From an uncultured candidate division Zixibacteria bacterium (GTDB lineage: Bacteria; Zixibacteria; MSB-5A5; UBA10806; 4484-95), in the NCBI GenBank assembly GCA_963668625.2, contig CAXXKA010000010.1:32001-96000 (forward strand): 64,000 nt of DNA, written 5' to 3'. A model generated the notes under the pieces. The model was not told where the DNA came from. It was given only the letters and a program-made list of their open reading frames with translations, and searched no databases. A program made the translations under genes and the position numbers. Every line of letters begins with the position of its first letter. The first letter of the stretch is position 1. This document shows, piece by piece, positions 1 to 64,000 of this stretch.

Positions 1-678
1 GGTGTTACCTTCCTCTCGTACGGTTCTCAGGAAAGACGCGGCGAATACGGTGAGGATCTTGGCCAGTTCAACTCCTACGATATCGCTCTCACTTTATCTT
101 ACGGTACCAAGTTGATGGATAACATGTCGGCCGGTTTATCGGCCAAATATATCAATTCGCATCTGGCGGATGTTGGTGCGGGACGCGAAAAAGGCAAAGG
201 CGTTGGATTCTCGTTCGCCCTCGATGGCGGTTTACTCTACGATGTCAATGATCGCCTGACACTGGCTACTACCGTAACGAACATAGGGCCGGAAATTTCC
301 TATATCGACGCCGACCAGGCTGACCCGCTTCCGAGAAAACTTTCTCTGGCATTCGCTTACAGGCTGGTAAATTCGACTTACAACAGGCTGACTTTCGTTG
401 GAGAGGCCAGCAAACTTCTGGTTGACCTGAATGATGATTTAAATACCGAGGTCGAGGAAATTATCCCTCACGCCGGTTTGGAGTACTGGTACTCCAACTA
501 CGTATCACTGAGGGGCGGTTACATCTATGACGAGGTCGGTCAGCAAAAATATTTCACTACCGGCGCATCGCTTCAGTACAATAACTTAAGATTCGATTTC
601 TCGTATGTTCCGTCCTCCGATGAAAAGTACAACAGGATGGGAAACACGATGAGATTTTCGATGAATGTCGTCTTTTAA
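1..678 (+). CDS. porV: PorV/PorQ-family outer-membrane beta-barrel (T9SS shuttle), 5'-truncated by window edge
   Basis: Frame is open from base 1 (GVTFLSYGSQERRGEYGEDLGQFNSYDIALTLSYG...). Motifs include SAKYINSHL, NIGPEISY..QADPLP, GLEYWY..SLRGGY and KYFTTG, with C-terminal Phe. Confidence 0.8.
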   Translation, partial: GVTFLSYGSQERRGEYGEDLGQFNSYDIALTLSYGTKLMDNMSAGLSAKYINSHLADVGAGREKGKGVGFSFALDGGLLYDVNDRLTLATTVTNIGPEISYIDADQADPLPRKLSLAFAYRLVNSTYNRLTFVGEASKLLVDLNDDLNTEVEEIIPHAGLEYWYSNYVSLRGGYIYDEVGQQKYFTTGASLQYNNLRFDFSYVPSSDEKYNRMGNTMRFSMNVVF

Positions 679-690
679 CGGAGAAACCGG

Positions 691-3600
691 ATGTTGAAGA
701 ATTTTGCATCGCTTGTTATATTAATAGCCCTGGCCGGCGTATTGTTCGGCGCTGATCTGTATATTCCCAAACAACAGGATGGGAAAATAATAGGTCACGA
801 CCTGGGTGTAAATGAAAAGCCCGAAGCTATCAGGTCGATGATTTCCCGAAAAAATCTACTCGGCCTGGAACGCGAAAAGCCATACGGCCTGCCGGTTAAG
901 AAACACGGTAAACCTATCACGGCCGATATACAGGACGTGGATATATTGAATATACTGATACTGCGCGTGGAATTCGAAACCGAGGATCCGGATGATCCGA
1001 CTACCACAGGTAACGGCAATTTCGATCTTCGAAGTTTAGAGGATTTTTTCGCGGAGGAGGGACACGAATTCGATCCAGCGCCTCATAATAAATCTTATTT
1101 CAATTCGCATATGGAGGCTCTTCGTCGATATTACAAATCCGTCTCTGATAATCAGCTTAGTATCACCTGGGATATTTATCCCGAGGCGGAAAATGCCGCT
1201 TATCGTCTGCCACACCCGATGTCATATTACGGCAGCGATGTACCCTCGGACGAGCTTATCTCGCAGCTCCTGGCTTTCCTTCGGGATGGCATTACTATGG
1301 CTGATACGGTAAACCCCGAAATCAATTTCAGCGACTATCAATCGGTATTCGTTTTTCACGCGGGTTCGAATCAACAAAACAATATCGATTTTATCGAGGA
1401 TACGCCAAACGATTTCTGGACAGGATTTCTCTGGACCGAGGATAGTATCGCCGTGGATGATGGCTCTTATTATATCACGGAGGCTTTGATTCTCCCCGAA
1501 ACCGGCTCACAGGATAACCGGGTTACGGTACTAAACGGCGTAATCGCGCACGAGTTCGGCCATCAATTGGGGTTGATAGATATTTACAACACATCTAATT
1601 TCCTGACCCAGGTCGGTAATTTCTCGCTGATGGATAACAACGGCCAGAATATCGCCCTGGAGCTCGACACGCTCGGAACGTTTACGATGGGCGCGTTACC
1701 GTCGTACCCGGATGCATGGTCGAGGGCATATCTGGGATTTTCCGGTGTTACAGAACTGACCAGTGGCGATGATGTCGTAGTCAGGGCGGCCGAACAGAAT
1801 CATCACGATAACGAGATTTTGAAAGTGCCGATATCACAGTACGAATATTTCCTGATAGAGAACCGTCAAACCAAAACCGATTTCGCGTACAAGGATTACG
1901 AGGATAACGGAACGTTGATAACCGACAACGCTATTCTTGCCGATCCGGTCACTGGAGTTATCTTAGGACCCGGTTGGGCTTATTATGGAAGCAATGACAT
2001 TAACAAGGTAGCCAACGGTGAATACGACCGCCTGATGCCGGGTGACGGTATTTTGATATGGCACATAGATGAACTAGTTGCTTATCTCGATTATACTTAT
2101 TCCGGGACGGGCTATAATAATTTCGAATTGAATTCTCTTCAATGGGATTATAACCGACGATTCATATCACTGGTCGAGGCCGATGGCATAGTTGATTTCG
2201 GCGGAAATTACTATGCCGGTTTCGGTGACGCCGATGATTATTTCAATAATTTCAGTTTCCAGCCGCAATCATTCACACCCTCGACTCTTCCCAGTACCAG
2301 GTCGAACCTCGGCGCCGATACGCATATATCGATAACCGATATAAAATCACCGTATATACTCGATCATACCGACAGGATAAACAAGTACTCCGATACGGTG
2401 ATGTATTGCGATGTAGCCGTTGACTGGTATCAGGCCGGTTTCCCGACTATGGGTTTCCCGAATGTAAGTACCGATGGAGGCGGAATACTGGCGATCGATA
2501 TCGATTCGGATGGTTTTGATGAGGCATTGACTGCCCGTGGCAATTTCATTTTAGCGGTAAACGGTGACGCTTCACCGGTTATGGATACTACCTCGGGAGT
2601 TATTATAGAAAGTTTCGATGATGATTCTCTGATTTATATCATCCCTTATTTTGCTTATCTCAGCGGTGGGATTAAGGGTGATTTGATAGGTGGTGATTTC
2701 GATGGCGACGATGCTTTCGAGGTTGCCTGTTTGGATGCTAATGATACTCTGTATATTTTCAAAGGCAGCGATACCAGTCCTCGTGATTCATCGGCCGATC
2801 TGCTGGGTTCGGTGTTCATGTCGGATAGTATAAGCGCCGGCCCGATTGCCAGCGATTTCAACAATGATGGCCTTGATGAAGTAGTTGCCGGAACGTTCAG
2901 TAATAGCATTGCGGTTATCTCCTATTCCGGCAGCCCGACATTGGATATTACGTATTTTGGTACTGGAGTCGATGCAGGTGATTACATAGAAAAAATCAAT
3001 GTCGCGGATGACACTCTTTACGTTCTGGTTGGTAGTATGGATAACAGCCATTATGTAATAAAAGGCGTGCTTGATGATTCGCTGGTGGTCGCTGAAAGCT
3101 ATACGTTGCCCGATGGAGAGTTCGGGGGGATGGTTTGCTGTGATGTCAATCGTGATCAGGTATGCGATATAGTCGCGACTGTAGGTAACAACCTGGTCAT
3201 TCGGGATGGTGCCGATAGCGATGTATCGACAAGTTATACCGTGTCCAATCCCAGTGCACCGGTAATAGGAGATATCGATTCGGATGGTTATCCAGATATC
3301 GTATTTACCGGGGTTAACAATGGTTTATATCTCTATGCATTAAACCATCTGGGAAATATGAAAAACAACTTCCCAACAATGGTTTCGGCAAAATGTTATT
3401 CCGAATGCACGAATGAACCGCTCCTGGTGGACATGGATGCCGATACGAATCCCGATATAATCGTAACGCTGCCTGATGGCGCGCTCGGTTGGGATCTCAC
3501 TTATGCGGAGGAAACCGATAGCGGCACCGTAACCAGGGACACGACCGTTGCCTTACCCACTGGCGGTCTGAGTTGCTTCGATTATCACGGTGACAGATTG

Positions 3601-4116
3601 GGCGGGTTCCCACTTTCGACATCCACCGCTATACCGGTGGAGCCGGCAATAGGCAATTTCGATGATGATGAAGGGCTGGAGATAGTCGCTATTGACTCAT
3701 CCGGTTTCTATTCGATGTGGGATATAGGCTTGTCGACGGCTCAGATTAATGCTCCGTGGAGCCAGGCCGGCGGCGGTTACGACCGTACCGGCTACCTATC
3801 TCCGACTTACGAGAAACCAATTGATGTCAAGCAGGCATTCCTGGATGAGTCGATGGTGTACAATTACCCCAATCCGGCTCAGGACGAGACATATTTCAGG
3901 TATTATGTTGACCAGCCCGCTAACATTAATATAAAAATATTCGATATGACCGGCGAACTGGTTGATGAGTTGGACGGCGCTACCACCGGTCAGGTAGATG
4001 ATGAGATTTTCTGGGATTGTTCGGATTTCGCCTCGGGCGTGTATTTCGCCAGGTTCGAGGCCGACTCTGACGCTGCCAGTGAAAACGTAATGATAAAAAT
4101 AGCTTTGATCAAATAG
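691..4116 (+). CDS. Secreted M6 (immune inhibitor A)-family metalloprotease with FG-GAP/VCBS repeats and T9SS-type C-terminal domain
   Basis: Signal peptide, HAG motif, zinc motif HEFGHQLGLIDIY, EYFLIENR, GILIWHIDE, DxDxDG repeats and CTD VYNYPNP...SGVYFAR...KIALIK. Confidence 0.85.
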   Translation: MLKNFASLVILIALAGVLFGADLYIPKQQDGKIIGHDLGVNEKPEAIRSMISRKNLLGLEREKPYGLPVKKHGKPITADIQDVDILNILILRVEFETEDPDDPTTTGNGNFDLRSLEDFFAEEGHEFDPAPHNKSYFNSHMEALRRYYKSVSDNQLSITWDIYPEAENAAYRLPHPMSYYGSDVPSDELISQLLAFLRDGITMADTVNPEINFSDYQSVFVFHAGSNQQNNIDFIEDTPNDFWTGFLWTEDSIAVDDGSYYITEALILPETGSQDNRVTVLNGVIAHEFGHQLGLIDIYNTSNFLTQVGNFSLMDNNGQNIALELDTLGTFTMGALPSYPDAWSRAYLGFSGVTELTSGDDVVVRAAEQNHHDNEILKVPISQYEYFLIENRQTKTDFAYKDYEDNGTLITDNAILADPVTGVILGPGWAYYGSNDINKVANGEYDRLMPGDGILIWHIDELVAYLDYTYSGTGYNNFELNSLQWDYNRRFISLVEADGIVDFGGNYYAGFGDADDYFNNFSFQPQSFTPSTLPSTRSNLGADTHISITDIKSPYILDHTDRINKYSDTVMYCDVAVDWYQAGFPTMGFPNVSTDGGGILAIDIDSDGFDEALTARGNFILAVNGDASPVMDTTSGVIIESFDDDSLIYIIPYFAYLSGGIKGDLIGGDFDGDDAFEVACLDANDTLYIFKGSDTSPRDSSADLLGSVFMSDSISAGPIASDFNNDGLDEVVAGTFSNSIAVISYSGSPTLDITYFGTGVDAGDYIEKINVADDTLYVLVGSMDNSHYVIKGVLDDSLVVAESYTLPDGEFGGMVCCDVNRDQVCDIVATVGNNLVIRDGADSDVSTSYTVSNPSAPVIGDIDSDGYPDIVFTGVNNGLYLYALNHLGNMKNNFPTMVSAKCYSECTNEPLLVDMDADTNPDIIVTLPDGALGWDLTYAEETDSGTVTRDTTVALPTGGLSCFDYHGDRLGGFPLSTSTAIPVEPAIGNFDDDEGLEIVAIDSSGFYSMWDIGLSTAQINAPWSQAGGGYDRTGYLSPTYEKPIDVKQAFLDESMVYNYPNPAQDETYFRYYVDQPANINIKIFDMTGELVDELDGATTGQVDDEIFWDCSDFASGVYFARFEADSDAASENVMIKIALIK

Positions 4117-4126
4117 AGGAGGAGTC

Positions 4127-4963
4127 ATGCGCCGGATTGCGGCAATCATAACAGTTATTCTTCTAACTACAGGTCTGGTCTGGGGCGGGCAGCTCGATGA
4201 TGACGGTTTAACCGTGGAGCAATATTTTGCCTCTAACCAGTTAACCGCCCAGAATTTTTATGCTTCCAATGAGGTTATCGATGATCTCGATGATGAATTA
4301 CCGCTCACCGGCGATATTTATCAATTCGAAACCAAGTCCACGAAAAGAGCATTCTTCTACTCTTTGCTCGTACCGGGTGCCGGGCAGTATTATGCCGGCT
4401 CCAGGGTCAAACCGGCGGTGTTTTTGGGGGTTGAGGCATTGTTGTGGGCAGGTTATTTTGTCTATGACGGCAAGGGAGATGACGAGAAAAAGCTATATCA
4501 GGATTTTGCCAACGATAATTACCAGTGGCAGGATTTCATGACATGGTGGGAAACCCTTTCGGATGCTCAACAGGATTCGTTTTCGCATCGCCTGCCCTGG
4601 GATGAGGCGAACAATACGGTTACCAGGAATCACGAATATTACGAGAATATCGGTAAATATGATCAGTTTCAGATAGGTTGGATCGATATCGATAACTATG
4701 CCTACCCTCCGCCGTACGGTGATGCTATTACTGAAGGAAGTCGTTCGATTTATCTGGATATGCGTCGTAAAGCCAATGATTACTACCAGAACGCGAACAC
4801 GATGATAATGCTATCGCTCCTGAACAGGATCGTTTCCGCTTTCGAGGCCGCTCTGACCGCCAAGCATTATAACAAAGGCCAAAAACGATTCGCGTTTGAT
4901 CTGAGAATGAAAAATTGGGGCGAGGAAAAAGTCCCCATGCTAACTGTGAACTATAGATTTTGA
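4127..4963 (+). CDS. DUF5683-like exported/membrane protein (paralog 1)
   Basis: RBS GAGGAGG, signal peptide, motif KSTKRAFFYSLLVPGAGQYY, C-terminal beta-strand ending YRF. Confidence 0.65.
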   Translation: MRRIAAIITVILLTTGLVWGGQLDDDGLTVEQYFASNQLTAQNFYASNEVIDDLDDELPLTGDIYQFETKSTKRAFFYSLLVPGAGQYYAGSRVKPAVFLGVEALLWAGYFVYDGKGDDEKKLYQDFANDNYQWQDFMTWWETLSDAQQDSFSHRLPWDEANNTVTRNHEYYENIGKYDQFQIGWIDIDNYAYPPPYGDAITEGSRSIYLDMRRKANDYYQNANTMIMLSLLNRIVSAFEAALTAKHYNKGQKRFAFDLRMKNWGEEKVPMLTVNYRF

Positions 4964-5763
4964 TTATGGTTAGATATTTTATAATTATTACGTTAGTAGC
5001 CGGCTTAAGCGTCACGACTATCGCCGATCCCGATCGGAGTATCGATAAGCTGATGCGCCTGGAGCTGGCCTCGGCCGGTGAACTGGATGACGAGGAGCAG
5101 GGCGAGGAATACAGTTTCCCGCTCTCGAGCAATACCGAGAACAGCCCAAATTTCAAATCATCGGGCAGAGCCGCGCTTTACTCGTTGGCGCTTCCCGGTT
5201 CCGGTCAGTATTACGTTCAAGGCGCTAGTTTGAAAGCCAAGTTTTTTATAGGTTTGGAGGCCGGGTTGTGGTTCTCCTATTTGGGTTTCCATAAATTCAG
5301 CGATTATAAAGATGATGCCTCGAAAGGCTGGGCCGTGGTTCATGCCGGGGCTGATGCCTCCAACTCCGATGATGATTATTGGGTGAAGATGACTTATTAC
5401 GATAATCGCGATAGAAACGAAGACGACGGCCAGGGATACAACCAGATGGTATTAGTGAACGAGCGTGATTACTCTCTTCTGTTTCCCGAAACCTCGCTAT
5501 ACTATTGGAACTGGGACGGCCCGGAGACTCGTCAGAAATACCGAAATCTGCGCAATGAAAGCAAAACCGCTCGCGAACGCGCGGATATCACACTGGGGAT
5601 AATTATAGCTAATCATCTGATATCCGGCATCGAGGCGTTTTTCACCGCAAGCAGACATAACCGTCACATTGAATTTGCCGATACCGGTTTCAAACTAAAG
5701 TACGATATCAGGGCTAATCCAGTAAACCCATCCGTATCCGTAAGTTTAGTTAGAAACTTTTAG
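4960..5763 (+). CDS. DUF5683-like exported/membrane protein (paralog 2)
   Basis: Motif KSSGRAALYSLALPGSGQYY is homologous to the upstream gene. Overlapping stop/start; C-terminal Phe. Confidence 0.65.
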   Translation: MIMVRYFIIITLVAGLSVTTIADPDRSIDKLMRLELASAGELDDEEQGEEYSFPLSSNTENSPNFKSSGRAALYSLALPGSGQYYVQGASLKAKFFIGLEAGLWFSYLGFHKFSDYKDDASKGWAVVHAGADASNSDDDYWVKMTYYDNRDRNEDDGQGYNQMVLVNERDYSLLFPETSLYYWNWDGPETRQKYRNLRNESKTARERADITLGIIIANHLISGIEAFFTASRHNRHIEFADTGFKLKYDIRANPVNPSVSVSLVRNF

Positions 5764-5766
5764 TTT

Positions 5767-6702
5767 ATGTTTACAAGGTATATAATTCCATTCATATTAA
5801 TGCTGCTGGTCGTAGGGTGTTCCTCGACTAATCGTTCCGATATTTCGAATTCATCCGACATAGTGAATCTCCAGGTGATAAATACCATAGGACCGGATAT
5901 AGGTAGTTCCCGTTCTCTCAATTCGCCGAAAGCCATAACGGTAAATCAATCAGGTGATATTTTTATCGCGGATTTCGGTAACGATAGAATCGTGAAACTC
6001 GATTCGACTTACAGGTTGATAAAGGAGGTAGGCGGTTTCGGATCGGGAGACTACTCTTTTAACGGCCCGATCGACCTGGCGCTGGATAAAGTTTCCAATC
6101 TGTACGTTGCCGACTATGGCAACAGCCGGATTATCCGTCTCGACCGTCAATTGAATTTCAGTTCCAGCGAGTATGGTTATATAAAGGATGAGCGGGTTGA
6201 TTTCATCCGGCCGATAAGCATCGGCATTACCGATCGCAACGAGATTATAGTCGGGGATGAAGGATTGGCCGCTTGTTTCAAGCTCGATCAATTCTTCGCT
6301 TATCAATTCGAATTCGGTACTCTGGATGAGATATATTCGGTGGTGTATCCCTCTTCGGTATGCTATAAAAACGGTACTATCTACGTATGCGATCCCGAGT
6401 ACGGTTATCTTTTTACCTATGATGAATTCGGGATGTTCAATGGTACGTTCGGCGAGGAAGTTCTATCCGAACCCGTATCGGTTGCGGTATCGGGTAAGAA
6501 TGAAATATGGGTCGTGGACAGGAAATCGGCTACGCTTCATTTGTTCAACCGACGCGGCAAAGAGCTGTTTCGCTGGAGCGGTGCGGGTATGTACCGTCTA
6601 TATCGCCCGTCGGATATTTTCGTAGACAGTAACAATTTAATTTACCTGGTCGACTCGCAAGCCTCCCGCATTCTTATTCTCAGGCCTTTAATGGGAAATT
6701 AA
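5767..6702 (+). CDS. NHL-repeat beta-propeller lipoprotein
   Basis: Lipobox VVGC; repeats of the type P..I.V...G.I..AD.GN.RI. Confidence 0.8.
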   Translation: MFTRYIIPFILMLLVVGCSSTNRSDISNSSDIVNLQVINTIGPDIGSSRSLNSPKAITVNQSGDIFIADFGNDRIVKLDSTYRLIKEVGGFGSGDYSFNGPIDLALDKVSNLYVADYGNSRIIRLDRQLNFSSSEYGYIKDERVDFIRPISIGITDRNEIIVGDEGLAACFKLDQFFAYQFEFGTLDEIYSVVYPSSVCYKNGTIYVCDPEYGYLFTYDEFGMFNGTFGEEVLSEPVSVAVSGKNEIWVVDRKSATLHLFNRRGKELFRWSGAGMYRLYRPSDIFVDSNNLIYLVDSQASRILILRPLMGN

Positions 6703-6705
6703 ACC

Positions 6706-9700
6706 ATGAGGCTGAAGCTGGCCGTATTTCTCACTTTCTTTTTTATCGCTAATTGCCCCGCAATGGATAATATGACTTTGACCATTCCGCTTAGCGGCGG
6801 TACCGGTCCGTATTTTCTCGAACATTCGCCTATTATCGTAGAAACCGATGTCGTATCATCGGGAGATACCATTTTAATTCGAGGCCGAGATTACCGGATA
6901 GATTATAATAACGGCTATATCATTTTAAGCGATAGCCTCCCCGATTATGACACTCTCGTGGTTACCTTTCAACCCTCGCCGATAACCGTTCGGCGTTCAT
7001 TTACCCGATATAGGCCAATTGCCTATGAAAGTCGGGATACTTTGATTAGCCAACTCGAGCTAAAGCCTCGTTCCTATGGCAGTAACCTGGATATATTCGG
7101 TTCGAAAGGTTTCGCGGTGAATATCGGTGATATCGGCGAACCCTCGTTGACACAAAGTCTCGATTTGAATATCAGCGGCCAGCTCGCCCGGGATGTTTAC
7201 ATTCGTGGAAGTGTATCCGACAGGAATTTCGGTTCATCATCGTCGGGCGGTACGCGTTCCCTGGATGAGCTCGATAAAATATTACTGAGCGTCGAATCGA
7301 AAAATTTCCGTGGTGATTTCGGAGATCTCGAGTTATCGGGTGTGAACGGCTCTCTTCTGGATTATCAGCGCAAGCTAACGGGTTTGGATATCACGGCTAA
7401 TACCGGCGGATTTACCGGCAAATCATCGCTGGCGTTTTCTCCGGGAGAGCAGGTGGAGATATTTTTCTACGGCAGTGACGGCAAGCAAGGGCCGTATATT
7501 CTCGATACCGAAACCACGATGTCCTCCTCGTTAGGCGAGGTTTTTTTACCGGGCACCGAGGAGGTCTACCTGGATGGTGTCAAGCTTACGCGGGGTGTCG
7601 AGAACGATTATACTATCGATTACTACGAGCGTTACGTACAGTTCATGCCGGGTAATATCATAACCTCGGATAGCAGGATTACGGTGAAAATCCAACTGGC
7701 CCCGGAGGGATACCGTCGAAGTTTTTACCATATCAATAGTTTCTACGATAGCGGCTTCAAAATCGGGGCGCAATACGTGGGTGAGCATGATGATAAGGCC
7801 AACCCGAGGAATTTCGAGTTGGGGCAAGCCGAACGATCGGCGCTCGCCGCAGCCGGATCGGTTCAGGATTCTGCTTATGTCAGTGGCGCGAAATTCGTGG
7901 GAGCAGGAGAGGGCGAGTACCTGTTGGTAACCGATTCCTCGGGCAATCAATACTACGATTTCGTTGGCGATAACGCCGGCGATTACACCGTCAGTTTCAG
8001 CCGCGTGGGAGCGGGCGAAGGGGAGTACGAGTATGCCGGAGCCGGCGAGTATTTGTTTGTTGGCGAGGGTGGCGGCGCCTATAGCCCGGTTTTATACTAT
8101 CCTTTGCCGGAATCGCGCGACTTCGGCTCGATAATTATCGGCAAACCAGGTGATATCTATCTGAACGGCGAACTGGCTATCTCTAAATATGATAAGAACA
8201 CGCTTTCGGATGTCGATATGATACAGACGGGGATTGGATTTTCAGGTAATCTGGGTTGGAAAAAAGACAGTCTTACTTTTTGGGGAAAATCATTCTACGC
8301 TCAGTTGCTCGATATGAAGCTGCGCCTGCTGGATAGTGAATTTACCTCACCGGGCATTCTCAACCGCACCGAGTTTTTCCGCGAGTATAACATCCCCCAG
8401 GCGAAATCATACTCATCCGAAAGGCTGGTCGAGGTTAAATCAGGATATAAAACCGTCTCGAATGAAACTATAGATTTCGGCGGCGGTTATTTTCAAAACG
8501 ATCAATATCGTGCCCGTCGTGGTTATGGATTGTTTAACCTGCTGGTCTTTCCTCGTTTGATGATAATCGGTTCTTCCGAGCTATCGCATTCCGAGGACAG
8601 GTACACCGGGACGAAATCCGATTGGAATAAATACGAAACAGGGGTTAAGGTCATCGATAGCCGATTCAAACCCTCTGCGTTTTACCGTCACGAACTTAAC
8701 GATGGTTTGTTGCTTTCCGGTTACGGTTACGAATCGGATGAATACGAGGGCGGGGTAGAGCTTGTTCCCGGCGGAGGTTTCACCACGTCCAGTAAGTTCG
8801 TTTATAGAGACCAACAGTACGCGGAAAGCGAGAACCAGTGGCGCAAGCAATACGATAGATACAGCCTCGAACAGGGAATAAACTATGGCTCATCGGGGGC
8901 GAAATTTACCGGGCAGTTGAATTACTCGAGGGTTTATCAAAAACAATCATATCCCGATATCGAGAAACTCGTACGCAACATGGGCAGTTTAAAATTGAAT
9001 TATAATACTCCTGATATAGGTTTCACTTTCTATGAAAATATCAACGGCACCGGACAGATCAATCGGGCTCGCGAGTATGTTTATGTCGGCGATGGCAAAG
9101 GTGATTACCGTCGCGACGGTGAGGACTACGTGCCCGAACAGGGCGGCGATTATATCGAGGTCATCAGGCAGCTTGGCGAAACAAATCAAATAGGCGGCTA
9201 TGAGATATCCGGCGGCTTACGAGCGAGATTGAATACGAAAGTTCTGACCTCCGATAAAATATTGAGCAGGATTACCCTCGATGGTGATTTCAGCCATCGC
9301 CTGAATTTGTCCTCCGATACTCAACTGGATTTTGAACATCTTGTACCGTTTTCCGGTTATGATGAGTCCGAGATGTCTTACAAGACATTCAGCTATAAGC
9401 AACGATCGACATTGAGGCTGAATAAGGCCGGTGATTATTTACGTCACACGTTCAGCTCCTCTCGAAGCGATGGTAGCGATTATCTTTATGAAAATCTTAG
9501 CGATAGAGAAAATTCCAACGGCGCTGAAATCAAGTTGTTTTCTCGTTCGATAGTCGGTGTTTTAGGCGCCGGCCAATACGCCACCGAAAAAAGATGGTTG
9601 TATTCGGGGAATGTCGATATCGAGAAAATAGAGGCCAGGCTCGTGCCCGAGATAAGGCCGTCCCGGGCAATAAGAATCGAGCTGCCGCTTGGTTATTCCA

Positions 9701-10014
9701 CCGAGGACGAGAAAGTCAAGGACCTGATCGTTGATAGCTATTCTGTCGGCGTCAGGACTGTCGCTAATTTCAAGAATATCGGGCGGCTGGAGGTGGATGG
9801 CGTTTACACACGGGTCGAGGTCGATACCGATAATGCGTTCGTGCCGTATGTCGTAGCCGGCGGTAAAAAGCCCGGTGATAATTTCAACCTGTTGGTCTCG
9901 ACCAGGTTCAAACTCAACTCCTACAGTCGGATTGAGATTCGTTATACTTACAAAGAGCTGGGGGATGGCTACGACAACAGTACTTTGAAGATAGAGGCTA
10001 GGGCGGAATTTTGA
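6706..10014 (+). CDS. Large outer-membrane beta-barrel protein, SprA-like/FCB conserved hypothetical
   Basis: 1102 aa with signal peptide, two 'RG.DY.IDY' modules, QSLDLNISGQL, a beta-rich C-terminal half and terminal EARAEF. Confidence 0.6.
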   Translation: MRLKLAVFLTFFFIANCPAMDNMTLTIPLSGGTGPYFLEHSPIIVETDVVSSGDTILIRGRDYRIDYNNGYIILSDSLPDYDTLVVTFQPSPITVRRSFTRYRPIAYESRDTLISQLELKPRSYGSNLDIFGSKGFAVNIGDIGEPSLTQSLDLNISGQLARDVYIRGSVSDRNFGSSSSGGTRSLDELDKILLSVESKNFRGDFGDLELSGVNGSLLDYQRKLTGLDITANTGGFTGKSSLAFSPGEQVEIFFYGSDGKQGPYILDTETTMSSSLGEVFLPGTEEVYLDGVKLTRGVENDYTIDYYERYVQFMPGNIITSDSRITVKIQLAPEGYRRSFYHINSFYDSGFKIGAQYVGEHDDKANPRNFELGQAERSALAAAGSVQDSAYVSGAKFVGAGEGEYLLVTDSSGNQYYDFVGDNAGDYTVSFSRVGAGEGEYEYAGAGEYLFVGEGGGAYSPVLYYPLPESRDFGSIIIGKPGDIYLNGELAISKYDKNTLSDVDMIQTGIGFSGNLGWKKDSLTFWGKSFYAQLLDMKLRLLDSEFTSPGILNRTEFFREYNIPQAKSYSSERLVEVKSGYKTVSNETIDFGGGYFQNDQYRARRGYGLFNLLVFPRLMIIGSSELSHSEDRYTGTKSDWNKYETGVKVIDSRFKPSAFYRHELNDGLLLSGYGYESDEYEGGVELVPGGGFTTSSKFVYRDQQYAESENQWRKQYDRYSLEQGINYGSSGAKFTGQLNYSRVYQKQSYPDIEKLVRNMGSLKLNYNTPDIGFTFYENINGTGQINRAREYVYVGDGKGDYRRDGEDYVPEQGGDYIEVIRQLGETNQIGGYEISGGLRARLNTKVLTSDKILSRITLDGDFSHRLNLSSDTQLDFEHLVPFSGYDESEMSYKTFSYKQRSTLRLNKAGDYLRHTFSSSRSDGSDYLYENLSDRENSNGAEIKLFSRSIVGVLGAGQYATEKRWLYSGNVDIEKIEARLVPEIRPSRAIRIELPLGYSTEDEKVKDLIVDSYSVGVRTVANFKNIGRLEVDGVYTRVEVDTDNAFVPYVVAGGKKPGDNFNLLVSTRFKLNSYSRIEIRYTYKELGDGYDNSTLKIEARAEF

Positions 10015-11708
10015 GATCTTTGCTTGTCGTGTTCATACTTTATATCTGGTCGTCTCTGGGGATTGCCTCCGGCAGTACCATAAGCGAAGTGGAATTCATA
10101 GGCGAAAAGCCGGCTTATAAGCTAAACCTCTACTCTCGCGCCAATCGCGAATTCTATGCCGATAGTCTCGGTGCGGATTCACTTAAAATCGTTGGAATAT
10201 ACCGTGAACGAGGCTGGTACGATTGCCGGCTTACGATTAATACTATAAAAAGAACCGATGGTATGGCGATTAGTTTTACTATCCGAAAAGGTGATTTGTA
10301 CCATATCCATATTGATAAAAGCGGCTTATCGGAAAACGACAGCCTGGTAAATTCGATAATCGATGTCATCGATAGTTACGAAAATAAACCAGGTGTAAGC
10401 GCGAACTTGAATAGCCTGGCCGATGAGTTGATATCATATTATGCCGAAAACGGTTACCCATACTGCGAAATCAGGTTTAACGATTTTCGATTGGCTAAAC
10501 CCGATAGCCTGATCGTTTCACTGGATATTCAACCCGGGCCTGCCGTAACCGTGGAAAGGTTCGTTTTCGAGGGTATCAAGAATATCAAGCCCGAATTTTT
10601 GCAAAGGTATCTCGGCCTGGAATCACCCTCGGTATATTCCAAATCGATCAATGAAGTAGCATTAAACCGTTTGTTGAAAGCTGATTTTATAGAGGAGGCC
10701 GATAACTATCGGTTACGCTATTTAAGCCGTCCCGAAAGAGGCATAGTGGTATTTCCGATCAGGGAGACGCCCTCGCTTATTCTGGATGGCGCAGCGGGCT
10801 ATTCCTCGGATGATGGCGAGTTTTATGGCAAATTCAACGCTACGATATCGAACATACTCGGCAAAGGTCGTCAGGCTGAAATAAACTGGGCCAAGAAAGA
10901 CAAGCATTCGAGATGGCTGCAGTTTACATTCGGTGAACCGTATCCTATAGGTATCCCGTTTAAAATGAAAATAAAAGCCTACCAGGATGATCGAGATAGC
11001 GTTTTTATCGAAAATGGGGCCTCCATCGGGCTGCATTATCTCGGCTCCGATATATTTTCCTATGGTGTTACGATTGGCATATCGCGGTTAGACCCCGAAT
11101 CGTACGGTCGGGCTTTTCTGGCATACAAGGATAAGTTGCGCCTTTCGGTAAGCTTTACCGCTGATAGTCGGGACTATCCACAAAACCCTCATGGTGGAGA
11201 ATATCTATACCTGAGCGCCGATTTCGTTACGGAGACCACCCGTTCCGACAGCCTGTTTGCCGCCTCGAATACTGATTATAGAACCGCCGAGCTGATTACC
11301 GAGAAATATCTGCCGTTTGCCGGGTCCTCGGTAATGTATCTGAGCTTACATGCGCAGGGGGATTTTTCGGATAACGTACCCGTAGACAGGCAATACCCAC
11401 TGGGTGGCTTCGGCTCTCTTCGCGGTTACATGCAAGATCAATTTTATGTATCGCAATTGGCGGTAGGCACGGCCGAATATCGGTTGTTGACATCCAGGCG
11501 AGGCCGTGCTTATATTTTCGGAGACGGAGCGATTTACCGAATTCCAAAGCTTAACGAGGACGGTTCCGATACCGAGTATAAAGCCGGTGTCGGAATGGGA
11601 CTGGCAGCCTCGGTGAAACTTGGTGTTGCCACGGTCGAGATCGCCATACCCGCCGAGGAGGGATTCGGAGATACTAAAATTCATTTCGGGTTAAAAGCCG
11701 GTTTTTAA
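10011..11708 (+). CDS. BamA/TamA (Omp85) family protein with POTRA domains
   Basis: POTRA signatures YRERGW and YAENGYP, NILGKGR, LGGFGSLRGY motif, C-terminal KIHFGLKAGF. Confidence 0.8.
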   Translation: MRSLLVVFILYIWSSLGIASGSTISEVEFIGEKPAYKLNLYSRANREFYADSLGADSLKIVGIYRERGWYDCRLTINTIKRTDGMAISFTIRKGDLYHIHIDKSGLSENDSLVNSIIDVIDSYENKPGVSANLNSLADELISYYAENGYPYCEIRFNDFRLAKPDSLIVSLDIQPGPAVTVERFVFEGIKNIKPEFLQRYLGLESPSVYSKSINEVALNRLLKADFIEEADNYRLRYLSRPERGIVVFPIRETPSLILDGAAGYSSDDGEFYGKFNATISNILGKGRQAEINWAKKDKHSRWLQFTFGEPYPIGIPFKMKIKAYQDDRDSVFIENGASIGLHYLGSDIFSYGVTIGISRLDPESYGRAFLAYKDKLRLSVSFTADSRDYPQNPHGGEYLYLSADFVTETTRSDSLFAASNTDYRTAELITEKYLPFAGSSVMYLSLHAQGDFSDNVPVDRQYPLGGFGSLRGYMQDQFYVSQLAVGTAEYRLLTSRRGRAYIFGDGAIYRIPKLNEDGSDTEYKAGVGMGLAASVKLGVATVEIAIPAEEGFGDTKIHFGLKAGF

Positions 11709-11746
11709 CATTAGTAAATAAAAACTTAAATAGGGATGTTAAGTAA

Positions 11747-12583
11747 ATGCTTCGCGCGCTCTTTTTCATAATACGACCATTGAACGTGCTGATTACTATG
11801 GCGGCTGTTTATGTCGGTGGAGTTATATCATTCGATCTGTATTATGATCCGTACCTATTACTGGCGATTCTCTCATCAGGTGCGATTGCAGCTTTCGGTA
11901 ATGTCGTTAATGATGTTTTCGATATCGAGGTGGATCGTCAGAACAAGCCGCATCGTATGTTACCCTCGGGGATGCTGAAACAGCATGAGGCGATTGCCTG
12001 GGCGATGATACTGGCGGCATGTGGTATCATAATATCCGGGCTCATTAGCAATCTCTGTTTGATTCTTTCATCCTCGGCGGCCATCCTTTTATTGGTTTAC
12101 ACGCCGGCATTGAAAGGTAAAAACTACTGGGGAAATTTCATTGTAGCTTTCGTAGCTTCGCTGGCCTTTTTATATGGCGCGGCATCCGTGAATAACGAGT
12201 TGGGCGGCATCATACCGGCGGTATATGCTTTGCTTTTTCATTTTGCCAGGGAGATTATCAAAGATATAGAGGATGTCGAGGATGACCGGTCTATGGGGAT
12301 CAACACGGGAGCGGTAAGGCATGGCGAGAAAACCTCGCGGATTTTCGCAATTGTCGTTATCGTTATATTATTTTTCGCGACATTCATCCCATATATGCTG
12401 GATATATATAATATCGGATACTTGATAGCGGTCGTGCTGGGCACGGATATATTTCTGCTGTATTTCATTATCAGGCTTTCGGGAGCGCCTTCGCATTGTA
12501 CCTGTGGATTCATATCCGGAATGATGAAAGCGATAATGCCGCTTGGACTATTGGCCATTCTACTGGGCAGCCGGGGATTGTAA
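11747..12583 (+). CDS. UbiA-family prenyltransferase, DGGGP-synthase-like
   Basis: IRPLN, NDVFDIEVDRQNKPHRMLPSG and REIIKDIEDVEDD motifs; multiple TM helices. Confidence 0.8.
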   Translation: MLRALFFIIRPLNVLITMAAVYVGGVISFDLYYDPYLLLAILSSGAIAAFGNVVNDVFDIEVDRQNKPHRMLPSGMLKQHEAIAWAMILAACGIIISGLISNLCLILSSSAAILLLVYTPALKGKNYWGNFIVAFVASLAFLYGAASVNNELGGIIPAVYALLFHFAREIIKDIEDVEDDRSMGINTGAVRHGEKTSRIFAIVVIVILFFATFIPYMLDIYNIGYLIAVVLGTDIFLLYFIIRLSGAPSHCTCGFISGMMKAIMPLGLLAILLGSRGL

Positions 12584-12787
12584 ATATTCTGATTTTAAAA
12601 GCGTGAGGGTACAACATGTTGTGTCCCTGCGGCTGTACTCTGAATAGATATTTGAATAATAATTCTGCCTTTTCAACAATCCCAGCGCATCGTATCGAGA
12701 TGGAAAGGCCTGCTACCGGTGTTTTCAACTATAAAACTTCCGGTGTATGATCTTACTATTGCATTTTGCTCGAATCTGAAAAATAAA

Positions 12788-12813
12788 ACGAGGAGAAAAC
12801 GATCACTCCTCGT
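12788..12813. terminator. Hairpin between convergent genes (probable intrinsic terminator)
   Basis: ACGAGGAG-N10-CTCCTCGT with an upstream A-run (U-tail on the minus strand). Confidence 0.6.
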
Positions 12814-12821
12814 ACAAAATA

Positions 12822-13406
12822 TTATTCACATGATGTATCACTCAAGTCCTCATCCCAGCAATGCCATTGATCGTCCTCGAAATGAGTCGAGTCGAGAACT
12901 CTTCCGGCCTGAGAGGTAATATTCCAATCGATATCTATGTAATGTTCATCGCCTGCCATGAAAACATCGTAGTAAGCGTCATATACAGTATCGATGGTGG
13001 TTCCATAGGTGATTAAACCGCCGTACTCACTTCCGCCGGGTTCGATATTGGTGTACTTGATATCACCGGTTTCGGTTGTCGGGTTGCGATGCCAGGTTAT
13101 ACCGATATACTCGACCGTGTCTGTCGGGCTTTTGTATAATGTCCAGGTTCCCTCGGTCATCAAAAGATCGTGCTCGCCCTCGTACCATAGGAAATCGGTA
13201 AACGCATTCTCACCCGATTTCGAGAGGTACATCTGCCAGTTAATCCCCTCGACATCCGTGCCTGCGAACAGCTCAGCGGTGTAATTATTCGTACCAACCC
13301 CTACGGTGCATGTCCACAACCACGAGCCGTCCTCCTGCCGTACCGGAGTATGATTAAAAGCCCCGGCGTAAGCAGCCAGCGGTACTACGGCGTGAACGGT
13401 TATCAC
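12822..13406 (-). pseudogene. 5'-truncated exported beta-rich hypothetical protein
   Basis: Coding-like ORF (WLWT, FLWYEG, HCWDE..D..C) with no signal peptide or RBS. It begins abruptly where a plus-strand gene remnant starts. Confidence 0.6.
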
Positions 13407-13593
13407 CGCTGCTTCTCCGCCACTGCCTCAAATCAGGCGGCAAGCTCTCGGTTTCAATATCGATCCCGATTTTAGCGATGTTCTGGATGGCTTGATACTG
13501 TTTGATTTGACCGCAACCGACAGGAAACTCCTCGATCGGTATCTCGGCAAAGATGAGACCTCGACCTTTTTGAATTGCCATAAAAAAATCTAG
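13406..13593 (+). pseudogene. 3' remnant of a 'putative hemolysin' GNAT/lysophospholipid-acyltransferase gene, frameshifted
   Basis: Reads PLLLRHCLKSGGKL / (1-bp loss) / GFNIDPDFSDVLDGLILFDLTATDRKLLDRYLG...TAG. This matches the family C-terminal motif PVLLRQYLKLGGKLLGFNVDPDFSDVLDGL as recalled. Confidence 0.7.
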
Positions 13594-13621
13594 GACAGGT
13601 TGGGAATCCTGTCCTAGATTT
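13586..13621. terminator. Bidirectional intrinsic terminator
   Basis: AAATCTAGGACAGG-N8-CCTGTCCTAGATTT between convergent genes. Confidence 0.75.
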
Positions 13622-13681
13622 GAGAGCATGAGTTGGGTTCTTGTTCTCAGTGATACAGAGAAAATTTTACCAAGTTACGGG

Positions 13682-16600
13682 TTATTTTATTAACAGACAC
13701 CTTTTTGTTTCCGTGAAATTATTCGTAGTCATCTTATAAAAATAAATTCCGGATGATTGCTCGGCGGCGTTCCAATTTACGAAATGCGAGCCGGCCGGCA
13801 GGTAACCGGATTGTAGTGTCTCCACTTTTCTACCCAGTATATCGAACAATTCTATAGTTACTTCGCCCGGCTCGGGTAGAGTGAACGAGAACGTGGTCGT
13901 GGCATTGAATGGATTGGGATAGTTTTGCGCCAATGAGTAAGCGTGAGGCAAAACATTAGCGTCATCTATTCCTGTAGGAGGCTCGGAGATATAACATCCC
14001 CGACGTTGATTGTCGTATGCGCCACAAGGCCAATCGTTTTCATACAGACTCGATTGTGATTTGTAGTCGACAACCATAAGGTTGGCCGCCTCGGAGGAGT
14101 ACGTAGCGAAGACGATTTCGAGATCGCCGTCACCGTCCAGATCACTAATAGCCGGAGCTCCCCTGACCTCGCCGAGGTTTTCACCGCCTATGGGGAAATT
14201 GGATACCAGCGAGCCGGTATAATCATATGCATAGATCAAACCGCTCGTACATCCAACTATGATATCTTTGGTTCCGTTGCCATCAATATCAGCTACGACA
14301 GGGCTGGATTTTATATTCTCACCGCATTCAATCGGGAAATTATTGATTTCTTCACCGTTCAATCCAATAGCGTGAATGTGCCTGGCGTTATCGACCACTA
14401 TTATTTCCGGTAAGAAGTCGTGGTTTATATCGGCAACAATGGGATAAATGATCACAGTCTGATTCAGATCAACCGGGAAATTGGGAAATACCGAGCCGTC
14501 TGAAGCTACAGCGTATATTTCTCCCTGCGAGGTGACTGCCGCGATATCGTACACCATATCTCCATCCAAATCTCCGGAGGTAGCCGAGGCGTAAATAGGG
14601 TTACCCAGATCGACAGGGAAACCTGTCGGGTAGTTGCCATTAGAATTCCAGGCGTGTAAGTGGGAGTCAAGGCCGGCAAAAATTAGCTCCCTGATACCAT
14701 CGAAATCGATTTCGGCTGCGATGCCGCTACTGAACCATCCCGAACCGCCTGAGATTGGCGACCAATCGAATTGTGTGCCGTCATGCCGGATGACGTAAAT
14801 TTCACGATTCGACATACTGGCGACTACGATTTCCAGATTACTATTACCATCGATATCCATAAGCATTGCGCCACCGAATATCGTTCCATCTATATCTATC
14901 GGGAAACCGCTCATGGCTGTGCCATCAGCTTCCCAGGCGTACACATAGCCATCTTTGGAACCAACCGCGATCTCGTATGCGCCGTCGTTATCGATATCAC
15001 CGATAGCAGCGCCACCGGGGATATTCCCGGATACGCTCTGAGGCCAGCCGGCACAATTCGAACCATCAGCCTCCAACGCGTAGAGGTAACCGTCATTGGC
15101 TCCGACTATGATTTCATTATCGCCGTCACTATCGAAATCGAACACCAGTGGGCTCGATTCGATATTGCCGCCCAGGTCAATCGGGAATCCTGTTTGATCG
15201 AGAAATACATCGACCGTCACGGTCATCGTTTCGATGAATATATCTGAGGCGTACATATCTATATCGATATTCCAACTACCGGGTCTTAAATCTTCGCCTA
15301 CGGTGAAATTAAACGGATCGGAGCTGTTATTCCTGACCTGGTTGCTCGGAATATCTCCGAATTCAGTGGTCGAATCATTGGCAGTGAAATACTCATTACT
15401 ACGAGCGATTGCCGTAACATCAATGGCATCGGCCCATATATTTTGAATGGTAATCGAAAGATCGAAAGATTCCCCGGGATTGAGTATGTTATCACCATCA
15501 TCCTCGGTGATAGTTATTACCGAGGAACGCATGTTGAAATTCGGCAAGCTATTAGAGGCCAGGGCCGTATAGGCGTTTATTCTGCCGTACCCCAGAAGGC
15601 CATTATAATCCGGATTCAGGTTATCGATAGGATCGGCTGTCGTATAAATCCTGTCGATTATTTCCGATCTTTCGAGATCCGGCTCGGAGGATTTAATCAA
15701 ACCCACTAAACCGACTACGAATGGCGCGGCCATCGAGGTACCCTGGAGCACCGAGTAAGCGTCATCGAAGTAAGTCGAATTGATGCTGATTCCGGGAGCA
15801 CATACATCAACCCAGACGCCATAATTAGAGAAACTGGTTTTCAGGTCGCTCTGGTCGGTAGCTGCTACAGAGATGACATCAGTCCTCGTTCCCAGGTAAG
15901 GCGCGGAACTGGTACCATCATTACCGGCAGCCGTGATTACGACAACACCTTGTTCTACGGCATAGTCTACGGCATCGCGAAGGTAATTCGCGTAGGATGA
16001 CCCCCACGAGCAATTAATGGCCGCTGCTCCCTTATCCGCGGCATACACGAAAGCCTGCGCGGCAAAATCCATCCTGACATAAGTATTACCATCGGAATGA
16101 CGCCAACCGATTCTGAGGCACATTACCTTGCAGTCGAAACCAAGCCCGGCCACGCCGACGCCATTGTCGGTACAAGCTGCGGCAATACCGGAACAGTGGG
16201 TACCGTGCCCGTCGAAATCCATCGGATCGTTATCAGGAGTGCTATAGTCCTCACCCGGATAGCCCGGGACACCTGTTACCCAGTCCCAGCCGATATGATC
16301 ATCAACCAGACCGTTATCATCGTTGTCTGAACCGTCAATTGGATCATCAGCATTATGCCATATATCATCCGCCAGATCGGGGTGGTCCCAGTCAACGCCA
16401 CTATCGGCGATTGCCAGAATTACCTCCGAGCTACCCTGATTGACATTCCAGGCGTTCTCGGCCTCGACTTTAGTCAAACCCCACTGCGAACCCAGTGAGG
16501 GATCATTTGGCGTGTAATAAACCGGCTGTAATGGTACTGGTTCAACTGAATCAATCTCCCGGAGAAGCTGATAGTCGTTAATCGCGCTTTCTAGATTTAC

Positions 16601-16912
16601 CGGTTGGTTGAACGTAACCGAAAAATAATTCGAAAGCTCCGGCATGCTGCTTTTCTCGGATTTCGGGAAAAGCTGTGCTACCATGGTAACACCTTTCTGA
16701 GCATTGAGTTGATCGAATGCCGTTATCCCTGTAACGAGTGAATTTTGCTCGTATGCGATAGCCGCCGGTTTATTATCCGATGAGAATTGGACAATAAGAC
16801 AGTTATCTGCCAGGGTTTCGGTATCGTATTGAACACCGTTGACAGTTAAAGGCGCAGCCATCGCCCATGAGCATAGTACGATAGCCAGAATGGCCGTGTA
16901 GCTAAATTTCAT
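13682..16912 (-). CDS. Secreted S8 subtilisin-like serine protease with FG-GAP repeats and T9SS-type CTD
   Basis: Catalytic triad IADSG / HGTHCSG / GTSMAAP, repeated 'GFP....SSP...D.D.DG', and CTD QNYPNPFN...SGIYFY. Confidence 0.92.
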   Translation of the reverse strand: MKFSYTAILAIVLCSWAMAAPLTVNGVQYDTETLADNCLIVQFSSDNKPAAIAYEQNSLVTGITAFDQLNAQKGVTMVAQLFPKSEKSSMPELSNYFSVTFNQPVNLESAINDYQLLREIDSVEPVPLQPVYYTPNDPSLGSQWGLTKVEAENAWNVNQGSSEVILAIADSGVDWDHPDLADDIWHNADDPIDGSDNDDNGLVDDHIGWDWVTGVPGYPGEDYSTPDNDPMDFDGHGTHCSGIAAACTDNGVGVAGLGFDCKVMCLRIGWRHSDGNTYVRMDFAAQAFVYAADKGAAAINCSWGSSYANYLRDAVDYAVEQGVVVITAAGNDGTSSAPYLGTRTDVISVAATDQSDLKTSFSNYGVWVDVCAPGISINSTYFDDAYSVLQGTSMAAPFVVGLVGLIKSSEPDLERSEIIDRIYTTADPIDNLNPDYNGLLGYGRINAYTALASNSLPNFNMRSSVITITEDDGDNILNPGESFDLSITIQNIWADAIDVTAIARSNEYFTANDSTTEFGDIPSNQVRNNSSDPFNFTVGEDLRPGSWNIDIDMYASDIFIETMTVTVDVFLDQTGFPIDLGGNIESSPLVFDFDSDGDNEIIVGANDGYLYALEADGSNCAGWPQSVSGNIPGGAAIGDIDNDGAYEIAVGSKDGYVYAWEADGTAMSGFPIDIDGTIFGGAMLMDIDGNSNLEIVVASMSNREIYVIRHDGTQFDWSPISGGSGWFSSGIAAEIDFDGIRELIFAGLDSHLHAWNSNGNYPTGFPVDLGNPIYASATSGDLDGDMVYDIAAVTSQGEIYAVASDGSVFPNFPVDLNQTVIIYPIVADINHDFLPEIIVVDNARHIHAIGLNGEEINNFPIECGENIKSSPVVADIDGNGTKDIIVGCTSGLIYAYDYTGSLVSNFPIGGENLGEVRGAPAISDLDGDGDLEIVFATYSSEAANLMVVDYKSQSSLYENDWPCGAYDNQRRGCYISEPPTGIDDANVLPHAYSLAQNYPNPFNATTTFSFTLPEPGEVTIELFDILGRKVETLQSGYLPAGSHFVNWNAAEQSSGIYFYKMTTNNFTETKRCLLIK

Positions 16913-16914
16913 TA

Positions 16915-17253
16915 CTACTCCTTATTCTCGTATAATCTGAAAATGTGCGTATAATCATCGTAATCAAGTATTGCCTTAATGATAGTACTATGTTCAGGTC
17001 TGTGCCTTACACCGAAAGATTTTTTATTCTCGTGAGATCTACGGTTTTCTTGCCCTACCTGATTGGTTTTTTCATTGTTGTGCCTTGCCGTAATAATATA
17101 GCTGAAGATGTTGGAATCTCCTCTGGCATTCACGAAATTTCTGCTGGAATTTTTACTGAAATCCCTATCAGCGGCCTGTATTTGATCGATCGCCAGAAAT
17201 GACATGATAATAAAGGCCATCACCAATATCAACATTACTTTTCTAAAGTTCAT
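16915..17253 (-). CDS. Small exported hypothetical protein, translationally coupled to the S8 protease
   Basis: RBS AAGGAGG, signal peptide ending IQA, stop codon 2 nt before the protease ATG. Confidence 0.65.
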   Translation of the reverse strand: MNFRKVMLILVMAFIIMSFLAIDQIQAADRDFSKNSSRNFVNARGDSNIFSYIITARHNNEKTNQVGQENRRSHENKKSFGVRHRPEHSTIIKAILDYDDYTHIFRLYENKE

Positions 17254-17780
17254 GTTTCTCCTCCTTAATCGGATATCATGTTTAATTAAGCGTAAAAATT
17301 AACAATTTTAGTGAAATATTTACAATTGACATGAAAAACTATTAGAGTTTCGCTTAAGGCCGACCGCATAAAACAAGTTTTTATAGCACATAATCACCCT
17401 AATGGTCTAGTATATGGCTTGTTTTATATGACAATAATTTGCAATACGGTGAATAGATTTGTAAGTCTATTTATGTTGTTACATAAACGATTATGCTTGC
17501 TATTTCATGGACTCTGGGCTATATTGTATTAGATGTAAGTGTTAGTTCTTTTACGTCAGGGTTAGTGCTTGAAATGTGCGTAATCCGGTTTTGAAGTTGA
17601 TGTTGTATTCTTGTTGTATTGTTATTCTTAATCAAACTCCATTTAGTTTTTTTCATTTCAGGCGTCACTGTAAGCAGGGACTGATATTTTTTATGAATTT
17701 TGCGCAAAAAGTTGTTAATTTTTCAGCTAGGGTGAGGCCTTAAATAAATTAGCACTCCCTTGCTGATTTCTGGAGCGTGA

Positions 17781-18446
17781 ATGATGAATACCCCAGACAA
17801 TCTTAGCGATCGCGAGCGGGCAATGCGTAAAGAGCTGGCTCAACGTACGGTTAATGTCAGCAGTAGCGATATTTCCGAGCGTGAGGCGGCCGCGGATTCC
17901 CCGGAGCTTATCGAGATTGGGCGGCAAATAACCCGCTTGATCGAGGAAGAGCTTCTGGAGGATGCCTCTGATATGTTATATAAAAGCCTCAAAAAACACC
18001 CCGAAGAGTTAATGCTGCTCAATTTTCAGATGATATTAGAAAGCCTGAAAAAGAAATTCGGTGATTATACCGAGGCTAAACAAGCAGGTTTGAAGCTGAT
18101 CGAGATGGCGGCTATCAAGAAGAATCCCTACTATACCATGGTCGCCGTAAACAATCTCGGGATAATAGCCCACAAGGAGGGCCATGAGGATTACAGCCTG
18201 GCGATGTATTTAGCTGCGCATTATATCGATGACACCGCGCTATTTACATTGTGTAATCTAGCAGGATGGTATTCGCGAAAAAACGATCTCGAAAAAGCGA
18301 TGTACTGGATCAAGCGGATCATTCGGACTAAAGAAAGCTGGAACAAGGATGAGGAGATAGTGAGTTTTTTAAAGAAAGACGAATCTTTACACAACCTCAG
18401 GACTTTTGACATATTTATAAATGAGATTCTCTCAAAGATCGAATAA
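17781..18446 (+). CDS. Cytoplasmic TPR protein (no HTH, no signal peptide)
   Basis: TPR-like helices VNNLGIIAHKEG and CNLAGWYSRKNDLEKAMYW; C-terminal 'D.SL.NLR..F' end-of-group motif. Confidence 0.75.
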   Translation: MMNTPDNLSDRERAMRKELAQRTVNVSSSDISEREAAADSPELIEIGRQITRLIEEELLEDASDMLYKSLKKHPEELMLLNFQMILESLKKKFGDYTEAKQAGLKLIEMAAIKKNPYYTMVAVNNLGIIAHKEGHEDYSLAMYLAAHYIDDTALFTLCNLAGWYSRKNDLEKAMYWIKRIIRTKESWNKDEEIVSFLKKDESLHNLRTFDIFINEILSKIE

Positions 18447-18480
18447 TAATTAATTTAAATAAAGAAGGAGGTATGTCCTC

Positions 18481-18711
18481 ATGCGTAATTATCAAATGGC
18501 GCTTTTCGGATTTTTCTTTGGATTTTTTCTCATGTTCGGATTTAATCCGAGTTTTAATTTCGATCCCGGTTACGGTGATGATGTCTGCAGGAATGCTACG
18601 ATTGGCAGTATGCATCCTGTCGGCGAGAAATTCGGCGGCGGTGTAAAAATCGCTGATTTTAATGGTGGTAATGAAGTAGACATTGAACCAACAGGTCCTG
18701 GCGGTAATTAG
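18481..18711 (+). CDS. 76-aa secreted propeptide (Phr/PapR/AimP-like architecture)
   Basis: Strong RBS AAGGAGG 9 nt upstream. Basic N-terminus, hydrophobic core ALFGFFFGFFLMFGF, and a polar tail with three Gly-Gly-ending segments. Confidence 0.65.
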   Translation: MRNYQMALFGFFFGFFLMFGFNPSFNFDPGYGDDVCRNATIGSMHPVGEKFGGGVKIADFNGGNEVDIEPTGPGGN

Positions 18712-18745
18712 GCCTAAACTTTTTAACGCCATACCTGGAGGAGTG

Positions 18746-19498
18746 ATGAGAAGGAACCCGCGTCTAGAGAATAAAATCCGGATCGATATACAACTTTGGT
18801 TAGACTCTAAGGGAACCGATTTTATTATTTGCATAAAAGAATTTTGTCAGGGAAACAGGGCTGCATTGAGCCAGGTGTTGGAATTCGTCGATGAACTGGG
18901 CAGAAACGTATTTGTCGGTGATGGTAACACGCTCGATAAAGAGCTTTTGGAAAAACTCGAATATGGAATATTCGACTTGATCGGCAAGTTCAATAGTACT
19001 CCCGGAGGAGAAGCTCTGGAAGAGGCTATCGAAAAAAATATCGTCGAGTATCTGACAGCTATTTTCACTGAAGCTAAAAAAGAATGGAATCTGAATCAAT
19101 ATAAAATTACGGCGTCGTATGAAGAACTCGATCCCAATAACAGCACTATCCCCGCGGACCAGAAACCGGTAGATCAGATTGACTCATCCGAGCAAGTACC
19201 GGAGAGAAAGTATACCCGCAAGGATGCCAGGCTGTTTTTGGATGAGCTGGTGGCTTTTGCCAAAACCAGGCTCAGGGGAGAGAAAAATAAAGTTATCGCT
19301 GTTAAATGGCTGGAAAATCCCGATCGCCAGAAAGACTATAGCTGGCTGGCGACACTCACCGATTCCAGCACGGGAAGTATAAAAGTCACCTTGACTCGCC
19401 TTAAGCAAACCCTGAACAAGAACTATTCATTGAGGTACGTGAATGACAAACTTGTTATGAGCAAGGTGGACATGGTGGCTAAATCGCACCCGACTTAG
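18746..19498 (+). CDS. Divergent sigma-70/ECF-like regulator
   Basis: RBS GGAGG before ATG 18746. C-terminal DYSWLATLTDSSTGSIKVTLTRLKQTL resembles the sigma region-4 HTH; QGNRAALSQVL resembles the ECF N-terminal G....AF..L. Confidence 0.55.
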   Translation: MRRNPRLENKIRIDIQLWLDSKGTDFIICIKEFCQGNRAALSQVLEFVDELGRNVFVGDGNTLDKELLEKLEYGIFDLIGKFNSTPGGEALEEAIEKNIVEYLTAIFTEAKKEWNLNQYKITASYEELDPNNSTIPADQKPVDQIDSSEQVPERKYTRKDARLFLDELVAFAKTRLRGEKNKVIAVKWLENPDRQKDYSWLATLTDSSTGSIKVTLTRLKQTLNKNYSLRYVNDKLVMSKVDMVAKSHPT

Positions 19499-19602
19499 TA
19501 TAAAATATTAGTAAGTAGTAAGTTAGAAAATAATATAGCATTTCTCCGGCAATTACCAGCCTGTCTATTCATAAAACTTTGTGAAAAAAGTAACATTATT
19601 TC

Positions 19603-19631
19603 TTGACAAACTATTTAAATGAGTTTATTTT
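19603..19631 (+). promoter_or_regulatory. Sigma-70 promoter for the leader/TonB operon
   Basis: TTGACA (19603-08), 17-bp spacer, TATTTT (19626-31). Confidence 0.55.
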
Positions 19632-19652
19632 GTTAGGAGAGGCTAATAAAAT
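19627..19652. promoter_or_regulatory. Palindromic operator, DtxR/MntR-like (TTAG-N6-CTAA)
   Basis: ATTTTgTTAG-gagagg-CTAAtAAAAT overlapping the -10/+1 region. Confidence 0.5.
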
Positions 19653-19679
19653 TAGAAATGTAAAACAATAAGGATAGCT

Positions 19680-20042
19680 GTGAACAAGAGTATCTTTGAA
19701 AAACTTGCAGTAATACTGGCGCTCTATACGGTTATTTTTATTTTTTCACTTACCTTCAATCTTCATTTTCATCAATTACCCGATGGTCGCTATGTTATTC
19801 ATAGTCACCCTAACAATGATTCAAATAAAAGCAGCGGGCAAAAGCATGATCATACGAGTCGCGAATATGTCTCGATTGGCCCGGCTAACTCGGTATTTTC
19901 GGCAATCCCTATCTTGACTACTAATATCGTAGCGATATCTATTTATAATGAATTTATTCTTATTGAACATACAATCGAATTTGAAACCACCTCGATGTTT
20001 TTAACTCGTCTCTGGCGTTCTCCTCCTCATGCATCTATCTAA
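19680..20042 (+). CDS. His-rich DUF2946-like leader protein with C-terminal RSPP motif
   Basis: N-terminal TM, HFH..HSHP..HDH cluster, ending WRSPPHASI directly upstream of a TonB receptor. Confidence 0.65.
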   Translation: MNKSIFEKLAVILALYTVIFIFSLTFNLHFHQLPDGRYVIHSHPNNDSNKSSGQKHDHTSREYVSIGPANSVFSAIPILTTNIVAISIYNEFILIEHTIEFETTSMFLTRLWRSPPHASI

Positions 20043-20132
20043 TCGTTTTTCTAATAGTACTAATAAGTAAATAGATGAACCCTGTAAGCAGTTTTCAGTC
20101 ATGAATGAGCTTGCAGAAAACAGGAGGATAAG

Positions 20133-22526
20133 ATGAAAAGCAGAAAATTGCTTTTGTTGTTGATGTGTGTCGTAGTTTTCGGAGTTATCGATGTAAACGC
20201 CGGTCAAATTAGCGGCACGGTACTTGATAAGAATACAGGAGAGGGATTAGCCTGGGCTACTGTTCAAATCGAGGGTACATATAGAGGAGCCCGCACAGAT
20301 GAGCATGGCCATTTCACGATTATGGATGTGCCGGATGGCAAACAGAAGGTTATAGCCTCGATGATAGGCTACACTACAGCCGCCGAGGATATCGCCGTGG
20401 TGGGGGATGTACCAGGGATAGAGTTTACACTCAAAGAAACGCCCCTCGAAACCGGTGATGTCGTGGTGACCGGTACCCGTACACCCAGGTATGTCAAAGA
20501 GGTGCCCGTGCTTACCGAGGTAATCACCAGAAAATCGATTGAGGATAAAGCCGCGCATAACCTGTACGAGGTACTCGATGGCTCACCCGGCGTTAGGGTC
20601 GAGCAGCAATGCCAGGCCTGCAATTTTTGCGTGTTGAGACTTCAGGGGTTGGGAGCTGACCATACCCAGATACTATTGGATGGTCAACCCGTCTACTCCG
20701 GGTTAGCATCCGTATATGGTCTTCAACAGCTTGGTACCGAGGGCGTCGAACAGGTAGAGGTAGTCAAAGGCGCGGGTTCTGCTCTTTACGGCAGTAACGC
20801 TATCGCCGGCGCTATTAATATAGTCTCGGCCATACCGCAGAAAACAGAGGGCAAAGTTGGTCTCGAGATGGGCGAACACGGTACCAACAAGTACAGCCTC
20901 TACGCCGGAACAAAAAAGAACAATGTAAGTATTTCACTTTTCGCTCAGCAGGATCAGGGGAATATCATTGATGAAACCCGTGATGGTAACACCAGAGATG
21001 AGGTATATGAAAGCGATGGAATCAGTGACAGGGTGAGAACCAATAATAAGAACCTCGGATTTAATCTATATGTCGATGATCTCACCGGGACCGATCAACT
21101 TACATTTAAAGGACGGATAATAAGCGAAAACCGTCAGGGCGGAGAAATCACAGATGATCTATTCGAAAATATTTTCTCCGCCGGTACCGAGCGTATCGTT
21201 ACAGACAGGTACAGTGGGGAACTGGGATACTGGAAGCAGTTTGTTTCAGGAACGCAGCTTGAAACCAGTTTATCGTATACACTTCATAAACGAAACGCCA
21301 CCAACGATACATTCCTGGGTGACTATCAGGCTACTCATGATGATGCTCTTCCCCCGGTCAGCGAGTTAAGGCCGTATATAGCGGAGGAGGATCTTTACGT
21401 AGGAAATTTAAACATCATCCACCCGCTGGGCGGCGGCCATCGCTTACTGGCAGGTTTACAGGTTGCGCATAACAATCTCGATGAGTCAGGCAAATATGTC
21501 GTAGTCGATGAAGAGGATGACAATTACGGCGTTTCTTATACGTCCTCGAGCAGCAAGAAAGCCAACGATTTCGGCGTGTATATTCAGGATGAATACAGCG
21601 TTACCGATAAGGTTGAGTTAGTTGGTGGCGTAAGATATGACTATCATAAGTCCGAGGACAGTTTCCATGGTTCCGGCAATGTATATCCTGATGGTGTAGA
21701 GCCGGTCGAGTATGATGAGTCGGCCGTAAATCCCCGGTTCGCATTAAAATTCGATGCTACCAGTGAGCTTACTTTTCGTTTGAATGTCGGTACCGGGTTC
21801 AGGGTACCCTACGGTTTCTCCGAGGATCTCCATCTTTGCAGCGGTTCACCTCGAGTTTATAAAGCCGGTAATTTGAAACCCGAGAAATCCTATAGCTACA
21901 GTGTCAGCGCCGATTATATTATCGACGACATAGACCTGAGTATAAATCTATATCGCACCGAGTTGAAAAACGCCATCTCATTCACGGATGCCGATGAGGA
22001 AGTCACCGCTTTAGGCTATGATTACCAGTGGAAAAATATCGACGATGCTTACGTGATGGGAATAGAGTTAGGCGGCCAGTTCGGTTTAACCAGGAATCTG
22101 GCTTTGATGGCTGACCTGGCATTCAATAAGGGGGAATACGACAATGTCCGCGAGGATTGGGTTGGAACTCAGTATGAGGATGACAGCAAGTATATCTCAC
22201 GCTATCCCAATCTCGATGCCGGTTTAAAATTGGATTTCTCTCCGCGCCAGTGGAATTTCATCGTAGATGCCAACTACAAAGGCAAGATGTACATTGATTA
22301 TTTCGCGGATGGCGAAGAGCCTACCAAAATCAAGAAAACCGAATCTTACGTGATCGTTAACGCAATGATTTCCAAAACATTCTTGGATACCTATAAACTT
22401 TACTTGGGTGCGAAAAATCTTTCCGATTACATTCAGGAAGAGAAACACGCTGATGATGCCGCTTTCATGTATGCTCCCGTATACGGTAGGATAATTTACG
22501 GAGGGGTGCAGGTATTCATCAAATAA
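20133..22526 (+). CDS. TonB-dependent receptor, probably for metal uptake
   Basis: Carboxypeptidase-regulatory-like N-terminus, TonB box VVVTGTRT, plug with CQACNF, VEVVKGAGSALYG..AIAGAINI, EDLHLC. Confidence 0.92.
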   Translation: MKSRKLLLLLMCVVVFGVIDVNAGQISGTVLDKNTGEGLAWATVQIEGTYRGARTDEHGHFTIMDVPDGKQKVIASMIGYTTAAEDIAVVGDVPGIEFTLKETPLETGDVVVTGTRTPRYVKEVPVLTEVITRKSIEDKAAHNLYEVLDGSPGVRVEQQCQACNFCVLRLQGLGADHTQILLDGQPVYSGLASVYGLQQLGTEGVEQVEVVKGAGSALYGSNAIAGAINIVSAIPQKTEGKVGLEMGEHGTNKYSLYAGTKKNNVSISLFAQQDQGNIIDETRDGNTRDEVYESDGISDRVRTNNKNLGFNLYVDDLTGTDQLTFKGRIISENRQGGEITDDLFENIFSAGTERIVTDRYSGELGYWKQFVSGTQLETSLSYTLHKRNATNDTFLGDYQATHDDALPPVSELRPYIAEEDLYVGNLNIIHPLGGGHRLLAGLQVAHNNLDESGKYVVVDEEDDNYGVSYTSSSSKKANDFGVYIQDEYSVTDKVELVGGVRYDYHKSEDSFHGSGNVYPDGVEPVEYDESAVNPRFALKFDATSELTFRLNVGTGFRVPYGFSEDLHLCSGSPRVYKAGNLKPEKSYSYSVSADYIIDDIDLSINLYRTELKNAISFTDADEEVTALGYDYQWKNIDDAYVMGIELGGQFGLTRNLALMADLAFNKGEYDNVREDWVGTQYEDDSKYISRYPNLDAGLKLDFSPRQWNFIVDANYKGKMYIDYFADGEEPTKIKKTESYVIVNAMISKTFLDTYKLYLGAKNLSDYIQEEKHADDAAFMYAPVYGRIIYGGVQVFIK

Positions 22527-22597
22527 TCAGAGTATTCTATCCTCCTGTTATAGAGTGGCAGCCGATTTAAATAACGTCCTCATTGAGTTGGCTGTTT

Positions 22598-22623
22598 CGG
22601 CGGGCATCCTTCAATGCCCGCCG
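22598..22623. terminator. Hairpin terminator between convergent genes
   Basis: CGGCGGGCAT-N6-ATGCCCGCCG followed by TTT. Confidence 0.65.
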
Positions 22624-22630
22624 TTTGAGT

Positions 22631-23185
22631 CTAATCGGTTTCTTGTTGCTCGCGATGTTCCTGACGCCATTTGTACGGCTGAATGAAATCTTTCAGCTTG
22701 GATTTCTTGGCGGTCTCGAATATCACTTTCGCGATTTCAGGGAAGCCGTTATCGCCATAATGCGATATAGTCTCGTAAGCGAGCCCGGCCTTGATCAATT
22801 TTACCGAGAGAAGCTCGCCATCCACGAAAACATGCGCCAGCATGCGGCCATAGCGATCTTCCTGATATGGCGCATAGGCTATCTCATCAGCTTCGTGAAA
22901 AATCTCAGCCGTGAGCGCCGCCGCCTCTCGTCCGTATTTTTGATCCTCGTTGAAACCGTGCTCGGGATGAGATATCTCCGGTGTATCCATGCCCAGCACA
23001 CGAATGCCCATGCCGTCATATACGAATGAGTCGCCGTCATCCAGTTCGATTTTGGATTTGTCCATCACTACAACCTGGATATTTTCGGGCACGAGGTCGA
23101 GATGGGTCGGCTTTCCACAAAAACACAGAATTAATAATAGCAATAGGGTTAGTGTTGCTGCGTATTTGGCGCATGATCTGATCAT
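22631..23185 (-). CDS. Thermonuclease (SNase-like) lipoprotein
   Basis: DGDS, IRVLGMDTPE, DRYGRMLAHV and LIKAGLA motifs; lipoprotein-like N-terminus. Confidence 0.88.
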   Translation of the reverse strand: MIRSCAKYAATLTLLLLLILCFCGKPTHLDLVPENIQVVVMDKSKIELDDGDSFVYDGMGIRVLGMDTPEISHPEHGFNEDQKYGREAAALTAEIFHEADEIAYAPYQEDRYGRMLAHVFVDGELLSVKLIKAGLAYETISHYGDNGFPEIAKVIFETAKKSKLKDFIQPYKWRQEHREQQETD

Positions 23186-23343
23186 ATCGATTACCTCCGG
23201 AAGTTATTAAAATTAACTGATTTTATTCTACAGTCTTTTTGTCAATCCCTTGCCTCTTAAATTTCAGGTCGATACGGATTAAATTTCAACATTACATTAT
23301 AATATTTGTAGAATATTAAATCACCTAAATAAACAACCACATG

Positions 23344-23520
23344 ATACGCATTCGGCGGAGTTTATCCTGCCGACTTCGGTTGGGGTACGTCCCCGCGCCC
23401 CAACTCGTATGCCTGCAAACGAAAGCTGGCAGACGAAGAAGCCAGCCACAAGGACCATGATTTTGAGACAGCCTCGGGACGTGTGCCGCCAACAAAAAGT
23501 CCGGGAAATGTTGAAAAGTC
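23344..23520. repeat. Structured non-coding element (REP/MITE-like or IS-end remnant)
   Basis: Three GC-rich hairpins in AT-rich intergenic DNA, plus TTTTGAGACAGCCTC resembling IS terminal repeats. Confidence 0.4.
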
Positions 23521-23626
23521 AATAAAACGAGTTTCAGCGATATCAAAGACATGTAACCGACGCGAATCGGAAGGTTAAAATACGTTAAACCATCACACCG
23601 GATTAGCCGCTTGGTTATAGTACTGA

Positions 23627-23658
23627 TAAAAAAGGCATCGGCGAAAAACCGATGCCTT
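23627..23658 (-). terminator. gdhA intrinsic terminator
   Basis: AAGGCATCGG-N8-CCGATGCCTT with an A-run on the + strand (U-tail on the - strand). Confidence 0.75.
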
Positions 23659-23689
23659 AAAGGAAATGCTATTATTGGAAAAGATATGC

Positions 23690-25033
<1,344 letters not shown>

Positions 25034-25264
25034 CTATTACTCCTCGGTTGTGTTAGGCCATTGTGTTAAGGCCTTAACTAGTTTTTACTATTAACTTAAG
25101 TTATATTTACAAAAAACATTACCTAACTTATAGTTTAGTATAGTTTTGTTTTTCCTTTTATTAACCACTTGAAGAAAATGCTCCACGGACGTTAGATTTC
25201 AATCAAGTTACTAATTTCACAAGCTTCTAAATGCTGGAAAATACTGATAGGCATTAGCACAGGC

Positions 25265-25283
25265 AATCAGGTAAAACCTGATT
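25265..25283. promoter_or_regulatory. Perfect palindrome upstream of gdhA, candidate NarL/LuxR-type response-regulator site
   Basis: AATCAGGT-AAA-ACCTGATT with no U-tail; degenerate copy at about 25233-25248. Confidence 0.5.
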
Positions 25284-25317
25284 ATCTACTTCGTTTATCC
25301 TTATGGGGGATGGCGGG

Positions 25318-25971
25318 CTAGTTGAGCTGGGTGATTCCCTCACGGATAGCATATTTTGTGAGTTCGGCGATGCTGTGGATATCCAGTTTGTTCATTATCT
25401 GCTTACGATGCGTTTCGATTGTTTTGACGCTAACATTGAGCTTGGCGGCTATCTCCTTGGTTGGCTGGCCCTCTGCCAGTAGCTGTAGCACCTCCCGCTC
25501 TCTGGCGCTAAGTACAGAGAAGGCAGAGGATTCCGAGCTATTAGCGATTTTGATGTAATCGTTTATCACTACCTCGGTGATCTGGTTACCCAGATATATC
25601 TGGTCGTTCATGACAGTATTGATCGCCTCGGATACCTCCTCTATTGGCGAATCTTTCAGTAAGTAGCCTTTAGCTCCGACTTTCAGTGATTCTAATATAA
25701 ACCGGCGGTCAAAATGCATGGACAGGATGATAATTTTCAAGTCGGGAGATTCGGCCAGTATCTTACGGGTTGCCTCGATCCCATTGAGGTCGGGCATTGA
25801 GACATCCATGAGTATAATGTCGGGTATCAGCTTAAGGGCCATCTTTACCGTGGTAAGGCCGTTGTCCGCCTCGCCGATGACCTCGATTCCTTTCTGTTTG
25901 GCTAGTAATGTATTCAAACCATCCCGGAATAACTTATGATCATCAGCTATTAGAACCTTTATACTCATCAC
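25318..25971 (-). CDS. NarL/FixJ-family response regulator
   Basis: REC domain (IADDH, MDVSMP, GYLLK) plus LuxR HTH (LSAREREVL..SVKTIETHR). Confidence 0.95.
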   Translation of the reverse strand: MMSIKVLIADDHKLFRDGLNTLLAKQKGIEVIGEADNGLTTVKMALKLIPDIILMDVSMPDLNGIEATRKILAESPDLKIIILSMHFDRRFILESLKVGAKGYLLKDSPIEEVSEAINTVMNDQIYLGNQITEVVINDYIKIANSSESSAFSVLSAREREVLQLLAEGQPTKEIAAKLNVSVKTIETHRKQIMNKLDIHSIAELTKYAIREGITQLN

Positions 25972-25979
25972 ATCTGTCC

Positions 25980-27185
25980 TTATCTTTTGTATGGCGCCGA
26001 TAAAATCGCCCGCGTTCCCGAATTAGGATGAGAATCGATTTTAAAGCTACCGCCCAGATATGTTAATCTTTCTTTGATATTGAAAAGTCCGAATCCCCAG
26101 TCCTCACTCGAACCGCTTTCTAATGCTCGGCTATCGAACCCCATGCCATCATCATGAACCTCAACGTTTATATATTCGGAATTTAGTGTCAAGATTATCC
26201 GTACGTTTTCCGAATTGGCATGTTTTGCGATATTATTCAATAGCTCTTGTACCGAGGTAAACAGTACTATCTCCAGTTCCTCCTGAAGCTTGATTTCCTC
26301 TATTGCTGAATTCAAGTCGATTAATAATCCATGTTTTTTCGCGAACTGTTCTACGAGCCATTCTAAGGCTAATTGCAGCCCCAACTCGTACAATACCGGC
26401 GGGCTGATCTCAGAGGTGAGATCACGCGTGTACTGTATGGTCTCATCGAGCAAAGCCTTAACCTCATCCACGGTAGTAGCGCTTTCCGAGGATTGCAGTT
26501 CCTTTCCGAGTGTCAGTAGTTTTATTTTCATGAATGCCAGCGACTGTCCTATATAATCGTGAAGCTCCGAGGCAATTTTTCTTCTCTCTCTCGCTTCGGC
26601 CAGGGAGAGCTCGGAGGCTAATTTTTGTAATTGGCGCTGATAATTGGCGATTTTCGCGCGGGCGGTTTCATATTCAGCTATTTTCTCTTGAAGAGCATTA
26701 TTCGTTTCAGATAGTTTGCGGGTTCTTTCGTCTACCAGTTTTTCCAGATTATCCCGCGCCGACTGAAGATCCTTTTCATCCAATTTATGCTGGAAAAACA
26801 ACCTGAGCATTTCTGCCAACGTATTTATAAGCTCTCGCTCCTCGGCTAAAAACGGCCCCTCGAACAGCTCAGGCATGCTACGTAGATAATAGACCTCTAT
26901 ACTGCCTGCCTCGCCAGAATGGAGTGAAAAAACGGCTTTTTGACGCCATTCAGTTTTCTTGAAATTGTTGGTTGTATAGCTATCATCCTGGAATTTTATG
27001 CGAGCCGCCGTATATTCAGGGTACTGCCAGGCATCCTGTAGAAGGTTTACGATACGTATCATCTGAACGCTTATAGAATTGGTATCATCCTGAAGGATAT
27101 TAGCGGTTTTGTGAATCGCCGCCAACTCCTTCATGCGTTCGCCAAGGACTCTAAGTATCTTATGACTTTGAAAATCGTGATCCAT
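25980..27185 (-). CDS. Cytoplasmic HisKA_3 sensor histidine kinase with GAF-like input domain
   Basis: ERRKIASELHD, QELLNNIAKHA, DDGMGF and GFGLFNIKER; no TM segment. Confidence 0.92.
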   Translation of the reverse strand: MDHDFQSHKILRVLGERMKELAAIHKTANILQDDTNSISVQMIRIVNLLQDAWQYPEYTAARIKFQDDSYTTNNFKKTEWRQKAVFSLHSGEAGSIEVYYLRSMPELFEGPFLAEERELINTLAEMLRLFFQHKLDEKDLQSARDNLEKLVDERTRKLSETNNALQEKIAEYETARAKIANYQRQLQKLASELSLAEARERRKIASELHDYIGQSLAFMKIKLLTLGKELQSSESATTVDEVKALLDETIQYTRDLTSEISPPVLYELGLQLALEWLVEQFAKKHGLLIDLNSAIEEIKLQEELEIVLFTSVQELLNNIAKHANSENVRIILTLNSEYINVEVHDDGMGFDSRALESGSSEDWGFGLFNIKERLTYLGGSFKIDSHPNSGTRAILSAPYKR

Positions 27186-27333
27186 ATGGAAATTAATGAC
27201 TCTTTAATATCCTGTTATTATCAATATTCTGAAATGAAAATAGCTAATTTATCGTTCTCAGGCAATAAGATTATTAACTTTGCTATAAGTATTAACCAAT
27301 ATTAGTAAAAAACGAAGTTGAAACTAACTGATC

Positions 27334-27362
27334 TTGACTTAAAATCGCAAAAAACGTATCAT
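27334..27362 (+). promoter_or_regulatory. Sigma-70 promoter of the GDH-like/PEP-synthase-like operon
   Basis: TTGACT, 17-bp spacer, TATCAT. Confidence 0.55.
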
Positions 27363-27476
27363 CTTATTAAGGTTATGGTTGAAAACAAGAGATCACTATA
27401 CCTCAATAATTTATACTCCGATACTATTAAACCTAACCTTTGAAAAGTAAACAAAATACCTGAAAGGATCAACCAT

Positions 27477-28766
27477 ATGAGTCAGAACGGCTATAATCCA
27501 TTCGAGATGGCACAACAGCAGTTCGATAAAGCCGCCGATCTTCTGGAATTAAACGGGGCGGCTCGTAAACTTCTACGTTCCCCGATTAGAGAATATCAGT
27601 TTAATATCCCCGTGCAACTGGATGATGGCAGTATCGATATATATAACGGGTTCCGGGTGCAGCATAATGACGCCCGCGGACCGGCTAAAGGTGGAATACG
27701 TTTTCATCCTGATGAAACGATCGATACGATAAGAGCGCTGGCTATGTGGAATACCTGGAAATGCGCGGTTGTGGATATACCATTAGGCGGTGCAAACGGT
27801 GGTGTGATAGTCGATCCGCATAATTTGAGCATGAGCGAGCAGGAGCGGTTGTGCCGGGGTTGGGTCAGGCAGCTTTCCAAAGACCTCGGGCCGCTGGTGG
27901 ATATTCCCGCGCCTGAGGTGATGACCACCGACCGTCACATGCTATGGATGTTGGATGAATATGAGACTATCAATCATGCCCATTTCCCTGGATTTATCAC
28001 CGGCAAGCCTGTTTTTCTCGGCGGTTCGCTAGGACGCAAAGAGGCGGTTGGTTATGGATTGGTGTTTACTCTTAGAGAGGCATTGAAAGAACTCGAGCTT
28101 GCCCCCGAGAATACCACCGCCAGTATACAGGGGTTCGGCAATGTCGGGCAGCACGCGGCCAAGCTATACGACCAAATCGGGGGGAAGGTGATTTGCGTAT
28201 CCTGCTGGGATCAAGCCGATCAGAGAGCTTACGCCTACAAGAAAGCCGGCGGTATAGACTATACCGAGCTGATAAATATAACCGATCCGTTCGGTTCTAT
28301 CGAAAAAGACGAGGCCGAGAAATTAGGCTATGAGGTGCTCGATGGCGAAGCCTGGCTCGAGCAGGATGTCGATATATTAATACCGGCCGCACTGGAAAAT
28401 TCTATCACGGTGAAAAATGTCGATAGAATCAGCTCACAGGTGAAAATAGTAGCCGAGGGCGCTAACGGACCTGTTACGCCGGAGGTCGATGCGGTGTTCG
28501 ATCAGAATAATATTTATCTTATCCCCGATTTACTGGCAAACGCAGGCGGCGCGACATGCAGCTATTTCGAACAGGTGCAGAGCAATATGAATTACTATTG
28601 GGAAAAGGATGAGGTCTTAAGTAAACTGGATGTCAAGATGACATCGGCCTTTATCGCGGTAAGCGATTTGGCTAATAAACATAAAATATACAACCGGGAC
28701 GCCGCGCATCTGATAGCGATCGATAGAGTCGCACAAGCTTGTCGCTATCGTGGCTGGGTGAACTAG
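27477..28766 (+). CDS. Glu/Leu/Phe/Val dehydrogenase-family protein with degenerate active site
   Basis: ARGPAKGGIRFHP, QGFGNVG and EGANGP are intact, but GGxKGG reads GGANGG and PAPD reads PAPE. Confidence 0.9.
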   Translation: MSQNGYNPFEMAQQQFDKAADLLELNGAARKLLRSPIREYQFNIPVQLDDGSIDIYNGFRVQHNDARGPAKGGIRFHPDETIDTIRALAMWNTWKCAVVDIPLGGANGGVIVDPHNLSMSEQERLCRGWVRQLSKDLGPLVDIPAPEVMTTDRHMLWMLDEYETINHAHFPGFITGKPVFLGGSLGRKEAVGYGLVFTLREALKELELAPENTTASIQGFGNVGQHAAKLYDQIGGKVICVSCWDQADQRAYAYKKAGGIDYTELINITDPFGSIEKDEAEKLGYEVLDGEAWLEQDVDILIPAALENSITVKNVDRISSQVKIVAEGANGPVTPEVDAVFDQNNIYLIPDLLANAGGATCSYFEQVQSNMNYYWEKDEVLSKLDVKMTSAFIAVSDLANKHKIYNRDAAHLIAIDRVAQACRYRGWVN

Positions 28767-28775
28767 AGGGATACT

Positions 28776-30527
28776 ATGCCGGTTATGAATCAGAATTATA
28801 AACACATCATTAAGTTCGACCGAGAATTTTTTACCGGTAAAGAAAATTTTACCTACATCGGTGGCGGTTCGCTTGGCGGCAAAGCCCAGGGGCTAGCCAG
28901 GATGCAGGATATATTGGTCGAGAAGATGAGAGATAAATACGCGCCTCTGGTTACCGTGAATATCCCCACATTGACCGTCATCGCGACTGATTATTTCGAT
29001 CAGTTCATGAAAACGAATGAGCTCTACGAGATAGCTTTCTCCGATATTCGCAACGATCGCCTGGCGCATGCTTTTCAGAAAGCCAGCTTACCGCCGCAAT
29101 TGGTCGGTGATCTCAGGGCGCTGGTAGATCAGGTTCATCAACCACTGGCGATTCGTTCCTCCAGTATGCTGGAGGACGCCATGTTCGAGCCGTTCGCCAG
29201 TGTTTATGCCACCAAGATGATTCCAAATAACCAGTTCGATGCCGATACGCGATTCCGCAAGCTGGTGGAGGCGGTTAAATTCATTTATGCCTCGACTTTT
29301 TTCAAAGATGCTAAAAACTATATCCAGATGACCAGCCATACAACCCGTGATGAGAAGATGGCGGTGGTAATTCAGGAGGTGATGGGCAAGCGCTACGGCG
29401 AGAGGTTTTATCCCCATATATGTGGTGTCGCTCGTTCATATAATTTCTATCCCACCGGCCATGCTAAACCGGAGGATGGCATTATCGACCTGGCGCTGGG
29501 GCTGGGCAAGAGTATCGTGGATGATTCCATTGCCTGGTCGTATTCGCCGAAATACCCGAAATCCGACCCGCCGTATAATAGCATAAACGAATTGCTTAAA
29601 TTCAGCCAGACGGAATTCTGGTGCGTGAACATGGGCAAACCGCCGGCGTTCGATCCTGTCAACGAGACGGAATTCATGTTCAGGCATAATATCGCCGAGG
29701 CCGAAGCCGACGGCACGCTCAAATATATAGCCTCGACATATAACGCGCAGAACGATAGAATCGTAACCGGCACCGGTGTCAAAGGACCGCGGTTGCTTAA
29801 TTTCGCGTCGTTAATCAGGGCGGGGCAGATTCCGCTTAATGAGATGCTCAAAGACATGCTAAAACTGTGCGAGGATGTTTTGGGAACGCTGGTGGAGATC
29901 GAATTCGCGGTTACCCTTGATGACAAAGGCTGCGCCCCGGCACGGTTCGGTTTTCTGCAAGTAAGGCCGATGGTGGTATCTAACGAGGAAATAGATGTCG
30001 ATGAGCACGAGTTGCTTTCTGAAAAAGTATTAGCGGGGGCACAGAATGTACTTGGCAACGGCGTGGTCGAAACCATAGCTAATATCGTCTACGTGAAAAA
30101 AGAAAATTTCGAGGCCCGACATACGCAGACTATCGCTAACCAATTGGAGAAGTTCAATCGTGAGCTGGTGCAGAAAAGAGAGCCTTACTTGCTCATAGGT
30201 TTCGGCAGATGGGGTACCTCTGATCCTCAGGGAGGTATACCGGTCAATTTCGGGCAGATATCCGGCGCCAAGGTTATTGTCGAGTCTACCCTGCCCCAGA
30301 TGGATTTCATAATGAGTCAGGGGTCGCATTTTTTCCACAATATCACCAGTTTCAAAGTATTCTATTTCTCGATAGATCATTGGGGCCAGAACCAAATCGA
30401 CTGGCAATGGCTCGAAAGCCAGGAGATAGTGAGTGAAACCGAATTTATCAAACAGGTCAAGCTTAAAGCTCCGTTAACCATAAAAGTTGACGGCAGATGC
30501 GGGAGAGGAGTCATCATTCATGACTGA
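28776..30527 (+). CDS. PEP-synthase/PPDK N-terminal (ATP-grasp) domain protein
   Basis: LGGKAQGL, AIRSSSMLED, MAVVIQEV, GLGKSIV, EIEFA, LQVRP, GRWG and SQGSHFF; no pyruvate-binding barrel. Confidence 0.85.
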   Translation: MPVMNQNYKHIIKFDREFFTGKENFTYIGGGSLGGKAQGLARMQDILVEKMRDKYAPLVTVNIPTLTVIATDYFDQFMKTNELYEIAFSDIRNDRLAHAFQKASLPPQLVGDLRALVDQVHQPLAIRSSSMLEDAMFEPFASVYATKMIPNNQFDADTRFRKLVEAVKFIYASTFFKDAKNYIQMTSHTTRDEKMAVVIQEVMGKRYGERFYPHICGVARSYNFYPTGHAKPEDGIIDLALGLGKSIVDDSIAWSYSPKYPKSDPPYNSINELLKFSQTEFWCVNMGKPPAFDPVNETEFMFRHNIAEAEADGTLKYIASTYNAQNDRIVTGTGVKGPRLLNFASLIRAGQIPLNEMLKDMLKLCEDVLGTLVEIEFAVTLDDKGCAPARFGFLQVRPMVVSNEEIDVDEHELLSEKVLAGAQNVLGNGVVETIANIVYVKKENFEARHTQTIANQLEKFNRELVQKREPYLLIGFGRWGTSDPQGGIPVNFGQISGAKVIVESTLPQMDFIMSQGSHFFHNITSFKVFYFSIDHWGQNQIDWQWLESQEIVSETEFIKQVKLKAPLTIKVDGRCGRGVIIHD

Positions 30528-33500
30528 TCAAACGAATCATTCGGAAAATCTTCTCTGGTTTTTCCAGGAACGAGCTAAAGAGCTTAACTGTATTTACCAG
30601 ATAGAGGAGATACTGAACGAACCCGAGGCTGATCTTGAGAAAGTATGTAACGGTATTATCGAGGCCATACCTCCGGGCTGGCAATATCCTGATGTTTGCC
30701 AGGTGAAGATTCTCATTCACAGCGAGTGTTACAAATCGCCGGATTTCGAAGAATCTAAATGGCAGCAGAAAGCCGATATAAAAGCGCAAGATGAAAAGAT
30801 CGGTGAGATCGGTGTATATTACACCAAGGAGATGCCGACGGCGGATGACGGGCCGTTCCTCAAGGAGGAAACCAAGCTATTGCAGACTATCGCCGATCGG
30901 CTGGGACATTTCATAACATTTAAAATGATGCGCCAGGTATTTCGAGATTACAGGGTCGCCGAAAAGGAACTTCACGAAAACAAAATAGAGGAATGGCGAG
31001 TAATCGTGAACCTTCTCCAGAGAACCGACAAAGATCTATACGCAAACCTGTCTCGTAAAGTTTTTCACCTGCTCTGCTGGAGCGGCATCGAAGAAGCTAT
31101 TCAACTGCAAAAAGAGATCGATACGATAAGCGGCGTTTTGGAGGATGATTCGACCTCGGATGACAATCGTCCCGGCAAACGCGGTATGAAATATTTTACC
31201 ACCGAACAATGCGAACAGGTATTCACCATTGCCGCCCGTCATCTGAGCAACGAGCAATTGCTGGCGAATATCCAGAAATGGATGCAGGAGGATAAGCTCG
31301 GTTTCCTGATGAAGGTAGTTAACCGCAATCTCTCGCTGGCCGAGGTTGCCGACGCGCTAAGACGCTACTACCATATCGATCCCGAGGGCAAGGAATTACC
31401 CGAAGTCAACGGCAGGGGAGTCACGGTTTCGTTAACCAGGCGTTTTCTATCCGGGCAGCTTAATTTTATTAATGTAGCCAAACAGTATTTGCGCGTGAGT
31501 GATTTCTATAAACTGGTTGATAAGATTCTATTCCTGACCGAGAGCCACGGTAAATTGGGCGGCAAAAGCGCCGGATTGATTTTAGCCCAGCAGATTTTGC
31601 AAAACTCCGATGAGTATACAGAGCAATTAAAAAATATCAAAGTACCTAAAACCTGGTATATTTCCTCCGATGTTTTACTCGGTTTTCTGAGTTATAACGG
31701 TTTGGATGAGGTCGTAGAGCAAAAATATAAAGATATCAACCAGATCCGTCTGGAATATCCTCATGTAGTCCAGACATTCAAAAACTCGCGCTTTCCTCCG
31801 GAGATAATAAACGGTCTTTCGATGGTGCTGGATGAGCTAAGCGATAAGCCGCTAATAGTGCGAAGCTCCAGTTTACTCGAGGATCGTATGGGGGCTGTTT
31901 TCTCGGGAAAATATAAGAGCTTGTTTATCGCCAACCAGGGCACCAAGAGCCAACGGCTGGAGGCATTAACCGATGCTATTACGGAGGTGTACGCCTCGAT
32001 ATTCGGCCCCGATCCGATCGAATATCGGGCCGAACGCGGTTTACTGGATTTTGCCGAGGAGATGGGGATCATGATCCAGGAGGTGGTTGGCAATAAAATC
32101 GGCGATTACTTCCTGCCCTCGTTTGCCGGCGTAGCGTTTTCTCGCAATGATTTCCGCTGGTCACCGCGAATTCGTCGTAGCGATGGCTTGCTGCGCTTAG
32201 TACCGGGCCTGGGAACCAGAGCGGTCGATCGGGTCAGTGACGACTACCCGGTGCTTATCGCTCCCGGGCAGCCGGGATTACGCGTGAATGTCACCGCCGA
32301 TGAGGTAGTGCGGTATTCGCCCAAGAAAATAGATGTGGTAAATCTCAAGACAAACAAGTTCGAGACCGTGAAAGTGAAAACCCTTCTGAAAGAAATTGGC
32401 GAGGAGATACCCGGTATCACGAAAATGATATCCTCATTCGACGGCCACTCTTTAAACAGGCCGCAGCTATTGAATCTCGATTTCGAAAAGAATAATTACG
32501 TGATCACTTTCGATAGTTTGCTGGGAGATTCGGGATTCGTAGAACAGATTCATGCCATGTTAAACGTGCTGGAAAACAAGCTCGAAAACCCGGTTGATAT
32601 CGAGTTCGCCCATGACGGCAAAGACTTATACCTCCTCCAAAGCCGACCGCAAAGCTATTCACAAGACAGCGCTCCTTCACCGATACCCAAGGATATCGAG
32701 GAAAAAGATATCGTGTTTTCGGCAAACAAATATATATCCAATGGTCGCGTGCAGGATATCACGCATATCGTTTATGTCGATCCGGAACGTTACTCGGAAC
32801 TACCGGATAGGGAGACGATGCTTGAGATCGGACGGGCCGTGGGCAAACTTAACAAACTTTTGCCTCGAAGGCAGTTCGTGCTGATCGGTCCGGGGAGATG
32901 GGGCAGCAGGGGAAATATCAAGCTGGGCGTTAACGTTACCTATTCCGATATCAATAACACAGCCATGTTAATAGAGGTGGCTTTCCAGAAAGGCAACTAC
33001 CTTCCCGATTTATCGTTCGGTACACATTTCTTCCAGGATTTGGTGGAGGCCGAAATTCGCTACCTGCCGCTCTATCCAGACTCGGAGAAAGCTGTATTCA
33101 ATAACCAATTCATGGTCGATTCCGAAAACATCCTACCGATTGTTTTGCCCGAATATGAATATCTGGGTGACACGCTCAGACTCATAGATGTGAGTAAATC
33201 GACTGATGGTAAGGTGCTGAAAGTGCTTCTTAATGCTGATATCAACGAGGCGCTGGGCATACTGACGGAGCCTACGCAGGAACACGAGAAAACTGTTTTA
33301 CGGGATGAGGGTACGGTGATTAAAGGTGATAACTACTGGGCCTGGCGCTTGAAAATGGCAGAATACATCGCCTCACAACTGGATCCGCGACGTTTCGGCG
33401 TGAAAGATATATACGTATTCGGTAGTGTGAAAAACGCTACCGCCGGACCAGCCAGCGATATAGATATACTGGTGCATATCACCGGCGACAGCAAACAAAA

Positions 33501-33702
33501 ATCCGAGCTTCTGATATGGTTGGAGGGCTGGAGCTTGAGTCTGGATGAAATGAATTATCTTCGTACCGGATACCGCACGGGTGGTTTACTGGATATTCAT
33601 CTCATAACCGAGGAAGATATCGAAAAGGGTAATAGCTATGCCGCGAAAATCGGCGCATTGACAGATCCGGCGAGAAAGCTCAAAATGAAAAGTATTACTT
33701 GA
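30520..33702 (+). CDS. Multidomain protein: GAF-like sensor + PPDK-like ATP-grasp + nucleotidyltransferase
   Basis: RBS GAGGAG with ATG 30520 overlapping the upstream gene end. Motifs WQYP..GPFL, LGGKSAGL, VRSSSLLED, DIEFA, SFGTHFF and FGSVKNATAGPASDIDILV. Confidence 0.85.
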   Translation: MTDQTNHSENLLWFFQERAKELNCIYQIEEILNEPEADLEKVCNGIIEAIPPGWQYPDVCQVKILIHSECYKSPDFEESKWQQKADIKAQDEKIGEIGVYYTKEMPTADDGPFLKEETKLLQTIADRLGHFITFKMMRQVFRDYRVAEKELHENKIEEWRVIVNLLQRTDKDLYANLSRKVFHLLCWSGIEEAIQLQKEIDTISGVLEDDSTSDDNRPGKRGMKYFTTEQCEQVFTIAARHLSNEQLLANIQKWMQEDKLGFLMKVVNRNLSLAEVADALRRYYHIDPEGKELPEVNGRGVTVSLTRRFLSGQLNFINVAKQYLRVSDFYKLVDKILFLTESHGKLGGKSAGLILAQQILQNSDEYTEQLKNIKVPKTWYISSDVLLGFLSYNGLDEVVEQKYKDINQIRLEYPHVVQTFKNSRFPPEIINGLSMVLDELSDKPLIVRSSSLLEDRMGAVFSGKYKSLFIANQGTKSQRLEALTDAITEVYASIFGPDPIEYRAERGLLDFAEEMGIMIQEVVGNKIGDYFLPSFAGVAFSRNDFRWSPRIRRSDGLLRLVPGLGTRAVDRVSDDYPVLIAPGQPGLRVNVTADEVVRYSPKKIDVVNLKTNKFETVKVKTLLKEIGEEIPGITKMISSFDGHSLNRPQLLNLDFEKNNYVITFDSLLGDSGFVEQIHAMLNVLENKLENPVDIEFAHDGKDLYLLQSRPQSYSQDSAPSPIPKDIEEKDIVFSANKYISNGRVQDITHIVYVDPERYSELPDRETMLEIGRAVGKLNKLLPRRQFVLIGPGRWGSRGNIKLGVNVTYSDINNTAMLIEVAFQKGNYLPDLSFGTHFFQDLVEAEIRYLPLYPDSEKAVFNNQFMVDSENILPIVLPEYEYLGDTLRLIDVSKSTDGKVLKVLLNADINEALGILTEPTQEHEKTVLRDEGTVIKGDNYWAWRLKMAEYIASQLDPRRFGVKDIYVFGSVKNATAGPASDIDILVHITGDSKQKSELLIWLEGWSLSLDEMNYLRTGYRTGGLLDIHLITEEDIEKGNSYAAKIGALTDPARKLKMKSIT

Positions 33703-33704
33703 TA

Positions 33705-34556
33705 TTACAATATTTCACGAGTGGCGTGTTCGGGGTTTTCCAGGTCGAATTTTACCAGCGATAATTCTTTGCCATGATACGCAGCGTTGAACATTACGGT
33801 GGCGCCCAGTTTATCTTGCCAGTGACCTGTTATTTGCGAGGATTCGTGAACATGCCCATGAAGCGTTAAAAGAGGTTGCCTCTCCTTTATGAATCTCTCG
33901 ATTGCGATGCTGCCTATATGAGGGTCGAGCGGTACGCCATCTATGAACTTGCCGTCCAGCGCCGCCGTATCCAGATTGGTATTGTACGGCGGGCTGTGAA
34001 ACAAGATGACAGCGTTTTCGAGCGAATCATTGTCGAATAGCTTATCCAAATCTTTTTTTATCGTTGAATATTTTAGTTCGTTTTCTGATACCTTAATGGT
34101 ATGCTTGCCTCTATGTGGCGGGTAGCAGCCGGGATCGACATAGCGGGAAACATCATAACGCTCCCAATCTTTTAACATAAACGGCGTAGGCGGAACATAC
34201 GAGTAACCATAGACATTCCAATTACCGAGTGTGGTTTTGTTGTCGTGGATGTATTCGAACAAGCCGGTGTTTGCCGCCTCGATTATTGTTGCTTCCTCCG
34301 ACCTGGGATCATCATTACCGAGAATGATGAATATCTTCGGATAGTTGGCTCCTAACTCATCCCGGAGATGCCTTAAACCGGGCGTAAGAAATGTATCTAT
34401 AAAACCGCCGCTAATCTTATTCATCTTTAAGCTGAAAGGCAAAATATCGCCGCCAATGAAGATGGCTTCAGGGGGCGCGGTTCCGATACGATCAAATAAT
34501 TTATCGTAGCGGTCTGTTTTACCGTGCAAATCGGATACGAAGTAGCATTCGAACAA
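33705..34556 (-). CDS. Calcineurin-like metallophosphoesterase (Icc-related)
   Basis: SDLHG, GGDI, GNDD, HSPP and HGHVHE. Likely TTG start at 34556 after GGAAGG. Confidence 0.88.
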   Translation of the reverse strand: MFECYFVSDLHGKTDRYDKLFDRIGTAPPEAIFIGGDILPFSLKMNKISGGFIDTFLTPGLRHLRDELGANYPKIFIILGNDDPRSEEATIIEAANTGLFEYIHDNKTTLGNWNVYGYSYVPPTPFMLKDWERYDVSRYVDPGCYPPHRGKHTIKVSENELKYSTIKKDLDKLFDNDSLENAVILFHSPPYNTNLDTAALDGKFIDGVPLDPHIGSIAIERFIKERQPLLTLHGHVHESSQITGHWQDKLGATVMFNAAYHGKELSLVKFDLENPEHATREIL

Positions 34557-34882
34557 ACTCACGACCTTCCATTGAAAGCTAAATGTCAATTAGATCGAAT
34601 ATAAATATAATTGATACGATTTTCACTATCTATTTATTTCCAAGATACCATGATTTGCAAATATGAAATCATATGGCATATAGTATAGTATATTATGCGA
34701 TTAGGAAATCCATAATAGTTAATGAATGGAACGTTTTATGGATTACCTAATTTAATAAGATAAACCTGGATAAAATAATCGTAAGGTGGAAATTAATGGC
34801 TTTGAAAAAATGGAGATTGCTTTATATTGTGAGTACTTCAAAGCAATTAATGCTCGTGGACAAACCGAACGCTGGAGGTTCA

Positions 34883-36412
34883 ATGAAAAGCGTTAACAAA
34901 CTTCTTTTGATATTTTCGATCAGTATAATATTATTGACTTTTATTGGCGGATGCATTTTCGATAGTGATGAGGAGGAGCCGACAATCAACACCCCTCCCG
35001 AACAACCATCCCTGCCCAATCCGGCTAACGGGGCGAATACAGTGGCTCTTGATGTCGATTTAGTCTGGACATGCTCCGATCCTGATCAGTCCGATACCCT
35101 CTCTTATGATGTATATTTCGGTACCGAATCCGATCCCCCACTTGAGGTATCGGGTTTGTATGTAGCTCAATATAGTCCTACTTTTCAGGGGAATACTCAA
35201 TACTACTGGAAGGTCGTAGCTACCGATTCACACGACCATTCGACCTCTGGCCCGATATGGAGTTTCCTGACATCCGATACCCCAAACTCCGCGCCTGAAA
35301 TACCGAATAATCCTCAACCGCTTCATGGCTCATTTGGGATTCCGATTTCAACCTCTTTAGAATGGGCTTGCGACGACCCCGATAATGATATTTTATTGTT
35401 CGATATTTATTTTGATACCGATACGCTTGCCGGTGGATTCGAACTCGTTGCCGATCATCAAACGCAATTAACCTATCAACCGGAAGCTCTCGATTCGGCT
35501 ACTAATTATTATTGGAAAATTATCGCTTATGATGATTACAGCCATATTAGCGAGGGACCAACCTGGCAGTTCAGAACGGTTTCGGCAGCCAATGAACCAC
35601 CTGATATGCCGCAAATCGGTGCGTTGTCGAATACACCCGATAGCGCTGAAACGGAAGTTTCTTTATCGAGCGTAGTATTAAGCTGGACATGTAGCGATCA
35701 GGAAAACGATGATTTGAGCTATAACGTATATTTCGGTACCGTCAGTCAACCACCGCTCGTTAGCGATCATCAGACGCAAACAAGTTTCAATTTACAAACT
35801 CTCGATAACGGCGTTACTTACTACTGGAGAGTCACTGCTTTCGATAGTGAGGGTAATTCGACTACCAGCGGACTATGGTGGTTTACCACACAGCTGAATA
35901 ATTCGGTGGTGTTTTACTATGGTTCTCCCAATGGCGACCCCGTTACTACCGATGTCGGCGGGTTGTTCGATGTCGATGTATATATCTATACCGATGATGA
36001 TTCATATATCGGTACGATGCTGATATGCCTGGGCACCGATAGTCGGTACGTAGACAGCCTGCTGAACAATGCCGATCCCGGAGCGGAATTCTTTTTCCCG
36101 CTTAACGAATGGGACGGAGCCTGGTTTAATGATCCATATGAATACCAGCCAGGGATTTTCGTTCAGTCATTCCAGGGATACGATGAATTAGCGCCGCCGT
36201 ATATTTCACCTTCACTTCATTTTTCCACGCCTACCAAAGTGATGACAATGAAGATGAAAGCAGTCGATAACAGCAGTTTCGCCGGGCACACATACGATGC
36301 TTTCAGATACGCCGAGGATTTCGTTCAAGGCCCGACCAACGCCAGCGATACCTCAGGGACTATTACTTTCGATTTTAGAGAAGTTTTTAATCAATTGCAT
36401 TTTAATCCGTAA
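34883..36412 (+). CDS. Lipoprotein with three fibronectin-III-like repeats
   Basis: RBS GGAGG, lipobox IGGC, three repeats of 'L.W.C.D.D.D.L.Y.VYFGT...YYW.V.A.D...G..W.F.T'. Confidence 0.8.
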   Translation: MKSVNKLLLIFSISIILLTFIGGCIFDSDEEEPTINTPPEQPSLPNPANGANTVALDVDLVWTCSDPDQSDTLSYDVYFGTESDPPLEVSGLYVAQYSPTFQGNTQYYWKVVATDSHDHSTSGPIWSFLTSDTPNSAPEIPNNPQPLHGSFGIPISTSLEWACDDPDNDILLFDIYFDTDTLAGGFELVADHQTQLTYQPEALDSATNYYWKIIAYDDYSHISEGPTWQFRTVSAANEPPDMPQIGALSNTPDSAETEVSLSSVVLSWTCSDQENDDLSYNVYFGTVSQPPLVSDHQTQTSFNLQTLDNGVTYYWRVTAFDSEGNSTTSGLWWFTTQLNNSVVFYYGSPNGDPVTTDVGGLFDVDVYIYTDDDSYIGTMLICLGTDSRYVDSLLNNADPGAEFFFPLNEWDGAWFNDPYEYQPGIFVQSFQGYDELAPPYISPSLHFSTPTKVMTMKMKAVDNSSFAGHTYDAFRYAEDFVQGPTNASDTSGTITFDFREVFNQLHFNP

Positions 36413-36435
36413 TGCGGTATTAAAAATAAATAGTA

Positions 36436-36475
36436 AAACATCCCCGGCGAAATTATTTTTTCCGGGGATTGTTTT
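36436..36475 (+). terminator. Intrinsic terminator
   Basis: ATCCCCGG...CCGGGGAT followed by TGTTTT. Confidence 0.65.
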
Positions 36476-36505
36476 GAACCTAATAAACCGTTAATTTGAA
36501 ATAAT

Positions 36506-36820
36506 ATGAGTAGCGATTTTACCGACAGGGTTAAGCATATCATAAAAGAGATACCTCGGGGAAAGGTTGCCACCTACGGACAGATTGCCGCTTTTGCCGG
36601 GAGCCCCCGCGCCGCTCGTCAGGTGGTACGAATTCTCCACTCATGCTCCGAGAAAGATAAGCTACCCTGGCAAAGGGTGGTAAACGGTAGGGGAATGATA
36701 TCATTAAAAACGGGACACGGATACGAGATACAAATGAGTATGCTCAAAAAAGAGGGAGTTAAGTTTTCACTGGATGGCTCTATCGATATGAGTAAATATC
36801 AATGGGCGCCGGGAGATTAA
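36506..36820 (+). CDS. Alkyltransferase-like (ATL/YbaZ, MGMT-family) DNA-repair protein
   Basis: IPRGKVATYGQIA..G.PRAARQV and PWQRV (Trp in place of the catalytic Cys). Confidence 0.88.
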   Translation: MSSDFTDRVKHIIKEIPRGKVATYGQIAAFAGSPRAARQVVRILHSCSEKDKLPWQRVVNGRGMISLKTGHGYEIQMSMLKKEGVKFSLDGSIDMSKYQWAPGD

Positions 36821-37914
36821 AATGCTTCCTCGAATGAAATGTAGAATCCGGAGGAATTATCTCCATATCCGAAATCGAACCTGACATTTACTTTCTCATC
36901 ATTTATTCTATATCGTAAACCGAAACCATAAGAGGGTTTCATGTTTTCTGATTTAAAATCGCTCAATTTCGATGAGACATCCCCGATACCGCCGAATACC
37001 GTAGCCCCGATTTTCCACCAGACCGGAAAACGTAACTCCGTTTGCAAGACGTACATCTTTTTATCGGTGTACCTGCCCATGTAATAGCCACGCATTAACA
37101 GGTCTCCGCCTATTTGCGGCAGATGGTTGAACGGGGCATCACCGTTAACGCTGCCATAGTATGCCTGAGTTGCCAGAACGAATCGTTCGTTGAAGGTAAA
37201 ATAGTTACGAAGATCGAAGGTAACCGAGGTGTAGTCGAAATCGCTGCCCGTGTACTCGTGACTTACACCGTAGCTGATTTCTCCCAGATAGCCGGATGAA
37301 GGCCAGAATATGTTATCGCGGGAATCGTACGTAGCAAGTAATTTTATCACCGAATTAGTTCCGCCCTCGCTGCCGATAATGGTTTTATCTTTCAGCGCTC
37401 CCTCAGAATCATATTTTGTCAGGGAGAATTTATCGAAATCGTAACCCATGCCGAAATATAATCCCGGGATGAATTGATATTTCAAACTGGTTTCTAAGAT
37501 GTATTGCTCCGGCGTGAACTCCTCTTTATTATCCTCTGGAGCATCCGTGCCGATGCCGTAAAACTCGCCCGGAAACTTTAAATATACAAGCGTCCCCATA
37601 AAATGGTAGTTCGAGTTATCCCAGTAAACCTCCGAATTAAAACTTATAGCCGCTTGTTTTTTTTGGGTGTAAACGAGTATCGGAGTAAGAGTGGAGGGTT
37701 TGGAATTAGGATAGCGCGTATTGTTAATATAGTTGGCCATCACACCGCCGGCTATTTTTGTTTCCGGTGAATAGTAAAAGAACGGTAATGCCAGAAGAGA
37801 GTTTTTCTTGCTTTCATCTATTGATTGCTCGGAAACGCTATCGGGTTGATTGGCCAATGAATACGAGCCGGTCAATAAATATATAGTAATTACCGAGTAT
37901 CGTATAAAACTCAT
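36817..37914 (-). CDS. Omp85/BamA-type barrel-only outer-membrane protein
   Basis: YSPET, YDSRDN..P..G, MRGYY.GRY, GFGLRY and terminal EAF. Confidence 0.82.
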   Translation of the reverse strand: MSFIRYSVITIYLLTGSYSLANQPDSVSEQSIDESKKNSLLALPFFYYSPETKIAGGVMANYINNTRYPNSKPSTLTPILVYTQKKQAAISFNSEVYWDNSNYHFMGTLVYLKFPGEFYGIGTDAPEDNKEEFTPEQYILETSLKYQFIPGLYFGMGYDFDKFSLTKYDSEGALKDKTIIGSEGGTNSVIKLLATYDSRDNIFWPSSGYLGEISYGVSHEYTGSDFDYTSVTFDLRNYFTFNERFVLATQAYYGSVNGDAPFNHLPQIGGDLLMRGYYMGRYTDKKMYVLQTELRFPVWWKIGATVFGGIGDVSSKLSDFKSENMKPSYGFGLRYRINDEKVNVRFDFGYGDNSSGFYISFEEAF

Positions 37915-38049
37915 ACTGCTTTAATCATTTACCTCATCTTTCTAAATATACTTAACACACATAATACAATATTTTCGAGACTAAGTTTCATTAAAATCTA
38001 GATAAAATTATATGTAAGTAATGAGGTATACTTACCCCTGAAGACAGAG

Positions 38050-38733
38050 TTAAAACTTATATGTAAATCCAAACATCAATCGGGGTTCCAGTTTCGGTTG
38101 CCCGATAGCCTCATCGGCATCTTTGTAAACGTAGTCATTACGAGGGTTTACATTATCCCCATCGGGGCTGTATGAGGTATCGTGGCCGGTAAGCCTGGAG
38201 TTGAAATAGTAATCCAATCCCCCGGTGATCACCAAATCGATTTTATTGCTCATGGCGAAATAGCTTTCCAGGCCCGCGCCTAGTCCCCACTGGCTGCCGG
38301 TTATATCGAAATCCTCATTACCACCGATATATTTGAAATTACCGGTAAATTTCGCGTGACGAGGGCCGATCAGGGCATAGGCACGTTTTAATGATAGGAT
38401 GTTCACTTTATATAGAAGGTCAAGCCTGTAATCCCAGGTTCTGCCCGACTTTTCAGGCGTTCCATTGGTAGCATCATTGATGAATATCCGCCTGGCCTCA
38501 GCCGACTTTCCGGGATTGACCGAAGTGTAACCGATCCCGATTCTTGCGCTTAGAGGAAAATCTTTGGCGAAATCGGATATCATGCCGAAAACCTGAAAAC
38601 CCATACCCGAATAATACCCCAGAGATACACCTGCCTCTAATTTAGCCTGGCTTGACCCACGCGATGAAGTTTGCGCCTCCGCGATATTCAACATGGCAAG
38701 TATGACAAGTATTATTATTGTGATTTTTTTCAT
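38050..38733 (-). CDS. Outer-membrane beta-barrel protein
   Basis: Signal peptide MKKITII..AEA, alternating beta pattern, terminal GFTYKF. Confidence 0.7.
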   Translation of the reverse strand: MKKITIIILVILAMLNIAEAQTSSRGSSQAKLEAGVSLGYYSGMGFQVFGMISDFAKDFPLSARIGIGYTSVNPGKSAEARRIFINDATNGTPEKSGRTWDYRLDLLYKVNILSLKRAYALIGPRHAKFTGNFKYIGGNEDFDITGSQWGLGAGLESYFAMSNKIDLVITGGLDYYFNSRLTGHDTSYSPDGDNVNPRNDYVYKDADEAIGQPKLEPRLMFGFTYKF

Positions 38734-38941
38734 AGCGTCCCTCGCTTTACAAGACAAGTCGGTTCGTTTGAGGATTATACTCATATCAATTATTGTTAAC
38801 GAAACCGTATTATTTTATCAAAAAGTTCCGGGATTAATTGTATATATTTGTACTATATTAGATAACTATAATAAAGATAAGCAGTTAAAACGTATTAATT
38901 CAGTACTGGAAGCGGTCGTATTTGATTTTAATATTATAATT

Positions 38942-38988
38942 AAAACAACCGCGAGAGATATACTATGATATCTTATTCGCGGCTGTTT
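38942..38988 (-). terminator. Hairpin downstream of the CMD gene
   Basis: AAAACAaCCGCGA...TCGCGGcTGTTTT. Confidence 0.5.
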
Positions 38989-39023
38989 TAAATCAGTAGA
39001 TTATGAAAATCGGTTCAGAGGTA

Positions 39024-39377
39024 TTAATTAACGCCCTCTTTCTCGAATTGATCGAGCGCCTCTAATGCCTCGGTACCGTAAACCACCGATGGACCACCGC
39101 CCATTAATATCGCCACACCGATAGTTTCGATAATTTCCTGGCGAGTTGCGCCGGCTTTTAACGCATCATTGATGTGAAACGCGATACAGCCGTTACATCT
39201 GACAGTAATAGCGATTGCCAGAGATATAAGCTCCTTGGTTTTAGTATCAAGAGCGCCTGGTTTAGAAGCCGCCTGATGTAGTTTTGCGAAACTTCCCATT
39301 GTGTCGGGTATCTCTTTGCCGAGCTTGCCCATCAATTCACGTACTCTATTATTGTGTTCGGGAAAATTAGAACCCAT
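39024..39377 (-). CDS. Carboxymuconolactone decarboxylase/AhpD-like protein
   Basis: RBS AAGGAG; GALDTKTKELI, CNGCIAFH, MGGGP. Confidence 0.88.
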   Translation of the reverse strand: MGSNFPEHNNRVRELMGKLGKEIPDTMGSFAKLHQAASKPGALDTKTKELISLAIAITVRCNGCIAFHINDALKAGATRQEIIETIGVAILMGGGPSVVYGTEALEALDQFEKEGVN

Positions 39378-39588
39378 CGTAAAAATCTCCTTCCGGGAGC
39401 AGGTTTTTGCTCCGCTTCTATATAATAATTGGTATAAAATTAGTGTCAATAAAATTCGATAATATAATTCAGTTAAATTATTGAATTTTAATGACTTAAA
39501 TATATTAAAATTTATAATATTGATATGGCGTTATTCGGGCGGATAGTGTATGTTGGAATTTAATCTGATTGATGATAAGGAGTAGTTT

Positions 39589-40860
39589 TTGCGGTCAAAA
39601 GTGATTGTAGTTGGCGGAGGCGCGGCAGGATTAATCGCCGCCGGACAAGCAGCCCTGGCCGGGGCCGAGGTGATCGTTATAGAAAAGAAACCTCAACCGG
39701 GTTTGAAACTTCGTATTACGGGTAAGGGTAGATGTAATCTCACTAACACGGCGCCATTACCGGAATTTCTGGAGCACTTTAACGCCGGCAATAAATTCCT
39801 GCGCTCATCTTTCAGTCGGTTTTTCTCCTCTGATCTGATAGGCTTTTTTAACGAGATCGGAATCGTAACGAAAATAGAGCGTGGTGGTCGGGTATTCCCG
39901 GAAAATAATGACGCTAAAAAGGTGCTTGATCAACTGATGCTCTGGGCTTGCGAATCCGGCGCGAAAATACAGACGCGTATGAAACTGGAATCATTAGTAA
40001 TAGAGAATAATTGCGTAAGAGGCGCCGAGGTCGTTAAAGTCAGCAGAAATAATGAGACGGTAAAACGGGAAATAAAGGCCGATTCGGTTGTTGTTGCAAC
40101 AGGCGGCGTATCGTACCCCGCAACCGGCTCTACCGGGGATGGCTACATACTGGCCGAGTCGGTAGGACATACGATCATTCCCCCGAGGCCGTCACTGGTA
40201 CCGGTTAAAACAGCCGGTAAGACGGCCGGTAAACTTCAAGGGCTAAGCCTTAAGAACGTTAATGTGAAACTGCTTGTAGATGGCCGAAAGGTCAAAGAGC
40301 AGTTCGGGGAGATGTTATTTACGCATTTCGGTCTTTCCGGGCCGATCATCCTGACACTTAGCAATTTTATAGTCGAGGCGGTGATTGCGGGTCGAAAAGT
40401 ATCGCTCGCTATAGATTTGAAACCGGCGCTCGACAGTGAAAAGCTCGACCAGAGAATTCTCAGGGAACTCGAGGAGAACGGCAAGAAGAAATTCCAGAAC
40501 GTGCTGAAAAGCTTACTGCCTCGTAAGCTGATACCGGTATGCTGCGATCAAACCGGTATCGATCAGGAGATACCCTGCAATCAGCTCAAATCCAAAGCTC
40601 GTAGGGTTCTACTTGAATGGCTCAAAGATTTCAGGTTCGATGTCAATGGTTACCTGGGATTCGAGGAGGCTATAATTACAGCCGGCGGGATCAGTTTGAA
40701 AGAGATCAATCCCAAAACGATGGAGTCCAAAATCGTAGGCGGATTATATTTCGCGGGTGAGGTGCTGGATATAGATGCTGATACCGGCGGGTATAACCTT
40801 CAAGCGGCATTTTCCACCGGTTGGGTAGCGGGAAGAGCCGCGGCCGGTGTCAAAATATGA
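39589..40860 (+). CDS. HI0933/YhiN-family flavoprotein
   Basis: GGGAAG, TGKGRCNLTN, GGVSYP.TGSTGDG, FTHFGLSGP, GGYNLQAA. Confidence 0.92.
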   Translation: MRSKVIVVGGGAAGLIAAGQAALAGAEVIVIEKKPQPGLKLRITGKGRCNLTNTAPLPEFLEHFNAGNKFLRSSFSRFFSSDLIGFFNEIGIVTKIERGGRVFPENNDAKKVLDQLMLWACESGAKIQTRMKLESLVIENNCVRGAEVVKVSRNNETVKREIKADSVVVATGGVSYPATGSTGDGYILAESVGHTIIPPRPSLVPVKTAGKTAGKLQGLSLKNVNVKLLVDGRKVKEQFGEMLFTHFGLSGPIILTLSNFIVEAVIAGRKVSLAIDLKPALDSEKLDQRILRELEENGKKKFQNVLKSLLPRKLIPVCCDQTGIDQEIPCNQLKSKARRVLLEWLKDFRFDVNGYLGFEEAIITAGGISLKEINPKTMESKIVGGLYFAGEVLDIDADTGGYNLQAAFSTGWVAGRAAAGVKI

Positions 40861-40926
40861 TTATCACATTCGAAGTTATAATTTTAAGTAATACGAAATA
40901 TTAAGTTACGAAAAGGAGGAACATTC

Positions 40927-41454
40927 ATGAGTAAAACCGAGGAAAATTTAAAAGCTGCTTTTGCCGGTGAATCGATGGCTCGTAATAAATATACATACTA
41001 CGCCAAGATAGCCAAGAAAGAGGGTTATCATTATATAGCCAGGCTGTTTTTGGAAACCGCCGAAAACGAGAAACGTCACGCTAAGGATGAGTTCGTTCTC
41101 ATGGGCGGATTGGGCGATACCGCCGCTAATCTCAAGGATGCCGTAGAGGGAGAGATGTACGAAACCGTAACCATGTATCCCGAGTTTGCCGAAAAGGCAG
41201 CAGAGGAAGGCAACCATGAGGCGGCCGTGCTATTTCGCCAGATAGCCAAAATCGAGGCGCATCACCAGGAGCGTTACCAGAAATTACTGGAGAGAGTCGA
41301 AAACGGAACAGTTTATAAACGCGAACAACCTATCAAGTGGAAATGCGACGTATGCGGCTATATCCACGAGGGTAAAGAACCGTTGGCGAAATGCCCCTGC
41401 TGCAAGCATCCCCGAGAGCATTTCGAGCCGGCTAATCTCGAGGATGATATCTAG
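40927..41454 (+). CDS. rbr: Rubrerythrin
   Basis: AFAGES.A, ExxH diiron motifs, rubredoxin-like WKCDVCGY..CPCC. Confidence 0.92.
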   Translation: MSKTEENLKAAFAGESMARNKYTYYAKIAKKEGYHYIARLFLETAENEKRHAKDEFVLMGGLGDTAANLKDAVEGEMYETVTMYPEFAEKAAEEGNHEAAVLFRQIAKIEAHHQERYQKLLERVENGTVYKREQPIKWKCDVCGYIHEGKEPLAKCPCCKHPREHFEPANLEDDI

Positions 41455-41490
41455 TCGATTCTACCGTTATTCGCATGAAAGTGTAGTACC

Positions 41491-42117
41491 GTGATTTATT
41501 TTGAAATAGATAGATATATCTCCGAAAGGTTGGATTTAATAGAGGCGATACCGGCCCAGCGCGTAGTTCGTCTCGATCAATTATCGGATTACATTAAGAA
41601 TAAGCGAAGCGATAGCAAACCTGTCCGGATTGTTTTTATCTGTACGCATAATTCCCGGAGAAGTCAGCTGGCTCAGGTGTGGTCGCAAGTGATGGTCGCC
41701 AGATTCAATATTTCTGATGTTGCTATATACTCGGGCGGTACGGAGGCGACAGCGTTTAACATTCGAGCTGTCGAGACATTGAAGCGATGTGGGTTCGCCA
41801 TCAACCGGAATACGGACGATAATAATCCGATATATCAGGTTCTTTTTGATGATAGCCATGACGGTATCGAGGCATTCTCCAAGGTTTACGATCAGGCTCC
41901 GAATCCGAGAGAGGATTTTTGCGCCGTGATGACATGTTCTAGTGCGGATGCCGATTGCCCGGTGGTTATGGGCGCCGATAAACGTATCTCATTACCATAT
42001 GATGATCCGAAAGAATATGATGGTACCGATCGTGAACTTGACGCCTACGAGCAGAGATGCAGCCAGATTTGTATCGAGATGATGTATGTATTCTCGCGAG
42101 TTTCATCGGAAAAATGA
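41491..42117 (+). CDS. LMW-PTP/arsenate reductase (ArsC-like) protein
   Basis: P-loop CTHNSRRSQ, SGGTE, MTC..AD..CP, YDDP. Confidence 0.85.
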   Translation: MIYFEIDRYISERLDLIEAIPAQRVVRLDQLSDYIKNKRSDSKPVRIVFICTHNSRRSQLAQVWSQVMVARFNISDVAIYSGGTEATAFNIRAVETLKRCGFAINRNTDDNNPIYQVLFDDSHDGIEAFSKVYDQAPNPREDFCAVMTCSSADADCPVVMGADKRISLPYDDPKEYDGTDRELDAYEQRCSQICIEMMYVFSRVSSEK

Positions 42118-42135
42118 CTTCATTGTATTAAAATA

Positions 42136-42181
42136 AAACACCAGGCGCGTAGCACCGCACTTGCGGCGACGCCTGGTGTTT
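42136..42181. terminator. Hairpin between convergent genes
   Basis: AAACACCAGGCG...CGCCTGGTGTTT. Confidence 0.6.
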
Positions 42182-42264
42182 ACATTTACGCTCTAACCTG
42201 CTTTATCTCAGTAACCGTCTCTAACGGATTGCGAAGTATCTGATCGGCAGGTATACTGTTTCAA

Positions 42265-42765
42265 TTATTCAGCTGGAGGAGCTCCGGCAGCCCGGCTTTT
42301 GCTTCTTTCAATTGACTGAAGCGCCAGGTAATTATCACCGAACTTCTGCATCGCGTCGATTTCATTGTCGTACTGGTCGTAATGACGTTCCTCGTCCATT
42401 ACTAGATCCTCGAACAGCTTTTTGGTGGCGGAATCCGCATTAGCGGAGCATTCGTTGGCGAACTTATTATACAGCATTACGCTGCTTTCCTCCATCTCCT
42501 TACCTATCTCGAGCATCTTTTTGACATCGTGGATCTTATCGACTTCCTTGGCCGCGACCATCTCTACCTCGCCGCCCAGAAACAGGATTCTATCGGCCAG
42601 ACGTTCAATATGAAGCATCTCCTCGATAGCGGTTTTTTTGAACAGTCCCGCGAGCAGGTCGTAAGCTTGATCATCGCAATGGAAATGGAAATACATGTAT
42701 TGATGGACTGCCGCCAACTCATCGGCGATTGCTTTATTCAACAGTTCCTGGCTTTTTTCGTGCAT
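42265..42765 (-). CDS. bfr: Bacterioferritin
   Basis: EL.A..QY, EEM.H..RL..RILFLGG, EE.H. RBS AAGGAG favours ATG 42765. Confidence 0.88.
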   Translation of the reverse strand: MHEKSQELLNKAIADELAAVHQYMYFHFHCDDQAYDLLAGLFKKTAIEEMLHIERLADRILFLGGEVEMVAAKEVDKIHDVKKMLEIGKEMEESSVMLYNKFANECSANADSATKKLFEDLVMDEERHYDQYDNEIDAMQKFGDNYLALQSIERSKSRAAGAPPAE

Positions 42766-42800
42766 GGTTTTCTCCTTCATGAAATACTAAGTTAACAGCT

Positions 42801-44231
42801 CTAACCGAGTGCTTTCTTTACACCTTTAGCGTAGTCGGGGTCGGCTTTTTCAAAGTGTTTTAGTTGTCTGTCGATGATTTCCTTCGGAACACCCTCCATA
42901 GCTTCTGCGATTGCTTTATGGAGACGATCCTTCTCATCCTTCGGCATTAACCGGTACAGATTTCCCGCCTGGGTGTAATCATCATTGCCCTCGCGATGAT
43001 CGTACCGGTCGGCGTCGCCCTCGATTTTCAAAGGCGGTTCCTTGAATATATTATTTTCAACCGGGCCGTCAAAGCTATTTGGTTCATAATTTACTTCGCC
43101 ATCACCATTACCATCAAAGCGCATGTAGCCGTCTTTATGATAAGTATTTACTTCAACTTTCGGCTTGTTCACTGGTAAGCTCTCGTAATTCACACCAAGT
43201 CTGTAACGGTGGGCATCGGCATACGAGAATATGCGGAACTGGAGCATTTTATCCGGACTGTGGCTGATACCGGGGACCATGTTGGCCGGTGAAAAAGCGG
43301 CTTGCTCGATTTCGGCGAAATAATTTTCGGGATTGCGATTAAGCTCGACTACGCCGACATCGATGAGCGGGAACTCGCTATGAGGCCAGACCTTGGTTAG
43401 ATCGAACGGATTGTATGAGGTGCTTTTTGCCTGCTCCTCGGTCATGACCTGAATTTTCATGTTCCATTTCGGAAAATCGCCTTTCTCGATGGACTCGTAA
43501 AGGTCACGTTGATGGCTTTCACGGTCGCAGCCAATCAATTTGGCCGATTCCTCGCTGGTGATACATTTAATACCCTGAGCGGTTTTAAAATGGAATTTCA
43601 CCCAGAACCTATCGCCTTTATCATTAATGAGGCTGTAGGTATGGCTGCCATAACCGTTTATATTACGGTAGCTTTTGGGTAGACCCCGGTCGGAAAACAG
43701 TATTGTCACCTGATGCAAGCTTTCCGGCGATAGTGACCAGAAATCCCATTGAGCGGTGTTACTGCGAAGGTTGGTCCTGGGATCGCGCTTCTGGGTGTGA
43801 ATGAAATCCGGGAATTTGTAGGCATCACGGATGAAAAACACGGGTGTGTTATTGCCGACCAAATCCCAGTTTCCTTCCTCGGTATAGAATTTCATCGCGA
43901 AACCGCGAACATCGCGTTCGGCGTCCGCCGCGCCGCGTTCTCCGGCCACGGTTGAAAAGCGGAACAAGCACTCTGTCTTGGCGCCTTTTTGAAGAACTTT
44001 GGCTCTGGTATATTTCGAGATATCCCCGGTGATCGTGAGCGTACCGTAAGCTCCGGAGCCCTTGGCGTGAACTATACGTTCGGGAATACGCTCCCGATTG
44101 AAATGAGCGTGCTTTTCGAATAATTGCCAGTCCTGAACCAGAAGCGGTCCGCGCGGTCCGGCAGTTAATGAGTTTTGATTATCCCCGACCGGTATGCCCG
44201 CCGAGGTAGTAAGTTTCTTCTTCTTAGCCAT
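42801..44231 (-). CDS. katA: Monofunctional small-subunit heme catalase
   Basis: [43 protein letters not shown]. Confidence 0.96.
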
Positions 44232-44322
44232 TTTCTTATCTCCCTTCTTTTATCTAAAAAAAGAATTGTTCCAAGCTGCGTTGAATAACATTCATGGTTA
44301 TTCTATCTAAATATTTCTAAAG

Positions 44323-44781
44323 CTATTGTTTGCTTTTCAACTCACAATCGTGGCACAAGCCGCGTATCTCGACATGCCTCGATTCGATTTTAGACCAGCC
44401 GCTTATTACGGTCGGTAGCCTCATCTGATCGAAATCAGGCCAATAGAAATCCTCTATTTTATGACACCGGGTGCATATCAAGTGATGGTGAACCGATAAA
44501 TTTATATCAAACCGAGCCGAATTGTCAAACATCTGAACCCGTTTGATCAGGCCGTGTTTCTCAAATGTACTAATTGTACGATATACCGTATCGAGTGAAA
44601 TTGTTTTAAGACGCTCCCGTACCCGGCTGAAAACGTTTTCGGCAGTCGGATGACCAGGAAAATTAGCCATCTCCTGGAATATCTCCGTTCTTTGATGAGT
44701 CAATTTCAAACCCTTTGCCCGGCATACATGTTCGAATCCCTCCATTAACTCATCGATATTTAGCCTGTTTTTATTTGTCAT
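44323..44781 (-). CDS. perR: Fur-family repressor (PerR-like) upstream of catalase
   Basis: LTHQR, HPTAE, SLDTVYRT, HHHLICTRC, C..C; genomic context. Confidence 0.75.
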   Translation of the reverse strand: MTNKNRLNIDELMEGFEHVCRAKGLKLTHQRTEIFQEMANFPGHPTAENVFSRVRERLKTISLDTVYRTISTFEKHGLIKRVQMFDNSARFDINLSVHHHLICTRCHKIEDFYWPDFDQMRLPTVISGWSKIESRHVEIRGLCHDCELKSKQ

Positions 44782-45228
44782 CTTATTCCTATCTACAATA
44801 TAATTCCTATATAATATAAATTATGTAAATAAGGTTTGAATGTCTAGTACTTTTGGATATATTTATCATAAATATACATAGTGGGTAATAAGTAAACGGC
44901 AATAACAGCGTAACAAATGTTTTTACATTCATGTAACTGATATTATAATAATAAGTTATATGGCTAATAATACTATATAGTAATATTCTCGGTCAACAAA
45001 TCGAGAGGAAGCTATCCGGGTGCGCTTTCTCCAACTTTGAAAGAAGTACTAATTGCCTTTCTTGGGCTGGGCAACAATCAGGACAGTATTGGAGTATCTG
45101 AAAGCCTCTGAATTAACCAAACCAATAGGAGGTAACGCGGTCTATTATTGCACAATCGCCATTGTCTTCATCTGAGGTGATGAAATCATACGTTAAGCAA
45201 GGGGGATTGACCTTAAATAGCCGACCAG

Positions 45229-45873
45229 TCAATAAATTATTTGCGCTGCCCAGGTTGCTACCAGTACTACTATACCAAACGCTTTGGTGGCGGTCGGTAT
45301 AAAACCCGGTTGAGGATTGTTAAGCGTGGTGTGGATTTTCATGCCCAGCCAATAGCCGATATTTATTGTCAGAATTGAAAGCGCGGCGGCATACAGCCCG
45401 CTTGTACTGATGTAGCTGAAAAATCCCTGAATACCCCCACAGGCGGAATAGACCTCAGGCCGAAAAGCGGCGTTGAAAGACATCAGAGCGGTATACGAAC
45501 CGAGCGCGATAATGACAGCTCCGGCCGAACGCCAGGCTATATGGGAATCGAACCTGTTTCTCATCAAGCGGTACCCCAGCTCGAAAACCAGGCCGTTGAT
45601 CGTTATGGCCGCGGTTTGGGTTGCCCAACAGACATGGAAATTAGGCGCGAAAGATTTATAAAAAAGAGCCACGAACGCGATCAGTACCGCCGACATCGGG
45701 AAATCCGACAGCTTTTTAGACATGACTAAAACGAGCAAACCGAACGAGAATAAAAACGGCGACTTGTGAGGTACGCCGATAGCCACCAGCATATCCGCTC
45801 CGTAAAGCTCGAAAGCTCCCCAGAGTGAGCCGAATATCAAGACGATCAATATCTTTTCAATAATTTTATTCAT
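45229..45873 (-). CDS. Integral membrane protein, ECF S-component-like
   Basis: About 6 TM helices, GSLWG..E motif, RBS GAAGGA. Confidence 0.5.
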   Translation of the reverse strand: MNKIIEKILIVLIFGSLWGAFELYGADMLVAIGVPHKSPFLFSFGLLVLVMSKKLSDFPMSAVLIAFVALFYKSFAPNFHVCWATQTAAITINGLVFELGYRLMRNRFDSHIAWRSAGAVIIALGSYTALMSFNAAFRPEVYSACGGIQGFFSYISTSGLYAAALSILTINIGYWLGMKIHTTLNNPQPGFIPTATKAFGIVVLVATWAAQIIY

Positions 45874-46061
45874 ATATCCTTCTGCATTAATCCAAGCTTT
45901 CCCTTGAGATATTAAAGAGAATAGTTTTAAGCCAATCAATTTTAAACTTCTAAAAGAAAACATAATGTAATATATTTTGTCAGGCAAGATAATTATTGTC
46001 TCGCGGATGGTTTGCTAAATGTCACAGTAAATCGAATTTACGTATTGTAAATGGGATCATC

Positions 46062-47459
46062 ATGGAACTGATCGTCAAAAACGGCAAAGTGATTACGGAA
46101 TCCGGCATAGCTCGATTGGATATCGGGATCGTAAACGGCATCATTGCTGATATCCGACCGGAACTGGATGAACGGGCGGATGAGGTTATCGATGCTAAAG
46201 GGATGCTGGTTATGCCGGGCGTTATCGATTCCCATGTGCATATGCAGTTGCCGGCGGGAGGTACTGTCTCCTCGGATGATTTTACCAATGGTACTAAAGC
46301 GGCGGCCTGCGGTGGCGTTACTACCATAGTCGATTTCGCCATTCAGGAAAAGGATCGCACTCTGGCAGAGGCTATCGCTTCAAGGCAAAAGGAAGCCGAC
46401 GGACATGTAGCAATAGACTATGCTCTTCACGCGGTACCTACTGACTGGAATACCGGTACTGCGGATGAGATAAAAAATGTCATAGGTAACGGCGTACCTA
46501 CTTTCAAGATATACATGGTGTATGCTAAGCAAGGATTAATGAGTGATGATGCGGGTTTGTTCACCGCTTTAGAACAAACCTCAAAACACGATGGCATGGT
46601 GACCGTGCACGCCGAGTCGCAAACCGTTCTCGATTTGCTTATTGATAGATATCACAAAAAAGATATGATGGCGAAATATGGTGTATATTGCCATGCTCTT
46701 TCTCGTCCCAACTATATCGAGGCCGAGGCGATATCCCGGGCGGTTACCTGGGCGGAGGCCACCGGCGGCAGGCTGTATATCGTTCATCTCTCCACGGCCG
46801 AGGGTGTTGATATTATCAAACAAGCTCGCGAGCGTGGAATATCGGTTCATGCCGAAACATGTCCGCAATATCTGCTTCTGGATGATTCGGTGTTCGGCGG
46901 ACCTGAAGGCTACCTTTATGCCTGCGCTCCGCCGGTACGGAAAAAGAATGATATCGAAAAGTTGTGGCTTGGACTCGCCGAGGGAGATATCGACGTGTTG
47001 GCTACCGATCATTGCCCGTTTACGATTGAGCAAAAATCAGCCTGGTCAGGTGATTTCACTAAAATACCCTGTGGTTTGCCCGGCGTGGAAACGCTGCTAC
47101 CGTTAATCTATACTTTTGGTGTAACAAAAGGCAGGTTTTCCGAGCAACGACTGGCGCGTTTATTGTGCTCCAATCCGGCTCGCTTGATGGGCATATATCC
47201 TAAAAAAGGAGTTTTGATGACAGGCTCGGATGCCGATATCGTGATTTTCGACCCGAACAAGAAAGCAAAACTCTCTCACAGTGATCTTCAAACGAATTGT
47301 GATTGGTCGCCGTATGAAAATTTCGAACTCACCGGTTTTCCCCGGATGACAATTAGCAGGGGTAAAATCGTATCGGAGAACGGAAAGTTTGTCGGCAGCA
47401 CCTCTCATGGCAAATTCATACGGCGTGGTAGAGTCGATTCTCCATTACATGTAAATTAG
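46062..47459 (+). CDS. hydA: Dihydropyrimidinase/hydantoinase
   Basis: PGVIDSHVH, GGVTTIVDF, FKIYM, VHAE, ETCPQYL, TDHCPF. Confidence 0.92.
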   Translation: MELIVKNGKVITESGIARLDIGIVNGIIADIRPELDERADEVIDAKGMLVMPGVIDSHVHMQLPAGGTVSSDDFTNGTKAAACGGVTTIVDFAIQEKDRTLAEAIASRQKEADGHVAIDYALHAVPTDWNTGTADEIKNVIGNGVPTFKIYMVYAKQGLMSDDAGLFTALEQTSKHDGMVTVHAESQTVLDLLIDRYHKKDMMAKYGVYCHALSRPNYIEAEAISRAVTWAEATGGRLYIVHLSTAEGVDIIKQARERGISVHAETCPQYLLLDDSVFGGPEGYLYACAPPVRKKNDIEKLWLGLAEGDIDVLATDHCPFTIEQKSAWSGDFTKIPCGLPGVETLLPLIYTFGVTKGRFSEQRLARLLCSNPARLMGIYPKKGVLMTGSDADIVIFDPNKKAKLSHSDLQTNCDWSPYENFELTGFPRMTISRGKIVSENGKFVGSTSHGKFIRRGRVDSPLHVN

Positions 47460-47596
47460 CTTTTAATGCTAAATTGCCTTGCATTTGCTATACCGAATTT
47501 CGTATTTTACGCAATGCCGCAATATTTTTATAGGTTTTTATTGCCGTTAGCACGACGGTATTTTTCTGGTCTTTTAAAATATGAAAGAGATAAAAC

Positions 47597-48583
47597 ATGT
47601 CAGGTACATTGTATAACCGAGATTTCATAACCACACAGGAGTGGACCAAGGCCGAATTGGATCAGGCCGTAGAATTAGCTAAAGAGCTTAAGGACAAGAA
47701 ATATAATAAAATTCCTCACCGGCTGCTTGTCGATAAAACCGTATTTTTGTTTTTTTTCGATAAATCGACGCGGACACGTAATTCATTCGAGGCCGGTATC
47801 ACCCAACTCGGCGGACATGCTCATTTTATCGAGGCCTCAACTTCTCAGGTGGCCCATGGCGAAAGCCCGAAAGATATGGGTATCATTCTGTCATCCTATG
47901 GTGATGCAATAGCTATCCGTCATGATTTAGTGCCCGGCGAAGGCAATGCTTATATGAGAGAGGTTGCCGAGCACGCCTCGGTGCCTGTTTTCAATATGCA
48001 ATGTGATGTCGATCATCCGTTTCAAACACTGGCCGATTTGATGACTATCAAGGAACGATACGGTAACGATCTGAGCGGTTTGAAAATTGCCGTTAGCTGG
48101 GCGTACGCCCCTAGCTATGCCAAGCCGATGTCGGTACCACAGGGGCTTATCACGCTGATGACCCGCTATGGTATGGATGTCACTCTGGCACATCCGCCGG
48201 AGTTCAAACTGATGAGCGACCAGATTGAGCTGGCAAAGAACAACGCCTCGGAAAACGGCGGGAATTTCGAAATCGTAGATTCGATGGATGCCGCATTTGA
48301 AAAAGCCGATATCGTTTATCCGAAGAGCTGGGGAATCCATGAGCTTTTCGGTAATCCCGAGGAGGCATTGAAAATCGCCGGAAATTATAAGAAATGGATT
48401 TGCGATGATAAGCTAATGTCCGTAACTAAGAAGGATTCCATTTACATGCACTGCTTGCCTGCGGATCGCAATAACGAAGTAACCGACTCGGTTATCGATG
48501 GCTCGCATTCGGTGATATACCAGGAAGCGGAAAACCGCCTGCATACCTGCAAATCGGTAATGGCACTAACGATGGGTGAATGA
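47597..48583 (+). CDS. ygeW: YgeW-like carbamoyltransferase
   Basis: DKSTRT, HGES, QCDVDHPFQTLAD, SWAYAPSYAKPMSVPQ, YPKSW, HCLPADR. Confidence 0.82.
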   Translation: MSGTLYNRDFITTQEWTKAELDQAVELAKELKDKKYNKIPHRLLVDKTVFLFFFDKSTRTRNSFEAGITQLGGHAHFIEASTSQVAHGESPKDMGIILSSYGDAIAIRHDLVPGEGNAYMREVAEHASVPVFNMQCDVDHPFQTLADLMTIKERYGNDLSGLKIAVSWAYAPSYAKPMSVPQGLITLMTRYGMDVTLAHPPEFKLMSDQIELAKNNASENGGNFEIVDSMDAAFEKADIVYPKSWGIHELFGNPEEALKIAGNYKKWICDDKLMSVTKKDSIYMHCLPADRNNEVTDSVIDGSHSVIYQEAENRLHTCKSVMALTMGE

Positions 48584-48593
48584 TCGAATTAGC

Positions 48594-49184
48594 ATGAACG
48601 AGCAAACCTCCAGGATAGCCGCCATTGTACTTGCCGCCGGCGAAGGAAGCAGAATCGGTTGCCCAAAGGCATTGATGGAATACGATGGCAAAAATTTCAC
48701 CCGCATGGTTGTGGAAAATCTTCAAGCCGCGAACTGCGAACCGATAATCGTTGTCGGTGGAGCCGAGGCCGACCGGGTTAAGAAACTCGTCGAAAGTTTG
48801 GACGTTCGATTTTCATTGAACGAGAATTGGCGCAACGGGCAATTCACCTCTCTTAAAGCGGGTGTTTCAAGTTTGAGTGAATATCATGGCGGGGTGCTGA
48901 TGGCGCTGGTCGACCATCCGTTCGTAGCGGGCGGCACCTATGAAGAGCTTATTGATATCGCCTCGAAAAATCCCGATTCGATAATAATACCAGTCATAGG
49001 AAGCAGGAGAGGTCATCCGATAGTAATTCCCGAAATCATTATTCGAGTGATAATAAAAGCGAATGAAAATGTTACTCTTCGCGACATAATAGCCAAACAT
49101 AAGGAACTGGTATTACACCATCCCGTGGAGGATGGAGGTATACTAAAGGATATCGATAGAGTAACGGATTTAGAAAGCGTGTAA
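48594..49184 (+). CDS. Molybdenum cofactor cytidylyltransferase (MocA-like)
   Basis: LAAGEGSR.G.PK, LVDHP, RGHP, DID; located next to Mo-hydroxylase genes. Confidence 0.85.
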   Translation: MNEQTSRIAAIVLAAGEGSRIGCPKALMEYDGKNFTRMVVENLQAANCEPIIVVGGAEADRVKKLVESLDVRFSLNENWRNGQFTSLKAGVSSLSEYHGGVLMALVDHPFVAGGTYEELIDIASKNPDSIIIPVIGSRRGHPIVIPEIIIRVIIKANENVTLRDIIAKHKELVLHHPVEDGGILKDIDRVTDLESV

Positions 49185-49188
49185 AGAT

Positions 49189-51435
49189 ATGAGCGTTGTC
49201 GGAAAAAGAGTGAGACGTTCGGAAAGCCCCAACCGTGTGCTTGGCGCCGGGTTGTTCGCCGATGATTTGAAATATCACGGTATGCTTCATGCTGCAATAG
49301 TACGCTCGCCGATTGCCAGGGGGAAAATCCAACACATTGATATTGATGGTATTCTGGGCAAATCCGGCGTTAAGGGCGTTTTCACCTATAAAGATATTCC
49401 CGGCGAAAATTACATCCCGGTGGTTGTCAACGACCAGCCGGCTTTAGCGGTGAGTAACGTTAACTATATCGGTGAACCGATTGCGGTAGTAGTGGCCGAT
49501 AGCAGGCGTAATGCCCGGGCCGCCGCTGCAACCGCAGAGCTGAATATCCGGAAGCTCGAACCCCTGCTTGACTTGCTAGAGGCGCGCCACCATCCTGAGA
49601 TAATTCTTTACGGCAAAGATAATATATTCAAAAAGCTACAGGTCAATCGCGGCGATACGGAAAAAGCGTTCGGCGAATGTGAGATCATCATAGAAAACGA
49701 GTACCGCACACCCTACCAGGAACACGCTTATATCGAACCACAGGCGATGATTGCCATACCAATGCCTGACGGATCGATAGAGATACGCGGTTCTATGCAG
49801 TGCCCGTTTTACGTGCGCAAGGCGGTTACGGCCGTACTGGGTCTTCCAGAAAGCAAGGTACGGGTGATTCAGACGGCCACCGGTGGAGCTTTCGGCGGCA
49901 AGGAGGATGTTCCCTCGCTTTTAGCCTGCCAGGCAGCCATACCGGCCGCTAAGCTGGGTAAACCGATCAAGCTGGTTTACGACCGAACCGAGGATATGAT
50001 ATCAATGTCTAAACGTCACCCGAGCTGGATCAGGTACAAATCGGGCGCTACTCGTGATGGCATATTAAAGGCGGTCGAAACCGAGTATGTCATAGATGGC
50101 GGTGCGTATGCTACGCTTTCGGCCGTGGTGCTGTTCCGGGGGACCGTTCATGCCGCCGGACCATATAAATGTGAGAACGTGAAAGTCGAAAGTTACGCGG
50201 TAGCTACGAATAAAGTTCCCTGCGGAGCGTTCCGTGGTTTCGGTTCGCCTCAGATATTGTTTGCCGCCGAGTCGCAGATGGATCAACTGGCGGCTGAGTT
50301 GAATCTCGACCCGGTAGAGTTCAGGCGCAGGAATCTGCTTCGACCCGGTGATAAAACGATAACCGGTCAATACCTGAAAAACAGCGTCGGTCTGGAGAAG
50401 ACATTGGATAAAACGATTCAGGTTTCCGGCTGGAGTCCCAAAATCAAAAAAGGAATAGATGAGGGTTATGGCTTCTCGACAATCTATTACGGCGTAGGTT
50501 TGGGCGCGGGCGGAAAACATCTGGCGAAAACCGGCGCGAGGGTGATAATACACGAGGACGGCTCCGTGCTGTTCAGTGTAGGTACCACCGAGATGGGGCA
50601 GGGGATGACTACGGTGCTTTCACAGATGGTGGCCGAGGAGCTGAACGTGCCTCTGGAGTGGGTAGACATGATACCCACCGATACCAGCCGCGTACCGGAT
50701 TCCGGGCCGACTGTCGCCTCCCGTTCGACCACGATGTCGGGAAATGCGCTTCGTGATGCCTGTATGAAAATAAAAAGCGTGATGTTGACCGAGGCCTCGG
50801 AGATGACCGGTGTGCCCTCGGCGAAAATAAATTTCGAGGATGCCCGGGTATTCGCTGGTGAAAAGTCCGTTCCAATAATCGATGTCATCAAATCGTGCGC
50901 TTCCAAACGTCTGCCGCTTTCTGCCGAGGGCTGGTACGTGCCGACCGCGATCGATTTCGATGAAAACACCGGCGCGGGTAATGCTTATGTGACATACGCC
51001 TGGGCAACCAACCTGGCGAAAGTCCGGGTGGACAGGCAAACCGGTGAGATATCGGTGTTGAAACTCTGGTCGGCGCATGATATCGGCAAGGCGATCAATC
51101 CTGCCCTGGCCGAGGGACAGATAGAGGGCGGAGTTCTTCAGGGGATGGGCTACGCAGTGATGGAGGATATGAACGCGGATTCCGATGGTAAGATAATCAA
51201 CAGCGAGTTTTCTACATACATTATCCCAACGGCCGAGGATCAACCGAAGATCGTGCCGATTATAGTAGAGGATCCATATCCGGACGGCCCGTTCGGTGCA
51301 AAAGGATTCGGCGAGCAACCGTTGATGGGAGTTGCTCCGGCAATCGCCAACGCCGTTTATGATGCTGTTGGTGTGCGTATTAAAGAGCTTCCGCTTACAC
51401 CGGAAAAAGTTTGGCTGGCAATGAGGCGAAAATGA
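49189..51435 (+). CDS. Xanthine dehydrogenase-family Mo-binding subunit (copy 1)
   Basis: QEHAYIEP, GGAFGGKE, AFRGFG, EMGQG, VASR, AKGFGEQP. Confidence 0.92.
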   Translation: MSVVGKRVRRSESPNRVLGAGLFADDLKYHGMLHAAIVRSPIARGKIQHIDIDGILGKSGVKGVFTYKDIPGENYIPVVVNDQPALAVSNVNYIGEPIAVVVADSRRNARAAAATAELNIRKLEPLLDLLEARHHPEIILYGKDNIFKKLQVNRGDTEKAFGECEIIIENEYRTPYQEHAYIEPQAMIAIPMPDGSIEIRGSMQCPFYVRKAVTAVLGLPESKVRVIQTATGGAFGGKEDVPSLLACQAAIPAAKLGKPIKLVYDRTEDMISMSKRHPSWIRYKSGATRDGILKAVETEYVIDGGAYATLSAVVLFRGTVHAAGPYKCENVKVESYAVATNKVPCGAFRGFGSPQILFAAESQMDQLAAELNLDPVEFRRRNLLRPGDKTITGQYLKNSVGLEKTLDKTIQVSGWSPKIKKGIDEGYGFSTIYYGVGLGAGGKHLAKTGARVIIHEDGSVLFSVGTTEMGQGMTTVLSQMVAEELNVPLEWVDMIPTDTSRVPDSGPTVASRSTTMSGNALRDACMKIKSVMLTEASEMTGVPSAKINFEDARVFAGEKSVPIIDVIKSCASKRLPLSAEGWYVPTAIDFDENTGAGNAYVTYAWATNLAKVRVDRQTGEISVLKLWSAHDIGKAINPALAEGQIEGGVLQGMGYAVMEDMNADSDGKIINSEFSTYIIPTAEDQPKIVPIIVEDPYPDGPFGAKGFGEQPLMGVAPAIANAVYDAVGVRIKELPLTPEKVWLAMRRK

Positions 51436-51902
51436 AAATAAAATTCAAATTAAATCATGAAGATGTCGAGATAGAGGCTCCGGGGGCCGAGCGTCTGATA
51501 GATATGCTCCGCGAGCGATTCGAACTGGTCGGTACCAAGGAGGGGTGCAGCAAGGGCGAATGCGGCGCCTGCACTATTCTTCTTGACGGCAAACCGGTTT
51601 GCTCGTGCTTGATGCTGGCCTCGCAGGTAATCGGGTGCGAGGTGATCACGATCGAAGGATTGGCAATCGATGGTAAAATGCATCCGGTACAGGAAGCATT
51701 CATAGAGACCGGCGCGGTGCAGTGCGGTTTCTGTTCACCTGGTTTGCTTTTGTCCTCGGCCGCGTTATTAAACGAGATACCGAATCCTGACAGACGGCAA
51801 ATCAGGCGGGCGCTATCGGGTAACCTGTGCCGATGTACCGGCTATGAGAAGATATTCGAGGCGGTGGAGATTGCCTCGCAAATGATGAGCAAAGGCAAGT
51901 GA
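51432..51902 (+). CDS. XDH-family 2Fe-2S subunit (copy 1)
   Basis: GCSKGECGAC..C, QCGFC, CRCTGY; ATGA overlap with the upstream stop. Confidence 0.92.
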   Translation: MKIKFKLNHEDVEIEAPGAERLIDMLRERFELVGTKEGCSKGECGACTILLDGKPVCSCLMLASQVIGCEVITIEGLAIDGKMHPVQEAFIETGAVQCGFCSPGLLLSSAALLNEIPNPDRRQIRRALSGNLCRCTGYEKIFEAVEIASQMMSKGK

Positions 51903-52753
51903 TCATGGTAAAGCATGATACGATTAATCCGACAAGTTTGAAAGGCGCTCTGGAAAGCCTGGCCGGTAGCAATATCATTCCGATTGCCGGCGGTACCGAT
52001 CTACTGGTGAAACTTCATGGGCAATACGATAAACCCTGGCCCTCGCTACTGGTGTTGGAAAGAGTAAAGCCGCTTCATAAGATTCAGGTAAAGAAAAACA
52101 CGGTAGCTATTGGACCACTGCTAACGTTTTCCGATATCGAACAATCAACGGAGTTGAAGAAATACGCTTTTCAATTAGCGGAGGCCGCCTCGGTAGCCGG
52201 CTCGACCCAGATCAGAAACCGGGCAACGATCGGAGGCAATGTCGCCAATGGTTCGCCATCGGGTGATTTGCTCCCGCCGCTCTACGTGCTGGGTGCGAAA
52301 CTTCGCCTGGCCTCGGTAAATGGTAGTCGTACCGTTCCTGTCGAGGACTTTTTCGAGGGACCCGGCCGGACTATCAAAAATAAAAAAGAATTGATAACCG
52401 CAATCGAGTTCGATAAATCGTATAAAGCCGGTTTTTTCAACCGTCTGGCTACACGGAAAGCGCTGGCGATCAGTAAGGTATCGGTCGCCGCTAATATATC
52501 ACTTAAAAAAAATCGAATAGAAAATATTAAAATTGCTCTGGGCGCGGTTGCTCCCACGGTTATCAGGGCATATGAAACAGAGGAATATCTAAAAGGCAAG
52601 ATGCTGAATGATGATGTTCTGGATAAAGCTATTGGTATCATAACGAGTGAAGCGAAACCTATAGATGATCTAAGATCACTTGCCGAGTATCGCAAGGAGA
52701 TGGTTGGGGTGCTGTTCAAGCGAGGTATCGAGAAATACATGCAGGTAAATTAA
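51899..52753 (+). CDS. XDH-family FAD subunit (copy 1)
   Basis: AGGTDL, QIRNRATIGGN, D.R...YR. Confidence 0.9.
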   Translation: MIMVKHDTINPTSLKGALESLAGSNIIPIAGGTDLLVKLHGQYDKPWPSLLVLERVKPLHKIQVKKNTVAIGPLLTFSDIEQSTELKKYAFQLAEAASVAGSTQIRNRATIGGNVANGSPSGDLLPPLYVLGAKLRLASVNGSRTVPVEDFFEGPGRTIKNKKELITAIEFDKSYKAGFFNRLATRKALAISKVSVAANISLKKNRIENIKIALGAVAPTVIRAYETEEYLKGKMLNDDVLDKAIGIITSEAKPIDDLRSLAEYRKEMVGVLFKRGIEKYMQVN

Positions 52754-55074
52754 TGGGCGCGAGTAAGAAATTCAATGTCCTGGGCACGGCAATCCAACGC
52801 GTAGATTCGCTGGATAAAGTAACCGGCAAGGCTGTCTATGCCGCCGATCACAACGTAACCGGTCAGCTCTTCGGCCGGGTCAAATATCCCGACTATCCCC
52901 ACGCTAAAATCCTATCGATTGATATATCTGAAGCGAAATCATTGGATGGTGTCCGGGCGGTGATGATCGCCGAGGACATTCCGGGAGAGCCATCGTTCGG
53001 CTCGGTCGTTGCTCATCAAATGGCGCTGTGTACCGATAGAGTTCGTTTCTGGGGGGATGCCGTAGCGCTGGTCGCGGCGGATACTCCGGAACTTGCCGAG
53101 TACGCCGTATCACTTATAGAGGTGGAATACGAACCTCTGGAGGTGGTAAGCGATCCTAAAGAGGCGTTAAAGAAGAAGTCTATTAAAATACATAGCGGGG
53201 GTAACCTCTGCGTTCACCATAAGGTATCTAAAGGCGATATAGAAAAGGGATTCGCCCAATCGGATATCATACTCGAACGCGATTACCGTACTCAGAAAAT
53301 TGAACACGCATATCTCGAACCGGAGGCCGTGCTGGCTCGTCCCGGAGAGAATGGCGGCGTTACTATCGTTGGTTCGGTTCAAAACCTCTATACTATAAGG
53401 CGAGCGGTTGCCCGTGTTCTGGGTGTCGAGCTAAGTCGCGTGAGAATAGAGCAGGCGGTTCTTGGCGGCTCGTTCGGCGGTAAGGATGAGGTAATGGGCG
53501 CGATGTGTTGTCGAGCTGCTTTGTTGGCGCTGGCGACCGGCAGGCCGATAAAGATAGTCAACAGCCGCGAGCAATCGATGCGCGAATCGTACAAACGTCA
53601 CCCTTACCGGATAGAATACAAGATCGGCGCTACTGAATCCGGCGTTATCAAAGCGATTCAATCCGTGATGTACGCCGATGCCGGCGCTTATGCCACCATG
53701 TCTCCTTTCGTGACCTGGCGCTCGGTGGTGCACGGTTCGGGGCCTTATCGTATAGCTAATGTCAAAACCGATGTTTACGCGGCTTACACGAACAACTGCT
53801 ACACCGGGGCTATGCGCGGTTTCGGCTCGCCGCAGGTATGTTTCGCGGTGGAATCACTCATAGATGAACTTGCAGAAAAGCTTGGTATGAATCCTTATGA
53901 GTTGAGGATAAAGAATCTCATTAAGGATAACTCGATAACGGCCACCGGTCAAAAATTACAGCATAAGGTCGGTATCAGGCAGGTTCTTGACAACGTAATA
54001 AAACGCGCTGACTATGATGATAAATGGAATCGGTACAGAAAGCAAAGCCCTGCCGACGAGTTCAAACGCGGGATCGGCTTTTCATGCAGCTATCGGGGAG
54101 TTTCGCTGGGGGCCGAGGGTATCGATGCTGCCGGTGTGAATATCTCTATTCAAACGGATGGTTCGATAATAGCCTCGACCGGTTTGATCGAAATGGGGCA
54201 GGGGGCCGCCACTACGATTTCGATGATAATCGCGGAAGAGCTTGGCGTGACCACCGATCATATAAGGTTCTTGAACGCCGACACCTCGATCACGCCCGAC
54301 TCGGGGCCGACCGTAGCCTCGCGTACTACCATAATGGCCGGCAACGCCGCTCGTAACGGTTGCCGTGAGCTTTTGAAAAAACTGAAACCTGTTGCCGCCG
54401 AATATCTGGGCTGCGCTACCGGGCAATTAAAATTAAAAGACAATATTATTCATTCTGATAATAAAGAAATGAATTTCAGTGAGCTTGCCGCGATATGTTT
54501 CGGTAAGGGGATCCCAATGTATACACTTGGCTGGTACAAGTCCCCAAAAACATCGTGGGACGAGGAGACCGGTAAAGGCGAGGCATATTTCACGTTCGTA
54601 TACGGCGCGAACCTGGCGGAGGTTGAGGTCGATTGCGTGACAGGTAAGGTGAGATTGTTGAATTTCATCAGCTCCCACGATCTTGGCAGGGTGGTAAATT
54701 TAAACGGCGCGAAAGGACAGGTTTACGGCGGTGTGGCAATGGGAATGGGATACGCCCTGTTCGAGACATACAGTGAATCCGACGGTATCCCGAAATTCGA
54801 AAACTACGACGAGTACCTGATTCCCACCATATGCGATATGCCACCCGTTGAAATCGAGTTCGTGGAAAATCCCGATAAGCTCGGCCCGTTTGGCGCGAAA
54901 TCGATAGGCGAGCCCGCGTGCGAACTGGCCGCCCCGGCAATCGCTAACGCCATATACAACGCCACCGGCAGACGATTACTCGAATTGCCTATTACATTGG
55001 AACAGGTGTTGATCGGGAAGAACCTGACTCGCACGGAATCACGCGGCTCCTCGAAAGCGCGGGGTGAAGACTGA
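52753..55074 (+). CDS. XDH-family Mo-binding subunit (copy 2)
   Basis: EHAYLEPE, GGSFGGKDE, AMRGFG, VASR, AKSIGEP. Confidence 0.92.
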   Translation: MGASKKFNVLGTAIQRVDSLDKVTGKAVYAADHNVTGQLFGRVKYPDYPHAKILSIDISEAKSLDGVRAVMIAEDIPGEPSFGSVVAHQMALCTDRVRFWGDAVALVAADTPELAEYAVSLIEVEYEPLEVVSDPKEALKKKSIKIHSGGNLCVHHKVSKGDIEKGFAQSDIILERDYRTQKIEHAYLEPEAVLARPGENGGVTIVGSVQNLYTIRRAVARVLGVELSRVRIEQAVLGGSFGGKDEVMGAMCCRAALLALATGRPIKIVNSREQSMRESYKRHPYRIEYKIGATESGVIKAIQSVMYADAGAYATMSPFVTWRSVVHGSGPYRIANVKTDVYAAYTNNCYTGAMRGFGSPQVCFAVESLIDELAEKLGMNPYELRIKNLIKDNSITATGQKLQHKVGIRQVLDNVIKRADYDDKWNRYRKQSPADEFKRGIGFSCSYRGVSLGAEGIDAAGVNISIQTDGSIIASTGLIEMGQGAATTISMIIAEELGVTTDHIRFLNADTSITPDSGPTVASRTTIMAGNAARNGCRELLKKLKPVAAEYLGCATGQLKLKDNIIHSDNKEMNFSELAAICFGKGIPMYTLGWYKSPKTSWDEETGKGEAYFTFVYGANLAEVEVDCVTGKVRLLNFISSHDLGRVVNLNGAKGQVYGGVAMGMGYALFETYSESDGIPKFENYDEYLIPTICDMPPVEIEFVENPDKLGPFGAKSIGEPACELAAPAIANAIYNATGRRLLELPITLEQVLIGKNLTRTESRGSSKARGED

Positions 55075-55934
55075 TGATAAATATTAGCAGCTACGACCGA
55101 CCTGACTCGATAGACGAAGCGTTGGCCTTGATATCAGCCGAAAGATACCTGCCGCTTGCCGGAGGTACCGATCTTATCATACAGCTCAGGGCGGGTGAAC
55201 GTTCGAGGGTGCTGGATATCGGCAGGCTCGGGATGGATTATATAACCGAGCACGATAACACGATAGAGATAGGCGCGGCGGCCACTCACACGGCAATTTC
55301 CACCTCTAATTTAGCGGGGAAATACCTTCCACTGCTCAAAATCGCATCGGGGCTGGTTGGCTCCCGGCAGATCAGGAACAGGGGAACGGTTGGCGGTAAT
55401 ATCGCAAACGCCTCCCCCTGCGCTGATACCATACCGGCATTGTTAAACTATGACACCGAACTCGTCCTGATATCCAAAGGCGGAGAACGGCGGGTAAAAT
55501 TGTCTGAATTTACTATCAAGCCGTATGAGACGATTAAACGTGATGATGAGTTATTGAAATGCATCATTTGCAATAAAGATAATTTGAGTGCCGGGCATTC
55601 GTATATAAAGCTGGGAAGGCGGCAGGCGGTTAATATCTCCCGGATGAGCGTGGCGGTTACGGTAACTCGAAATGATAGTGGCCTGTTGGAGGATGTACGA
55701 ATTGCCGCAGGCTCCGTTTTTCCAACAGCCTCGAGAATACCCGGGTTGGAAAGTATGCTAATAAAGAAGAGCGCGACACCCAAACTGATAAGCGAGGCCG
55801 GAGAATACGCCGCGGAATTGATGATAGAACAAAGCGGCACGAGATGGTCTACGCCTTATAAAAAACCGGTGTTAATCGGTTTGATGATAAGAGCTATCAA
55901 TGAGGCAGTTGCCAAAGCAGGGTTAAACAGATGA
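55074..55934 (+). CDS. XDH-family FAD subunit (copy 2)
   Basis: AGGTDL, QIRNRGTVGGN..NASP.AD. Confidence 0.9.
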   Translation: MINISSYDRPDSIDEALALISAERYLPLAGGTDLIIQLRAGERSRVLDIGRLGMDYITEHDNTIEIGAAATHTAISTSNLAGKYLPLLKIASGLVGSRQIRNRGTVGGNIANASPCADTIPALLNYDTELVLISKGGERRVKLSEFTIKPYETIKRDDELLKCIICNKDNLSAGHSYIKLGRRQAVNISRMSVAVTVTRNDSGLLEDVRIAAGSVFPTASRIPGLESMLIKKSATPKLISEAGEYAAELMIEQSGTRWSTPYKKPVLIGLMIRAINEAVAKAGLNR

Positions 55935-56461
55935 GCATAACCGATAAGATCATATCTGATACCACCGTTGATATAAGTTTCAGGTTAAACGGGGCCGGCT
56001 ATACGAAAAGCGTTCCCTCGAACTTGACTCTTCTGCGTTTTTTGCGCGAGCACATGGGATTAACCGGTACCAAGTGTGGCTGCGAGATCGGCGAATGCGG
56101 AGCTTGCACGGTTTTACTGGACGGTAAAGCCATAAACTCCTGCCTGGTTTTGGCCGGGCAGATAGATGGCGCTAGTATCTGGACAATAGAGGGCGTGAGT
56201 TCGGCCGGCGCGGAGTGCTTAAATCCGATTCAACAGGCATACCTCGACTGTGATGCCGTGCATTGCGGATTTTGTTCGCCGGGAATGATAATGTCCACAC
56301 TGGCGTTGTTCCTCGAAAATATCAATCCTGGCGAGGATGAAATTAAAACAGCTTTAGCCGGTAATCTATGTCGCTGCACAGGCTATATTCAAATTATCGA
56401 GGCTGTAAGTAAAGCGGCTTCGAATATAACGGAAAAAGACTTAAAGAAATTCAGGCATTAA
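55931..56461 (+). CDS. XDH-family 2Fe-2S subunit (copy 2)
   Basis: GCEIGECGAC, HCGFC, CRCTGY. Confidence 0.9.
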   Translation: MSITDKIISDTTVDISFRLNGAGYTKSVPSNLTLLRFLREHMGLTGTKCGCEIGECGACTVLLDGKAINSCLVLAGQIDGASIWTIEGVSSAGAECLNPIQQAYLDCDAVHCGFCSPGMIMSTLALFLENINPGEDEIKTALAGNLCRCTGYIQIIEAVSKAASNITEKDLKKFRH

Positions 56462-56462
56462 T

Positions 56463-57719
56463 ATGAAATTCGATGAACAAAAAATATCAGTAAGCGAACA
56501 TGATCGTAGCTGGGTATCGTATGAGATAGAACGATGCTTGAATTGCTACGATCCGCCCTGCCAGGCAAGCTGCCCGGCGGGAATTCCTATACCATCATTT
56601 ATCAGTTCTCTAAAAACGGGTAATATCAATCGCGCGGTAAAAATTATCTATCAGGCCAACCCGGTTGCTTCTATATGCGGGAAAGTATGCCCTGAGGAGA
56701 TATTCTGCCAGAGCAATTGCACCCGCTCTAAAATAGATTCGCCGGTTAAAATCAGGGAGCTTCACGGTTACGCCACCGATGCGGTTAAGGATTCGAGATT
56801 GAAAGAGAATAAGAAAAAAGGCAGCGTGGCGATAATCGGTTCCGGGCCGGCAGGAATATCATGCGCGACCGTACTATCCGAAAACGGAATGAAAACTACT
56901 ATCTATGAAAAATCGAATACCCCCGGAGGCGTACCATCCAGCAGCATACCCGATTTCCGTCTCGGAGATGATACTATCAGCCTGGATATCGAGCGAGCTG
57001 AAAATACGGGGATTAAGATTATAACTAATAAGCTTATCGATAATCCCTTGGAATTACTCGAGGAGTATAAAGCGATATTCATAGCTACAGGTTTATCGAT
57101 TAATAAGAAAGCTAAATTACCCGGTGGAGATTTGCCCGCAGTGTTGCCGGCGTTGAGTTTCCTGGAAAATGCCCGCACCGAAGGCGTATCATATGTCAGG
57201 GATAAAGATATCGTGATCGTCGGCGGAGGTAATGTTTCGCTGGATGTTGCCGCTACGGCATTGGAATCGGGAGCCTCGTCAGTCAGATTGCTTTACCGTC
57301 GAGGACCGCAACAAATGAAGGTTTGGAGATCGGAACTCGAGGAGGCGCAGTTACGAGGAGCGATCATCGACTATCTCGTGTCACCAATAGAATATCTGTC
57401 TGAATCAAACGTACTGAAAGCCGTTAGATGTATCAGGATGAAGTTATCTAACGATCTCGATACCTCTGACAGACGCGTGCCTGTTCCCGTAGACGGTTCC
57501 GAGTTCATTATTCCCGCCGACTTCATAATAGAGGCAATCGGCATGGAATCCGACTTTTGCAAAGAGATTACCGTCAACCGGGATCAGACAACATCGATTG
57601 AGGGCATTTTCGCAGGTGGTGATTGGGCCAGAGGCGAGGGTACGATAGTAGAGGCGGTTCGGGATGGCAAACAGGCGGCGCATAAAATTATGGCATATCT
57701 GAAAGAGAAAAGCATATGA
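56463..57719 (+). CDS. preT: Dihydropyrimidine dehydrogenase subunit A-like (GltD-like Fe-S flavoprotein)
   Basis: CLNC..PPC...CP, CG.VCP....C...C, GSGPAG, GGGNV..D, FAGGD. Confidence 0.8.
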   Translation: MKFDEQKISVSEHDRSWVSYEIERCLNCYDPPCQASCPAGIPIPSFISSLKTGNINRAVKIIYQANPVASICGKVCPEEIFCQSNCTRSKIDSPVKIRELHGYATDAVKDSRLKENKKKGSVAIIGSGPAGISCATVLSENGMKTTIYEKSNTPGGVPSSSIPDFRLGDDTISLDIERAENTGIKIITNKLIDNPLELLEEYKAIFIATGLSINKKAKLPGGDLPAVLPALSFLENARTEGVSYVRDKDIVIVGGGNVSLDVAATALESGASSVRLLYRRGPQQMKVWRSELEEAQLRGAIIDYLVSPIEYLSESNVLKAVRCIRMKLSNDLDTSDRRVPVPVDGSEFIIPADFIIEAIGMESDFCKEITVNRDQTTSIEGIFAGGDWARGEGTIVEAVRDGKQAAHKIMAYLKEKSI

Positions 57720-58924
57720 TATTAACATCACCGAGACTTCAATCGGAATTTTTAGGAATCAAGCTGGAGAACCCGTTCATACTTTCGGCCGCGCCCTCCA
57801 CCGATGAGCTTGATATAGCTCGCGACGGCTTGAAATCCGGCTGGGCCGGTTTGATACTCAAGACAACCTCGATGCCCACGACCGGTGTAGATTTGGCTTA
57901 TCCCATGATGAGCTCGTTCAAAGACAGCGATAAAGTAATTGGAATGGGCAATATCGATCTGATCAGTATCTACCATATTGATGAGATAGTCAAAAGAGTG
58001 GCTACGCTTAAAAGCGAATTTCCCGGCAAGATGATAGGCGCTTCGATAATGTCCGATTCCAAAGAGGGCTGGCAAACTCTGGTTAAGGAGTTGAAAAACG
58101 CCGGCGCGGATTTGATCGAGTGCAGTTTCTCCTGTCCGCAAGGAAATGTCGGTGAAGATCCCGGCAAGATGCTGGCCCAGAGCGAACCGGCCACCGAGAA
58201 AGTAGCGACCTGGGTGAAAGAAGCCGCCGGTGACTTGCCCGTGCTGATAAAAATATCCCCGCAGGTAACTGATATCGTTGCTATTACCAGGGCCGTAGCG
58301 CGCTCCGGTTGTGATGGTGTAACGGCATCCAACTCGATCCCGGCGCTTATGGGAATCGATATCGAGACATTGAAACCAATCCCCGATGTCAGCGGCTATT
58401 CCACTTATTCGGGATTGACCGGCGTGGCAATCAAACCCATCACCTTGAGAACCATAGCCGAGATAGCCCGCAATGTCGAGGGTATAGTTATCTCCGGTAA
58501 TGGCGGAATCTCGAACTGGCGCGATTCCGTAGAGGTGTTGGCCGTGGGCGCCTCCAATGTGCAGATATGCACGGCGGTGATGATGCACGGATTCGGTATC
58601 ATCGAGGATTTATGTTCCGGGCTGGATGAGTATCTCGTACGGAAAGGCTATGGTTCCGTATCGGATTTGGCCGGTAAAGCTTTACCCGCGCTGACGAATC
58701 ATGACAGCTTACCTCGCCATGAGGTACGAAGCTCGGTTATCGAGGAAAACTGTATAGGTTGTGGCAGATGTTATATAGCTTGCCGTGACGGCGGCCATCG
58801 CGCCATTAGCTGGCATAATGAAAAACGCCTGCCGGAGGTAGATGAAAATAAATGTGTCGGGTGCGGACTGTGTCTTATGGTGCAGCCGGTAGAAAATTGC
58901 CTGGCTTTGAAGATAATTGAATGA
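57716..58924 (+). CDS. preA: Dihydropyrimidine dehydrogenase subunit B-like (FMN + ferredoxin domain)
   Basis: NPF.L, KT, N..LIS, SFSCP, KISP, GNGGI, VQ.CTAVM..G and C-terminal CxxCxxC motifs. Confidence 0.82.
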   Translation: MILTSPRLQSEFLGIKLENPFILSAAPSTDELDIARDGLKSGWAGLILKTTSMPTTGVDLAYPMMSSFKDSDKVIGMGNIDLISIYHIDEIVKRVATLKSEFPGKMIGASIMSDSKEGWQTLVKELKNAGADLIECSFSCPQGNVGEDPGKMLAQSEPATEKVATWVKEAAGDLPVLIKISPQVTDIVAITRAVARSGCDGVTASNSIPALMGIDIETLKPIPDVSGYSTYSGLTGVAIKPITLRTIAEIARNVEGIVISGNGGISNWRDSVEVLAVGASNVQICTAVMMHGFGIIEDLCSGLDEYLVRKGYGSVSDLAGKALPALTNHDSLPRHEVRSSVIEENCIGCGRCYIACRDGGHRAISWHNEKRLPEVDENKCVGCGLCLMVQPVENCLALKIIE

Positions 58925-58952
58925 GTGATTATTTTTTCAGGAGTATATAGTT

Positions 58953-60698
58953 ATGTCATCAAACCCATTTGCCAGACGGTCAACCCAGTCGATCAAGGAA
59001 CTGGTCGAGGTATCCTCGGGAAAGAAGCCTGCGGATATATGTCTGGAAAACGCAAAAATAGTTAATGTTTATTCCAACGAGATTATCGAGGGCAATGTCG
59101 CGATATACCAGGATAGAATTGCCGGTGTAGGGCCGAAATACAAAGCTACCAAAAAAATCAATCTAAAAGGCAAATATATTGCGCCCGGTTTTATAGACGG
59201 TCACTTTCATATCGAATCCTCACTGGTAATTATTCCCGAGTTAGCCCGGGTGATCGTACCTCGTGGGACAACCTCTGTTATCGCCGATCCTCACGAGATA
59301 ACCAACGTGCTCGGGTATGACGGTATAAGGTTCATGCTGGAATCTTCCAAGTATAATCCACTTAACGTTTTTTTCACCCTGCCCTCATGCGTTCCGGCAA
59401 CCGATCTGGAGACCTCCGGCTCATCCATGAAAGCATTCGATATATTTCCGTTCTTTACCGAGAAATGGGTCGTGGGTTTGGGCGAGGTAATGAACTACCC
59501 CGGTGTGCTGAACGGTCAGGATGATGTTATCGAAAAAATCGCTATTACCGAGGGGAAACGTATCGATGGTCACGCGCCCGGAGTTGGTGGCAAAGACCTG
59601 GCCGGATATATCTCCGCCGGTATCGCTTCCGATCACGAGTCGACCTCGCTGGAGGAAGCCCGCGAGAAACTTAGGCTGGGTATGTACGTGATGATACGCG
59701 AGGGCTCCGCGGCTAAAAATCTCGATAGCCTTTTACCCCTGGTGAACCATAAGAACAAAGGTCGATTCATATTCGTAACCGATGATCACAATCCGCTGGA
59801 TATCCTGTCGGCCGGGCATATCGACGGCGTAGTCAGAAAAGCGATCAAGAAAGGTCTCGATCCGATTACCGCCATTCAGCTTGCTACATTGAACCCGGCG
59901 GAGTATTTCGGCGTAACCGATATCGGCGCGATCGCTCCCGGATTGCTCGCCGATATGATCGTGTTCGAGGATTTGAAGAAGATCAATATCACCGATGTTT
60001 ATAAAAGCGGCAAGCAGGTCGGGAAAAACGGCAAGCCTGTTTATGATGATGTCCCGCATCCCCGCCCGGTTATAAGGAGCACGGTCAATATCAAATGGCT
60101 CGAGGGGAACGAGTTTCGTATTCCTGCCGAAAACGGTAAATGCCGCGTTATCGGAATAGTACCGAACCAGCTGGTGACCAATAGCAAGGTATTAAAGCCA
60201 AAAGTTCAGAATGGCGAAGTCGTTTCCGATCCCGGGCGTGATATCCTGAAACTATTCGTACTCGAAAGGCATACCGCCTCGGGAAGAATCGGTAAAGGAC
60301 TGGTGCAAGGGTTAGGTATTAAAAAGGGGGCCGTTGCCACCTCGATAGCTCACGATTCGCATAATATCATTGCGGCAGGTGTTAACGATGAGGACATATT
60401 CAAAGCCGTGATACAGATAAACAAAATCGGCGGCGGTATGGCTGTCGTTGCCGACGGCAAACTTCTGGCGGATGTCAAACTACCGATAGCCGGACTGATG
60501 TCGGATAAATCGATGATTGATGTCGCAGCCGATATCAAGAAGCTCAAGAAGACGATTCGTAAACTGGGTTCGGAACTGGAGGACCCGATGATGACATTGA
60601 GTTTCATGGCGTTGCCGGTTATCCCTCAATTGAAGCTTACTGATTTCGGCTTGATCGATGTCAACAGTTTCCAGCAAGTGGGGCTGTTCGTTGACTGA
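58953..60698 (+). CDS. ade: Adenine deaminase
   Basis: DGHFHIESS, DPHEI.NV.G, LGEVMN, DGHAP, DHE, REGS, TDD, AHDSHN. Confidence 0.95.
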   Translation: MSSNPFARRSTQSIKELVEVSSGKKPADICLENAKIVNVYSNEIIEGNVAIYQDRIAGVGPKYKATKKINLKGKYIAPGFIDGHFHIESSLVIIPELARVIVPRGTTSVIADPHEITNVLGYDGIRFMLESSKYNPLNVFFTLPSCVPATDLETSGSSMKAFDIFPFFTEKWVVGLGEVMNYPGVLNGQDDVIEKIAITEGKRIDGHAPGVGGKDLAGYISAGIASDHESTSLEEAREKLRLGMYVMIREGSAAKNLDSLLPLVNHKNKGRFIFVTDDHNPLDILSAGHIDGVVRKAIKKGLDPITAIQLATLNPAEYFGVTDIGAIAPGLLADMIVFEDLKKINITDVYKSGKQVGKNGKPVYDDVPHPRPVIRSTVNIKWLEGNEFRIPAENGKCRVIGIVPNQLVTNSKVLKPKVQNGEVVSDPGRDILKLFVLERHTASGRIGKGLVQGLGIKKGAVATSIAHDSHNIIAAGVNDEDIFKAVIQINKIGGGMAVVADGKLLADVKLPIAGLMSDKSMIDVAADIKKLKKTIRKLGSELEDPMMTLSFMALPVIPQLKLTDFGLIDVNSFQQVGLFVD

Positions 60699-62025
60699 TA
60701 AAGCTAAGCTAATAGTATCGTGTCAGGATATTTTCACCAATGAAAAAAGCTGTCCGCTTATTCGCTCCGGCGCGATACTCATGGAAGACGGATTGGTCAA
60801 AGAGGTTGGCGAGGCCGGGAAAATTAAAGCTCGATATCCGGAGGCTAAAGTCGAAAATCTCGGCGCCGGCCTAATTACGCCGGGATTGGTTAACCTTCAC
60901 CATCACCTTTACTCCTCTTTCGCCAGAGGCTGGAATCCCGGAACGGAATCTCCGGTTAATTTCCCGCAAATATTAGAACGTATCTGGTGGCGACTCGATA
61001 AAGCTCTTAACCTCGATGATATATACTACTCCGCAATAGTCGGTTTGTGCGAATCGATACGTATGGGAGTAACCGCCGTTGTCGATCACCACGCCGGCCA
61101 GAATATGGTAACAGGTTCGTTGGATAATATCGCCGCCGCATTTACCGAAATAGGTTTGAAAGGTTCGGTCTGTTTCGAGTTAAGCGACAGAGGTGGATCG
61201 AGTATTTTTCAGGATGGGTTAAGCGAAAATATTAACGCTATCGAAAAGTATAATATGACCAACAGTAAGCTCGAACCGATGGTTGGACTTCACGCCTCTC
61301 TGACTCTTTCGGATAAGAGTTTGGAAACGATATATCGCGCAACAAAGGATTCGGGTGCGGGATATCATCTGCATTTGGCCGAGGATAAATCCGATCAAGA
61401 GGATTCGGAATCCAAATATGGTATGAGGGTCACCGAACGTTTTGCCAGGTATAATCTGTTAAATGATAAATCGCTGGCCATTCATGGAGTTCATCTAAAC
61501 GATGATGAAATCAAGATTTTAGCGGATGCCGGCGCAAACCTGGTAATTTGTCCCCGATCGAATCAGAACAACGGCGTAGGTATTCCTCGATGGTGGGACT
61601 ATGATAACGTTAATGTCGGCCTGGGTACCGATGGGATCGATTCGAGTGTTATCAACGAGGCGAAATCTGCGCTATATATAACTCATCACGAGCGTAAAAA
61701 TCCCGATTTCGGATTCGGCCGGCTTAGCGATATGCTTTTCGGGCGCAATCCCGAGATATTCGAAAAAATTACCGGTGTGAGAGTCGGAAAGATAGCTGCA
61801 GGTCATCCGGCTGATATTGTTTATTGGGATTACGACTCACCTACGCCCGTAAATGAAAATAACATAGCCGGCCATTACCTGTACGGGCTGGGCAATCATC
61901 TAGCCGATACCGTTTGGATTGATGGTGAAAAAGTATATGGAAAAGGCGAGTTCAAAAAAATCGATTATAGAAAACTCATGAGCGAAGCACGAGAGGCGGC
62001 CGGTAGTTTATGGCAAAGATTATAA
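60691..62025 (+). CDS. ssnA: SsnA-like amidohydrolase
   Basis: HHHLYS..ARG, ILE..WWRLD, DHH, GLHAS.T, H.HLAE, PRSN.NN.VG, LGTDG. Probable TTG start overlapping the ade stop. Confidence 0.82.
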   Translation: MTDKAKLIVSCQDIFTNEKSCPLIRSGAILMEDGLVKEVGEAGKIKARYPEAKVENLGAGLITPGLVNLHHHLYSSFARGWNPGTESPVNFPQILERIWWRLDKALNLDDIYYSAIVGLCESIRMGVTAVVDHHAGQNMVTGSLDNIAAAFTEIGLKGSVCFELSDRGGSSIFQDGLSENINAIEKYNMTNSKLEPMVGLHASLTLSDKSLETIYRATKDSGAGYHLHLAEDKSDQEDSESKYGMRVTERFARYNLLNDKSLAIHGVHLNDDEIKILADAGANLVICPRSNQNNGVGIPRWWDYDNVNVGLGTDGIDSSVINEAKSALYITHHERKNPDFGFGRLSDMLFGRNPEIFEKITGVRVGKIAAGHPADIVYWDYDSPTPVNENNIAGHYLYGLGNHLADTVWIDGEKVYGKGEFKKIDYRKLMSEAREAAGSLWQRL

Positions 62026-63269
62026 AATACAGCCTGAAGTGTGTTTCCTGTGATAAGGAATTTGAGCCCAAATCGAGCGTAATGACCTGTCCCGAATGCG
62101 GCGAGTTCAGGGGCACGCTAGATGTAATCTATCCATACGATGAAATAAAAAGCAGTTTTACGAAACCTTTATCGTTTTATGGCAGAGATTCGGTCTACGA
62201 ATCATTATTGCCTATTATGCCATACGATAATCCTGCCTGCTTGCCTCCCGTACCTGTCGGTTCGACACCTATATTCGAATCACCGGCCTTATCGAAAATA
62301 CTGGGGCTGAACAATCTCTGGCTGAAAGATGACAGCCGCAATCCCTCGGCCTCATTGAAAGACAGGGCGTCGGCAACAACGCTGGCTATGGCTAATGAAT
62401 CTGGCGCCTCGGTAATCGCGGTTGCCTCTACCGGTAACGCCGCCTCCTCGCTGGCAACATTGGCAGCCTCTATGTCGATAACCGCCATGCTGTTCGTCCC
62501 AAAAACTATACCTCGCCCCAAGCTGGCCCAGCTGACTATTCACGGAGCTAAAATTATCTGCCTCGATTGCGACTACGACAGTGCGTTCGACCTATGTCAG
62601 CTTGCCTGTAAAAGATTTGGCTGGTACAACCGTAACACCGCGGTAAACCCGTACACCGGCGAGGGCAAGAAAACAGCCGCGCTGGAAATCGCCTGTAGCC
62701 TGGGGGAATCGCCGGATGTAGTAATATGTCCTGTAGGGGATGGCTGTATACTGAGTGGGATTTACAAGGGATTTTGGGATCTTCGGAAATTAGGCCTTAT
62801 AGATAAGATACCGAGACTTTACGGTGTGCAGGCCTCGGGTTCAGCGCCGCTGGTAAAAGCTTTCGAAAGCGGTAACGATATAACGCCAATCGAAAGTGTC
62901 AACACTATCGCGGATTCCATTTCGGTCGGTTACCCTCGTGATGGCGTTAAAGCGATGAGAGCGGTCAAAAATAGCAGTGGTAAATTCATAACCGTCTCCG
63001 ATGATCAAATAGTTAAAGCTCAGCAACTGGCGGCCTCGAAAGGCGGCGTTTTCGTTGAGCCGGCGGCGGCGGCGGCGATCGCGGGGCTGTTATCACTTAA
63101 CGAGAATAACGAATTCTCGAAAAACGAAAAAATCGTAACCTTACTTACGGGGCATGGCCTGAAAGATATCGACACGGTAATTAAAAATACTAAAACCGAT
63201 ATCGAAATCATGCAACCGGATATCGATATCATAACCGAAAAGATAGAAAAAACTATACGCTGGAGATAA
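62010..63269 (+). CDS. Threonine-synthase-like fold-II PLP enzyme
   Basis: N-terminal CxxC..CPxC, NPSASLKDR, ASTGN, EGKKT, PVGDG, TG.GLKD. Confidence 0.85.
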   Translation: MAKIIKYSLKCVSCDKEFEPKSSVMTCPECGEFRGTLDVIYPYDEIKSSFTKPLSFYGRDSVYESLLPIMPYDNPACLPPVPVGSTPIFESPALSKILGLNNLWLKDDSRNPSASLKDRASATTLAMANESGASVIAVASTGNAASSLATLAASMSITAMLFVPKTIPRPKLAQLTIHGAKIICLDCDYDSAFDLCQLACKRFGWYNRNTAVNPYTGEGKKTAALEIACSLGESPDVVICPVGDGCILSGIYKGFWDLRKLGLIDKIPRLYGVQASGSAPLVKAFESGNDITPIESVNTIADSISVGYPRDGVKAMRAVKNSSGKFITVSDDQIVKAQQLAASKGGVFVEPAAAAAIAGLLSLNENNEFSKNEKIVTLLTGHGLKDIDTVIKNTKTDIEIMQPDIDIITEKIEKTIRWR

Positions 63270-63279
63270 AGGAGAACTT

Positions 63280-64000
63280 ATGGCAATCAAGTGGGATGCG
63301 TACAACACTATCACCGATAACATTTTCGATACTATCGGCAGAACACCTTTAGTTAGATTGAGTAAAATCCCCGAACTGACCGGAATCGACTGCGAGATAC
63401 TGGGCAAACTGGAATATTTCTCGCCCTCAGGAAGCTTGAAAGACAGAATTTACCTGAATATGTTCGATCTGGCCGAACAAAGAGGCGAACTGAAACCCGG
63501 TATGACCGTGCTGGAATGCTCGACGGGAAATGCCGGAATCGGTTGCTCTTTCGTAGCCGCCACCAAAGGATACAAGTGCATCATAGTAATGCCCAGGGGG
63601 ATGTCCGAAGAGCGTAAAATGCTCGATATGATTTATGGTTCGGAGATGGTTTACACACCAGGCGGTGAAAGCGATGTCGATTTAGCATTGGAGAAGTTGC
63701 AGGAAATTAAAAATCAGGATCCAGATAAATACTGGGTACCGGCACAGTTCGATAATCCCGACAATATCGAGGCGCATTACCGCACTACCGGTCCTGAGAT
63801 ATGGGAGCAGACGGATGGTAAGTTCGATGCTTTCATCGCGACCCAGGGAACCGGAGGCACGATCACGGGGGCGGGAAGGTATTTCCATCAGTTCAATAAA
63901 GATATCAAACTTTACGCTATCGAACCGGCGGAATGCCCACTTCTTTCAAAACGTGTCTGGGGACCGCATGGCATCGAGGGTATCGGGGATGGTTTCGTGC
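63280..64000 (+). CDS. Cysteine-synthase-like PLP enzyme, 3'-truncated by window edge (not in supplied ORF list)
   Basis: RBS AGGAG, then ATG 63280: MAIKW..IGRTPLVRL..KLEYFSPSGSLKDR..STGNAG..QFDNPDN..H..TTGPEI..GTGGT..HGIEGIG. Confidence 0.88.
   Translation, partial: MAIKWDAYNTITDNIFDTIGRTPLVRLSKIPELTGIDCEILGKLEYFSPSGSLKDRIYLNMFDLAEQRGELKPGMTVLECSTGNAGIGCSFVAATKGYKCIIVMPRGMSEERKMLDMIYGSEMVYTPGGESDVDLALEKLQEIKNQDPDKYWVPAQFDNPDNIEAHYRTTGPEIWEQTDGKFDAFIATQGTGGTITGAGRYFHQFNKDIKLYAIEPAECPLLSKRVWGPHGIEGIGDGFV

Follow-up and report, generated by a model that had tools for sequence, protein, structure and literature searches.

A conserved gene trio of Zixibacteria for a TPR protein, a small exported-type protein and a candidate sigma-like factor, and a promoter-like motif shared with genes of secreted proteins

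Do a TPR protein, a small protein with a hydrophobic N-terminus and a protein reminiscent of sigma factors, encoded one behind the other in an uncultured Zixibacteria bacterium, make up a regulatory circuit, and which genes would such a circuit control? The three genes lie in a window of 64,000 nucleotides, by which we mean the whole stretch of DNA that was analysed, next to a divergent gene for a secreted protease. The answer that we favour, and that we place somewhat on the probable side, is a lineage-specific, self-regulated module of Zixibacteria in which a divergent sigma-like factor would serve part of the secretome and be regulated by the TPR protein and the small protein. The genes concerned are as follows.

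13682-16912, minus strand: Peptidase_S8 subtilase gene, 1076 aa (Pfam)
16915-17253, minus strand: 112-aa ORF with a signal-peptide-like N-terminus, the gene next downstream of the second of the two motif copies described below
17781-18446, plus strand: TPR gene, ORF of 221 aa
18481-18711, plus strand: small-protein gene, ORF of 76 aa with a ribosome-binding site
18746-19498, plus strand: sigma-factor-like gene, 250 aa counted from ATG

An operon of three genes and its conservation

The three ORFs reported in an earlier note on this DNA, the two gaps of 34 nt (from the TPR gene to the small ORF and from the small ORF to the sigma-like gene) and the ribosome-binding sites (AAGGAGG 5' of the small ORF and CTGGAGGAG 5' of the sigma-like gene) were all exact on recheck, and the S8 protease gene is divergent from the cassette, as had been described. 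For the sigma-like gene we used the ATG start; the mechanical start in the ORF list is a TTG at 18683. According to Pfam the S8 subtilase carries FG-GAP repeats and a C-terminal sorting domain for type IX secretion. The 112-aa ORF, which sits between the protease gene and the intergenic region, has a weak counterpart in one other locus only (L018). An Rfam scan of 16800-20200 gave zero matches, and a simple scan for sigma-70 promoters and terminators returned nothing above shuffles.

The TPR gene, the small ORF and the sigma-like gene are a real, conserved operon. Of 41 related genomes, 16 have the TPR gene, and these same 16, from three families, have the sigma-like gene adjacent to it, and a small ORF on the same strand lies between them in all 50 loci that have DNA upstream of the sigma-like gene (the survey held 52 entries, many of them redundant, and 31 distinct sequences). 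In 13 of 14 close pairs the small ORF has a pN/pS of 0.14-0.51, and across loci it ends 28-76 nt before the sigma-like gene. In the homologous loci the receptor-like TPR gene strictly comes first and the gene of the small protein, which is probably exported, after it. The earlier note had proposed a search for such synteny together with co-diversifying peptides; the synteny is there, and the motif of the small protein is largely kept between genera, unlike pherotypes.

Outside the trio the neighbourhood varies, and the S8 gene adjoins the cassette only in the genome of the window (G000) and in G001 of the same genus. Fused or longer TPR forms were not found, which is weak evidence, and no relative of the cassette was found on viral contigs. 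A megaprotein of kinase, TPR, GAF and AAA+ domains was considered as a partner and rejected, since families f1 and f2 have orthologues of it with or without the cassette.

The three proteins and their likeness to known families

The TPR protein has a hydrophilic N-terminus and a model made up entirely of TPR-like helices (pLDDT 87, pTM 0.83), and its residues N81, N125 (NNLG) and N159 (CNLA) show a conservation of 90% or more across 27 homologues, all of which upholds the description of a cytoplasmic protein of 221 aa with asparagine-bearing repeats. By the register assigned in this analysis, the three asparagines occupy TPR position 6 of three successive repeats. A helix at the N-terminus (ERERALRKEL.KRT) is also conserved, and full-length homologues measure 220-242 aa. 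The Pfam match to TPR_12 falls below the cut-off (E 0.0016), and the fold matches generic TPR proteins with Z up to 15.4. In the VIA fold search many unrelated TPR proteins stand above PlcR, which ranks 29th with Z 12.6, and above phage Rap, which ranks 35th with Z 12.4; no RRNPP receptor stands among the 49 Foldseek rows, and Pfam and NCBIfam match the sequence of the protein with none of the RRNPP families.

The 76-aa small protein consists of a hydrophobic segment (residues ~7-21), a variable linker, an E-K-F-G-G-G-V-K motif (its GGVK being residues 53-56) and an acidic tail that varies. Its N-terminal 15-mer is strongly hydrophobic and its tail polar, in keeping with the earlier description of a signal-peptide-like N-terminus and a polar tail. 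The 31 distinct sequences range from 60 to 111 aa, with 109-111 aa in the three of genus g2, and every one of them has a hydrophobic N-terminal 15-mer (mean Kyte-Doolittle 1.7-3.0). Lysine or arginine precedes the 15-mer in 14 of the 31 and the C-terminal flank is net positive in one; a textbook n-region with an A-x-A-like site is confined to the three proteins of g2. The motif common to all, E-x-[LF]-x-G-G-[VIF]-K, keeps a near-constant position, at residue 48-56 in 24 of the 31 and ~30 residues past the hydrophobic segment, and is followed by a tail of 2 to 21 residues. Neither Pfam nor NCBIfam assigns the small protein to a family.

Such a protein might not be a signal at all. It could be a periplasmic or membrane accessory of a protease regulon, such as an inhibitor by which the cell protects itself, which would suit co-expression with proteases, or an export-monitoring leader like SecM, MifM or VemP that stalls the ribosome and thereby tunes translation of the sigma gene. 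The near-fixed motif ahead of a variable tail and the short distance to the sigma-like gene would fit these roles, whereas the ribosome-binding site of the sigma gene has no consistent sequestering structure (mean z -0.2; z below -2 in 1 of 26) and the small protein matches no family; we know of no likeness of its motif to any arrest motif or inhibitor family. We hold a non-signalling role to be rather unlikely.

The pairing of a TPR protein with an exported small protein was what had suggested an RRNPP system (Rap-Phr, NprR-NprX, PlcR-PapR, AimR-AimP), and the cassette is indeed like these in that the gene of a cytoplasmic TPR protein directly precedes the gene of a small peptide, here one that is probably exported in the manner of Sec substrates, and in that the genes controlled, here by a candidate motif, encode secreted proteases. 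It differs in that the receptor is without a helix-turn-helix, the system occurs in a diderm from the FCB group and its output is a separate sigma-like protein. As set out in the accessible part of PMC10075063, the RRNPP signature comprises a receptor of 250-500 aa and a propeptide of 10-100 aa that is secreted by Sec (SignalP) or PptAB, and the detector described there takes TPR matches with E below 1e-5. The adjacency of the receptor and propeptide genes, the TPR fold and the 76 aa of the small protein agree with that signature, whereas the E of 0.0016 lies outside the detector's threshold. Membership in RRNPP fails on the length of the receptor, 221 aa.

A circuit of similar logic could still operate, in which Sec would export the small protein, cleavage would follow outside the cytoplasm, and a fragment with the G-G-h-K motif would be re-imported by an oligopeptide permease to bind the TPR groove and free or activate the sigma-like protein. 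The conserved order of receptor and propeptide genes at all loci (with the 34-nt gap here), the hydrophobic N-terminus of all 31 small proteins with the A-x-A-like site in three, the closeness of the conserved core motif to the C-terminus, the three conserved asparagines at position 6 and one OppA-like gene in G000 are consistent with it. Against it stand the short receptor, its lack of homology to RRNPP receptors, with PlcR and Rap only 29th and 35th among generic TPR folds, and a motif that is kept across genera instead of being diversified. We regard this circuit as distinctly unlikely.

The third protein is modelled as a four-helix N-terminal domain (5-118), a conserved, disordered linker (~119-156) and a region-4-like helix-turn-helix (154-226) followed by a beta-hairpin; its N-terminus carries an additional helix and an invariant FCQGNR motif. 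ECF sigma factors are its top Foldseek matches, with E 0.02-0.14 and none reaching E 0.001. Ranks 1, 3-7 and 10 are ECF sigma chains (sigmaE, AlgU, SigH, SigL; ranks 3-4 and 5, 7 are second chains of the AlgU and sigmaE entries) aligned over ~200 columns, and the first seven rows have probabilities of 0.72-0.89. By VIA, residues 20-128 match region 2 of SigI6, ShbA, SigW and sigmaE (Z 6.0-6.5) and the C-terminal domain matches region 4 of several sigmas (Z 5.9-7.5), values of a size that the tool calls common; against the C-terminal domain, many winged-helix and Lrp/AsnC regulators that are not sigmas reach the same Z of 6-7.

The C-terminus of the third protein aligns with sigma region 4.2 by hhalign at P 0.003 and a probability of 10%, the match to the ECF sigmas of G000 itself is in region 4 only, and NCBIfam TIGR02937 gives E 0.036 with 13.7 bits against a cut-off of 42.9. 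Pfam, Sigma70_r2/r4 included, has no match, and the gene is not among the 19 matches of a sigma scan of G000. The nearest named ESM Atlas clusters are Sigma70_r4_2, r4 or r2, which are leads only. A profile search of 1.84 billion representatives recovered only 9 relatives and no bridge to known sigmas; the protein belongs to an orphan family of 9 representative clusters. Csm2, which came up in a PDB profile search (best E 0.026), was judged a chance match. As for the sigma-like helix-turn-helix proposed earlier, the model is like ECF sigmas in both domains, at modest scores only, and the family-model score is sub-threshold; the assignment to sigma factors is weak.

A promoter-like motif before the operon and before genes of secreted proteins

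A bipartite motif, TGTTAAYT-N5-GCTT, newly found here, precedes the TPR gene by 49-100 nt in all 27 distinct loci and is followed by an A/T-rich stretch. Two copies concern us in the window.

17713-17729, plus strand: cassette copy of the motif, TGTTAATT-N5-GCTA, PWM 21.1 bits
17288-17304, minus strand: second copy of the motif, TGTTAATT-N5-GCTT, PWM 20.7 bits

The cassette copy stands 68 nt before the TPR start codon in a conserved block (~17705-17742), and as an exact-pattern match it is C10:49713-49729 on the contig. The second copy stands 51 nt before the 112-aa ORF, the first gene of the S8 protease operon (on the contig, C10:49275, minus strand, by PWM and C10:49288-49304, minus strand, by exact pattern). 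A hairpin in the 5' leader before the TPR gene is clade-specific, with z below -2 in 2 of 27 loci. Throughout G000 the PWM has 31 matches of at least 16 bits and 25 of at least 18 bits, compared with one each in the shuffled genome, and the pattern occurs 37 times at spacing 5 compared with 3-10 times at spacings 2-4 and 6-9.

The genes behind these matches are enriched in type IX cargo. The first downstream ORF has a Por_Secre_tail in 12 of the 31 matches of at least 16 bits, to which the S8 protease is added as a second gene, compared with a background in G000 of at most ~6% (150 among the matches listed, 229 candidates; binomial P ~1.5e-7). Proteases among the targets are C25 (twice), C1, M6, M28, an aspartyl protease and S8. 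In G009, of another genus, Por_Secre_tail is found in 4 of 8 scanned ORFs downstream of the motif, and two more of the eight are C25 peptidases, incomplete in the fetched stretch. The guess that a secreted protease is the target was a good one for G000, because the S8 operon, like many genes of secreted proteases, carries the promoter-like motif of the cassette, and the S8 subtilase is a probable member of the regulon in that genome. Since the operon shares its promoter signature with genes of secreted proteases, it is probably an on/off switch of a set of secreted enzymes.

The regulons of PlcR and NprR comprise secreted proteases as well. The C25 peptidase genes that bear the motif in G000 and G009 also suit the RRNPP-like circuit, as the lysine or arginine after Gly-Gly could be cut by the regulon's own gingipain-like C25 proteases; the small protein, however, is expected in the diderm periplasm, apart from the surface proteases, because it lacks a type IX sorting domain. 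We give little credence to the fullest form of this idea, a diderm peptide-gated TPR/sigma switch that would be the first circuit of RRNPP logic outside Bacillota, with a -24/-12-like promoter spacing, a type IX protease secretome as output and Gly-Gly-x-Lys/Arg maturation by its own gingipain-like proteases.

The motif is distributed with the cassette. In the 16 cassette genomes the exact pattern matches 156 times and the reversed control 37 times; in the 25 genomes without the cassette the figures are 20 and 39, a correlation among phylogenetically non-independent genomes in which each cassette genome has at least one match by construction, because the pattern was derived from cassette loci. 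Genus g3, of the same family and without the cassette, has 0 motif matches and yet 46-75 type IX cargo matches per genome. In family f2 the excess is small (3 vs 5 in G011, 5 vs 5 in G017 and 0 vs 1 in G020). Homologues of the motif-bearing C25 gene had no PWM match of at least 12 bits in any of 12 loci, 8 of which are in cassette genomes, and the three closest ones in cassette genomes stand behind promoters of the TTGACA-N17-TATTAT type. Judged on these C25 homologues, membership in the regulon is not conserved gene by gene.

Which protein would read the motif? The -35 (AAC-type) and -10 (CGT-type) boxes of the ECF consensus are 16-17 nt apart. The boxes of our motif, ~10.5 bp apart from centre to centre with 7 nt between TGTTAA and GCT, are about one helical turn (~10 bp) closer. 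Sigma-54 promoters have GG at -24 and GC at -12 (TGGCAC-N5-TTGC), and the motif is in that register (T1 G2 ... G14 C15), yet its TGTTAA is without GG and no TT precedes GC. Of the 41 genomes, 40 have sigma-54, irrespective of the cassette, and G000 has canonical TGGCAY-N5-TTGC sites, so that sigma-54 does not account for the distribution of the motif; on this distribution and the missing GG, sigma-54 was rejected as the reader.

The third protein could also be an ordinary DNA-binding activator or repressor whose helix-turn-helix binds the TGTTAAYT box in promoters of another sigma. Its region 2 is without sequence evidence, non-sigma regulators equal sigmas in the Z of its C-terminal domain, and the spacing of the boxes is unlike the geometry of the sigma-70 family. 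The Foldseek alignment to ECF sigmas, on the other hand, covers both domains over ~200 columns, no conserved -35-like hexamer lies upstream of the motif, and, because in several targets 15-30 nt separate the end of the motif from the start codon, there is no space for a separate core promoter downstream. To us the ordinary regulator seems unlikely, and we prefer to regard the third protein as a putative sigma subunit.

A proposed mechanism and its place among known circuits

We propose that the third gene encodes a highly divergent factor of the sigma-70 family, ECF-like, that would recognize a promoter class of TGTTAAYT-N5-GCTT with its A/T-rich stretch. As in autoregulated ECF sigmas, the motif lies before its own operon and recurs genome-wide, and with the third protein as its presumed reader this would amount to positive feedback. 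The same promoter class would head a few dozen genes, mostly type IX cargo with many proteases and including the neighbouring S8 operon of G000. The TPR protein may bind the sigma-like protein, holding it inactive or assisting it, and its asparagine-lined groove would most likely clamp a conserved extended segment of that protein. With its conserved G-G-h-K motif, the small exported protein would provide the input.

Alternatively, by analogy with type III secretion, the TPR protein might chaperone the small hydrophobic protein in the cytoplasm ahead of a post-translational export, in which case the rate of export would set the amount of TPR protein free for the sigma-like factor and couple the synthesis of cargo to capacity. 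Regulation coupled to secretion is known from SicA-InvF, ExsACDE (ExsC-ExsE) and FlgM-sigma28. The TPR protein is small and nearly all TPRs, like IpgC with its 3.5 TPRs, and IpgC with MxiE of Shigella controls genes that respond to secretion activity (available parts of PMC10701871 and PMC3299695, respectively). In both cases a small all-TPR protein comes together with a small protein of exported type and with a transcription factor for genes of secreted proteins. Proteins of 60-111 aa would be fully translated before co-translational targeting engages, and the candidate regulon is made up of exported proteins. The comparison is nevertheless one of analogy and not homology: the cassette has a putative Sec-type signal and type IX cargo instead of type III and a sigma-like instead of an AraC-type protein, no type III chaperone is in the best 50 fold rows, and there is no sign of the small protein lingering in the cytoplasm. 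We consider a switch coupled to export in this way improbable.

Among sigma factors, the module that we favour resembles the ECF (group IV) type in a modelled fold reminiscent of regions 2 and 4 and in an operon of its own behind a candidate promoter motif, and differs in that the third protein has no above-threshold match in Pfam or NCBIfam, in boxes ~10 bp closer and in the extra helix and FCQGNR. Sigmas of group ECF42 have a C-terminal TPR extension of ~200 residues that is essential for activity (PMC8999054, in the part available). A TPR module of that size accompanies the sigma, or putative sigma, in both; in the cassette it is a separate protein encoded upstream, and the third gene that never fails is that of a small protein of exported type. 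What is known of how type IX secretion is regulated comes, in the accessible part of the literature, mainly from PorXY-SigP of Porphyromonas gingivalis; there SigP takes its input from a two-component system and acts on genes of the secretion machine's own components (PMC4800418). In both an ECF-type sigma, here a putative one, is tied to type IX secretion; here the candidate targets are the cargo genes, and the cassette has neither kinase nor response regulator. The portion of the literature on type IX cargo promoters and Zixibacteria sigma factors that was accessible held no dedicated regulator or promoter class for cargo genes.

If our reading is true, annotation pipelines miss this sigma-like family because it is invisible to current family models, and its promoter class has a box spacing outside the rules of the sigma-70 family. 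The TPR protein is a well-defined candidate for the sensing of peptides or of export outside Gram-positives. The trio would then be a compact switch of three proteins for the protease secretome in an abundant uncultured phylum of sediments.

The cassette and its conservation

The three ORFs of the cassette lie on the plus strand as the earlier note had read them, in position, in length and in the two intergenic gaps of 34 nt each, and the host genome of the window (G000) comprises 4.3 Mb in 10 contigs.

Features of the cassette and of the neighbouring S8 operon (window positions)
13682-16912, minus strand (divergent): S8 subtilase gene; the product has FG-GAP repeats and carries a sorting domain for type IX secretion
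16915-17253, minus strand: 112-aa ORF with a signal-like N-terminus, preceding the S8 gene on its strand
17288-17304, minus strand: second copy of the promoter-like motif described below, 51 nt upstream of the 112-aa ORF, the first gene of the S8 operon
17781-18446, plus strand: TPR gene, ORF of 221 aa
18481-18711, plus strand: small ORF, 76 aa, AAGGAGG upstream
18746-19498, plus strand: third gene, ORF of 250 aa, CTGGAGGAG upstream

The TPR gene is present in 16 of 41 genomes (the window's own and 40 same-class relatives), which belong to families f1, f2 and f4; the third gene is in the same 16, and the two are always neighbours, 283-436 nt apart. We inspected 52 locus entries, many of them duplicates, drawn from the window, its relatives and searched genome and metagenome contigs; two lack the DNA ahead of the third gene. 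In the other 50 the gap contains a same-strand ORF of 60-111 aa, nearly always preceded by GGAGG. The three-gene synteny that the earlier note had proposed to look for is present, and the trio is a conserved unit; outside it, no conservation of gene neighbourhood was found across the compared loci.

In the window, a sigma-70-like promoter match (TTGACA-17-TATTTT, 19603-19631) stands ahead of a gene for a 120-aa membrane protein (19680-20042) with a His-rich stretch and a weak HypB-prefix match (E 0.0013), after which comes a TonB-dependent receptor with a CarboxypepD_reg domain (20133-22526). The two look like a metal-uptake pair, and this pair (19680-22526) is not kept at other cassette loci. 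In one genome, G006, the two genes for AI-2 synthesis, a pfs-like one (PNP_UDP_1) and luxS, are found ~0.9-2 kb ahead of the TPR gene (L020:8516-9732), a place held in genus g7 by an ArsR-ArsP pair. One g10-like clade (L056, L057, L058, L044, L025) has a strong 9-10 bp hairpin directly ahead of the TPR gene RBS (z down to -3.3), absent from other clades.

The three proteins

Against curated family libraries the TPR protein matched TPR_12 at E 0.0016, under the cut-off. Its model (pLDDT 87, pTM 0.83) has four helix pairs and a capping region, with an N-terminal helix of lower confidence that is yet conserved. Foldseek returned generic TPR proteins (consensus TPRs, O-GlcNAc transferase) and VIA ranked APC/C Cut9 (Z 15.4), OGT (15.1) and kinesin light chain (14.8) high; of the RRNPP receptors to which the earlier note likened the protein, PlcR-PapR (Z 12.6) and a phage Rap (Z 12.4) appear, but only at ranks 29 and 35 amid a crowd of generic TPR proteins. 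The Asn-bearing repeats of that reading (NNLG, CNLA) correspond to N125 and N159, which together with N81 are at least 90% conserved and, by our own register, occupy position 6 of three successive A-helices. In OGT and in RRNPP receptors, the groove that takes the peptide is lined by Asn at this position of successive TPR A-helices. By analogy, the pattern suggests a groove that takes a ligand in extended conformation, and does not tell which ligand.

Clustering at 90% identity divides the third-protein family into 54 clusters, none of them named beyond "hypothetical". A search of 1.84 billion representatives yielded only 9 matches, including a 5137-aa protein that matches over short repeated stretches, and one of 185,579 species genomes yielded 15 loci: Zixibacteria is the name given to eight, the other seven being the same-class relatives G002, G003, G006, G011, G017 and G034 and a locus, L035, whose small ORF closely matches that of G034. 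No relatives were found on viral contigs. In the model, residues 5-118 form an N-domain of four helices with high confidence (pLDDT ~90); the linker is disordered yet conserved (invariant at K120 and S124, at least 90% at E127 and P130), and the C-domain has four helices and a hairpin. The top Foldseek rows are the ECF sigmas sigmaE, AlgU, SigH and SigL over ~200 columns (E 0.02-0.14), with no match at E 0.001 or better. VIA aligned residues 20-128 with sigma region 2 domains of SigI6, ShbA, SigW and sigmaE (Z 6.0-6.5) and residues 150-245 with region 4 domains (Z 5.9-7.5), many non-sigma winged-helix proteins scoring the same Z. The sigma-likeness claimed earlier is suggested by the fold, at modest scores, and by region 4.2, which alone aligned by hhalign with nine canonical ECF sigmas of G000 (P 0.003); the hhalign probability is 10%, and the best curated match, ECF sigma model TIGR02937, reaches 13.7 bits (E 0.036) versus a cut-off of 42.9. 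We consider the third protein a probable sigma-70-family factor.

The small protein had no match in curated family libraries, and 31 distinct sequences align poorly (mean column identity 21%). As pN/pS is 0.14-0.51 in 13 of 14 close pairs (0.95 in one pair with few changes), the ORF is a genuine, fast-evolving gene. A strongly hydrophobic N-terminal 15-mer occurs in 31/31, with K/R ahead of the hydrophobic core in 14 and a net positive C-flank in just one. This charge pattern, together with the textbook signal peptides of genus g2, argues that the tail is exported. The core motif, E-x-[LF]-x-G-G-[VIF]-K, has the G-G-[VIF]-K form in 15 sequences, GLPK in three, DG[SGA]Y..KK in six and looser variants in the remaining seven, and begins at residue 48-56 in 24 of the 31. 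Such constancy of position would suit an export-monitoring arrest peptide, although the absence of conserved structure over the RBS of the sigma gene speaks against one; that the small protein is no signal at all, being either such a peptide or an accessory or inhibitor, we hold to be improbable.

A promoter-like motif and its targets

Upstream of the TPR gene, 49-100 nt ahead of its start codon, all 27 distinct loci carry an A-tract, TGTTAA[CT]T-N5-(G)CTT and an A/T-rich stretch. We call this motif a putative promoter class, and it is the new evidence of this analysis. A matrix built from cassette sites gave 31 matches of at least 16 bits in G000 versus one in a shuffled genome, and 25 versus one at 18 bits or above; TGTTAAYT-N5-KCTW occurs 37 times in G000, every other spacing from 2 to 9 giving 3-10. 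A start lies within 125 nt downstream of 21 of the 31 matches. We scanned 24 downstream ORFs with Pfam; two matches belong to the cassette and to the S8 operon, and five, where the ORF is absent, short or far off, were left out. The copy heading the S8 operon agrees with the earlier suggestion of the protease as a target, which would come under the same control.

The first ORF bears a type IX sorting domain in 12 of the 31, an enrichment (binomial P ~1.5e-7) over a background of at least 150 matches listed (229 candidates), by our estimate at most ~6% of genes; among weaker matches (12-16 bits) it was 7 of 11, in a biased sample hand-picked for a long ORF nearby. Peptidases among the targets are of types C25 (gingipain-type; two of them), C1, M6, M28 and aspartyl (one each); beta-helix and LVIVD proteins also occur. 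In G009, of a different genus, 15 non-self pattern matches led to 10 downstream ORFs, of which eight were scanned (62- and 96-aa ones dropped): a sorting domain is present in four, two encode C25 peptidases truncated where the retrieved DNA ends, and the last two, both housekeeping genes, are probably chance matches. The C25 peptidases and the conserved Lys/Arg after Gly-Gly in the small protein suggest, speculatively, a candidate maturation site.

Each of three paralogous type IX cargo genes in tandem (~550 aa, beta-helix type; G000:C6:473637-478769; L084, L085, L098) has a motif copy of its own (19.9, 19.9 and 13.4 bits), so duplication took the promoter along with the gene. Non-cargo targets in G000 include a methyltransferase, two Mutator-family transposase genes (C1:539204 and C1:93380; L069, L072) 150-210 nt downstream of motifs of 25.6 and 22.8 bits, and a 1732-aa Ser/Thr kinase-AAA_16-TPR-GAF-sigma-54-activator megaprotein (L078, C6:906805-912093; motif 82 nt upstream, 21.5 bits). 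The megaprotein was rejected as cassette-linked, as its distribution does not track the cassette and full-length orthologues occur in f1 and f2 with or without it. In G001, of the window's genus, two tandem motif copies lie ~300 nt apart on the cassette strand (L017, C62:96901-97216) and, in contrast to the window, no exact-pattern copy faces the adjacent S8 gene.

The exact pattern TGTTAAYTNNNNNGCTW was counted over the 41 genomes with its reversal as control.

Pattern counts by cassette status (relatives non-independent; pattern derived from cassette loci)
16 cassette genomes: pattern 156, reversed control 37, median 6.5
25 genomes without cassette: pattern 20, reversed control 39, median 1

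Family f2 shows little excess (e.g. 3 versus 5, 5 versus 5, 0 versus 1), and genus g3, of the window's family and without the cassette, has no pattern matches, yet 46 and 75 sorting-domain matches. None of 12 loci with homologues of the motif-bearing C25 gene (eight in the cassette genomes G001, G005 and G006, four in G004 and G008) has a matrix match of at least 12 bits; membership of the predicted regulon is not conserved gene by gene. As the three closest homologues in cassette genomes have TTGACA-N17-TATTAT-like promoters upstream, ordinary promoters here look canonical, unlike the motif. Sigma-54 does not explain the pattern, since rpoN is present in 40/41 genomes and canonical TGGCAY-N5-TTGC sites are found in G000. 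These sites tend to TGGCAY-N5-TTGCTTTATAAA (e.g. C5:128007, C5:108424, C10:228257), the A/T-rich part after GC resembling the stretch after GCT in the cassette motif.

Measured between their centres, the two boxes of strong conservation are separated by only ~10.5 bp. The motif is in sigma-54 register (T1 G2 ... G14 C15) but without GG and without TT before GC, and its spacing is about one helical turn shorter than that familiar from ECF -35/-10 promoters; another reading makes it a -10-type element (TG-n-TAATTT) with a conserved start region after it. The shortest distances to a start codon, 36 nt at C3:30450 (RBS at positions 25-30) and 26 nt at a weaker site, leaderless under the -24/-12 reading, fit no single geometry decisively.

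A proposed switch for type IX cargo

A search of titles and abstracts found no published description of such a cassette or motif. Of the RRNPP computational criteria set out in PMC10075063, the cassette shares three of five (small propeptide, TPRs, adjacency) and differs in receptor length, the secretion of the small protein being predicted. The RRNPP-type system proposed earlier stands in its gene arrangement but not in receptor length, and re-import of a processed peptide as the input seems to us doubtful. A partner switch before export, akin by analogy to the TPR chaperones of type III secretion, is less probable still.

Closest in working is an ECF sigma with a dedicated regulator, although the cassette falls outside the ECF class by sequence model and by spacing rule. 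ECF42 has an essential TPR module of ~200 residues fused to sigma (PMC8999054), whereas the cassette TPR protein is separate. PorXY-SigP, a known sigma link to type IX secretion, is described as acting on machine genes (PMC4800418), whereas the cassette motif precedes cargo genes. On balance we lean, with some reserve, towards the cassette as an autoregulated switch: the sigma-like third protein would drive its own operon and a share of the type IX cargo regulon, its partner in the cytoplasm would be the TPR protein, and the input would come from the putatively exported small protein.
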